Assembly (NCBI GenBank): GCA_008080735.1
Contig: SHMW01000045.1
Location: 1-34,158 of the forward strand
Length of the DNA stretch: 34,158 nucleotides
Direction: 5' to 3'
Origin: Promethearchaeota archaeon
GTDB taxonomy: Archaea > Asgardarchaeota > Lokiarchaeia > Sigyniarchaeales > SOKP01
Within the stretch, counting starts at the first letter, position 1. Each line of letters opens with the position of its first letter. The translations under genes and the position numbers were made by a program. Shown one piece after another: positions 1-34,158 of the stretch. Under the pieces are notes generated by a model that did not search any database, was not told the origin of the DNA, and saw nothing but the letters and a program-made list of their open reading frames with translations.

Positions 1-1
1 C

Positions 2-592
2 GATTATTTCAAATCAGACACTTTCAAAACGAAGTATTCCCCAGAGGATCAGATAAAAATACAATATATTGTTGCTAAAGAAATTTTAGGTAATTTAATT
101 CAATATAATAAAATAGATCATACAACAGTCCCTCTTAAATATAATATCATCGCGAGGAATTATACCCTAATAAAACTTAAAGGGCAGAATGATAAGTCAA
201 TTTTGAGCAATATGAACAAGATATTTAACGATGAATTAGATATCACAAAAATTCAATCAACGATGAAGGCAATCGAACAAGATGGGATCATTTCTATCCA
301 AAAAAAAGACGATAAAAACCATTATGTTTTAGAAAAAGAATTAGAGCTGAGTGATGATGCAAAGCAAAAGTATAATGAGGGACTTCATCTGCTGGTCAAT
401 TGGCCTACTAATTTTTGGCGAAGTTTTTATAATATCCGAGAGTTGAATATAACACCCGCACCATCAATAAAATACCATGATTTTCTTAGTAAGGTGCTCT
501 CAAGAAGCGCGACGCAGGGATTTGGCCCCGCGGATTATGTATTCAAGAATTTAGTAAAATACTTTGAAAAAATAAGAGATGAAGGGAAATAA
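2..592 (+). CDS. 5'-truncated hypothetical protein, possible winged-helix domain
   Basis: The frame of ORF 203..592 is open back to the window edge (DYFKSDTFKTKY...), so the true start lies upstream. TMKAIEQDGIISIQKKDDKNHYVL resembles a wHTH helix plus wing. Confidence 0.6.
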   Translation, partial: DYFKSDTFKTKYSPEDQIKIQYIVAKEILGNLIQYNKIDHTTVPLKYNIIARNYTLIKLKGQNDKSILSNMNKIFNDELDITKIQSTMKAIEQDGIISIQKKDDKNHYVLEKELELSDDAKQKYNEGLHLLVNWPTNFWRSFYNIRELNITPAPSIKYHDFLSKVLSRSATQGFGPADYVFKNLVKYFEKIRDEGK

Positions 593-624
593 CATAGATT
601 ACTCCTCCTTAGCTTGTCTAAGAA

Positions 625-1548
625 TCAAAATTCCTTAATTTTTCTTAAAGGAATTTCAAATTCCTCTAACAATGGAATGAGATGTTTCTTTCCATCTGAA
701 TTTATACCCGACCAATCCAAGATGAAAAAATCAACGGATTCTACATTCTTATTAATCATCTGGGAGATGAGATCTCTATCCAATCCCTTGATAAAATATT
801 TAGGGCATATATATGAGATCGCAACATCATGTTCTTTTATGAGTTTCTGAAATTGCGGAGCATAATGGGTACCGCCGAACCCAACACCGATCTTTTGTGA
901 TCTCCGGGTTCTAAACTCTTCATACTTCTTTATGGCATCAATAATCGCATCCGCAACCACTATACCACCCTCATTATCGTGCCATTCACTTGCTCTACTC
1001 CCTAATTCTATAAAAAGTAAAGGTCTCTCCAGCGTGGTGGGACCGTGATGGGACACCTCGATATCGATGGAAAAACTCTCCACATCTCGCTTTTGTGCAT
1101 TTTTTACTAAAGAGAGATATCCTGATTTTAACATTAACGCACTTGCTTGGGACAATTCTTTTCTTTTTCCTCCATATCTAATATCTCCGCCCCAATTTCC
1201 TGTAGTATGTACCAAGAACGATGGTCGACCCGTTTTTGACGCGTGTCTACTGGCAAAGATAAGAATATCGGGATCAATGTTGGAATCATTGAGTTTTAAA
1301 TCATCTAAAAAGATGAGTCTTTTATTAGTGGTTCCTAAAAACACAGAATTCTCATCTAATAAATTCTGTGAAGTTGGATCTCCAGAGGTGATCTCTTCCA
1401 ATTCAAATAGAGCGTTATTGTGCCATTTATCTATACTTCGTGTAAATTTATATGATTTAGAACCTAAGAGTTTATCCCTGATATTAAGAGAAGCTTTATC
1501 TTTCGTGGATGTGATAATCAAATAATGTGTCATAATTATTTTTCCCAT
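625..1548 (-). CDS. dtdA: Archaeal D-aminoacyl-tRNA deacylase (DTD2/GEK1 family)
   Basis: Motifs SxxDxASxNI, FASRH, VHTTGN, EVSHHGP, FIELGS and GFGGTHYAP. Confidence 0.92.
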   Translation of the reverse strand: MGKIIMTHYLIITSTKDKASLNIRDKLLGSKSYKFTRSIDKWHNNALFELEEITSGDPTSQNLLDENSVFLGTTNKRLIFLDDLKLNDSNIDPDILIFASRHASKTGRPSFLVHTTGNWGGDIRYGGKRKELSQASALMLKSGYLSLVKNAQKRDVESFSIDIEVSHHGPTTLERPLLFIELGSRASEWHDNEGGIVVADAIIDAIKKYEEFRTRRSQKIGVGFGGTHYAPQFQKLIKEHDVAISYICPKYFIKGLDRDLISQMINKNVESVDFFILDWSGINSDGKKHLIPLLEEFEIPLRKIKEF

Positions 1549-1632
1549 GAGTGAATAATGAGTAGATATTCAAATTCTAGTAATACATCATAAAAATTAA
1601 ATTCTGGTTTGAAAAACCGATTTTCTCTCTGG

Positions 1633-2583
1633 TTAAAATCTTTTTTTCATCGTCCAATATAACCCACAAATATATGCTCCGATGGATTTCGAATAGAAAT
1701 AAGTTGTATTTTCCTGGACCCAGTTGATAATCATTTGATCTACATCGAAATTTGTTTTTAGATCCCATAGACACCATTTTAGAAGCAATTTTCCAAGACC
1801 TCGACCTCGTTCGCTTTTTTTTACTCCGGTCGGTCCGAAACTTCCGGGAAATTGAATCGAATGTGATGCCCATCCTATAATTTTCTCTGAGGTTAAGTCT
1901 ATAACGATGAACGTCGTTATTGGACTATTTTGAAATGATAATATGATTTCATCCGGCCAAAAACTCCATTGATACAGTTTGGGCATAAATGAAAGACGGA
2001 CTAATTCCTCCTCATCGCTTTTTTCCGCACGTTTTACCCGATAACCTTTATATGCTGAAGGGGGTCTTTCGGAGGATATATCCCCTAAAGATTTACAGAG
2101 ATTAATCCTTTCAATACCCTTTTTGAAACCGTGTTTTTTCAAAAAAAAGAATGCTTCAGTAAGACGGGGATCTAATCCCGGATACCAATAATCGGGAGCC
2201 GATGACATCACCTCAAATTTCATCCGAAAACTTTTATTGTCCGACTTTTCTATTTTCTCAGTCAAGTGATTAATTAGATAAGTTCCGATACCTCTATTCC
2301 TCCAGTCCTTGTGAACAATAAAAAATTTCAATACCGCTACTTTCCTAAATCTTTTTAAAATCAAAGACTTTCGCAAAACTGCCATAAAAAATGCGATTAT
2401 CTCTCCGCTCTCTTCAGTTAATACCACGCTAAGCGAAGGATCAAATATACGACTTTGTATAGTCGTTGCTTTGAATGTTTCTAATGAATGTGAGATCTTT
2501 CGCACATTATCCTCACAGAATTGATGGACTCTATCGATATTCTCGTGTGTGAGCGAAGAATGCCCAAATTGTTTGTAGTTCAT
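1633..2583 (-). CDS. Tandem-domain GNAT N-acetyltransferase
   Basis: Two acetyl-CoA binding motifs (VHKDWRNRGIG, VKKSERGRGLG) with FLKKHGF and FYSKSIG. Confidence 0.85.
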   Translation of the reverse strand: MNYKQFGHSSLTHENIDRVHQFCEDNVRKISHSLETFKATTIQSRIFDPSLSVVLTEESGEIIAFFMAVLRKSLILKRFRKVAVLKFFIVHKDWRNRGIGTYLINHLTEKIEKSDNKSFRMKFEVMSSAPDYWYPGLDPRLTEAFFFLKKHGFKKGIERINLCKSLGDISSERPPSAYKGYRVKRAEKSDEEELVRLSFMPKLYQWSFWPDEIILSFQNSPITTFIVIDLTSEKIIGWASHSIQFPGSFGPTGVKKSERGRGLGKLLLKWCLWDLKTNFDVDQMIINWVQENTTYFYSKSIGAYICGLYWTMKKRF

Positions 2584-2702
2584 AATAAGATCAAATATAA
2601 ATCAATATAATGTAGGATTACAAAAATATTCTTCAAAGCAAGTTTAATAGATTCAAAAACTTAATTATCATAATTATAACTAAACAATATTATGAATAAA
2701 TC

Positions 2703-3452
2703 ATGTATTTAGAACCAAATCAAATACTGCAAGGAACCTTTAGTCTGATCTTTGTGGTAGTGGCAATTATAATCGCAATTTTAATAATTCGTCGATATTT
2801 TCAGTACAAATCTCCAGAACACCTCTATGTAGGTTTGGCATGGATTGGGTTGGCGGGACCGTGGTTTGCAGATGCGGTGGTATTGCCTTCAATACTAATT
2901 GGGAATATATTAAATCCAGCGCTAACAGCAGGAAATTACATTCCAATTACGTTAGTGGTGTCATTAATTACAACTTACTATGCACCCATTGCTATAATGT
3001 TTTGGCTTCTCGCATTCACTAAATTGCTCAGGTTAGAAAATAGAAAACTAGTTGTTGTTATATTCGGCGCTGTCTTTATCATATTTGAAATTTTGATGAT
3101 TATTTTTCCCTTTATTGACTTTAATTATTATATCGGTACCTATAATGGACCATTTGATTATGATTGGGGCTTAATAACCACGATATTTTACCTATCGGCT
3201 ATTTTTACAGCATTAATCTCGGGATTATTATTTGCGTATAGGGCCTATAAAGCTGAGAGTCCCGAGAGTAATTTAAGAGGGAAATTCTTAATAATATCGT
3301 TCATTTCTTTCGCTATCGCTTCAATAATTCCCTATGTATGGACTGATATCTCTGGATTGGTAATATCTCGGATAATCTTGGTATTTGTGGTGATTATGTT
3401 CTATTTCGGGCTAAATATGCCTAAGTTTGTGAAAGACCTAATTCTAAAATGA
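2703..3452 (+). CDS. Hypothetical integral membrane protein (about 7 TM)
   Basis: About seven hydrophobic segments, ATG start, T-rich tract after the stop. Confidence 0.75.
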   Translation: MYLEPNQILQGTFSLIFVVVAIIIAILIIRRYFQYKSPEHLYVGLAWIGLAGPWFADAVVLPSILIGNILNPALTAGNYIPITLVVSLITTYYAPIAIMFWLLAFTKLLRLENRKLVVVIFGAVFIIFEILMIIFPFIDFNYYIGTYNGPFDYDWGLITTIFYLSAIFTALISGLLFAYRAYKAESPESNLRGKFLIISFISFAIASIIPYVWTDISGLVISRIILVFVVIMFYFGLNMPKFVKDLILK

Positions 3453-3723
3453 TCTAATTATACTTTCTTTTCTTTTTTACCCTGAAACGGATAAAGCTTA
3501 TGAGCTACTCATAAACTTATTTCTCCTATTGCTCAATTACTCAGTTAAATCTTAAAAGCGATATTATTTTATTAAAAAAAGTGTTGAAATAAAAGTTTGT
3601 TTCTTTCTGAAAAGAATGAAGATTTAAAAAGAAATAAATCCTAAATATTTGTATAAAAAATACCGAAAATGGTGATCAATAATAGCTGAAAATAGAGAAA
3701 AAAAACAAAATAAATTTCGCAGT

Positions 3724-4155
3724 GTGAGGATTGTAATTTTTGTGGTGCTAGGGTTGTTTATTTTCGAACAATTTGCATTTTTTATTGGTTTTATTGGTCC
3801 AGTGCCTGATTCCTACTTGGATCTTTTGATTGAATTTAATGGATATATTGAATTTAATTATGCAATTTCCGTTCTTTTAGCTGAATTCATCTTTCCGATA
3901 ATTATATTGAATTTATTGGGGAAAAAAATAGAATTTAATCATTTTAAAAAGATTTCTTCCATATTGGCCCAAATCTCTGCTGGTTTGATTCTCTTTATAA
4001 TCCTCCTCGCTCCTATAGAGTTTTATTTATATGTTAGCATGATACAATCCACTGAACTGCAAATTTACCATATAACGACCATCATATTAACCATATTATT
4101 GGATTTGATTAGTTTATTAATATTCTTATTTTGTATATATAAATTAAGGAGCTAA
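3724..4155 (+). CDS. Hypothetical membrane protein (about 4 TM), start uncertain
   Basis: Hydrophobic ORF. The frame stays open to 3676, where ATA codons follow a GGTGA SD-like motif. Confidence 0.6.
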   Translation: MRIVIFVVLGLFIFEQFAFFIGFIGPVPDSYLDLLIEFNGYIEFNYAISVLLAEFIFPIIILNLLGKKIEFNHFKKISSILAQISAGLILFIILLAPIEFYLYVSMIQSTELQIYHITTIILTILLDLISLLIFLFCIYKLRS

Positions 4156-4297
4156 CACTACTTACTAATAAACTAATGAGATAAATCTAATCTTTTTTAT
4201 TTTAAATTAGAACCTTAAATGAATTCTAAATAAATAATCAAAATAGAATATTGCTTGAACTCTGTATGAATATCTGAAGAAAAAAATCTAGTCTGAA

Positions 4298-5302
4298 TCA
4301 TTTTTGCTTTCGGGTTGGTGGTGCCATAAATTCTGGTCCTATGGGATCCTTAATAGTGTCGTCTATTATTTGTTGAATTTTCTCTAAATCCTCTTCACTT
4401 AGACTCCACCCCATAACCTCATTGAAAGGTTCAACTTGTTTTGGATTTCTGGCCCCCCATAGAGCAGTTTCCACTCCTTTATCTAATATCCACCGAACAG
4501 CGAATGAAATTACTTCCATATCGTGTTTTTCTTGAGCAAATTCCTCTAATTTTTCTACTGCATTCAGATACTGGCTAAAACGCGGTTCTTGGAACTTCGG
4601 ATCATCATTCCGTAGATCGTCACCTTTAAACTTTCGGTCTTTACTCATCTTACCTGAAAGCATTCCCCGGCAAAGCGCACCGTAGGTAATCAAATAAATA
4701 TCATTCCGCTTGCAATACGGAAGAATATCATCCTCTATCTGCCTTTCAAACATATTATACGGCGGTTGACAACTATGTAATGGGGCATATTTCCTGAACT
4801 CGTCCATCTGATCCGGAGAATAGTTGCTTACACCAATCGCTCTTATCAATCCATCATCATATAATTCTTTCATTGCTTTTGCGGTCTCTTCGATTGGAGT
4901 AAGAGGATCCGGCCAATGGACTTGATAAAGGTCAATATAATCGGTTCTTAATCGTTTCAAAGAATCATCAACTTCCTTAAATATCCGCTCTCTTGACCCA
5001 TTCCGAAAAACATTTTGGTCCTCGTCCCATTCAAGGGTAACTTTTGTCGCGATAATAATGTTATCTCTTCCACCAAATTCTTGTACCGCTTGTCCTACAA
5101 TCTCCTCTGACTTCCCAAAACCATAGGCGGGCGCGGTATCGATCAATGAGATCCCTTTATCAAGTGCAGCCTTCACGGTTGCTAATGAATCTTCTTTCCT
5201 CTGAGGACCCCACATCCATTCCCCCAATGCCCACGTCCCTAATCCTATACGAGATGCATTTTTATCTGTACCTGGAAATTTAATTTTTTGCATATTATTC
5301 AC
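4298..5302 (-). CDS. Aldo/keto reductase (YhdN/AKR11-like)
   Basis: IGLGTW, IDTAPAYGFGKSE, IATK, LRTDYIDLYQVHWPD and IGVSN motifs. Confidence 0.95.
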   Translation of the reverse strand: MNNMQKIKFPGTDKNASRIGLGTWALGEWMWGPQRKEDSLATVKAALDKGISLIDTAPAYGFGKSEEIVGQAVQEFGGRDNIIIATKVTLEWDEDQNVFRNGSRERIFKEVDDSLKRLRTDYIDLYQVHWPDPLTPIEETAKAMKELYDDGLIRAIGVSNYSPDQMDEFRKYAPLHSCQPPYNMFERQIEDDILPYCKRNDIYLITYGALCRGMLSGKMSKDRKFKGDDLRNDDPKFQEPRFSQYLNAVEKLEEFAQEKHDMEVISFAVRWILDKGVETALWGARNPKQVEPFNEVMGWSLSEEDLEKIQQIIDDTIKDPIGPEFMAPPTRKQK

Positions 5303-5468
5303 ATTCTAAACAGAAGTCGCGAGAGTTAAAAATTCTTTATTCTATAAATTATTAAAAAAAGTAATAGAAAATCAGAACAATGTAGACTAATTTCAACTAG
5401 ATTTTTCAAATTTAATAAATTATTAAGTATCACATTATATATTATCAACTCTAAAATTTATACTATAT

Positions 5469-6425
5469 ATGTTCATAGATCCCCTACTTATAATAATCGC
5501 TTTTATCTTCGGAGCCACCTTCTTTATTGCTGAATTTTATGAGCCAGAACGTTCATACATCCCCGTTTCCCTTATCGCTGGAATATCCGTGGCATATTTC
5601 TTTTTAGTGGTTTTACCCGAAATTTCTGAGAGATTACCCGAATATCCGCTTCATTTAACTTTATTGGAGTATTTATTCGTCTTAATCGGGTTCGCGTTTA
5701 TTCATGTCTCTGAAAAGCTAATTCTCCAGAGAGTGGAGTCTAAATCTCAACAGAGAGTAAGAAAATTGATGAATATGGAGAATAATTTAGAAGCTGTGGA
5801 AGATAATATTGAGAATATTGTGAGCGAAGAACTAATGCATGAAGAATTGGACGAATTTGCCTTAAGGGATTTAGCTCGTGTACTTAAAAGTTTACATGAC
5901 CAAGGTTCTCAGATAAGAACTGATATTGGGGATCTGAAAATAAAAATTCATGATCACATTACCGAAGAATTTGGAAATTTGCGTTTTTTTACCAATTTTA
6001 CCTATCATTTTCTCATTGGATTAATTTTGGTAAATTTAATCTTAATTGATTTAATTTCTTCGATATTATTTTACTTTTTTGCTTTCTTTAGAACGGTGAT
6101 TCAGAATCAATCCTCTTCCAAATATAAAGTCTTTACTGATTTAGATATAGAGATAGATATGCAAGAAACTCAATTACAGAAGATATTATTAGCATCCGCA
6201 GCCCTTATTGGTATGGTTGTTGATTTAATTGTTGACTTAATCTATGAAATAAACTTAGAAGTACTGTATATTCTCTTTTCATTCACTTCAGGCGTAATTC
6301 TTTATACAATCGTGAGAGAAGTTTTACCAGAGAAAGAAAAGGGAAATCCGATCTTTTTCCTTGCGGGAGTGGTGGGATTTACCATAATCATTCTAACTAT
6401 TAATTTATTTGTTGTAATTTTATAA
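5469..6425 (+). CDS. Membrane protein with ZIP-transporter-like termini and a coiled-coil insert
   Basis: AGISVAYFFLVVLPE and SGVILYTIVREVLPE resemble ZIP TM motifs; there is a charged helical insert of about 85 aa. Confidence 0.6.
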   Translation: MFIDPLLIIIAFIFGATFFIAEFYEPERSYIPVSLIAGISVAYFFLVVLPEISERLPEYPLHLTLLEYLFVLIGFAFIHVSEKLILQRVESKSQQRVRKLMNMENNLEAVEDNIENIVSEELMHEELDEFALRDLARVLKSLHDQGSQIRTDIGDLKIKIHDHITEEFGNLRFFTNFTYHFLIGLILVNLILIDLISSILFYFFAFFRTVIQNQSSSKYKVFTDLDIEIDMQETQLQKILLASAALIGMVVDLIVDLIYEINLEVLYILFSFTSGVILYTIVREVLPEKEKGNPIFFLAGVVGFTIIILTINLFVVIL

Positions 6426-6485
6426 AATGAATAGAGCTTGAAGAAAAATAGAGAATTTAATTTTTTATGGGTGGAAAATGAGCGG

Positions 6486-7151
6486 TTATTCAAAACTATA
6501 ACCTTCTTTTTCCCAAGCTTCTTTAATTATCGGATTCCTATTCATAAATTTGTTCATTAGGTCTTTTGGAACCTTATTAAGAGGGCATGCGAAATTAATA
6601 CAATCCGTACACACTTTTTTTTGTACCACCAATATCCACAGTAGCAAGGAAGGAATATAGAAAATTAATGCGAAATATAGCTGCCAAATGAGTAAGAATG
6701 GAATGGGAAAAGTCATCACCAAAATACCTCCGACTCCAAATTGGATTTTCTCGGATAAACTAAGTGGTCCCGGATCATATGTCCCCGCTTTATATTTTCC
6801 TTTGTCGATTACACAATGAAGTACCTTTTGAGATTCGTTTGCGAAATATGGACAATGATTACAAAGGATTCGCGTTTCCCATACGTTAAAAAAGAATAGC
6901 CCGTAGATTAACCAACTTATAAAGAAGATTAGTTTGAAAAGCAAAAGGACGGATGCAAATAGGACAATCAAAACGGTGGGAATAATTCCTATAAAGAGTG
7001 GCCCCGCAAAATACACTAAATATTTTATTTTAGGACGGCAGAAAAGCGTGCTATTAAGATCGCAATCTCCACACTCTTCCTCACTTTGCCATATACAGAT
7101 TTCCTTTCCTATTCCGATATCTAATTCTTTTTTACTCGATTTAGATTCCAT
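6486..7151 (-). CDS. Cys-rich 4-TM membrane protein (putative metal/Fe-S binding)
   Basis: CxWxxxxxCxxC..C, CNHCPY..HC and CTDCINFACP motifs flank two TM hairpins. Confidence 0.7.
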   Translation of the reverse strand: MESKSSKKELDIGIGKEICIWQSEEECGDCDLNSTLFCRPKIKYLVYFAGPLFIGIIPTVLIVLFASVLLLFKLIFFISWLIYGLFFFNVWETRILCNHCPYFANESQKVLHCVIDKGKYKAGTYDPGPLSLSEKIQFGVGGILVMTFPIPFLLIWQLYFALIFYIPSLLLWILVVQKKVCTDCINFACPLNKVPKDLMNKFMNRNPIIKEAWEKEGYSFE

Positions 7152-7241
7152 CTTTATAATCTTAATAAAAAAATAAGAAATATTATTTAAATTTATAGCA
7201 AACTTCCGCAGAAAAAAAAGAAAGAAGGAAAAGTTTTAAAA

Positions 7242-7580
7242 TTAAAGGATTTTTGTTTCTTCCGTAGGTGTGGGTGTTTTTATTACTAAAAATCGGAAAG
7301 TATTTTCAGATTCATTGCTTAATCGATGGGGGACTTTCGCCGGACTAAAGACCAATTCATCCTTGTGTACGGTTTCCTTTTCTTTGCCAATTTCTACAAT
7401 TCCGTCTCCTTCCAATACATAAAAACATACATCTACAGGAGTGACATGCATTTTAAGACTTTCACGTGGTTCTAGTGTTATATGGACGATTGTTGCATCT
7501 TTATAGGAAATTAATTTTCTCACATCTACTTGATGCGGTGTTTGAGCAACCTCCATTTCATTCATTTCTATTACTTTCAT
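7242..7580 (-). CDS. Cupin domain protein
   Basis: HVTP..FYVLEGDG..PHRLSN. An AGGAGGT SD precedes the ATG at 7580 (the ORF track starts at 7598). Confidence 0.88.
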   Translation of the reverse strand: MKVIEMNEMEVAQTPHQVDVRKLISYKDATIVHITLEPRESLKMHVTPVDVCFYVLEGDGIVEIGKEKETVHKDELVFSPAKVPHRLSNESENTFRFLVIKTPTPTEETKIL

Positions 7581-7613
7581 GGTTTTACCTCCTATCATCT
7601 AGTTACTTTTTGA

Positions 7614-8465
7614 TTATTTTGATATTCTTATTGCGTCTTGTGGACAAATCTCAGCGCAACGATTACATAAATAACATTCTGCTTTAGAATCATCCCTTCC
7701 TGCTTCTTGTATGGGACAAATTTGCTCGCATAAACCACAATCCGTACAATCTTCAGTTCTCACTAACGTATACCTGCTCAAACGACTAGTAAGATTTGTC
7801 ATTACTCCGAAAGGACAGGCTAAGGTACACCAAGGTCTATAAACGAAAAGACTTGCTATTACTGTGATTCCTAAGAGTATTAACGGAACCCAAAACACAA
7901 ATCCCAGCGGATTTACAAAAAGGGAAAACCCCAAGAATGGATTAAAGATCTGTAATACGTTCATTGACCAGAAGATCGCCATGATAAAAAATACTAAAAA
8001 CAACACTCCCCGAATCCCTAATCGGATCTTTTTTGGAATACCCAATATATATTTTCCCCGTTCGCTCTTTTTCGCATTGGTTTTAAATTGAACCTTCGAT
8101 ATTAATTCTTGTAATACGCCTAAAGGGCAGCCATATCCGCAGAATGTTCTTCCTATCACCAAAGTCGTCGCGAGTAGCAAGAATAAAATAATAATCATCG
8201 GAAGCACCGTCAAAACTGGATTCCCCATTGTAATTGTAAATAAGATTTGTTGGATGGGCATCACCGCGTTTGGAATGCCTCCTAATATAATCCCTCCTAT
8301 TACAAGTGAGATCCCATACAAAATAAGGGAATAGGTTTTTTTCATTTGTTTTCTATATAGAAGGAAAAATGCCACCACACTGAGAATTCCCCACAAAATA
8401 AACATCGGTACGATATCTATTAATTGAAGCTTAGCTCCACTCATTTGAAACATTTCTTTTATCAC
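7614..8465 (-). CDS. Membrane-bound 4Fe-4S binding protein (NapH/MauN/YccM-like)
   Basis: Two CxxxCP motifs (FCGYGCP, WCTLACP), TM helices and two CxxCxxCxxxCP motifs. Confidence 0.9.
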   Translation of the reverse strand: MIKEMFQMSGAKLQLIDIVPMFILWGILSVVAFFLLYRKQMKKTYSLILYGISLVIGGIILGGIPNAVMPIQQILFTITMGNPVLTVLPMIIILFLLLATTLVIGRTFCGYGCPLGVLQELISKVQFKTNAKKSERGKYILGIPKKIRLGIRGVLFLVFFIMAIFWSMNVLQIFNPFLGFSLFVNPLGFVFWVPLILLGITVIASLFVYRPWCTLACPFGVMTNLTSRLSRYTLVRTEDCTDCGLCEQICPIQEAGRDDSKAECYLCNRCAEICPQDAIRISK

Positions 8466-8536
8466 TTTTAAGTTTGTTCAATTTCAAATCGTATAATTAC
8501 ACCTAATACAATTCAAAAACTAAAATAAAATTAAAA

Positions 8537-8550
8537 CCGAACATGTTCAA
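8537..8550. promoter_or_regulatory. Putative operator CCGAACATGTTCAA (palindromic core GAACATGTTC)
   Basis: An identical 14-mer lies at 11178..11191; both are upstream of minus-strand gene starts. Confidence 0.7.
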
Positions 8551-8597
8551 TTTAAGCATAATTAGAAAATAAAAAAATTGTGAGATTTTTAAATTAT

Positions 8598-9131
8598 TTA
8601 TCCTTTCAGCTCATCGAGCAATTTCTCATATTTCTCATGAATGAGTTTCTTATCAAACCCCCAGAATTCATCGAGCATCTTATCTTGCTCTTCTTGGCTA
8701 AAATAGTCCATCACCGGTATGAAAAAATGCTCATCCTCCTTTACGATATGCTTGGGATAAAAGTTGCTTAATTCTTCTAATAATTCCAATACATCTTGTA
8801 TCGCCTCAATATTTCCTTCAGCATAACTATCCTTTGCCTCAAGCAACTTGCCGACGGTATTTCGCGCCCATACATGCTCCTCGACTAATTCATCCATTGT
8901 TTTTTGATGTTCCGCAGATAAGTCCTTATTCTCAAGCTCTCGAAAGAGAATATCCTCTTCTTTTCCGTGGTGTGTTCGGTCGGCATACATTCTGAAAAAA
9001 TCTACAGTTTTATCTATGAAGATGGGGTTCACTTTGTTATGTTCTTTTATTTTTTTACGCTCTTCTTGGATTATAGGTACTATTTTCTCAATTAGCCGGT
9101 GTTCTATCATTAAAGGGCCAATAGGCATCAT
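8598..9131 (-). CDS. Hemerythrin (HHE) domain protein
   Basis: Di-iron ligand pattern EH..HHGKEE..EH..HIVKED. Confidence 0.92.
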   Translation of the reverse strand: MMPIGPLMIEHRLIEKIVPIIQEERKKIKEHNKVNPIFIDKTVDFFRMYADRTHHGKEEDILFRELENKDLSAEHQKTMDELVEEHVWARNTVGKLLEAKDSYAEGNIEAIQDVLELLEELSNFYPKHIVKEDEHFFIPVMDYFSQEEQDKMLDEFWGFDKKLIHEKYEKLLDELKG

Positions 9132-9168
9132 TTTTCTCGTTCTTTACCTCTTAAAATTTGAATTTTGT

Positions 9169-11085
9169 TTATATTCCTAGATTCTTGCGCTTCTGTTCTA
9201 TATGGTTGAGAATATTTTTCACTGCTTCCTTGGTTTCGGTCTCCACGTGTAATTGCGCACCAGTGATCGTTTTAAGATCCTCAGTTAATAACTTCATTAA
9301 ATCAGGTCCACCCGTCATTGTCGGAACTGGATTCACATACGTATACAGTCCGAGGGCCAAAGCGAAGACAGCATCGATAGTGGCTTTTTGTTCCATGTAT
9401 TCGGGAGCTGCTGCAGCAACCGGTAGATCCGAGATAGGAACATCTCCTAATGCATGAGCGATTGCTCCGAGTAAATCCGCTAATCGTCCAGTATCTGTAC
9501 AGGTTCCAAAACTTAAAACGGGAGGTATATTCAATTTTTCGCATACCGACTGAAGACCCGATCCCGCGAGATCTTTCGCTTCAAGGTTGGTTAAGCCTGC
9601 TACTTGGACTGCCCCATTTCCGCATCCCATAGATAGCACTAAGATATCATTTTTGATCAATTCTTTGGTGATATCAACCGTATGTACATCTTGTCCATAA
9701 TCACGCAGGGAAGTGCACGACACCATTCCGACAACACCTCTAACTGCACCCTCTTTGATGACGTCCAGTAAAGGATCCAATGATCCTCCCAGAGCATCGA
9801 GGATCGACTCTGTAGAAAATCCTACAATCGTCTCGTTCAAATCAAATCCAGTGAGGGGCTCAATAGTATCTCTCCGCTGTCTAAAGTTGCTAATAGCCAT
9901 GTCGATTAATTTCGCGGCTTGAGTTTCCGCCTTTTCTGGAACATAATTCTCTCGCTCCTCAATCCCTTCAAAGGCAACAACTTCACTCACGGGTATCAAT
10001 TTGAATTTGTATTTCTCTGCATATAACGGGTCGACGGGCATCGAACAATTCATATCTGCGACAAACACGTCAATACAACCACTACCTAAAATCGCCTCTT
10101 GCATTATCCAATTTCCTGTAAATCCATAGAATACATCGTCCATCTCCCATCTCTGGATCATCTCTTGACCCGTTTCAATGTTGGCGATTATACGCAAACC
10201 CTTGGCTCCAACTTCTGTTGCCTTTTCCTGCCATTCTGGTTGCCGTGCTAACTGAACTAATGCAAATCCCAAGAATGGTTCGTGACCATTGGGTAAAATA
10301 TTTACATAATCGGGATCCAATACTCCCAAATTGACACGCATTGTATGGGGTTTTGGTACCCCATATAATATATCTTGACAGAACTCATTTATAATCTGAC
10401 TCTGGTATGCCATCGCAATCCCAAGACGCATCGCCTTCAGAGCAAGGCTTTTATAATAGCCGTCCACATTCGTCAAACAAGAACTTGTGGATAACATCAT
10501 CTCTCCAAATATTCCACCGGGAAATATGCCTAGCTTTTTCCATAGGTTCTGTCTTTCTTTTGGAGCTAATGCTTCTACAATTTTACTCGGCTCATCATAT
10601 TTTCTATTGAAATCTCGTTCGACATATTCACATAACTTAATCGCCGTCTCTTCCACGGAACCCATGCCATTAATCCCCAATCTATCCGCGAATGATTTGA
10701 GCTTTTCAGGTGAGCTGATTTGGTACGGTGTTGTGCCAATTGCCGTGGCTCGAAGAGTTTTTATGGTTTGCTCCGTGTGATACTGATACGTTGAGGCGCC
10801 CATCACGTTTCTTAACAGCATTTTCCGCATCGCCATCCCATCCGCAGTTATTCCGCACACACCGCGCTTATCAATCGATGCATCCGCTCGGCACGGACCG
10901 TTCGAACAAAAATCACATCTCGCACCTTTTAAACAAAACGGGCATCGCTTGTCGGGATCTCCGCCAAATCCTTGCGCCTCAAACCGATCCCAAATATTAT
11001 TCATCCCATCGCGCTTTATTCGTTCATAGCCTTTTCTTACACTCTCATGATACGAAATTCGTTCTCCTTCCATACTTATGATCAC
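9169..11085 (-). CDS. cooS: CooS-family (CODH/prismane) protein with atypical C-cluster (CooS-V-like)
   Basis: CxxC D-cluster; CxxCxxGPC...C B-cluster; NGHEP, DMNC, SCT, GCG, GTCTD and EQKA motifs. NIETGQE replaces canonical CCTGNE. Confidence 0.92.
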   Translation of the reverse strand: MIISMEGERISYHESVRKGYERIKRDGMNNIWDRFEAQGFGGDPDKRCPFCLKGARCDFCSNGPCRADASIDKRGVCGITADGMAMRKMLLRNVMGASTYQYHTEQTIKTLRATAIGTTPYQISSPEKLKSFADRLGINGMGSVEETAIKLCEYVERDFNRKYDEPSKIVEALAPKERQNLWKKLGIFPGGIFGEMMLSTSSCLTNVDGYYKSLALKAMRLGIAMAYQSQIINEFCQDILYGVPKPHTMRVNLGVLDPDYVNILPNGHEPFLGFALVQLARQPEWQEKATEVGAKGLRIIANIETGQEMIQRWEMDDVFYGFTGNWIMQEAILGSGCIDVFVADMNCSMPVDPLYAEKYKFKLIPVSEVVAFEGIEERENYVPEKAETQAAKLIDMAISNFRQRRDTIEPLTGFDLNETIVGFSTESILDALGGSLDPLLDVIKEGAVRGVVGMVSCTSLRDYGQDVHTVDITKELIKNDILVLSMGCGNGAVQVAGLTNLEAKDLAGSGLQSVCEKLNIPPVLSFGTCTDTGRLADLLGAIAHALGDVPISDLPVAAAAPEYMEQKATIDAVFALALGLYTYVNPVPTMTGGPDLMKLLTEDLKTITGAQLHVETETKEAVKNILNHIEQKRKNLGI

Positions 11086-11177
11086 ATCCTTTTTACTATT
11101 TTTAAATTGAATCTATTTAGGTTATTAATCTCGAACTTGCACAACTTAGTAAGCCATATATAATTATAATAATTCAG

Positions 11178-11191
11178 CCGAACATGTTCAA
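11178..11191. promoter_or_regulatory. Putative operator CCGAACATGTTCAA upstream of cooS
   Basis: Identical to 8537..8550 and adjacent to a TATA-like tract at about 11156..11170. A weaker copy (10/14) lies at 11131..11144. Confidence 0.7.
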
Positions 11192-11418
11192 AACTGGCAA
11201 TAATTCATCGAAAAAGTACAGATTTTCATAAAAAAATTTAAGATTCTTTCTTATTCTTTATTTTAATTTTATACATCACGAGGGATATTTCATTTCTAAT
11301 AACCAATGATAAATTTTCTATTAGGTACGATTTAATGATTTTACGTCCTTCAATAAATTGAATATCTTATAGACTTGCCGTCTCACATATAAACTATCTT
11401 CTTGTAAATCCTTCGTGG

Positions 11419-11536
11419 ATTAACTATAGCCACGAGCACGGGCTCATCGATATGAACATTTGAGTGAGCGCGAGAGAGACCTTATTGAAATGGAGTTAAG
11501 AACAGAAGAACTCTTTGAGGATTCGAGAATCTTTAA
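11419..11536 (+). pseudogene. Frameshifted 3' remnant of a paralog of 12973..13530
   Basis: Restoring one missing G at about 11454 gives HEHGLIDM(E)HLSERERDLIEMELRTEELFED, versus YEHGLIDMERINKQERERIEMELSLPEIFED in the intact gene. Confidence 0.85.
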
Positions 11537-12178
11537 TCAAGTTTTGAGGGTGATGCCAAATGTATCAAGATAGCGCGAAACATTCAGTCGGCTCGCTGTT
11601 GGCTCCTCATCGTCCTCCAATTTCGATAGCGTTCGCTTATGGTCCAACAATAAAAATGGCTGCTCCGAGATAATTGTAGTGAGCACGTTCCTATCACTTA
11701 TTTTATTAATATCTTGGAGCGCGTCAATACAATCCGATAGAGACTCCATAGAAAACTTCTCTCCTTGCTTTGATAAATGCGAAAGAAAAAATAAGATGGT
11801 CTCACGGATATCTTTCGATGTGGTGTCTGCTAAGGTTTTGGTCAACGCTTCTATATGTCTCGGGCTATAATACGAATATCTTATGGTATAATATCCGATC
11901 GTGATGATGGTGTTGATAATGATCTTTTGGTTTGGGGAGTGTAATAATGGAATAAGTTCGTCCAAGTCAAGCTCAGAAAGATAATAAGGAAAATGTTCGG
12001 CGATGATGCTGAGCAGATATGTCGCTTTTGTGAGATGCTTCTCTCTCTCCACATATTCCATCAATGTGTGCTTAAATTCTAACGCATCGGGATTCTTGCC
12101 ATCCTCAAGATATTTTTGTAGCGATCTTGCGATTTTTTTCAGGTGGGGATCATCGTCAAACTGATCGAGATCAATCAT
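11537..12178 (-). CDS. HEAT/ARM-repeat-like helical protein
   Basis: HEAT-like units LIPLLHSPNQKIIINTIITIG and LTKTLADTTSKDIRETILFFL. Confidence 0.7.
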   Translation of the reverse strand: MIDLDQFDDDPHLKKIARSLQKYLEDGKNPDALEFKHTLMEYVEREKHLTKATYLLSIIAEHFPYYLSELDLDELIPLLHSPNQKIIINTIITIGYYTIRYSYYSPRHIEALTKTLADTTSKDIRETILFFLSHLSKQGEKFSMESLSDCIDALQDINKISDRNVLTTIISEQPFLLLDHKRTLSKLEDDEEPTASRLNVSRYLDTFGITLKT

Positions 12179-12220
12179 ACAAATATCTTACGCTAAGCAT
12201 ATTTAAAGGAAAAATCGAAA

Positions 12221-12268
12221 AAAGATTAAAAGTAAGAAAGATTAAAAGTGAAAAAGATTAAAATTGAG
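12221..12268. repeat. Three tandem imperfect 16-bp repeats (AAAGATTAAAAKTRAR)
   Basis: aaagattaaaagtaag / aaagattaaaagtgaa / aaagattaaaattgag. Confidence 0.8.
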
Positions 12269-12289
12269 AAAAAAAAATTGAGATTTTTT

Positions 12290-12490
12290 TTATTTTTTAA
12301 GCTTCTCGAAAATGTGATGTGCTATTTCTATCTCGCGGTCCTTGTCGATCTCGGGTACAAAGGAAAATAAGTCTTCATAGTGCGGGGATTCTATTTGTTT
12401 TAGTGCCCGTTTAAGATCAGAAAATACACTCTTATTCGCATAGTCATTGGATGTAAGATTTTTTACCAAATCCTTTAGTGCCTTTTTCAG
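12290..12490 (-). pseudogene. Orphan C-terminal fragment of a helical protein
   Basis: LKKALKDLVKNL...IAHHIFEKLKK* is protein-like. The N-terminal Ser-rich part of ORF 12290..12601 looks like antisense of the nuclease fragment. Confidence 0.5.
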
Positions 12491-12932
12491 GGTAGAGATC
12501 GATGGTGTAGAGTATGAATTCGGCTTCGAATCCGACGGAAGACAGCATGCAAATATCGATGAAGGGTTCGAATCATGGCTCGGGCTCTCAAAAGAGATCA
12601 ATAAGCTGGAGAAAATAACTGATAAGGCAAAACGTGATGAACTTAGAGAAAGACTTGAAGAGAGATGGCAAAAATATGTGATTGAAAAGGATGATTTTAA
12701 AGACGATCTGTTTAACCATAAAGATCATAAGGATAAATTCCTCATTCGGGTGCCTACGTGGTCGGATGAGGCAAGCTGGGAGAGACGCGTAGAGTTCATC
12801 ATTAATTATCTCAAGACCAAGTGCGGATTTGATCTAGGCGTCCACGCGAGCATGTTTGACGGGATCGACGAGGACATTTGGGAAACCATGTTTGACGACC
12901 TAAAAGACCCGAAGGATTCTGAAAAGCCGTAG
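12489..12932 (+). pseudogene. 5'-truncated Vsr/DUF559-like PD-(D/E)XK endonuclease domain
   Basis: FESDGRQH...KDDFKD...LIRVP matches the E-x-DG-xx-H...D..K...LIRIP pattern. There is no credible start: an in-frame TAG at 12441 precedes a weak TTG. Confidence 0.65.
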
Positions 12933-12972
12933 TCCCTATACATTTAAATATACAATTTTCTTTACAAATACT

Positions 12973-13530
12973 ATGTTGATGCGAAGTTTTTATGTGTTTT
13001 TTCGGCGGTTGCCCGACTTGCTGGTGGCAAGAAAATTTAAGCCGAAAGGTTTGGAAGGAAAAGATCATTTTGCTATATATGCTGACCATACCTTCATCCT
13101 ATGGAAGAAGATTGAGTGCAAGGATACACCGATCGAAGCTTCGAAAGAAAAGCCATTATTTGGAGCATCTGTAGGTCTTTCGATTGATAAAGATATAGAG
13201 GAGCGAGAAGCGGAACAAACCAAGCAAAAGTACCACCGTATGATGGGTGAATTCAGGCAGCAACCGTTCTTTACATCGGGTATTCTCTGTAAACAGCGCA
13301 ATATTGCTAAAAAATGGGAATATCGTATCGAAGGCGGGGCATTAATCCTCAAAGACGCGCAATATTTTCCCAGTATCACTTCGATGACCCACTATTGCTA
13401 TGAGCACGGACTCATCGATATGGAACGCATCAACAAGCAGGAACGAGAACGTATTGAAATGGAGTTAAGTCTGCCCGAGATTTTTGAAGATGATTTCTCC
13501 AAGGCAAAAATAATTGAAAAGTTCGACTAA
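12973..13530 (+). CDS. Hypothetical protein (candidate immunity protein)
   Basis: Intact ATG-start ORF directly after the nuclease fragment. The paralog remnant at 11419 supports it being a real gene. Function is inferred only. Confidence 0.7.
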   Translation: MLMRSFYVFFRRLPDLLVARKFKPKGLEGKDHFAIYADHTFILWKKIECKDTPIEASKEKPLFGASVGLSIDKDIEEREAEQTKQKYHRMMGEFRQQPFFTSGILCKQRNIAKKWEYRIEGGALILKDAQYFPSITSMTHYCYEHGLIDMERINKQERERIEMELSLPEIFEDDFSKAKIIEKFD

Positions 13531-13724
13531 ACTAAATTCACAAGACACCTCTTTTTTAAAAATCCCACACCTTATACAAAAAAGTTTTTTAGGCAAATTT
13601 TTTTTATTTTAAATGTTCTCTTTTAATAAATTAAAAATCGTTAAGTCGATCCCATTAACTTTTAACATCGGTTCATACAGAATATTTCTTAAACATTAAA
13701 AATAAGTTTATTAACTCCTAATGG

Positions 13725-14315
13725 TTGTTTATAATGGATATGAGTAAAAAAAAAAAGTTTAATGAGCTGCTCGGAATTGATGATGATGACAAAAAGATCA
13801 TCGAAATGATTGAAGAGAATCCAGATATTACACATAGTGATATTGCTAAGGAAATAGAAAAGAGCCAACCCGCAGTAGGTGCGCGCATTATCAAATTAGA
13901 ACGAAAGCATCTCCTAACTAAACAAGTTGGGTTCAATATTAAGAAGGTTGATATTAAAACCGCGATCGTGTTTATCTCTACCAAAGATGTCGATGATATT
14001 GTAGAGAAAATACAAGGGTGTCCATTCATCAACCATGCATTTAAGATATCTGGAGATTATAATGTGCTCTGTTTTATCGCAGCCGCCGACCTACAGACTA
14101 TTGAGCGGTTAGTAGATTTATGCTTCCGACGGGATCCGAATGTTCTTTCCGTCAAAACCAATATTCTGATTGACAGTATTCACGACTTCGTTGTGCCGAT
14201 AGATTTTCAAATTGAGGATTTTGATGGACGATACTGTGGCCCCGACTGTCATCTTAAAACAGATATGCCGAAATTCAAATTCGAACAAGAAGAAGCAGAA
14301 GAACCAGAAGCTTAA
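13725..14315 (+). CDS. Lrp/AsnC family regulator with Cys-containing tail (paralog 1)
   Basis: IDDDDKKII..SQPAVGARIIKLE HTH; CPF, ISGDYN, CGPDC. The real start is probably the ATG at 13734 or 13740. Confidence 0.92.
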   Translation: MFIMDMSKKKKFNELLGIDDDDKKIIEMIEENPDITHSDIAKEIEKSQPAVGARIIKLERKHLLTKQVGFNIKKVDIKTAIVFISTKDVDDIVEKIQGCPFINHAFKISGDYNVLCFIAAADLQTIERLVDLCFRRDPNVLSVKTNILIDSIHDFVVPIDFQIEDFDGRYCGPDCHLKTDMPKFKFEQEEAEEPEA

Positions 14316-14479
14316 CACATATTTTCTATTTTTATTAGGCTCTACGAACTTACGAATATTTTTTCGAATTTTCACACTTTTTTCAATAAATCTATAGGTA
14401 GTTTTAAATATCTGGGTTCTATAATTTTTCATATTAGTTCAAATAATATACAAACATTTTACCTCTTTTTTAACTACCC

Positions 14480-15268
14480 ATGACCACTACTATATATTAT
14501 TTTACGGGTACGGGCAATTCTCTGAGTATTGCGAGAGGGATTGCGGCAGAGCTGGATGAGAGTGAACTTATTTTTATGCCAAACCTCTGGAAGGATGAGA
14601 AAATTGTGGCGACGAGCGAACGAGTGGGTTTTATTTTTCCAATGTATTATTTCGGTTTGCCGCAAATCGTTTATGAATTCCTAGAAAAGATCCATCTTGA
14701 TACAGCTCAGTATTTATTTGCGGGAGTCGATAGGGACGGAACTATGGACGGTGTTGCGTTTGTGCAGATTGAACAATTATTTTCTGAGAAGGGAAAGCAA
14801 CTGAATGCGGGGTGGTTTCTTCAAATGCCGAATAATGACATCCCAGTCGATGATCTTAACTCAAAAGAAGAAATAAAAGAAAAATTAAGGCAGATCAAAC
14901 CTCAGATCGAGGAGATTGCAGAATATATAAGAGAAAAGAAAAACCATCCGCCGCCACTTCCTAAAAAAAGAATTAAATCGGTAGAGAAAACCAATACAAT
15001 CTTTCGCAAGGGCGTGTTTACAATGGATCAGAATTATTATGCCGATGAGAACTGTAGCTCCTGTGGAATATGCGCGCAAGTATGCCCTGTGGAAAATATC
15101 ATAATGGAAAATACCAAACCACTTTGGAACAATCAATGCCAGATGTGTGTGGCGTGTATTAATTTTTGCCCCGAAGAGGCTATCCAGTATGCTGACAAAA
15201 CTCAAGAGAGAGGGAGATACCATCATCCTGAGATTACGGTTCAAGAGATTATTGACCAAAAACATTGA
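14480..15268 (+). CDS. Flavodoxin-ferredoxin fusion (EFR1 family)
   Basis: YFTGTGNS FMN loop, two CxxCxxCxxxCP motifs and a C-terminal RYHHP. Confidence 0.9.
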   Translation: MTTTIYYFTGTGNSLSIARGIAAELDESELIFMPNLWKDEKIVATSERVGFIFPMYYFGLPQIVYEFLEKIHLDTAQYLFAGVDRDGTMDGVAFVQIEQLFSEKGKQLNAGWFLQMPNNDIPVDDLNSKEEIKEKLRQIKPQIEEIAEYIREKKNHPPPLPKKRIKSVEKTNTIFRKGVFTMDQNYYADENCSSCGICAQVCPVENIIMENTKPLWNNQCQMCVACINFCPEEAIQYADKTQERGRYHHPEITVQEIIDQKH

Positions 15269-15435
15269 AACTCCCTTTTTTAAGAAAAACTCGATTATAC
15301 ACCTATTTTTAAATATCCCATAAAAACTATTAATATCAGAATTTAGATCGGTAATAATGATGGGATTTGTTAAACTATCAGAAGAATTGAAATGGGATAA
15401 AAAACCCTTTCATATGTCTATTGATACTATAAGTT

Positions 15436-17289
15436 CTAATCATCTTCCTTGTTTTTTTCAATAAATCGATAATCAATATAGAGCCACAAATATCCGAATA
15501 TCGCAGCAAGGATCGAGGAAATAAGAATTCCCAGTTTTGATTGAATGATAAAAAATTCCTCATAATAGGCCAGTTCGGTCACAAATATCGCACTTGTAAA
15601 TCCTATTCCTCCCAAAATGGCTGCGCCAAACAATTCTCGGAAGTTCATATTTTCAGGGAGTTCACATAATTTTGATATACAGCAACCAATATAAGAAAAT
15701 AGAGAGATGCCAATTATTTTTCCAAAAATCCCGACAATGATCCCTATCGGGATTGGTTGAAAAACGTTTTGAAGTAGATTGGTATTAATTAGTACGATTC
15801 CCGAATTTGCGAGAGCAAAGATCGGCAGAACCAAAAAATGGACTTGTTCGTTCAGTGTTTCTTCCAGTTTAGATAAAGTTGGTGTTGCTTCTCTTGCTAC
15901 TCGTTGTAGGGTAAATAAAGCTTTATCCACCTCTTCGGTTGTATTTGAAGTATCTGTTTCAGTTGCATGTTTATACTCTTCTAGGGTTTCCCAGCTAGTT
16001 TGGATAAAGCCAGATGGGTCTATTTTTGGTTTTAATGGAATAGTAAACGCTAAAAGTACCCCTGCTAAGACGGGGCTTATGCCAGAGTATAAGAAAGCAA
16101 TCCATGCACCGACTCCGATAAGAGTATATATTTCGCTCCGTTGAATTTTCAGCGAATTGAAAAAAAATGCAAGAAGAATCCATCCTATTCCAATTAGAAC
16201 AGCTAACCAATTAATTCCTTCTGCATAAAAAACAGCTATTACCAAAATACCTCCTATCGCATCTGCTACAGCATAGCTCATAAGAAAAATACGCGATGAA
16301 TCCTTCACTTTAGATCCTAAAAGCAATAAAACCGTCAATGCAAGTGCCACATCTGTCGTAATTGGAATAGCCCAACCTCTTATTGTACCCGATTGAAGAT
16401 TAAATAAAATGAATATAATGCCAGGAAAAATCATCCCTCCTACTGCAGCCATTATTGGGAGACATGCTTCCTCAAATGAAGATAATATACCCTGCTTAGC
16501 TTCTCGTTTAATTTCTAATCCGATCATAAAGAAGAATAATGTCATTAGTCCTTCATTAATCCATTCTTTTAAAGAAAGAATCAGTTCAAAATCCCCAATT
16601 GCAATTCCAATGGGGTACTCCCAAAAATCCAAATAAAATGATCCAAATATATTTGCCAAAATCAGGCCTACAACAAAACTAGAAATAAGCAAGAAACCAC
16701 TGGTAGCTCGTAAAGAAATTTTTTTTTCAATAGGATCCAAGATATACTCTTCAATGGGACCTTCTTCCTCACGCTCTTCAAGTAATTTCTTTGGTTTCGG
16801 GCTCGGTTCTGCTTCCGCTTCTAATTTTAGTCTTTCAAGATCAAATGCCGTTGGATCAAAATTCTCTTCAATATACTTGTATATTTCATCTCTTATCCTC
16901 CTAAAGATAGGTTTGAGATCCTTCGCTTCATTGTTTCTTGGAGGGCGCTGAATATTGAGGTGGGTATAATTTTTTCCCTCTGGAAATGAAGGACTCGATT
17001 CTACACTATCATCATATAGCGATACTACATAGTCAAATACCTTTTCACCTAAACTTTTTGTATGGCTATCAGAATGCTGTTCTGAAATATCAATATCTAT
17101 TTCTTGCATCACGTCGATTGCTATAGGGTGAACTTCTTTAGGATCCGTTCCAGACGTAAAAATCTCGTAGTGGTCCCCATATCTTGATCTCAAAATTCCT
17201 TTTGCCATCTGTGAACGGACACTATCTGAAGGGCTTAGAAACATTACAAGCAATTTTTCATTTTCTTTCTCATCATTAGAGTTAGACAT
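15436..17289 (-). CDS. nhaA: Fusion of degenerate ArsC/LMW-PTP domain with NhaA-type Na+/H+ antiporter
   Basis: N-terminal FLSPSDSVRSQMAKG..FRRIRDEI; C-terminal WINEGLM, GLEIKRE, GWAIPITTD, PIFALANSG and GIGFT. The ATG at 17289 is preferred over the TTG at 17328. Confidence 0.88.
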   Translation of the reverse strand: MSNSNDEKENEKLLVMFLSPSDSVRSQMAKGILRSRYGDHYEIFTSGTDPKEVHPIAIDVMQEIDIDISEQHSDSHTKSLGEKVFDYVVSLYDDSVESSPSFPEGKNYTHLNIQRPPRNNEAKDLKPIFRRIRDEIYKYIEENFDPTAFDLERLKLEAEAEPSPKPKKLLEEREEEGPIEEYILDPIEKKISLRATSGFLLISSFVVGLILANIFGSFYLDFWEYPIGIAIGDFELILSLKEWINEGLMTLFFFMIGLEIKREAKQGILSSFEEACLPIMAAVGGMIFPGIIFILFNLQSGTIRGWAIPITTDVALALTVLLLLGSKVKDSSRIFLMSYAVADAIGGILVIAVFYAEGINWLAVLIGIGWILLAFFFNSLKIQRSEIYTLIGVGAWIAFLYSGISPVLAGVLLAFTIPLKPKIDPSGFIQTSWETLEEYKHATETDTSNTTEEVDKALFTLQRVAREATPTLSKLEETLNEQVHFLVLPIFALANSGIVLINTNLLQNVFQPIPIGIIVGIFGKIIGISLFSYIGCCISKLCELPENMNFRELFGAAILGGIGFTSAIFVTELAYYEEFFIIQSKLGILISSILAAIFGYLWLYIDYRFIEKNKEDD

Positions 17290-17533
17290 TTTCAATAAAG
17301 TAAGCTTAAAAGATTCTCTAAGTTGCAAGATATTGCCAGAATAATTTAAAAATTGCGTTTAAAAATCTTAAGAAACCTTTGTATAGTCTAAATTGAGTTA
17401 AGCGATTTTAGGATAAATGATAGAATTCACGCAGTCTCTCTTATATTACACATAATAAAGATTTACAATCAAGAAAGAATCACGAAAAATGAAGGAAATG
17501 AACCTTCATAATATTAATGAGAAAAAAAAAGGT

Positions 17534-18085
17534 TTATTCTTCTTTTTTTTCTGCTTCTTGTGCTTGTTTCCATTTGCAGTTCGGGCCGCAGCCTTCCTCG
17601 ATTGTTGGATTATGATTTTCGGAATCAAAATCAATCGGAAGGATTAAATCTTTGGCGATGTCCGTCACTATCTCCATTGAGACGTTTTGAACATCTTCTT
17701 GGTTGCGGAAATGAAAATTTATAATGTTATCTAACTTTTCAAGCTGGGAACTCGCTAGCATAATGCAAATGTTATGTTCTCCGCTTAATCGAAATGCATT
17801 TAACATGAAAGGACAATATCTGGCCATGTCCATGATCTCTTCTGGGTTACGGGTCTTTAATTCTACTGTCGCGAGATATAAATCAACACGTTTAAAATTG
17901 ATACCGGGCTGGAATTTTAGAATACCATTGCTTTCTAATTTCTTAATCCGCATACCTACGGTCGGTTGACTGCGATCTATTTTTTGTGCTATTTGGGTAT
18001 GTGTCATATCGGGATGCTCCTGTACAAGCGTGATGATCTTGCGGTCTATCTCGTCCAATTCTAATCGTTCACTAATCATTGTCAA
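17534..18085 (-). CDS. Lrp/AsnC family regulator with Cys tail (paralog 2)
   Basis: LDEIDRKII..SQPTVGMRIKKLE; CPF, LSGEHN, HNP..CGPNC. Confidence 0.93.
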   Translation of the reverse strand: MTMISERLELDEIDRKIITLVQEHPDMTHTQIAQKIDRSQPTVGMRIKKLESNGILKFQPGINFKRVDLYLATVELKTRNPEEIMDMARYCPFMLNAFRLSGEHNICIMLASSQLEKLDNIINFHFRNQEDVQNVSMEIVTDIAKDLILPIDFDSENHNPTIEEGCGPNCKWKQAQEAEKKEE

Positions 18086-18191
18086 TTTTTTGGGGTAAAA
18101 ATTTGTTATTAATTTATTAAATATTACATATCATTTATATTTTATAAGTCTTCAAAAATTCTAAACTCATCATATAGTCAAGATAGGCAGT

Positions 18192-18746
18192 TCAGTTTTC
18201 AGTAAGCAGATATTGATGGCAAAAATCACACTCTTCGATGCAATTTTTATGATTAGTCGGATCATGGAGTTGTTGCTCTTCGAATCTCACGGGAATAGTG
18301 AAATCCTTCGCAATGTCTAATACAATTTCTACTTTTACTCTATTAGAATGCGGACTTTTCCGAAAATGGGTATTCACAATCGCATCTATATATTCTAGCT
18401 TAGTACTCACAATTAACAGCACGATGTTATAATCTCCGGATACTGAGAAGCAATTCAGAACAAATGGACAGCATTCAGCTAATTCAAATATTTTTTCTGG
18501 ATTTTTTGTCTGAATATTCACTCTCCCCATATAGAGTTCGACGCCCCTAAAATTTACTCCTGGTTGGATAAGAAACGCCCCAGATTTTAGGAGCTTCCTA
18601 AGCCTAATTCCTATTGTTGGTTGGCTCCTTCCAATGAGCCCAGCTATTTCATTGTGGGTCATATCTGGGTTTTCTTGTAAAAGTGTTATAATTTTTCTGT
18701 CGACTTCATCAAAATGTAATTTTTCACTTAGGGTCATTTTCACCAA
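18192..18746 (-). CDS. Lrp/AsnC family regulator with Cys tail (paralog 3)
   Basis: FDEVDRKII..SQPTIGIRL; CCPF, VSGDYN, HDP..CIEECDFC. Confidence 0.93.
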   Translation of the reverse strand: MVKMTLSEKLHFDEVDRKIITLLQENPDMTHNEIAGLIGRSQPTIGIRLRKLLKSGAFLIQPGVNFRGVELYMGRVNIQTKNPEKIFELAECCPFVLNCFSVSGDYNIVLLIVSTKLEYIDAIVNTHFRKSPHSNRVKVEIVLDIAKDFTIPVRFEEQQLHDPTNHKNCIEECDFCHQYLLTEN

Positions 18747-18773
18747 TATAATCTTAATTTAATAATCTTATTT

Positions 18774-18800
18774 GAGTATAATTATCTTAACTTATATAAA
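18774..18800 (-). promoter_or_regulatory. TATA box (18791..18800) plus 15-bp semi-palindromic Lrp-type site (18774..18788)
   Basis: GAGTATAATTATCTT is the exact reverse complement of 19504..19518 and occupies the same position relative to the TATA box. Confidence 0.65.
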
Positions 18801-18931
18801 TTTTATACATTTGGACATATATGCTATTATTGATACTCAAAAGGATTCCCATATAGAAAGAAAAAAATTAGACATTGGAACAAAATCAATAGATTGTCAG
18901 TAAGCTATGCTGATTGAATACAATTTTCTCC

Positions 18932-19471
18932 CTATATTAAGGATTCCTGCGTACAAAAGGGACACTCCTTAATACATTGGTCGGGATTGATGGGATTATG
19001 TTCTTCTTGCTGCTTAAATTTGACGGGTAAGATCAAATCATTGGCAATATCAACCACGATATCCATCTCGACCTTCTTAATATCTTCATGTATGCGATAG
19101 TGATCATTTACTATTGAATCTATATACTTCAAGTCCGTACTTACGAGCAACATGAAAAGATTATAATCTCCGGAGATTAAAAAACAATTGAGCACATACG
19201 GACATAATTTTGAAACATTGAAAAATCTTTCAGGGCAATCAGCATCCATTCGGACTCTTGCCATATGAATATCAACCGCTTTGAAATTTATACCGGGTTG
19301 GATGCCAAACATGTTAGTTTTCAGTAATTTCCGCAGTCTAATTCCCACAGTTGGCTGCGAACGTTGAATAAGCTGTGCTATTTCATCATGTGTAAGCGCA
19401 GGATCCTTTTGAAGGAGTGTGATGATTTTTTTATCGATTTTATCGAATTTTGGTTTGCTATTTGAAACCAT
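18932..19471 (-). CDS. Lrp/AsnC family regulator with Cys tail (paralog 4)
   Basis: FDKIDKKII..SQPTVGIRL; CPY, ISGDYN, HNP..CIKECPFC. Confidence 0.93.
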   Translation of the reverse strand: MVSNSKPKFDKIDKKIITLLQKDPALTHDEIAQLIQRSQPTVGIRLRKLLKTNMFGIQPGINFKAVDIHMARVRMDADCPERFFNVSKLCPYVLNCFLISGDYNLFMLLVSTDLKYIDSIVNDHYRIHEDIKKVEMDIVVDIANDLILPVKFKQQEEHNPINPDQCIKECPFCTQESLI

Positions 19472-19503
19472 TATCCTTTGACATATCTGTTAAATTCTGA
19501 TAG

Positions 19504-19531
19504 AAGATAATTATACTCTCTCTTATATATA
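19504..19531 (-). promoter_or_regulatory. TATA box (19522..19531) plus 15-bp Lrp-type site (19504..19518)
   Basis: AAGATAATTATACTC, an inverted copy of 18774..18788. Confidence 0.65.
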
Positions 19532-19541
19532 GTTAACTTGA

Positions 19542-19571
19542 TTTTGGATTTTTCAATAGAAAAGTCCAAAA
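19542..19571. other. Inverted repeat (terminator or operator)
   Basis: TTTTGGATTTTT-6 nt-AAAAGTCCAAAA, 11/12 match, between the ferredoxin stop and the Lrp promoter. Confidence 0.45.
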
Positions 19572-19612
19572 ATATAATAATTAGAAATGAGTAAGCTTAG
19601 CTTTTAATCGAA

Positions 19613-19861
19613 TTAATCAATAGTAAGCGCCTTGAATTTACATTGTGTAGTGCAGATATGGCATTTTACGCAGAAGTCCTCTCGATCGGGTACGATGGTA
19701 CAGCGTGGAGAGCCCTCTTTATCAACAACCGTATAAATGTTTCTAAAACACGCCTTTTCGCATAAAAAATCCTTACAATAGGCGCATTTGCGTGTATCAA
19801 TATGATGGAATTTATAGCTTTCAATGCCATCTTTTTTCTCGGCTTCAATCATCATATTCAT
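19613..19861 (-). CDS. Small 2x[4Fe-4S] ferredoxin
   Basis: CAYCKDFLCEKAC and CVKCHICTTQC. Confidence 0.85.
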   Translation of the reverse strand: MNMMIEAEKKDGIESYKFHHIDTRKCAYCKDFLCEKACFRNIYTVVDKEGSPRCTIVPDREDFCVKCHICTTQCKFKALTID

Positions 19862-19969
19862 AGAAATCCCGACTACATATAGGTCTTTACTTTATATTCC
19901 ATAACACGAGCTTTTTTAATGTTATTCATTACTCCTATATTAGTGGAAAATGATTATTGAGACACCAGA

Positions 19970-20641
19970 TTGAAATGCATCATGAAAACTCTCTTATTTA
20001 AGCTAAAGGATCTCAAAAAGGGTAGATTTAAGAAACGGCATAATAGATTTGCAGGAGAACTTATCTATCAAGGAAAGGTGGACTCAGTCCATATTCATGA
20101 CCCTGGTCGCTTACAAGAGCTTTTACTCGAGGATGCGGAAGTCTTATTTACCGAATCAAGGGGCAAATTAACCTATTATCTCAAAGCGATTAAAAAAGAG
20201 GGGGAATGGATATTATTGGACTCAGCGCTACATTCAAAGATCGCAGAACAAGTTCTCAAGGTGATGCCCGAATTTTCACATGTTTCAGAAATAAGAAGAG
20301 AAGTTCCTTTAGGAAAAAGCAGAATTGATTTTGTTCTTGATGAAACCCCCTTAGAAGTGAAAGGAGTATCCTTAGTTAAAGATGGATTGGCTCTCTTTCC
20401 GGATGCTCCCACGAAGCGAGGCCGGAGGCATGTAAAAGAGATTATCGATCATGATGGCGTCTTAATGTTTTTAATTTTACGAAAAGCGGAGAAATTCGCT
20501 CCGAATGCAGAAACAGACCCCAAATTTGCCCAAGAACTTTCACGCGCGCGGAGAACGGGCATTTCAATCATCCCCGTCCAGATAGAATTTGACGGAGAAG
20601 GTATATATTATGGAGGAAAGATTAAGCTGGCAGAGTTTTAG
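19970..20641 (+). CDS. sfsA: SfsA DNA/RNA nuclease
   Basis: NRF, HIHDPGRLQELL, SRIDF, EVKGVSL and FPDAPTKRGRRH. The likely ATG start is 19982. Confidence 0.92.
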   Translation: MKCIMKTLLFKLKDLKKGRFKKRHNRFAGELIYQGKVDSVHIHDPGRLQELLLEDAEVLFTESRGKLTYYLKAIKKEGEWILLDSALHSKIAEQVLKVMPEFSHVSEIRREVPLGKSRIDFVLDETPLEVKGVSLVKDGLALFPDAPTKRGRRHVKEIIDHDGVLMFLILRKAEKFAPNAETDPKFAQELSRARRTGISIIPVQIEFDGEGIYYGGKIKLAEF

Positions 20642-20649
20642 GATCGGGC

Positions 20650-22092
20650 TTAGGAATCTTCCACTTGAATATCTAAATCCCTTAATCGTTCTCTGATTTT
20701 ATCGCTTAATTCATAGAGTTTTCGGTCGCGAAGTTCTTCTCTGGTATCTCTAATGATTTCTAACAGGTGTTTGATCAGCCTATCCTTCTCATCAATAGGA
20801 CCAGAGACGCCCATCTTCAACTTTTTATCCAAATCCGGAAAAATGCCAAAAATCGCGTCTAAATCTTCAATATATTCAAAGAATACGTCCTTAAACTTTT
20901 CCGTGATTGACGTGTTCTCTTCTAATATAATGCGGTTCAAGTCTTTAAAAAGCGTGAGAATCTCTGCGATGGATTCCGGAGTATTAAAATCCTCATCCAT
21001 AATCCCTATAATCTTCTCCCTCGAAGACTCGACTCTGATTATAAGTTCTTGAATTTCTGAGCTATCTGTATCTACTGTATTCAAATTATTAATCTTTCGA
21101 ATCGTGGTCAACATTTTTTTATAGTTTTTTTCTGCCTGTTGCATACTTTCCATCGTAAAGTTAACCGACTTGCGATAGTGGCTGGAGAGCAGAAAAAATC
21201 GAACCACCATCGGCTCGAATTTTTGGAGAATTTCCGAGACTAAAAAGAAATTACCCAGAGATTTGGACATCTTTTCATCATCAATTTTTACAAAGCCGTT
21301 ATGAAAGAAATAATTGGCAAATTTCTTCTCTCCCGTATAGGCGGTTGATTGCGCGATTTCGTTTTTATGGTGCGGTGATTTTAAATCAAGTCCACCACCG
21401 TGAATATCTATAACATCACCTAAGAATTTAATAGCCATACATGAACATTCGATATGCCATCCGGGGCGTCCCTTACCCCACGGACTTTCCCAATATGGTT
21501 CTCCTTCTTTCCATTTTTTCCATAAAACAAAATCTTTCGGATCGTACTTATCTCCGTATAGAGGTTCTTCATCCACTGGGATTTGATATTCTTCCTCATC
21601 TTCTTCGTCTTCTTTTTTCTCTATGTTTTGGAATAATGTATTATAACCATCATAGCTTTTCACGGCAAAATATACCGAGCCGTTGCTCTCATATGCAAAA
21701 CTTTTCTTGATGAGTGTATTTATCACCTCGATCATAAAATCTATTATCTCGGTTGCGCGAGGATTTTCATCATCTGGCTTCAAATTTAATGCGTCCATGA
21801 TCTCTTCATATTCTTCGATATATCGTTCACTTAGTTCTTCATAGTCAATTCCCTTTTCATTTGCGCGTTTGATAATTTTATCGTCGATATCAGTGTAATT
21901 CTTCACGACTTTCACATCAAATCCTTTGAACTCTAAATAGCGCCGGATTAGATCGAACGCCACCGCAGATTTAGCATGTCCAAGATGCGGACTATCATAT
22001 ACGGTTGGACCACAGACATACATTAAGACTTCATTAGGATTAATAGTCTTAAATTCTTCCATCTGAAACGTTAAGCTGTTATAGACTTTCAT
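20650..22092 (-). CDS. cysS: Cysteine--tRNA ligase
   Basis: YVCGPTVY, HLGH, GRPGWHIECS, DIHGGG and KMSKS. The MKVYNS start at 22092 is preferred over 22122. Confidence 0.97.
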   Translation of the reverse strand: MKVYNSLTFQMEEFKTINPNEVLMYVCGPTVYDSPHLGHAKSAVAFDLIRRYLEFKGFDVKVVKNYTDIDDKIIKRANEKGIDYEELSERYIEEYEEIMDALNLKPDDENPRATEIIDFMIEVINTLIKKSFAYESNGSVYFAVKSYDGYNTLFQNIEKKEDEEDEEEYQIPVDEEPLYGDKYDPKDFVLWKKWKEGEPYWESPWGKGRPGWHIECSCMAIKFLGDVIDIHGGGLDLKSPHHKNEIAQSTAYTGEKKFANYFFHNGFVKIDDEKMSKSLGNFFLVSEILQKFEPMVVRFFLLSSHYRKSVNFTMESMQQAEKNYKKMLTTIRKINNLNTVDTDSSEIQELIIRVESSREKIIGIMDEDFNTPESIAEILTLFKDLNRIILEENTSITEKFKDVFFEYIEDLDAIFGIFPDLDKKLKMGVSGPIDEKDRLIKHLLEIIRDTREELRDRKLYELSDKIRERLRDLDIQVEDS

Positions 22093-22190
22093 AATTTGCA
22101 TACACATCGCACTAATGGGCAAGTAACATATCAGAGTTTTTAAAACGCGAAATAATTTTTATTTTTTATGTTAATTTTTTATTATTTTTC

Positions 22191-22772
22191 TCACTTCTCG
22201 CAATATTTAACAAAAAGTTGGGGATATCTCGCATATCCATTAGGATCTAAACCTCCAAGCTTTTCTATTAATTTAGGCGGTAATGGATTTTTTCCGATTC
22301 TTAACATTTTTAATTTATGCTGGTTCTCCAAACCACTAATTGTTGAAATATTATTCTCATATAAATTTAGATTTTCTAAATTTACTAAATTCTTTAATCC
22401 TTTTATCTCATTAATCCAATTCGTTTCAAATGATAAAGTTTCAAGGTTAGTTAAATTCTCAAGTCCTTGGATTTCAGAGATTTCATTCTCAGACAAATAA
22501 AGTGTTTTTAGATTTTTCAAGGATACTAAATTTTCAATATTCCTAATTTTATTTCCATACAGGTTTAGCTTTTCCAAGCTAGTTAAATTTTCAATTCCAT
22601 TAATTTCGGTTATTTCATTATTAAATAGATATAATTCCTTCAAATCAGGAATATTTTTGAGGTTTTCAATCTCTTCGATGTTTTTTATACTCAGATTCCC
22701 TAAAATTAATTTATCTCCTTTTAAATGAAATCTTTTTTCATTCACTATAACAAATTGTCTTGATCTCATCAA
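22191..22772 (-). CDS. Leucine-rich repeat protein (SDS22-like)
   Basis: About six 22-aa LxxLxxLxLxxNxIxxIxGL repeats. Confidence 0.92.
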   Translation of the reverse strand: MMRSRQFVIVNEKRFHLKGDKLILGNLSIKNIEEIENLKNIPDLKELYLFNNEITEINGIENLTSLEKLNLYGNKIRNIENLVSLKNLKTLYLSENEISEIQGLENLTNLETLSFETNWINEIKGLKNLVNLENLNLYENNISTISGLENQHKLKMLRIGKNPLPPKLIEKLGGLDPNGYARYPQLFVKYCEK

Positions 22773-23087
22773 TTACACTTCCTTGTACTATTTTGCTTCA
22801 TTTTTAAGGTATATGTCTACTGGCTTTATAATTGTATTCTAATATTATATCTCTAATGATCTGAGTAATTAATGAATGTATCATAGGAAAAGAAGAGACA
22901 TGTTAATAAAGAATTGATCAATTACATTAATAAAGATCATATAATGAGAGGAAATTAAACTCTTTTGATGATTTAAATGTTTATCTTTATCCTAAATTTG
23001 ATAAAGTTATGGGTATTGTTTCAATTTCGTTAGATTTATATAATATTTTATCCCAATTATTATTAATTTAAAATATTGACATTTTAA

Positions 23088-24647
23088 ATGGGCGAAATTA
23101 TGAATAAAAAAACTATATTTCTTTTTTTCTTTTTGATAATCTCTTTTGGAAAAGTTGCATTTTATTTAATACCTCAAGCAGAAGAAACAACCTCCAAATT
23201 TAAAGAAAAGGACAATTTGACTTCTATGCAAACGGCTCAAAATACACTTGATAATATCAGAGTAATTTCCGATGATTCTTCTCTCTGGAATAATGAGGAT
23301 AGTAGATATAGTTCGATTGCAATTGACAGTTCTAATTCAATACATGTGGTCTGGCAAGATGAAACAATTGGATTATGGGGTGATGATATAGAAATTATGT
23401 ATTGTAATTATACGAGCGCAACTGGCTGGTCGAATGCCACTGTTATTTCTGATGATTCTTCGGGATGGAATGATGAAGATAGTAAATTCCCATCTATTGC
23501 GGTGGATAGCTCGGATAATTTGCATATCGTCTGGTATGATAACACAAATGGTATATGGGGAAATGATTATGAAATCATGTATTGTAATTATACGAGCGCA
23601 ACTGGCTGGTCAAATGCTACGGTAATCTCGGATGATTCTTCGGGATGGAATGATGGAAACGGCTATAATCCTGAAATCGCCATTGATAATTTGGATAATC
23701 TACATGTGGTTTGGCGTGATAGGACAGAAGGCTGGTGGGGTGGAGGAGCACTTGATGAAGAGATAATGTATTGCAATTATACGAGCGCAACTGGCTGGTC
23801 TAATGCTACATTAATTTCAGATGATTCTTCGAGTTGGAATAATGAAAATAGTCAAAATCCTTCCATAGATATTGATAGTCTAAACAATATACATGTGGTC
23901 TGGCATGATTATACAGATGGATGGTGGGGCAATGATGCTGAAATTATGTATTGCAATTACACAGCTGCAATTGGATGGTCCAATGTTACGATCATTTCAG
24001 ATGATTCTTCGAATTGGAACAATAAAAGTAGTTATTTTCCTTCAATAGCAATTGATAATGGAAATAATCTACATGTGGTCTGGAAAGATGATACAGAAGG
24101 CTATTGGGGTGGAGGAGCAAGTGATGAAGAAATAATGTATTGCAATTATACGAGCGCAACTGGCTGGTCAAATGCTATGGTAATCTCGGATGATTCATCA
24201 AATTGGAATAATGATTGGAGTTCTATCTCCACGATTGTAGTAGATAGTATGGATAACTTACATGTAGTCTGGCATGATAATACAGATGGTTGGTGGGGCA
24301 CTGATACGGAAATTATGTATTGTAAATATACATCCTCAACTGGCTGGTCGAATGCTACAATTATTTCGGATGATTCTTCGGGATGGAATGACGGAAATAG
24401 TTTACGACCAGCTATTGATATCGACAGCTCGGATAACATTCATTTTGTTTGGCATGATCACACAAATGGTACATGGGGTATAGACTATGAAATTATGTAT
24501 AAAGAACTTTCTCTTGAAGATGGAGGGCCTAATGGAAATGGTGGAGGAGAAATACTTGGCTTTCAATTGATGTCTCTCATCATATTATCAGTTGCCTCGA
24601 TATTAGGTTTAATCATCGTTTCATGGAAAAAAACCACCTTAAATTAA
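23088..24647 (+). CDS. Secreted, membrane-anchored 7-repeat beta-propeller-like protein
   Basis: Signal peptide; seven 60-63 aa repeats (ISDDSSxWN..IAID..HVVW.D..WG..EIMYCNYT..GWS); Gly linker, C-terminal TM and basic tail. Confidence 0.85.
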   Translation: MGEIMNKKTIFLFFFLIISFGKVAFYLIPQAEETTSKFKEKDNLTSMQTAQNTLDNIRVISDDSSLWNNEDSRYSSIAIDSSNSIHVVWQDETIGLWGDDIEIMYCNYTSATGWSNATVISDDSSGWNDEDSKFPSIAVDSSDNLHIVWYDNTNGIWGNDYEIMYCNYTSATGWSNATVISDDSSGWNDGNGYNPEIAIDNLDNLHVVWRDRTEGWWGGGALDEEIMYCNYTSATGWSNATLISDDSSSWNNENSQNPSIDIDSLNNIHVVWHDYTDGWWGNDAEIMYCNYTAAIGWSNVTIISDDSSNWNNKSSYFPSIAIDNGNNLHVVWKDDTEGYWGGGASDEEIMYCNYTSATGWSNAMVISDDSSNWNNDWSSISTIVVDSMDNLHVVWHDNTDGWWGTDTEIMYCKYTSSTGWSNATIISDDSSGWNDGNSLRPAIDIDSSDNIHFVWHDHTNGTWGIDYEIMYKELSLEDGGPNGNGGGEILGFQLMSLIILSVASILGLIIVSWKKTTLN

Positions 24648-24755
24648 ATTTTAAATAATCCTTCTTTTTTTTAGACGGATTTGCGCTGAATAACTGATAA
24701 AATTTTCTCTATTAGCAAATAATTTAAGCAAATCTTAATTAGAGATAAAAAAAGA

Positions 24756-24882
24756 AGCCAGCGATGGGAGTTCCATCAACGCTCGAGGCGAGAACCATTG
24801 TATTGAACCCATGATAAATGGCTCTGCAGGCCACCTCCTTTACGGTTAACCAGATAAGCCAATACCGCTCGGAAACGCTGGC
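24756..24882 (-). tRNA. tRNA-Cys(GCA) with D-loop and T-loop introns
   Basis: Acceptor GCCAGCG/CGCTGGC with U73; anticodon arm GTGGC-CTGCAGA-GCCAT (anticodon at 24825..24827); T stem ATGGG/CCCAT. Inserts at about 24840..24862 and 24770..24801. No encoded CCA. Confidence 0.92.
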
Positions 24883-25110
24883 TTGGAAAAGATAGTAAAT
24901 CTCAAATCTTCTAACTTACGTAGAACGAATGCAATAATAATTTGCCTCTCTTTCTATAAAAGTTTAATTCTTTTAGACTCAAACTAATCTTAAAAGGGTT
25001 TTGAATATTAAAAAGCTACTTTTGAAAATTATAAAAACCTTATATAGTATAAGCAAATCTCTTTAGTTATGCGAAAACAAATAATAATATAGTAATTTTG
25101 TGATGTTCCC

Positions 25111-25707
25111 ATGAACAAGTTTAAAGAATTAAAAACGAAATTAGACCTCAAATACTCTCCTGTAGGGTTTAAACTCATCTTTCAGCGTAATTATCGCAAG
25201 GAGATTGAAAGTAAATTTAATGAACCCGCAGAAAGACTGAGATTTTGTACGTATATAAAAAAAGCAGGAGAAGGGAAGGCTTTAAGACTAAGGGAGATTG
25301 ATTCTTCGTGCATCATTACCGAAAAGAAGTCCGATATCCCTCAATCGCCTCAACTGGAATTGAATATAGAATTAAATTTTAGAGGCTTAAAATATTTTTT
25401 GATGTTTCCTATGGATTCATATTCCAATGAAGATTATGATGGGTTCATCATGATTATCAACCCAGAAAAGGCCATGAAAGTAATAGAGGCATATACCGAG
25501 CTTTTTAATAAGCCCTTAAAGCTTATATGCGGTGTACGGTCGGGAGTCTGTAGTGAGATTACTGCATACGTGGCGAAGCGTGAGGATGTTAATTTTTCAT
25601 TCCTCTGTTCGGGATCGAGAAAATTTGCGGGATACGGTGAATGTGAACTGTTATGTGGGATTCCCGCGAAAATGGCGGATGAATTGATTGGCAAGCTGAT
25701 TGCCTAA
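25111..25707 (+). CDS. DUF169 family protein
   Basis: LxLKYSPVG, RFC, GVCSE, SFLCSGSRKFAG and ELLCGIP pattern. Confidence 0.78.
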   Translation: MNKFKELKTKLDLKYSPVGFKLIFQRNYRKEIESKFNEPAERLRFCTYIKKAGEGKALRLREIDSSCIITEKKSDIPQSPQLELNIELNFRGLKYFLMFPMDSYSNEDYDGFIMIINPEKAMKVIEAYTELFNKPLKLICGVRSGVCSEITAYVAKREDVNFSFLCSGSRKFAGYGECELLCGIPAKMADELIGKLIA

Positions 25708-25732
25708 GAAAAAGATTCTAATAATCTTTAGT

Positions 25733-26674
25733 TTATATTTCAAATAAATCAGTGGAGAGATATCGCGTGCCCGTATCCGCCAAGAGTACGACTAGGTTTT
25801 CTTGGCTCACAAAATCATCCGCAGCCTTGTTGAGGGTAGCCCACGCTGCGGCTCCCGAAGATATTCCAACAAAGATGCCCTCCAAGCGCGCTAACTGGCG
25901 TGTTGTCATCACAGCATCTTCGTAAGATACAGAGATAACCTCATTATAGATTTCCGTATTAAGAACTTCAGGGATAAATCCTGGGCCCATTCCTTCGATT
26001 TTATGGGGTCCTGGGGTACCTCCAGAAAGCACTGGAGACATCTCTGGCTCGACGGCATATACTTTCAATCTCGGTCCAACCCTATCCTTAAGTATCTCTC
26101 CTACACCTGTGATAGTTCCCCCTGTACCTACTGCTGCCACAAAACCATCCAACCTCCCCGCGAGATCATTAAAAATCTCTTTTGCGGTGGTTTTTCGATG
26201 AATCTCGGGATTAGAGGGATTTTTAAATTGATAAGGCATAAACATATTATCATTTTCTTTGGCAAATAATTCTGCTTCACGAATAGCTCCTTCCATTCCT
26301 TTCGCCGAGGATGTCAAGACTACTTCTGCTCCATAAGCGTTAAGAATCTTTTGTCGCTCTTCCGAAACATCTTCTGGCATCACGATCCTAAGAGCATACC
26401 CTTTCACCGCACACACCATAGCCAATCCAATGCCCGTATTTCCAGAGGTGGCTTCAATTATGATTGAATCTTTATTAATCTCTCCTTTCTCTTCTGCATC
26501 TTTAATCATCGCCAACGCGACTCGATCCTTTACACTTCCGCCCGGGTTGAACGATTCCACCTTGGCATATATATTCGGCTTTAGATGTTCCGCTATTTTA
26601 TTTAGCTTTACCAAAGGTGTGCTTCCAATCGTTTCAAGGATATTATTATAATATAAGTTTGACATAATAAACAC
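25733..26674 (-). CDS. cysK: Cysteine synthase A (O-acetylserine sulfhydrylase)
   Basis: NPGGSVKDR (PLP Lys), ATSGNTG, GTGGT, HKIEGMG and RYLST. Confidence 0.96.
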   Translation of the reverse strand: MFIMSNLYYNNILETIGSTPLVKLNKIAEHLKPNIYAKVESFNPGGSVKDRVALAMIKDAEEKGEINKDSIIIEATSGNTGIGLAMVCAVKGYALRIVMPEDVSEERQKILNAYGAEVVLTSSAKGMEGAIREAELFAKENDNMFMPYQFKNPSNPEIHRKTTAKEIFNDLAGRLDGFVAAVGTGGTITGVGEILKDRVGPRLKVYAVEPEMSPVLSGGTPGPHKIEGMGPGFIPEVLNTEIYNEVISVSYEDAVMTTRQLARLEGIFVGISSGAAAWATLNKAADDFVSQENLVVLLADTGTRYLSTDLFEI

Positions 26675-26719
26675 TCTTCTAATTTAAACAAAGAATTGTG
26701 AATTAAGAAATTATTTGAT

Positions 26720-27505
26720 TCATTTTTCATTCAGTTTGGAAAGTTTTTCTTCCAAGTCTGCCAACCGTTTATCTAATGTTGCGAGGGTGATATTTAACGG
26801 ATCGGGTAAATCTGCATGCTCGAGATCGACTTTCTTTATCCGTTCTCCCTCGCGAGAAATAACTCTTCCTGGGACGCCTACTACCACGGAATTGTTTGGG
26901 ATATCGTTGATAACTACAGAATTTGCCCCAACTTTTACATTATTTCCTATTTGTATCGGACCGAGTAATTTTGCGCCGGTTCCAATTACTACATTATTGC
27001 CTATTGTAGGATGCCTTTTGACTGGCTCGTTTGACGTTCCCCCTAAGACTACCCCCGCATAGATCGTCACATTATCCCCGATTTCTGAGGTCTCTCCGAT
27101 GACTACTCCACTTCCGTGATCAATAAAGAAATCGCTACCTATTTTTGCTCCTGGGTGTATTTCTATGCCGGTAATCTCTCGCGCAACATCAGATAGATAC
27201 CGCGGAATAAAAGGCATGCCGAGATTCCAAAAGAAATGTCCGATTCTGTAGAGTAAGACAGCTTTAATACCGGGATAACTTGTTAAAACCTCAACCAATG
27301 ATTTCGCTGCAGGATCCTTTCCTAGGGCAGCGTTCACGTCTGATACAAAAAAATTTAGTATTTTTTGTAGGTTTTTATTTAATTTTTTTTTATCTATATC
27401 ATCCGCTTTGAAATCCAGCCCCAAAATGCATTCCATACATTCTCCCGATAATAAACCGCTCTCTGATTCCTCTCCGCAAGCCATACATTTTATTTTTTCT
27501 TTCAT
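26720..27505 (-). CDS. cysE: Serine O-acetyltransferase with N-terminal CxxC-x12-CxxC extension
   Basis: [23 protein letters not shown], hexapeptide repeats and LPDP. Confidence 0.95.
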
Positions 27506-27790
27506 GATGAATCACTTAATTTAATGTGTATCGTGCTAACATATTCCTCGTTATTGGAATGTGAGCATCTAATTTATGAAATAGTTTTGGTTTATAAATC
27601 ATTAATTTTTGTTTGTTATCTCATAGGTGAGAAATAAGTTTGTTTCCGCGGTTATGATTTAAAAGTATATACTTACAGAAAATTAATTGATCTGAAGCAA
27701 TTTAATCAAAGGTTAATGTTTCAAAGAAAAAAGGTTTAAATTCTTAATTTGGTAATTATCCTATTAGAACCTAAAACATCTTAAAGAGGG

Positions 27791-28105
27791 ATGCATATGT
27801 CAGAAGGTAAAGAAAGAATTATAATCTCCCCAAATATATGTGGATATGTAGACGATGAACATCTTAATTATCATATTGAGGTACAATTACCGGGTGTGGA
27901 TAAGGAATCGATTAAACTGAAGATGCATGAAGACAGTTTCTTTTTAAAAGGAGAGACGGAGAATACCGTCTATGTAGGGTCCTATACGATCTGCTGCCCT
28001 GTGAAGCCTGAAGCGGCGAAAGCTACCTATAAAAATGGGCTATTAAAAGTAGATGTTCCGTTTAAAGATCCGATGGAAGATGCGGTAGATGTGTCTATTC
28101 AATAA
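27791..28105 (+). CDS. Hsp20/alpha-crystallin small heat-shock protein
   Basis: VQLPGVDKESI..ATYKNGLLKVDVP; C-terminal VSI motif. Confidence 0.9.
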   Translation: MHMSEGKERIIISPNICGYVDDEHLNYHIEVQLPGVDKESIKLKMHEDSFFLKGETENTVYVGSYTICCPVKPEAAKATYKNGLLKVDVPFKDPMEDAVDVSIQ

Positions 28106-28131
28106 AATAGTAAAATCAAAGGAGAAAAAAA

Positions 28132-28431
28132 ATGTCCGAAAATAAACGTATAGTATCACCGACAATGTGCGGGTGGCCCGATGATGAGCATGGAACATAT
28201 CACGTAGAAATCGAATTGCCGGGTGTTGAAAAGGATACTATCAAATTACGAATGCATGAGGATTCCTTTTTTATTTCTGGCGAATCTGAAGCAATAAGGT
28301 ATGTAGGTTCCTATGCCTTGTGCTGTCCGATTCTCCCTGATAAAGCTGATGCGAAATACAAAGAAGGGCTATTAACCATTGATGTTCCATTTAAAACCCA
28401 TTTTGAAAGCGTAAACGTACCAATAGAGTAA
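28132..28431 (+). CDS. Hsp20/alpha-crystallin small heat-shock protein (tandem paralog)
   Basis: IELPGVEKDTI..AKYKEGLLTIDVP; AGGAG SD. Confidence 0.9.
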   Translation: MSENKRIVSPTMCGWPDDEHGTYHVEIELPGVEKDTIKLRMHEDSFFISGESEAIRYVGSYALCCPILPDKADAKYKEGLLTIDVPFKTHFESVNVPIE

Positions 28432-28465
28432 ATTCTTTTTCATTTCTTTTTCTTTTTTTCTCTAC

Positions 28466-29047
28466 TTACCATTCTTTTATAACAACATTTATATTTTTGA
28501 CGATATGCTGATATACATGCTTATCATATCGCTCATACCATCGTTCAAAAAGTAAAAGCTCTATGGGATGCCATAAACTTACCCAAGCCCCGATAAAGAG
28601 CCCTTCACTTATAAATACATTCCAATAATAACTAAAGGGCTGTAGACTCTCTATTAATTGAGATATGAAAAGAAACATCCCCATAATTATTATGGCTTCT
28701 AAGAAGGTCTTTAAAGTTTCAATTCTTTGCATGCGGTTTTTGAGATTTACTTGAGAAATGTGAAATTGACAACACCGCTTTACTGCATTTTCCATTCTCT
28801 GAGCCAAATCTTCTTCGATTTTTTCTTTCGGAAGATACAAAGTAAGGTAAATTTGTTTCCAACTTTTTCTCACACGCATCTCATTAACTAGCTTCTCCAT
28901 TCCAGAAGAAAATAACACCTCTTGCTTTAGTGGATTGATTTGCCGTGAAATAAACATATCATTTATATTTTGTAAATACAGATCTAATCTTAATGGTTGC
29001 GATCTGTTACCTTTTCTGAAAATGTTTATTTTTTTTAAGAATGACAT
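28466..29047 (-). CDS. Hypothetical 2-TM membrane protein
   Basis: Soluble N-domain plus TM hairpin with EGLFIGAWVSLWHP. Confidence 0.65.
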   Translation of the reverse strand: MSFLKKINIFRKGNRSQPLRLDLYLQNINDMFISRQINPLKQEVLFSSGMEKLVNEMRVRKSWKQIYLTLYLPKEKIEEDLAQRMENAVKRCCQFHISQVNLKNRMQRIETLKTFLEAIIIMGMFLFISQLIESLQPFSYYWNVFISEGLFIGAWVSLWHPIELLLFERWYERYDKHVYQHIVKNINVVIKEW

Positions 29048-29329
29048 CTATGTATCCAATTTAAATTTTTTTAATCCAAAACCACAATTCTAATTCACTA
29101 TGTTATTTAGGAGGAGTTAGGAAATTAAATTATTCCTTGAAAATTCTGATGATTCTTGTTTTCATAAATAGTTGAATTCTTCTCCAAAAGACTGTATTTT
29201 TTCAGTCAAGAATATTCGCTAAACTTACTGAACAACTTCCAATAACGTAAACGATTTTTTTAATCAAGAAGATAAATAAAAGATTATAAGAATTAACAAA
29301 TATTAACGATTTATATATCACTTTTTAAT

Positions 29330-30832
29330 TTGAATATGACCAAACCAAATATTCTCTTTATTTTAAATGACCATCAAACTTATTATGGGCATGGAAAAGC
29401 GTTTGGAGCCCCTAAAATTCAACGCCCCAATTTTGAACGACTTGGCAAGGGAGGAATTGAATTTACTAACGCTTACACTGCGTCTCCACTCTGTGGTCCT
29501 GCTCGACGAACCATCTTGACTGGGTTGTATCCTCATAATCATAAAGAAATCCTAAATGAAATATGCCATCCTTTTGATAGAAAAACGTACTTAGAAATAC
29601 TTGCTGAAAATGGCTATATGAATTATTATTATGGAAAGTGGCATGCGGGTCCCGGAACTGCCCATGAGCTTAATTGCGAGGGCTTCAGTTATCCCCTATA
29701 CGGTAATCCCTATATCACACCCGAATATAAGGAATATTTAACCAAGAATGATCTTCCGCATTTCGAGGTAGAACTTACTCATAGCTTTTATAATCCCGAG
29801 TGGAAAAGCGCGAAAGAGGCGGGTATCAAGGTTGGGGGGAGATATACGCCATCCAAGCAAAATTATGATGAATCCGCATGCGGCATAATGACAACTCCTG
29901 AGCAAACTCATGAAGCATTTTTCCTTGCAAACCTTGCTTGTGAGCAGCTGGATAAAATTGCCAAATCGAATGATGAGACCCCATTCAATATGAGCATTCA
30001 TTTTTGGGGCCCTCATCCCCCCTACTTCGTGTCCCAAGAGTGCCTCGACGTATATAGCCCGCAAGACTTTCCCGAATATCCCAATTTTGCTGATGATCTA
30101 CACAATAAACCAGAAATATATCAATATGATATGTATTATCCGATCGCTGAGAATGGAAAACTGATCATTCCAAATCCATTACCCTGGGATCAATGGAAGC
30201 GGATACTACCTTATTCGTATGCACATACAACATTAATAGACAAAGCGGGAGGGATGATACTTGATAAATTAGACGAGCTCGGGTTGAGTGAAAATACAAT
30301 AGTAATATGGACTCTCGATCATGGGGATGCGTTAGGCTGCCACGGCGGACATTTTGACAAGGATTGTTATATGCCAGAAGAGATGATTAAAATACCCTTT
30401 GCGATAAGATATCCGCAACAAATTCATAAATGCCAAAAATCCTCTTGTTTTGTAAGTAATATCGATATAGCACCCACAATATTGGATGTGGCCAATTTAG
30501 AATTTGAAGATCCTATAGATGGAAGGAGCCTACTTCCGGTATGTAAAGATCCCACAATTGAATGGAGAGAAGATATCATGGTAGAAACTCATGGACATAA
30601 ACACATCCATTTAGGAAGAGCTATAATAACTAACCGATTCAAATATGTGTTTAATGACAAATTTAAGGATGAACTTTATGATTTACGCGCAGATCCTTAT
30701 GAATTGAAGAATCTAATTGACAATGATAAATATGATGACATTTTAAAAGATCTAAAATCTCGTTTGAAGAAATGGAGAGCATGCACAAACGATCCTTTTA
30801 CCAAGAAGAGAGAAATCCGCAAATTTTTTTGA
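29330..30832 (+). CDS. Sulfatase (formylglycine-dependent, Cys-type)
   Basis: PNILFILND, CGPAR (CxPxR), GKWH, DHGD, DK and ELYDL..DPYE. Confidence 0.93.
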   Translation: MNMTKPNILFILNDHQTYYGHGKAFGAPKIQRPNFERLGKGGIEFTNAYTASPLCGPARRTILTGLYPHNHKEILNEICHPFDRKTYLEILAENGYMNYYYGKWHAGPGTAHELNCEGFSYPLYGNPYITPEYKEYLTKNDLPHFEVELTHSFYNPEWKSAKEAGIKVGGRYTPSKQNYDESACGIMTTPEQTHEAFFLANLACEQLDKIAKSNDETPFNMSIHFWGPHPPYFVSQECLDVYSPQDFPEYPNFADDLHNKPEIYQYDMYYPIAENGKLIIPNPLPWDQWKRILPYSYAHTTLIDKAGGMILDKLDELGLSENTIVIWTLDHGDALGCHGGHFDKDCYMPEEMIKIPFAIRYPQQIHKCQKSSCFVSNIDIAPTILDVANLEFEDPIDGRSLLPVCKDPTIEWREDIMVETHGHKHIHLGRAIITNRFKYVFNDKFKDELYDLRADPYELKNLIDNDKYDDILKDLKSRLKKWRACTNDPFTKKREIRKFF

Positions 30833-30934
30833 GAAAATAAAATTTTTGATATTTCGCATCAAAGAGCTTTCTCAGAAATTCTAAGATATGAAAAATAAAA
30901 AAATAAAAAGATGATAATATACAGTTTTTAGGAT

Positions 30935-32395
30935 TTAAAGGTTCATTTGTTCTAATTTCTTCTTATTTTCTGCCACTATTTCTGGAGTTAAATCATAATA
31001 CTTCCAAAAGATTAAGACTGTGATGATCACTATTATCGCTGGTACAATCGCCGAATGAATTCGGATTCCGAATAAAGCTAACGCAGGATTGGGGCTATTA
31101 TCAATTAAATCCTGATATGTTGGAGACCCAGGTGGAAATGCGGTGAGAATGTGTGTTAATGCTATGGTGATTACTATTGTAGCATAACCGAGTCTTATAA
31201 ATAAGGCTTGGAATCCATAATATATTGCTTGTTGCCTTTTTCCTGTTCTGACGGCTATATCATCAAGAACATCCCCCATCGTGGGCGGATCCATAAACCA
31301 CTGACCTCCAAGCCCGATCCCAAAGAATATCAAGCTTATTACCCATCCAATGACTCCTTCAACAAATATCATTGGTATGAAAGTGATAAACATGATCATT
31401 CCCGCTGCTAAACTCATTTTTTTATTATTATTGACTCTCTTTGAGAGCGTTGTCCACAGCGGGACGGAAATTAAAGCCCCTAACAACATCCCTCCCAAAA
31501 GTAGAATAAATGACAAATCTGCTGCATCTCCAGTATCTCTCAGAATATATGCAATAATGTATCTCGCAGATTGTTGAATCATTACGCCAGCGACTTGATA
31601 CCCATAAAAGAATAAAACTTTCATCATAAATCTCCGATCTTTGACAGCTTTAAATGTCTCTTTAAAGAATGACTCAACTTCCGCAGTTTCTGGTTGCAGT
31701 ATTCTTTGTTGATTTTCCTCTCGTATTTTTTTATTTTCCCAAATTCCTGGAATAATCAATATAAAAAATACTAAGCCGAATCCCACACTGACCCACGCAG
31801 AGCTAATGTAAGTCGCTGCGACTTCTTGATCGATAACAAATGAAGGAATTAACACCGCCAATACTAACCCCAAAATTCCTAATATGGTTCCAAATCCCTG
31901 AACCGTCCTTCTTTCATCTAAACCTCTGAATTTAACAGGGTATAGGGAAATAACATTCACATCATAGATTGTAAGTAAGGTATCATATATCAGAATAGTG
32001 GACATATACCAGAAAAAAACCGGCAATTGGTACGAGGCATCAACTGTAGGATCCCATTCTGCGGGGACCATATAGATAAGTAAATAGGAAAATAACCAAG
32101 GTATCGCGCCAAGAATCATCCATGGTACTCTTCTATATCCTTTACTTTTTTCCCACGGCATTTTAATTCTTTCCATGAGATACCCGATAAGTGGATCGTT
32201 TATTGCGTTCCAGACGCTATAAATCGTAAACCCAAACAAAATGTACAAAGAATCTAGACCAATTACCGATTCATAATAAAATAATACATTAAATCCAAAT
32301 GCGGCAGTGATGAATTGACCGAATAGCTCTCTTCCACCATAACTTGCCATTATTTTTTTCGAATTTTCATATGATTCTTTTTGTTTTAGTTCCAT
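30935..32395 (-). CDS. MFS transporter, glycoside-pentoside-hexuronide (MelB-like) family
   Basis: WNAINDPLIG, RRVPW, about 12 TM, DVLDD..TGKR. Confidence 0.9.
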   Translation of the reverse strand: MELKQKESYENSKKIMASYGGRELFGQFITAAFGFNVLFYYESVIGLDSLYILFGFTIYSVWNAINDPLIGYLMERIKMPWEKSKGYRRVPWMILGAIPWLFSYLLIYMVPAEWDPTVDASYQLPVFFWYMSTILIYDTLLTIYDVNVISLYPVKFRGLDERRTVQGFGTILGILGLVLAVLIPSFVIDQEVAATYISSAWVSVGFGLVFFILIIPGIWENKKIREENQQRILQPETAEVESFFKETFKAVKDRRFMMKVLFFYGYQVAGVMIQQSARYIIAYILRDTGDAADLSFILLLGGMLLGALISVPLWTTLSKRVNNNKKMSLAAGMIMFITFIPMIFVEGVIGWVISLIFFGIGLGGQWFMDPPTMGDVLDDIAVRTGKRQQAIYYGFQALFIRLGYATIVITIALTHILTAFPPGSPTYQDLIDNSPNPALALFGIRIHSAIVPAIIVIITVLIFWKYYDLTPEIVAENKKKLEQMNL

Positions 32396-32615
32396 TTTCT
32401 ATCCCAAAATTTTGTGTTTATGAAAAGTGTTTAGAAAGGTCTTAATACATAATTAAACATTTCGTAACGATCAGAAACACTCTTAAATTATTAATATTAA
32501 ATTGCATATATGCTTTTTATAGTTTATTATTGCCAACAGAGAATAAAAGACTATAAACAAAGTTTCAAATAGTACTTTTATTAAAAATAATAATAATTTT
32601 CATATGAGATAAACC

Positions 32616-34016
32616 ATGAGTGAAAAAAGTGATATTTTAATAGTGGGGGCAGGTACCGCTGGCACCTATCTTGGATGGATATTAGCAAAACAAGGTCATT
32701 TTGTAAAGATTATTGAAAAAGATAGAAAAGAGGAAGTAGGGAAAAGACTTGACGTGATTCATTTTGAATCAGATAGAATTAAGAAAGCGGGACTCCCTCC
32801 GTTCGATCCGAATAAGCCAGATTGTATTGAAATTCGGGACAAATCTACGGTAATAACTCCCGATTTTGAATCAGAAATTAAAACCCGGGTCTATCAAACG
32901 ATTGTTCGATTAACACCATTTCTAAATAAGATGTATGATATTTTAGAGTCCGATGGAGTTCAATTAGAATTCTCTACCAAATTTGAGGAACTTCTATTTG
33001 AAAATAACCGAATAATTGGAGCTAAGGTTTCTAAAGACGGAGAGAATGAGAAATATTATGCGAACATAATTGTAGATGCTTCAGGAACGAGTGCGGTAGT
33101 TAGAACTTCATTGCCTAAGAATTATGGGGTCGAAACATGGGAATTAGGATCAGATGATGTAATGTATGTGTTATTGCAATATATTAGATGGAAAGTTCCC
33201 GATAAACCAACACCTGACACAGATACAGGGTATAATTATTGGCTATTATGGTTTGGTCCTTCATTGGGTGAAAATGAGGCTATTCTCGGAGTGGGACAGC
33301 CGGGCTCCTACGAAAATGCTCGGCTTGCTCGAGAAGACTTCCTCAAACAGATTGATCTTCCCCCTTATGAAATAGTTAAGGAAGAGAGAGGATTTACCCC
33401 GTATAGAAGACCTCCGTATTCCTTGGTCGCAGATGGATTTTTATGTATAGGAGATGCCGCAGCAATCACCTACCCCTTTTCAGGACATGGAGTAACAGCA
33501 ACTTGGATGCTTTGTATGATAGCAGCTGATGTTATAAGTGAAGAACTTAGCAGAGGTGGATATTTGACGAGGGAAAGGTTATGGGATATTAATGTACGGT
33601 ATTTCCGAGATCAAGGGGCTAAGTTCGCTTCCTTATTAGCACAATTATCGGGAGTATTAAATTTTACAAAGAAAGAATGGTCTTACTTCTTGACGCACGG
33701 ACTTATATACAAGACGGGTGAGAATGACGAATTACCCGAGCCAAATAAAGAATATGAAGAGGATATGAGTCTTGGAGAAATGATTAAGTTTATTTTTAAA
33801 ATCCTTGGAGGGTTAGTGATAAGAAAACTTTCTCTCAGAAATATCAAAAAGTTGTTGAAAGCGAACAGTTTAGCAAATACTATTAAAGAACATTACGAAA
33901 ATTTTCCAAAATCTCCCGAAGGATTCGATGCGTGGATTAATAAGGCAGAGCGTTTATGGAAAAAAAAAACAGTCGCAGTGAAAAAATTAGATAATATAGA
34001 GATTGAATACAGATAA
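32616..34016 (+). CDS. FAD-dependent oxidoreductase, geranylgeranyl-reductase-like
   Basis: VGAGTAG, VDASG and IGDAA..PFSGHG. Confidence 0.82.
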   Translation: MSEKSDILIVGAGTAGTYLGWILAKQGHFVKIIEKDRKEEVGKRLDVIHFESDRIKKAGLPPFDPNKPDCIEIRDKSTVITPDFESEIKTRVYQTIVRLTPFLNKMYDILESDGVQLEFSTKFEELLFENNRIIGAKVSKDGENEKYYANIIVDASGTSAVVRTSLPKNYGVETWELGSDDVMYVLLQYIRWKVPDKPTPDTDTGYNYWLLWFGPSLGENEAILGVGQPGSYENARLAREDFLKQIDLPPYEIVKEERGFTPYRRPPYSLVADGFLCIGDAAAITYPFSGHGVTATWMLCMIAADVISEELSRGGYLTRERLWDINVRYFRDQGAKFASLLAQLSGVLNFTKKEWSYFLTHGLIYKTGENDELPEPNKEYEEDMSLGEMIKFIFKILGGLVIRKLSLRNIKKLLKANSLANTIKEHYENFPKSPEGFDAWINKAERLWKKKTVAVKKLDNIEIEYR

Positions 34017-34158
34017 GTCATATGCATTTGGAGTGCACATCTCTTTTGACCTCAACACTTGCGTGAATCGGTATTATTTAGTACTACTACACATAGGCAG
34101 TTTGAGTCATTGCTAAAAAACTTTTGGGACTCATTTGATACCTTTGTGGCTTGATATT

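Follow-up and report, generated by a model that had tools for sequence, protein, structure and literature searches.

A palindromic operator shared by a CooS-V gene and its hemerythrin-like, NapH-like and cupin neighbours in a Promethearchaeota archaeon

Previous work showed that CooS-V of C. hydrogenoformans, in which Glu replaces the Ni-binding Cys of the CODH scaffold, has an HCP-like Fe-S-O hybrid cluster and shows no CO/CO2 activity (PMC9311411). NO reduction by this protein was not detectable in vitro and NH2OH turnover was slow (PMC9311411). The gene was described without informative context, and in a published survey 64% of clade D genes, the group to which CooS-V homologs belong, were solitary (PMC13056359). 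A second described system is the frdX-hcp operon, which is under HcpR regulation (PMC1274295) and which in C. difficile is NO-induced and required for NO tolerance (PMC12915319). A third is the denitrification regulon of haloarchaea, with the motif CGAAYATDKTYG and NarO/Bat-like regulators (PMC10062603, PMC11218638). In Haloferax mediterranei, CGAACATGTTCG lies 66–79 nt 5′ of nirK, nor and nosZ; its mutation caused a significant loss of activity for the nor and nos promoters, but the decrease for nirK was not significant (PMC10062603). The candidate haloarchaeal regulators are short Bat-like HTH proteins, and NarO was described as an oxygen sensor, not an NO sensor (PMC11218638).

The DNA analysed here (the window) is a stretch of 34,158 nt of contig SHMW01000045.1, assembly GCA_008080735.1, from a Promethearchaeota archaeon. 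Five genes, all on the minus strand, make up the region of interest. The initial annotation had listed them as co-oriented cooS, hemerythrin, NapH-like, cupin and Cys-rich genes without cooC, cooF or acs, and coordinates, strands and Pfam agree with that description: no cooC, cooF or acs was recognised when the window's other large ORFs were annotated with Pfam. The window likewise holds no nap, nos or mau genes.

The first gene, cooS-V (9169–11085; the true start is likely the ATG at 11073 rather than the GTG at 11085), encodes a clade D CODH homolog that scored 715 bits with TIGR01702 (cut-off 478) and 474 bits with PF03063. The best solved structure was 7b7q, C. hydrogenoformans CooS-V, which matched end to end over residues 9–638 (E 7.8e-201). 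In the alignment, IETGQE stands at the site of CCTGNE in the canonical 6t7j and of IESGQE in 7b7q, with Glu304 equivalent to Cys295 (CODH-II numbering). Like 7b7q (PMC9311411), the Asgard protein thus combines a CODH scaffold with Glu at Cys295 and identical His/Cys ligand motifs (NGHEPF, IE(T/S)GQE and GTCTDTGR), and the two also share a CxxC-type D-cluster motif and the lack of cooC, cooF and acs nearby. They differ in that the Asgard gene has an archaeal host and belongs, together with a hemerythrin gene and a NapH-like/cupin unit, to a regulon under a common operator. Assignment to the Glu-type CooS-V class, already made in the initial annotation, held across the closest relatives: Glu was present in 80/80, and E304, H268, C347, C457, C488 and C529 were invariant. 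All ligands of clusters B, D and C were retained, together with the catalytic-pocket Lys/His, in proteins 72–79% identical across archaeal and bacterial phyla. The HCP equivalog models were not reached (TIGR01703, 35.9 against a cut-off of 360.8; NF003658, 35.4 against 367), and we infer, rather than observe, that CooS-V would work in an HCP-like way. A canonical Ni,Fe-CODH was rejected because the Cys ligand set is incomplete (Cys to Glu) and no CooC-type gene is nearby; the CooC-type family was absent from the window and from 109 operon mates of cooS-V relatives. The host genome encodes CdhC and CdhD/E, so that a separate ACS/CODH exists for C1 metabolism.

The hemerythrin-like gene (8598–9131) starts 37 nt 3′ of cooS behind a GAGGT ribosome-binding-like site and is probably co-transcribed with it. 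Its product matched PF01814 at 43.3 bits (cut-off 25.3) and has the HHE di-iron ligand pattern H, HxxxE, H, HxxxE, the residues H11, H55..E59, H86, H128..E132 and H165 being invariant among 81 orthologs. Identification as a RIC/YtfE/DnrN repair protein was rejected, since only the HHE domain was recognised, not the ScdA_N domain that such proteins add to it, and no NCBIfam model matched at E 0.01. No sequence relative of the protein was found in the PDB.

The NapH-like gene (7614–8465) encodes a membrane Fe-S protein (PF12801, 61 bits; Fer4_5 and two Fer4 motifs) with five predicted TM helices, two CX3CP motifs (CGYGCP at 109 and CTLACP at 213) and CxxCxxCxxxCP motifs at 240 and 264. In the predicted topology all of these motifs lie in K/R-rich, cytoplasmic loops, facing the compartment in which CooS-V is located. 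The protein resembles the NapH/NosH/NosR-type ferredoxins in its multi-helix membrane domain, its two CX3CP motifs and its pair of cytoplasm-facing [4Fe-4S] motifs at the C-terminus, but it scores below the family cut-offs (TIGR02163, 69.5 against 213; NF007013, 59.5 against 234) and, unlike that type, has no NapG/NapA or NosZ partner; the suggested partner is CooS-V. Judging from co-regulation and the predicted topology, the NapH-like protein may pass electrons to CooS-V, as the initial annotation had proposed. The small cupin_2 gene (7242–7598; PF07883, 55 bits) starts 15 nt 3′ of the NapH-like gene, and its product has two conserved His residues.

The fifth gene (6486–7151) encodes a Cys-rich protein with three predicted TM helices and no Pfam or NCBIfam match, which Atlas groups with unnamed archaeal membrane proteins. 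The initial annotation had placed it in the module, and this part of the proposal is not supported: an oligo-T run and a TATA-like region of its own separate it from the cupin gene, no operator precedes it, and it is missing from L002, G003, G010 and every other related locus compared.

The remaining four genes are arranged behind two copies of one site. The same exact 14-mer, TTGAACATGTTCGG, heads both cooS-V–hemerythrin (operator 1, 11178–11191, minus strand) and NapH-like–cupin (operator 2, 8537–8550, minus strand), and the coordinates of the finding should be extended to 11191 so that the upstream operator is included. The 14-mer contains the 10-bp palindrome GAACATGTTC, and each unit begins behind the palindrome (T)TGAACATGTTCG(G). 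Operator 1 lies about 10 nt 5′ of a TATA-like run, its first base 106 nt 5′ of the GTG at 11085 and 118 nt 5′ of the ATG at 11073. Operator 2 follows an oligo-T run behind the hemerythrin gene and lies directly 5′ of a TATA-like run, its first base 85 nt 5′ of the GTG at 8465. The window contains two copies of TGAACATGTTCG, and the 10-bp core was found only three times in the 4.1-Mb genome, 3/3 in promoter regions of genes that also bear a site in relatives. Given the exact 14-mer before both units and the rarity of the core, the four genes are grouped beyond chance, and the stretch probably represents two transcription units of one regulon.

The operator is conserved. Among the 80 closest cooS-V loci, the palindrome was found 85–115 nt 5′ of cooS in 14, and variants with one or two mismatches were found at −87 to −100 in four more. 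In all, 18/80 loci held 27 sites at stereotyped positions, against 0–3 for each of 19 composition-matched control palindromes, and the extended consensus across Asgard loci is TTCGAACATGTTCGAA. At 9 other Asgard loci the palindrome lies 65–88 nt 5′ of hemerythrin orthologs, evidence of regulon membership that does not depend on adjacency. The order operator, NapH-like, cupin recurs in L002 and G003; in G010 the operator lies between the NapH-like and cupin genes, and these two form one 9-kb cluster with hemerythrin, cooS and HTH_10 genes and three operators, and in G024 and G009 it lies beside the cupin gene. In L002, G003, G010 and G024, cupin orthologs (60–68% identity) stand under the operator either after the NapH-like gene or facing it. 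Asgard genes with the palindrome upstream encode CooS-V, hemerythrin, FrdX-like ferredoxin, an NADH:rubredoxin oxidoreductase (NROR)-rubredoxin fusion, DUF166, cupins and the HTH_10 regulator, and FMN reductase, glutaredoxin-like and flavodiiron protein genes lie near the operator-bearing genes of relatives. The NapH-like gene is tied to regulon genes or the operator in 8/9 same-family genomes that have it, and the NapH-like, cupin, hemerythrin, cooS and HTH_10 genes are reshuffled as neighbours in 8/9. NapH-like homologs of other Asgard orders stand in unrelated context without the operator, so that the NapH-like link is specific to the host's family. The initial proposal that CooS, hemerythrin, NapH-like protein and cupin form a co-regulated set is thus borne out by a common, conserved operator.

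The commonest cooS-V partner was a three-cluster ferredoxin gene, found at 26/80 loci and itself under the operator in relatives, which we call FrdX-like from its position beside hcp, not from comparison with published FrdX sequences. In 23/80 other loci, mostly bacterial, the FrdX-like gene adjoins hcp, and these 80 loci also include CRP/FNR (24), Rrf2 (16), cupin (12) and YgbA_NO (4) genes. Small cupins of a second subfamily adjoin cooS-V in 6–7 loci and frdX-like/hcp in 12. In one Asgard relative the FrdX-like gene comes after hcp, and in another GAACATGTTA lies 83 nt 5′ of hcp. The neighbourhood comparison of Glu-type CooS with hcp proposed in the initial annotation therefore turned up a common partner, and an HCP-type context for CooS-V is supported. 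No hcp was found in the host genome. The phrase "instead of HCP" of the initial annotation is not borne out by co-occurrence: a survey of 201 genomes of the phylum found CooS-V in 41, HCP in 4 and both in none, which is not significant (P ~0.4), and elsewhere clade D and HCP co-occur frequently (PMC13056359). In the host, the FrdX-like gene is a diverged C-terminal fragment (36% identity) at the edge of contig C90.

The regulon resembles the hcpR/nsrR-frdX-hcp operons (PMC1274295, PMC12915319) in joining a hybrid-cluster-type enzyme to the FrdX-like ferredoxin family and to cupin and hemerythrin-like accessory genes behind one palindromic operator. It differs in that the terminal enzyme is CooS-V rather than HCP (36 bits with the HCP model, against 361), the probable regulator is an archaeal HTH_10 protein rather than CRP/FNR or Rrf2, and a NapH-like membrane protein is added in the host lineage. 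A likeness to the NROR-rubredoxin-flavodiiron chain is also seen in relatives, where the NROR fusion shares the operator and lies divergent from cooS-V at 17/80 loci, with flavodiiron protein (12), FMN reductase (14) and glutaredoxin-like protein (9) genes near cooS-V; unlike in that chain, these genes were not found beside the module in the window, and no NROR-rubredoxin gene was found in the host assembly.

The protein that probably binds the palindrome is a short Bat/NarO-type HTH_10 regulator, a homolog of which is encoded elsewhere in the host genome, on contig C90. In homology searches the Asgard protein matched only haloarchaeal megaplasmids, and it aligned full-length (BLASTP 1e-31) with a regulator-like gene product of a haloarchaeal nirK/nor-type cluster. 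Haloarchaeal clusters of this type that hold HTH_10 homologs carry 6–8 copies of the palindrome, where ~0.5 is expected, and the operator stands 51–53 nt 5′ of the HTH_10 genes themselves in G054 and Hfx. larsenii. The Asgard motif and the motif of the H. mediterranei nor and nos promoters (PMC10062603) have the same sequence, and the core CGAACATGTTCG lies at similar distances 5′ of start codons. The targets are different. In the haloarchaea, aerobic or facultative halophiles, they are genes of respiration (nirK, nor and nos) and copper proteins, whereas the Asgard regulon, from a strict-anaerobe lineage, encodes Fe-S and di-iron proteins of the cytoplasm, and no denitrification enzyme gene was present in any regulon locus examined. 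The Asgard HTH_10 protein contains one Cys, and no sensor domain that would point to the inducing signal was recognised in its sequence.

Most likely the regulon serves to remove reactive nitrogen oxides (NO, hydroxylamine) by reduction, and it may do the same for O2 or peroxide. The inducer, the substrate and the route of the electrons are inferred as follows. These compounds would induce the regulon through the short Bat/NarO-type HTH_10 protein acting at the palindrome of both units. CooS-V would then serve as a cytoplasmic HCP-like terminal reductase whose [2Fe-2S]/[4Fe-4S] clusters receive electrons from dedicated Fe-S carriers. The FrdX-like protein may be the carrier in most lineages, and in the host lineage the NapH-like protein may, through its clusters on the cytoplasmic side, also tap a membrane electron pool. 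The hemerythrin may protect or repair iron centres, or bind gas. The initial stress-regulon reading of CooS-V as a whole is partly supported, with NO and O2 both still candidates for the trigger.

NROR-rubredoxin and flavodiiron proteins serve in O2 defence as well as in NO defence. It is conceivable, if rather unlikely, that the regulon answers mainly to oxygen, peroxide or a redox shift. CooS-V would then be a hybrid-cluster enzyme with peroxidase-like or O2-scavenging activity, working alongside NROR-rubredoxin, flavodiiron protein and a hemerythrin that binds O2. The genes counted above at cooS-V loci would fit, as would the oxygen sensing described for NarO, a named member of the regulator family (PMC11218638), and HCPs also reduce peroxide (PMC9311411). 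Nevertheless, the same operator and regulator family govern haloarchaeal nirK, nor and nos (PMC10062603), and Rrf2 regulators and YgbA_NO occur near the FrdX-like gene in other loci. Less probable still is that CooS-V does not detoxify but senses redox state or gas, or maintains iron centres, and that through the rearrangement of its cluster it would signal to partner proteins such as the hemerythrin, cupin and Fe-S carriers, or service them. The hybrid cluster of CooS-V does rearrange reversibly with redox state and turns over slowly (PMC9311411), redox-sensing or regulatory roles were proposed for clade D by the genomic survey (PMC13056359), and the hemerythrin-like DnrN/YtfE proteins of NO regulons are accessory rather than catalytic (PMC1274295); the 72–79% identity with all cluster ligands and the pocket Lys/His kept fits a conserved catalytic site instead, and dedicated electron carriers accompany CooS-V as they do HCP. 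Chance juxtaposition of unlinked units beside a variable insertion site, or a normal Ni-CODH in CO metabolism, is very improbable: a hemerythrin gene follows cooS in only 2 of the 80 closest loci, the NapH-like gene in 1 and the Cys-rich gene in 0, in L010 the ZIP gene comes directly after cooS, and solitary clade D genes are common (PMC13056359), but chance is largely refuted by an exact 14-mer nearly unique in the genome and by an operator that recurs ahead of the same families of genes across many genomes, and a Ni-CODH by the invariant Glu, the missing CooC and the separate ACS/CODH.

As a further reading, we tentatively propose an Asgard N-oxide/oxygen regulon controlled by a NarO/Bat-type HTH_10 protein and CGAACATGTTCG, in which CooS-V, not HCP, is the terminal reductase and is fed by the FrdX-like ferredoxin and, within the host's family, by the NapH-like protein. 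If this is true, the regulon would use the same regulator-operator pair as haloarchaeal denitrification genes, and NO or hydroxylamine detoxification, even respiratory reduction, would be tied to the membrane electron pool. The shared operator gives the first testable clue to the role of the enigmatic CooS-V class.

Five open reading frames lie on the minus strand between 6486 and 11085. The first encodes a homolog of the anaerobic CODH catalytic subunit (CooS) of 638 aa (9169-11085) that scored 715 bits against TIGR01702 and only 36 bits against the HCP models. Family searches identified the genes that follow downstream as encoding a hemerythrin HHE protein (177 aa), a NapH-like protein (283 aa) and a cupin_2 protein (118 aa), all on the minus strand; the last gene, at 6486-7151, encodes a Cys-rich membrane protein of 221 aa with no family match. 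The NapH-like protein has five predicted helices, and its two CX3CP and two CxxCxxCxxxCP motifs all lie in K/R-rich loops, so that the Fe-S motifs would be expected on the cytoplasmic side. Annotation of the remaining window revealed no cooC, cooF or acs, bearing out the initial annotation's description of five co-oriented genes without these companions. Rfam and tRNA scans of the window gave nothing. A PDB sequence search with the hemerythrin returned no matches, nor did NCBIfam searches with the hemerythrin, the Cys-rich protein and HTH_10, a Bat/NarO-type candidate regulator encoded elsewhere in the genome; for the Cys-rich protein, the protein Atlas gave only unnamed clusters.

The CooS had been taken for a non-canonical, Glu-type enzyme, and the alignments agree. 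Its best solved relative was 7b7q, CooS-V of Carboxydothermus hydrogenoformans (E 7.8e-201, end-to-end alignment), a clade D CODH homolog in which Glu replaces Cys295. At this position the window CooS reads IETGQE, against IESGQE in CooS-V and CCTGNE in the canonical enzyme 6t7j; in the 7b7q alignment it matches CooS-V exactly in the His and Cys ligand motifs. Among 80 relatives with 72-79% identity, from Asgard archaea, Thermoplasmata, Bathyarchaeia, Methanofastidiosa, Dehalococcoidia, Deltaproteobacteria and WOR-3, all 80 had Glu at the Cys295 position and kept the other ligands along with the pocket Lys and His. Previous work reported that CooS-V has a redox-morphing Fe-S-O cluster, lacks CO/CO2 activity, reduces NO at no detectable level and turns hydroxylamine over slowly, and the structural study could assign it no function (PMC9311411). 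A 2026 genomic-context survey, which placed CooS-V in clade D, found 64% of clade D genes to be solitary, with 'no clear pattern' of context and a stress role unproven (PMC13056359).

What links four of these genes is a palindromic promoter-region site. An exact 14-mer, TTGAACATGTTCGG, is found twice: upstream of cooS (11178-11191) and upstream of the NapH-like gene (8537-8550). Both copies stand shortly before a TATA-like run, and the second comes after the oligo-T run that closes the cooS-hemerythrin unit. The CooS-V-class enzyme and three accessory genes, for the hemerythrin, NapH-like protein and cupin, share this conserved operator. The 10-bp core of the site, GAACATGTTC, has only three copies genome-wide. 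The third (C12:52411, on another contig of the same genome; position 4912 of locus L086) sits between a DUF166 gene, 79 nt downstream of it, and a RIO-kinase-like gene, which it faces, and all three copies precede genes that bear the site in other genomes too. Further, one-mismatch candidates were rejected as operators, the three in the window being intragenic and the one on contig C20 lying inside an MttB gene.

Of the 80 related cooS loci, 18 carried the core, at 27 sites in all, versus 0-3 for 19 composition-matched control palindromes. The positions were constant: sites before cooS lay at a distance of 85-115 nt, in the stretch common to the divergent gene for an NADH:rubredoxin oxidoreductase-rubredoxin fusion (NROR-Rd), and those before a gene for a 263-aa ferredoxin mostly at 49 nt; further cooS loci carried one- or two-mismatch variants at -87 to -100. 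In nine Asgard loci, hemerythrin orthologs away from cooS are also preceded by the site, at 65-88 nt. The same holds for DUF166 orthologs of three other Asgard genomes, with the site at 60-69 nt; together with the site in the window's own genome, this makes DUF166 a conserved regulon member. In genome-wide scans of three relatives the intergenic (non-background) sites preceded DUF166, a cupin gene and an HTH_10 paralog. Extra exact sites in genomes G041, G051 and G054 were discounted, being mostly intragenic and no more frequent than those of a reversed-pattern control. The operator thus marks out a regulon in Asgard archaea whose members are di-iron, Fe-S and flavin redox proteins.

Gene order taken by itself gave a different impression: the window-type hemerythrin follows cooS in 2 of the 80 closest cooS-V loci, the NapH-like gene does so in one, and the Cys-rich gene in none. 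The reading that the module is not conserved, drawn from this near-absent adjacency, was rejected after the operator analysis and a search at the level of the family. That search covered 31 same-family genomes and found the NapH-like protein in nine, at 45-57% identity; in eight of the nine the gene is tied to the regulon. A genome of the same genus (G003) has operator, NapH-like, cupin and ZIP genes in the window's order, and locus L002 of genome G012 has both units with both operators. In G010 a 9-kb stretch holds NROR-Rd, operator, cooS, cupin, NapH-like, operator, cupin, operator, FrdX-like (the ferredoxin of about 263 aa), HTH_10, FMN reductase and glutaredoxin-like genes. The NapH-like gene sits beside an HTH_10 paralog in G024, G009, G015 and G011, with operator and cupin also in G024 and G009, and a hemerythrin in G009. 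NapH-like homologs of other Asgard orders (loci L088-L094) lie in a TrmB/Lrp/POR-gamma/UbiA context without the operator, so the link between NapH-like gene and regulon is family-specific; because this operator-free context is unrelated, these homologs were set aside as evidence on cooS. The idea that the NapH-like gene stands in for the FrdX-like gene was rejected, since G010 and the genome of L002 carry both.

The gene set first proposed for the module was accordingly kept for cooS, hemerythrin, NapH-like and cupin genes, with the upstream operator to be added. The Cys-rich membrane gene was excluded because it is missing from all same-family regulon loci compared and has its own promoter region without an operator site; it appears as a further insertion (6486-7151) in this genome only. 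Downstream, the ZIP transporter and aldo-keto reductase genes (4298-6425) are syntenic with L002, L003, L010 and G003. In L010 the ZIP gene comes directly after cooS which, with the shared downstream synteny, indicates that the hemerythrin/NapH-like/cupin block is a presence/absence polymorphism between cooS and ZIP. On the other side, the closest relatives lack a counterpart of the segment 11355-13530, between cooS and an Lrp gene (13725-14315), which contains a HEAT-like ORF and orphan ORFs of 103, 161 and 185 aa, with no Pfam families. It looks like an insertion, since the Lrp ortholog of L002 and L014 (84-86% identity) is directly divergent from cooS. Four Lrp/AsnC-type regulator genes (at 13725, 17534, 18192 and 18932) are found in 13725-19471, interspersed with a flavodoxin-ferredoxin fusion (14480-15268) and a low-molecular-weight phosphatase/ArsC-like domain fused to NhaA (15436-17328). 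Lrp paralogs were not favoured as the operator's regulator: many sites lack an adjacent Lrp gene, and the site tracks HTH_10 genes.

The genes that do recur beside cooS-V point to a ferredoxin. A protein of about 263 aa, with an N-terminal 2x[4Fe-4S] domain and a Cys-rich C-terminal domain, is encoded on the same strand in 26 of the 80 loci. Next in frequency come the divergent NROR-Rd fusion, in 17 loci, an FMN reductase, in 14, a flavodiiron protein, in 12, and an HTH_10 regulator, in 11. Small cupins occur in six loci, in every case adjacent to cooS, and Rrf2 regulators in six, each of them bacterial. Among 109 operon mates, no CooC-type family was found. Six bacterial loci have the order Rrf2, cooS-V, FrdX-like, and three archaeal loci the order FrdX-like, cupin, cooS-V. 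A stand-alone PAS_10 protein adjoins cooS-V in some loci (e.g., L020:7463-7849), and a DUF1858-DUF438-hemerythrin-PAS_10 protein is found near NapH-like genes of other Asgard orders (e.g., L089:2055-3449). The C-terminal domain of the ferredoxin is covered by no Pfam model. C113, C166, H175, C188 and C223-C224 are invariant in the family (alignment A2), the Cys residues falling in CPS, ADC, CPKxD and MEVPCC with one invariant His (e.g., L027:10063-10848); this pattern suggests a third metal centre.

A search with this ferredoxin gave 80 further loci, mostly from anaerobic bacteria, in which hcp was adjacent in 23 and cooS-V in 2; CRP/FNR regulators were present in 24, Rrf2 in 16, cupins in 12 and YgbA_NO in 4. 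We use the label 'FrdX-like' because of the position beside hcp: in HcpR regulons frdX accompanies hcp as its ferredoxin-like partner (PMC1274295), and in C. difficile it is induced about 200-fold by NO and required for NO tolerance (PMC12915319). In one genome of the window's order the FrdX-like gene comes after hcp; in another, GAACATGTTA precedes hcp by 83 nt. CooS-V and HCP have one dedicated ferredoxin family in common and, given these shared contexts, are alternative occupants of one gene context.

The nearest loci belong to Promethearchaeota (Asgard) MAGs. In the window's own assembly (4.1 Mb, 140 contigs, 93% complete) this cooS is the sole Prismane-family gene, and hence hcp was not found; nor was an NROR-rubredoxin gene. 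That CooS-V is the organism's sole CODH was rejected, since a CdhC fragment at a contig edge (C11:2-178) together with CdhD/E means that an ACS/CODH almost certainly exists, with cdhA probably unassembled. A contig break also cuts the FrdX-like gene beside the HTH_10 regulator (C90:3-512); this truncation and the absence of cdhA are probably assembly artefacts, not biology. Among 41 relatives, 22 had the CooS-V type and 4 had HCP, with no overlap (P about 0.04). In 201 genomes of the phylum the counts were 41 and 4, again with no overlap, and P was about 0.40 because HCP is so rare. Mutual exclusivity was therefore dropped as evidence, and published data have clade D and HCP often co-occurring elsewhere (PMC13056359). 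The phrase 'instead of HCP' is a fair description of this genome and phylum; replacement of HCP is putative.

The operator has a counterpart in haloarchaea. In Haloferax mediterranei, the motif CGAACATGTTCG, with the consensus CGAAYATDKTYG, precedes nirK, nor and nosZ by 66-79 nt, and mutating it significantly lowered nor and nos promoter activity, the decrease for nirK being non-significant (PMC10062603). The regulators proposed there are short bacterio-opsin-activator-like proteins, e.g., NarO and DmsR, one of them encoded within the nirK-nor cluster (PMC11218638). The window's genome has its HTH_10 gene on contig C90 (1980-2657), adjoining FMN reductase, and an ortholog was found in 22 of 24 family genomes. 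Searched against a plasmid collection, this protein matched haloarchaeal megaplasmids only (139 records, 28-32% identity, >90% of length), and the Asgard and haloarchaeal proteins align over their full length (1e-31). Homologs lie within nirK/nor-type gene stretches of Haloferax larsenii (L301, pHl5678-2) and Halogeometricum borinquense (L302, pHBOR02). The nearby nirK is annotated as such in H. borinquense and is a multicopper-oxidase-domain gene in H. larsenii; halocyanin and DUF2249 genes are also near, as is a 760-aa 'cbb3 oxidase subunit I' gene that, judged by size and place, is probably nor. The two stretches contain 8 and 6 site copies, respectively (one mismatch allowed), versus about 0.5 expected, and one copy lies 53 nt upstream of the regulator gene itself. 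The palindrome precedes HTH-domain regulator, halocyanin, radical SAM, DUF2249 and multicopper oxidase genes in these clusters, an arrangement that fits autoregulation and a regulon larger than the four reductases. Judged by sequence, both the Asgard operator and the protein that probably binds it are homologous to their counterparts in the haloarchaeal N-oxide system.

In sum, the direction taken in the initial annotation was right: the module is best read as a variant of the HCP-type stress regulons, nitrosative and/or oxidative, in which an archaeal protein is the probable regulator and the terminal enzyme would differ. N-oxides and/or oxygen would be the inducers, and CooS-V would act as an HCP-like terminal reductase. 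In a hypothetical electron path, the FrdX-like protein would supply CooS-V, joined in the window's family by the NapH-like protein, while the hemerythrin may protect, repair or sense. Against this explanation stand the weak in vitro activities of CooS-V, a regulator with no readable sensor domain, and the dual O2/NO role of the NROR and flavodiiron genes. For the role of the clade D CODH homolog, the analysis adds three independent lines of context, namely an Fe-S partner shared with HCP, an Asgard operator tying cooS-V to di-iron and redox-defence genes, and operator/regulator homology to a haloarchaeal system that drives nitrite, nitric-oxide and nitrous-oxide reductase genes. This context makes the role experimentally addressable through inducers, regulator binding and enzyme assay with the native donor, and it bears on the ways in which anaerobic relatives of the eukaryotic ancestor handle reactive nitrogen and oxygen species.

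Follow-up and report, generated by a model that had tools for sequence, protein, structure and literature searches.

The gene analysed here lies in a window of 34,158 nucleotides (the whole stretch of DNA studied, contig SHMW01000045.1 of a Promethearchaeota archaeon) and encodes a protein, P0001, in which an ArsC-like domain deprived of its catalytic cysteines precedes a full NhaA. The ion-binding core of this NhaA was rebuilt stepwise on the branch leading to P0001, with D164E in a Heimdallarchaeota sister and then D164A in the Loki sequences. We tentatively favour the view that P0001 is a selectively maintained NhaA-family transporter of Asgard archaea, which may act as a regulated cation/H+ carrier of altered selectivity or stoichiometry. 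The public names returned for the fusion genes are all plain 'Na+/H+ antiporter NhaA', an annotation that conceals both the dead ArsC domain and the altered ion site. The family of Asgard pseudo-ArsC-NhaA fusions has apparently not been described so far, as our literature search, which did not extend to supplements (that of PMC6181914 may list CPA sequences without the Asp of motif position 7), returned nothing relevant on an NhaA-ArsC fusion, on Asgard NhaA or on LMW pseudophosphatases.

The fusion gene and its ArsC-like domain

The preliminary description of this DNA had proposed that two domains, both catalytically altered, are truly fused in one intact reading frame, and both the profile matches and the residue read-out bear this out (Table 1). 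From N to C terminus, P0001 consists of an ArsC/LMW-phosphatase-like domain followed by a linker and a complete NhaA. The scores of the membrane part lie above the family thresholds (Pfam Na_H_antiport_1, PF06965, residues 192-603, 380 bits against a cut-off of 23.5; NCBIfam NhaA TIGR00773, 318 bits against 254). The N-terminal part is a marginal member of Pfam LMWPc (residues 15-136, 27.6 bits against a cut-off of 23.2), scores 72.2 bits for NCBIfam arsC_pI258_fam (TIGR02691), under the equivalog cut-off of 174.3, and in a whole-genome LMWPc scan P0001 reached 31.4 bits compared with 66-95 bits for the five other LMWPc genes of the genome. The ATG at 17289 corresponds to the start position of the orthologues P0002 and P0003; the NCBI version of the protein begins 13 codons further upstream, at TTG 17328. 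In the ESM Atlas the stored homologue P0002 is linked to generic NhaA clusters only (0.83), and the N-terminal part is absent there. Read by eye, the spacer upstream suggests that the fusion gene probably has its own promoter; no Lrp operator motif is present upstream of the gene.

Table 1. Features of the fusion gene and of its upstream spacer, by position in the window
Feature	Positions	Strand	Basis or remark
Upstream spacer	17290..17533	-	Poly-T run after the stop of the upstream Lrp-like gene; AT-rich TATA-like tracts before the ATG
Whole fusion ORF, P0001	15436..17289	-	617 aa + stop; single open frame; ORF and profile matches
N-terminal ArsC/LMW-phosphatase-fold domain, catalytically dead	16855..17256	-	Residues 12-145
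P-loop S19-P-S-D-S-V-R25-S26	17212..17235	-	HMMER alignment and codons
C10 nucleophile to S19, AGC	17233..17235	-	HMMER alignment and codons
C82 to Y92, TAT	17014..17016	-	HMMER alignment and codons
C89 to S99, AGT	16993..16995	-	HMMER alignment and codons
General acid D105 to R115, CGC; next Pro retained	16945..16947	-	HMMER alignment and codons
Charged linker and pre-TM1 segment	16735..16854	-	Residues 146-185; faster evolving than both domains
NhaA membrane domain	15472..16734	-	Residues 186-606
TM IV unwound motif T311-T312-D313-V314	16348..16359	-	E. coli A131-T132-D133-I134, hence A131T and I134V
D163-D164 pair to D343-A344	16258..16263	-	D164 to Ala, GCG 16258..16260
H225 to S405	16075..16077	-	E. 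coli NhaA alignment and codons
K300, retained as K524	15718..15720	-	E. coli NhaA alignment and codons
TM XI unwound segment S566-A567	15589..15594	-	E. coli M341-S342

Equivalent positions in the N-domain were taken from HMMER alignments to the solved ArsC chains 1jl3 and 1jf8 together with a codon read-out. The domain aligns from end to end with the thioredoxin-coupled ArsC proteins of S. aureus pI258 (1jf8) and B. subtilis (1jl3), at E 1e-13 to 1e-15, and like them the N-domain keeps Arg16 and Ser17 of the P-loop (R25 and S26 in P0001) as well as the DIS motif, with 25 of 38 ArsC-family-conserved columns retained. Unlike them, it has replaced the entire catalytic set of C10, C82, C89, D105 and N13 (the roles of the catalytic residues are treated in PMC9807832), the last of these being D22 in P0001, where the P-loop is further changed by T11 to P20 and C15 to V24. 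The top-scoring PDB chains for the domain are engineered Cys-to-Ser mutants, 2ipa_B and 1jf8_A. Judged by these residues the N-domain cannot act as a Cys-based arsenate reductase or phosphatase, in agreement with the earlier claim that all three cysteines were replaced, the P-loop Arg kept and reductase activity lost. Two details of that claim stand in part: the general acid of the Asp-Pro pair is gone but the Pro is retained, and the replacing codons are indeed one base from Cys codons but the nucleophile Ser goes far back (its codon is AGT in three Odin genomes and AGC in P0001), so that this does not point to recent damage. A P-loop Arg without the nucleophile is also kept in pseudophosphatases such as STYX and in Cys-to-Ser substrate-trapping mutants, which serve as binding modules; unlike the STYX type, the N-domain of P0001 comes from a different fold family and from different organisms. 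In the fusion sequences read, D13 and K21 occur together in seven proteins and N13 and E21 in four, and we considered the Lys at ArsC position 21 as a possible stand-in for the K+ ion of pI258 ArsC. A 'putative potassium pocket' around Q18, V34, S36, G43, N45 and T63 is described in PMC6193951.

The fusion family and its single origin

The search for the same fusion in relatives, which the preliminary description had called for, yielded 11 distinct fusion proteins from Asgard archaea (Loki/Promethearchaeota, Heimdall and Odin). Five Loki proteins (P0001, P0345, P0002, P0346 and P0003) have Ala at position 164 and are called here the D-A clade; P0351, one cluster member of which is named as a Heimdallarchaeota MAG, is its D-E sister; and five keep both aspartates (DD forms), namely P0347-P0349 of Odinarchaeum, matching L009-L011, P0353 of Promethearchaeota MAGs, and P0124. 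Among the D-A relatives is MBD3215744.1, and P0003, P0345 and P0346 lie on JGI contigs. The DD fusions were recovered by an N-domain profile run against longer proteins, while a full-length alignment profile gave only three D-A fusions. A contig scan combining N-domain alignment with generic ArsC patterns detected 80 ArsC-like loci, none with a credible Ser-type P-loop, one with a Gly in an ArsC-like P-loop (L084) and two with Cys in ORFs longer than 330 aa (L076, L086). In a metagenome scan P0001 matched a single NhaA, the distant L038 (35% identity), and no further D-A members were found in the GTDB species genomes, the clade consisting of five sequences of one shallow lineage.

The nucleophile Cys occurs in none of the 11 NhaA fusions (10 Ser, one Gly); it is present in 5/5 ACR3/SBF fusions, 12/12 aquaporin fusions, 15/17 PhoU fusions and 93 aligned stand-alone relatives (91% of filled rows). 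Because it is missing from every member, the dead domain dates back to the fusion itself and is a non-enzymatic module. Defined as an LMWP-fold domain without nucleophile Cys, a linker and an NhaA inside the clade, the family includes P0001.

A tree of 65 NhaA-domain rows recovered the 11 fusions as an exclusive clade (SH-aLRT 98), with support of 100 for D-A plus D-E on a stem of 0.97 and with a D-A stem of 0.57; the branch of the D-A clade is long, and the composition of two of its rows was flagged as atypical. Before the D-E sister was added, a tree had separated the D-A from the DD fusions with weak support, and on that earlier set a tree constrained to unite the nine fused rows was 4.75 lnL better (AU p 0.646). 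The ArsC-NhaA fusion arose once. The DD fusions (Odinarchaeum yellowstonii WEU40182.1, the Promethearchaeota MAGs, P0124) resemble P0001 in architecture, in linker motifs, in the missing nucleophile Cys and in their NhaA clade; unlike P0001, they keep D164, with H225 kept in P0124 and P0353 and C82/C89 in P0353 and the Odin proteins. The Heimdallarchaeota fusion P0351/P0431 (MBD3191964.1) is 54-55% identical to the D-A clade, its P-loop SPHDSVRS is identical to that of P0003, and it has Y82, T131, G167, A342 and T/S341 in common with the clade; unlike the clade, it has Glu at 164 and keeps D65, I134, L152 and H253.

Stepwise change of the ion-binding core

Alignment to 4au5 and 1zcd and a codon read-out provided the E. 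coli NhaA equivalents in the membrane part, which should adopt the NhaA fold (12 TM, crossed half-helices). E. coli NhaA (1zcd, 4au5, 7s24) matches at full length over both aligned blocks (E about 1e-72), and like it P0001 keeps T132, D133, D163 (D343), K300, E78, R81, E252 and G338 (G563), so that the NhaA motif T132-D133, G338, K300 is complete while the D163-D164 pair is broken. Unlike E. coli NhaA, P0001 has Ala at D164, Ser at H225, Thr at A131, Ser/Ala at M341/S342 and Arg at the D11 position, carries a 185-residue N-terminal extension and has about 49 residues (424-472) between the aligned blocks versus about five, a stretch that most homologues have. The loss of the D164 carboxylate, the SGISP in place of SGVHA and the retention of the D133 and K300 equivalents had all been read correctly in the preliminary description. 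With Glu at H253, the pH-gate positions D11, H253 and H225 are changed; PMC9606361 assigns Asp11 of TM1 to the intracellular pH gate. New carboxylates that might compensate for the loss were looked for in the core; the only two that emerged, E386 (E. coli position 206, at a helix end) and E246 (D65E), are not convincing.

We surveyed position 164 in a MAFFT alignment of 224 NhaA-family sequences, used instead of a DD-motif regular expression that left 28 sequences unmatched. Asp occupies this position in 221 of the 224, Ala being confined to P0001 and its two nearest relatives, and no sequence of the 224 departs from Asp at D133 or D163. In its treatment of the CPA motif, PMC6181914 describes D164 as the most conserved CPA position and as essential, with loss of its carboxylate abolishing transport in every CPA tested, position 7 tolerating Glu, and a dead D163N mutant being rescued by two second-site changes. 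The D-A clade and its D-E sister have in common A131T, I161V, A167G, H225S/N, T227V/I, A272S, M341S/T and S342A, and in both the charge at the position of E. coli D11 is reversed. Deviations counted over about 90 core columns conserved at 90% or more in 217 other NhaAs numbered 18-20 in the D-A clade, 17 in the D-E sister, 9-12 in the Odin proteins, five in P0124 and two in P0353, against a median of two and a maximum of 11 in the other 217.

Within the D-A clade, variation falls in 3/90 conserved columns versus 121/324 variable ones (Fisher p 4e-12), in a protein-level test that took its conserved columns from the comparison set also used for the outlier count; in the N-domain, 4/38 conserved and 26/95 variable columns differ (p 0.04). 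Between P0001 and P0003 identity is 81% in the N-domain, 72-76% in the membrane parts and 61-75% in linker and loop. At the protein level these patterns show that purifying selection continued after the ion-site change and that P0001 is not decaying.

Possible roles of the fusion protein

In each NhaA of the family the dead ArsC/LMW-phosphatase-fold domain would immediately precede TM1 and face the cytoplasm, and P0001 would no longer be a canonical 2H+:1Na+ NhaA. Most likely it would still exchange a monovalent cation for protons, in a cycle that relies on D133, on the D163-K300 pair still present and on the hydroxyls acquired with T131 and S341, with changed selectivity and a lower stoichiometry, probably 1:1. 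The N-domain would regulate the cytoplasmic funnel or the pH gate and not act as an enzyme. Retained antiport without the D164 carboxylate should need compensation. The D163-K300 pair is presented in PMC9606361 as a Na+-sensitive salt bridge, with K300 as a proposed proton carrier. The Thr at position 1 of the CPA motif suggests a preference for K+, by a single correlation rule taken from a single paper: Ser/Thr at motif position 1 or 4 marks K+-selective clades in PMC6181914, Thr at position 1 being given as their signature (Masrati et al. 2018). In a wider form, it is possible that we are dealing with a naturally selected NhaA-fold protein that works without D164, whether by exchanging one H+ for a cation, K+ or NH4+ perhaps, via D163-K300 and the new hydroxyls or through a non-cation substrate or signalling, and either way gated by a dead ArsC-fold sensor.

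The preliminary description preferred a protein without cation/H+ exchange, namely a transceptor or a ligand-gated transporter of some other solute, with an N-domain P-loop that would bind an oxyanion or phospho-ligand. The invariance of D164 in the other 221 surveyed sequences, the altered core columns and the changed pH gate speak for such a protein, and so do the R16 and S17 equivalents retained in the D-A, Odin and P0124 members examined, the sulfate or arsenate binding described for the ArsC P-loop and the non-cation substrates described for other NhaA-fold proteins, for example Acr3. We hold it to be doubtful nonetheless. The dead domain also sits on DD-intact NhaA cores in five of the 11 fusions, so that its presence is no sign of antiport loss and points instead to a regulatory add-on to antiporters; the D-E sister, which links DD to D-A forms, suggests a gradual retuning of the cation site rather than its abandonment; and D133, D163, K300, T132 and G338 are all retained. 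The claim that P0001 is no antiporter is therefore not borne out. Gating by an oxyanion is plausible for the family as a whole but is weakened in the D-A clade, where P-loop Pro11 and Asp13 should make anion binding weaker, and the window holds neither ars genes nor neighbours of any oxyanion pathway. Reduction of arsenate coupled to efflux is scarcely credible. The best named matches of the N-domain are indeed ArsC, and in ACR3 and aquaporin fusions, which are read as coupling reduction to arsenite efflux, a membrane carrier bears an LMWP-fold domain as it does in P0001; but those fusions keep the nucleophile Cys without exception whereas P0001 lacks all three redox cysteines, and an ACR3-like gene on another contig has beside it two LMWPc genes that score far higher in Pfam.

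That P0001 is an ordinary Na+/H+ antiporter in whose background D164 is dispensable and function unchanged appears improbable. It is the sole NhaA of its genome, where PF00999, MnhB and NhaC are unmatched, and public records annotate it as NhaA; yet most relatives do without such antiporters (an NhaA above the family cut-off is missing from 134 of the 135 species genomes in the GTDB family, and PF00999 from 27/31 relatives), so that this role is not forced on P0001 and the fusion gene is dispensable for this kind of organism, and with one of two carboxylates lost at least the stoichiometry must change under either mechanism set out in PMC9606361. Decay of both domains under relaxed selection is very improbable. 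Catalytic residues are missing from both, the stem branch of the clade is long, none of the other 134 genomes in the GTDB family has the gene, and the distant fused orthologues keep DD and some of them C82/C89, as simple decay had been predicted to look. Selection is not relaxed here, however: five independent assemblies have an intact frame, variation inside the clade spares the family-conserved columns, and the N-domain is conserved like the membrane domain whereas linker and loop drift.

The roles of D163, D164 and K300 are still argued between a two-aspartate and a salt-bridge model, as PMC9606361 presents the debate. The fusion gene is a natural experiment in rebuilding the NhaA ion site, and its relatives offer a graded series on one selected background, from DD in Odin and Promethearchaeota through D-E in Heimdall to D-A in Loki, whose comparison would directly test whether D163-K300 alone can carry a cycle. 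If our reading is true, this three-step series would dissect which residues carry ions and which carry protons in NhaA. As judged from the family's sequences, it also shows the Cys-less ArsC-fold domain to be a recurrent, conserved and putatively regulatory module on Asgard antiporters.

The fusion gene and its substituted residues

The gene under study (see table) encodes P0001, a protein with an ArsC/LMW-phosphatase-like N-domain, a linker and an NhaA membrane part. Pfam LMWPc matches residues 15-136 weakly (27.6 bits; cut-off 23.2) and Na_H_antiport_1 matches residues 192-603 strongly (E 1e-113). With the NCBIfam models the membrane part scored above the NhaA equivalog cut-off (318 bits; cut-off 254) and the N-domain fell far below that of pI258-type ArsC (72 bits; cut-off 174). 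Its profile match and most signature residues assign the membrane part to the NhaA family, although it departs from the D163-D164 criterion of NhaA; the N-domain, an LMW-phosphatase fold by profile, departs from the ArsC criteria. In the public NCBI record (P0344, 630 aa) the protein begins at TTG 17328; the likelier start is the ATG at 17289, where the orthologues begin. Inspection by eye shows a poly-T run after the upstream gene and AT-rich tracts ahead of the ATG.

Fusion gene and Lrp/AsnC-like genes around it (window positions)
Feature	Position	Strand	Remarks
Fusion ORF, 617 aa + stop	15436..17289	minus	One long open frame
Lrp/AsnC-like paralogue	13725..14315	+	HTH_AsnC + AsnC_trans_reg matches
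Lrp/AsnC-like paralogue	17534..18085	-	HTH_AsnC + AsnC_trans_reg matches
Lrp/AsnC-like paralogue	18192..18746	-	HTH_AsnC + AsnC_trans_reg matches
Lrp/AsnC-like paralogue	18932..19471	-	HTH_AsnC + AsnC_trans_reg matches

Alignments to solved structures and codon read-out bore out all the substitutions listed in the preliminary description. In ArsC numbering, C10 is replaced by S19 (AGC 17233..17235), C82 by Y92 (TAT), C89 by S99 (AGT) and D105 by R115, and R16 is retained as R25; the P-loop also carries T11 to P20 and N13 to D22, absent from that list. Roles of C10, R16, C82, C89, D105 and N13 are described in PMC9807832, and binding of oxyanion by the ArsC P-loop in PMC6193951. In E. coli NhaA numbering, D164 is replaced by A344 (GCG 16258..16260) and H225 by S405, with D133, D163 and K300 all retained. 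According to Masrati et al. 2018 (PMC6181914), transport cannot do without the Asp at the D164 position, which is the most conserved position among CPAs (94% of all CPAs). Among 224 aligned NhaA-family sequences (the listed database matches 330 aa or longer, together with the ORFs of 29 Asgard loci), Asp occupied position 164 in 221, and Ala was there only in P0001 and its two nearest relatives; D133 and D163 were Asp in all 224.

A family of fusions and the loss of the nucleophile

The first protein search yielded only two full-length relatives, P0002 (a Lokiarchaeota MAG; 92% identical to P0001) and P0003 (from JGI; 74%), the remaining matches covering the NhaA part only at no more than 42% identity. 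Cluster look-up added P0345, which differs from P0001 at one residue, and P0346, which differs from P0002 at 21. All five proteins (the D-A clade) share Ser/Tyr/Ser at the three Cys positions and Ala at D164. When 400 genomes of the phylum were searched whole, three small ones proved to encode full-length fusions (38-39% identity), their ORFs having the P-loop S-TFNS[VIA]-RS and retaining C82, C89 and the D163-D164 pair (DD). A profile of N-domain and linker, run against longer proteins, recovered these three (P0347-P0349, hereafter Odin proteins; P0349 is named Candidatus Odinarchaeum yellowstonii) together with P0124, P0353 and P0351. P0353, from Promethearchaeota MAGs, has Gly at the nucleophile position and retains C82, C89, D105 and DD. 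P0351, one cluster member of which carries the name of a Heimdallarchaeota MAG, shares the P-loop SPHDSVRS with P0003 and has Y82 and the sequence AVIDEIGG, which places Glu at D164 (the D-E sister).

The 11 fusions are one family of single origin. In the first tree of the NhaA parts, without P0351, the D-A clade had a stem of 1.54 changes per column and stood apart from the DD fusions with weak support (65); constraining the nine fused rows then present to stay together improved the log-likelihood by 4.75 units (AU p 0.646). After addition of P0351 and P0353, the 65-row tree placed all 11 fusion proteins in an exclusive clade (SH-aLRT 98), with D-A and D-E united (support 100; stem 0.97; D-A stem 0.57), these being quick trees with long branches whose support values are to be taken with caution.

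None of the 11 NhaA fusions has the nucleophile Cys (10 Ser, 1 Gly); in other fusions from the same P-loop search and hit list it was present in 5/5 with ACR3/SBF, 12/12 with aquaporin and 15 of the 17 with PhoU (PF01895; among P0359-P0418; Gly in the other two). In 103 aligned stand-alone relatives this position was Cys in 93 (91% of filled rows), Ser in 7, Asp in 1 and Glu in 1, with one row truncated. Of the 38 N-domain columns at least 80% conserved in these relatives, the D-A clade retained 25 and the four DD-type fusions in this alignment (P0124 and the Odin proteins) 30, those lost being catalytic positions. The Ser codons at the nucleophile position, AGC in the P0001 gene and AGT in the three Odin genomes, fit one old Cys-to-Ser change. 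At the level of sequence, loss of the nucleophile is demonstrably ancestral to the fusion family and the N-domain dead by design.

Cys-less ArsC-fold proteins recur as free proteins as well, because nine stand-alone relatives (P0139, P0141, P0153, P0176, P0177, P0181, P0231, P0169 and P0214) have Ser, Asp or Glu instead, and some of them also lack C82/C89. ArsC positions 13 and 21 covary: D/K in the five D-A proteins (D22 and K30 in P0001; window 17200-17226), P0351 and P0353, N/E in the Odin proteins and P0124, and mostly N (101) and E (98) in the stand-alone relatives. The D/K pair may form a salt bridge in place of a bound cation. A redox-type addition to NhaA recurs outside archaea, since six bacterial NhaA proteins of 530-629 aa (P0011, P0042, P0059, P0078, P0089 and P0111) carry DsbA/thioredoxin-like domains (PF01323, PF13462), the CPHC-containing domain of P0011 being N-terminal.

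Constraint and stepwise change in the ion-binding core

Of the family-conserved columns only 3 of 90 varied within the D-A clade, compared with 121 of the 324 variable columns (Fisher p 4e-12); in the N-domain the counts were 4 of 38 conserved columns and 26 of 95 others (p 0.04). P0001 and P0003 are 81% identical in the N-domain, 72-76% in the membrane blocks, 75% in the linker and 61% in the 424-472 loop; compared with P0351, identity falls to 21-28% in the linker while both domains hold 52-56%. All five assemblies of the clade have an intact frame. These protein-level patterns of substitution demonstrate continuing constraint on the D-A clade, not decay.

Core columns (about 90, each with 90% conservation or more across 217 other NhaAs) deviated in 18-20 cases in the D-A clade, 17 in the D-E sister, 9-12 in the Odin proteins, 5 in P0124 and 2 in P0353, compared with a median of 2 and a maximum of 11 in the same 217 sequences on which the columns were defined. 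The D-A clade and D-E sister share A25G/S, E87I/R, A131T, F136L/I, P149K/N, I161V, A167G, H225S/N, T227V/I, A272S, M341S/T and S342A, as well as Arg at the E. coli D11 position. D164A, I134V, L152S, F190K, P471T, D65E and H253E of the D-A clade have no counterpart in the D-E sister, D65E and H253E being found in some Odin proteins too. The unwound segments of TM IV and TM XI, and TM V around the ion site, contain many of the altered positions. The comparison demonstrates a stepwise rebuilding of the ion-binding core along the branch to the D-A clade, as read from the aligned residues.

Genomic setting and probable function

In the window's genome (4.1 Mb, 140 contigs, 93% complete, 7% contamination) no second NhaA, PF00999, MnhB or NhaC was found. 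Of the 135 species genomes in the GTDB family, one has an NhaA above the family cut-off and another just a weak fragment containing four stop codons; PF00999 occurred in 4 of 31 relatives sampled. Classical cation/proton antiporters are mostly absent from archaea of this family. Because relatives mostly lack NhaA and PF00999, being the sole NhaA of its genome does not force an antiporter role on the fusion.

Five further LMWPc genes of this genome score 66-95 bits, far above the Pfam match of the fusion. Two of them (68.8 and 75.5 bits) are on a different contig from the window (C7, 24247-28991), separated by 3-4 kb from an ACR3-like SBF gene that scores 141.7 bits. The group is probably the real arsenic cluster of the genome, and arsenic handling is thus probably encoded away from the fusion. 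The other genes of the window near the fusion include neither ars nor ion-homeostasis genes; they encode four Lrp/AsnC-like paralogues, a flavodoxin/4Fe-4S protein, a Prismane-family protein, a hemerythrin and CysRS. The Lrp/AsnC-like paralogues flank the fusion gene (window 13725-19471), and a 15-base operator-like site looked for in its upstream region was absent.

We favour the reading that the membrane part would retain cation/proton transport with altered selectivity and stoichiometry, because it keeps the D163-K300 salt bridge as well as D133 and T132, K300 being a proposed proton carrier and D163 binding Na+ in simulations (PMC9606361). PMC6181914 adds that Glu is tolerated at CPA motif position 7, that two second-site changes restored a dead D163N mutant and that Thr at motif position 1, new here, matches the K+-selective-clade pattern. 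The preliminary description read the protein instead as a non-antiporter or transceptor, and it may be so: every CPA tested needs the D164 carboxylate (PMC6181914), and a search of the core found no convincing replacement for it, both of which count against retained transport.

Asp11 of TM1 is part of the intracellular pH gate in E. coli NhaA (PMC9606361), and the N-domain, directly preceding TM1, would therefore be placed to regulate access to the funnel. Pro11 and Asp13 of the D-A clade are expected to weaken the binding of oxyanions by its P-loop, which makes the oxyanion gating suggested in the preliminary description less secure for this clade than for the DD relatives. Full-text literature searches found no paper on an ArsC/LMWP-NhaA fusion, and the public names returned for the fusion genes were only 'Na+/H+ antiporter NhaA'. 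What is new here is the existence of the D-A and D-E forms and the picture of the family to which they belong.
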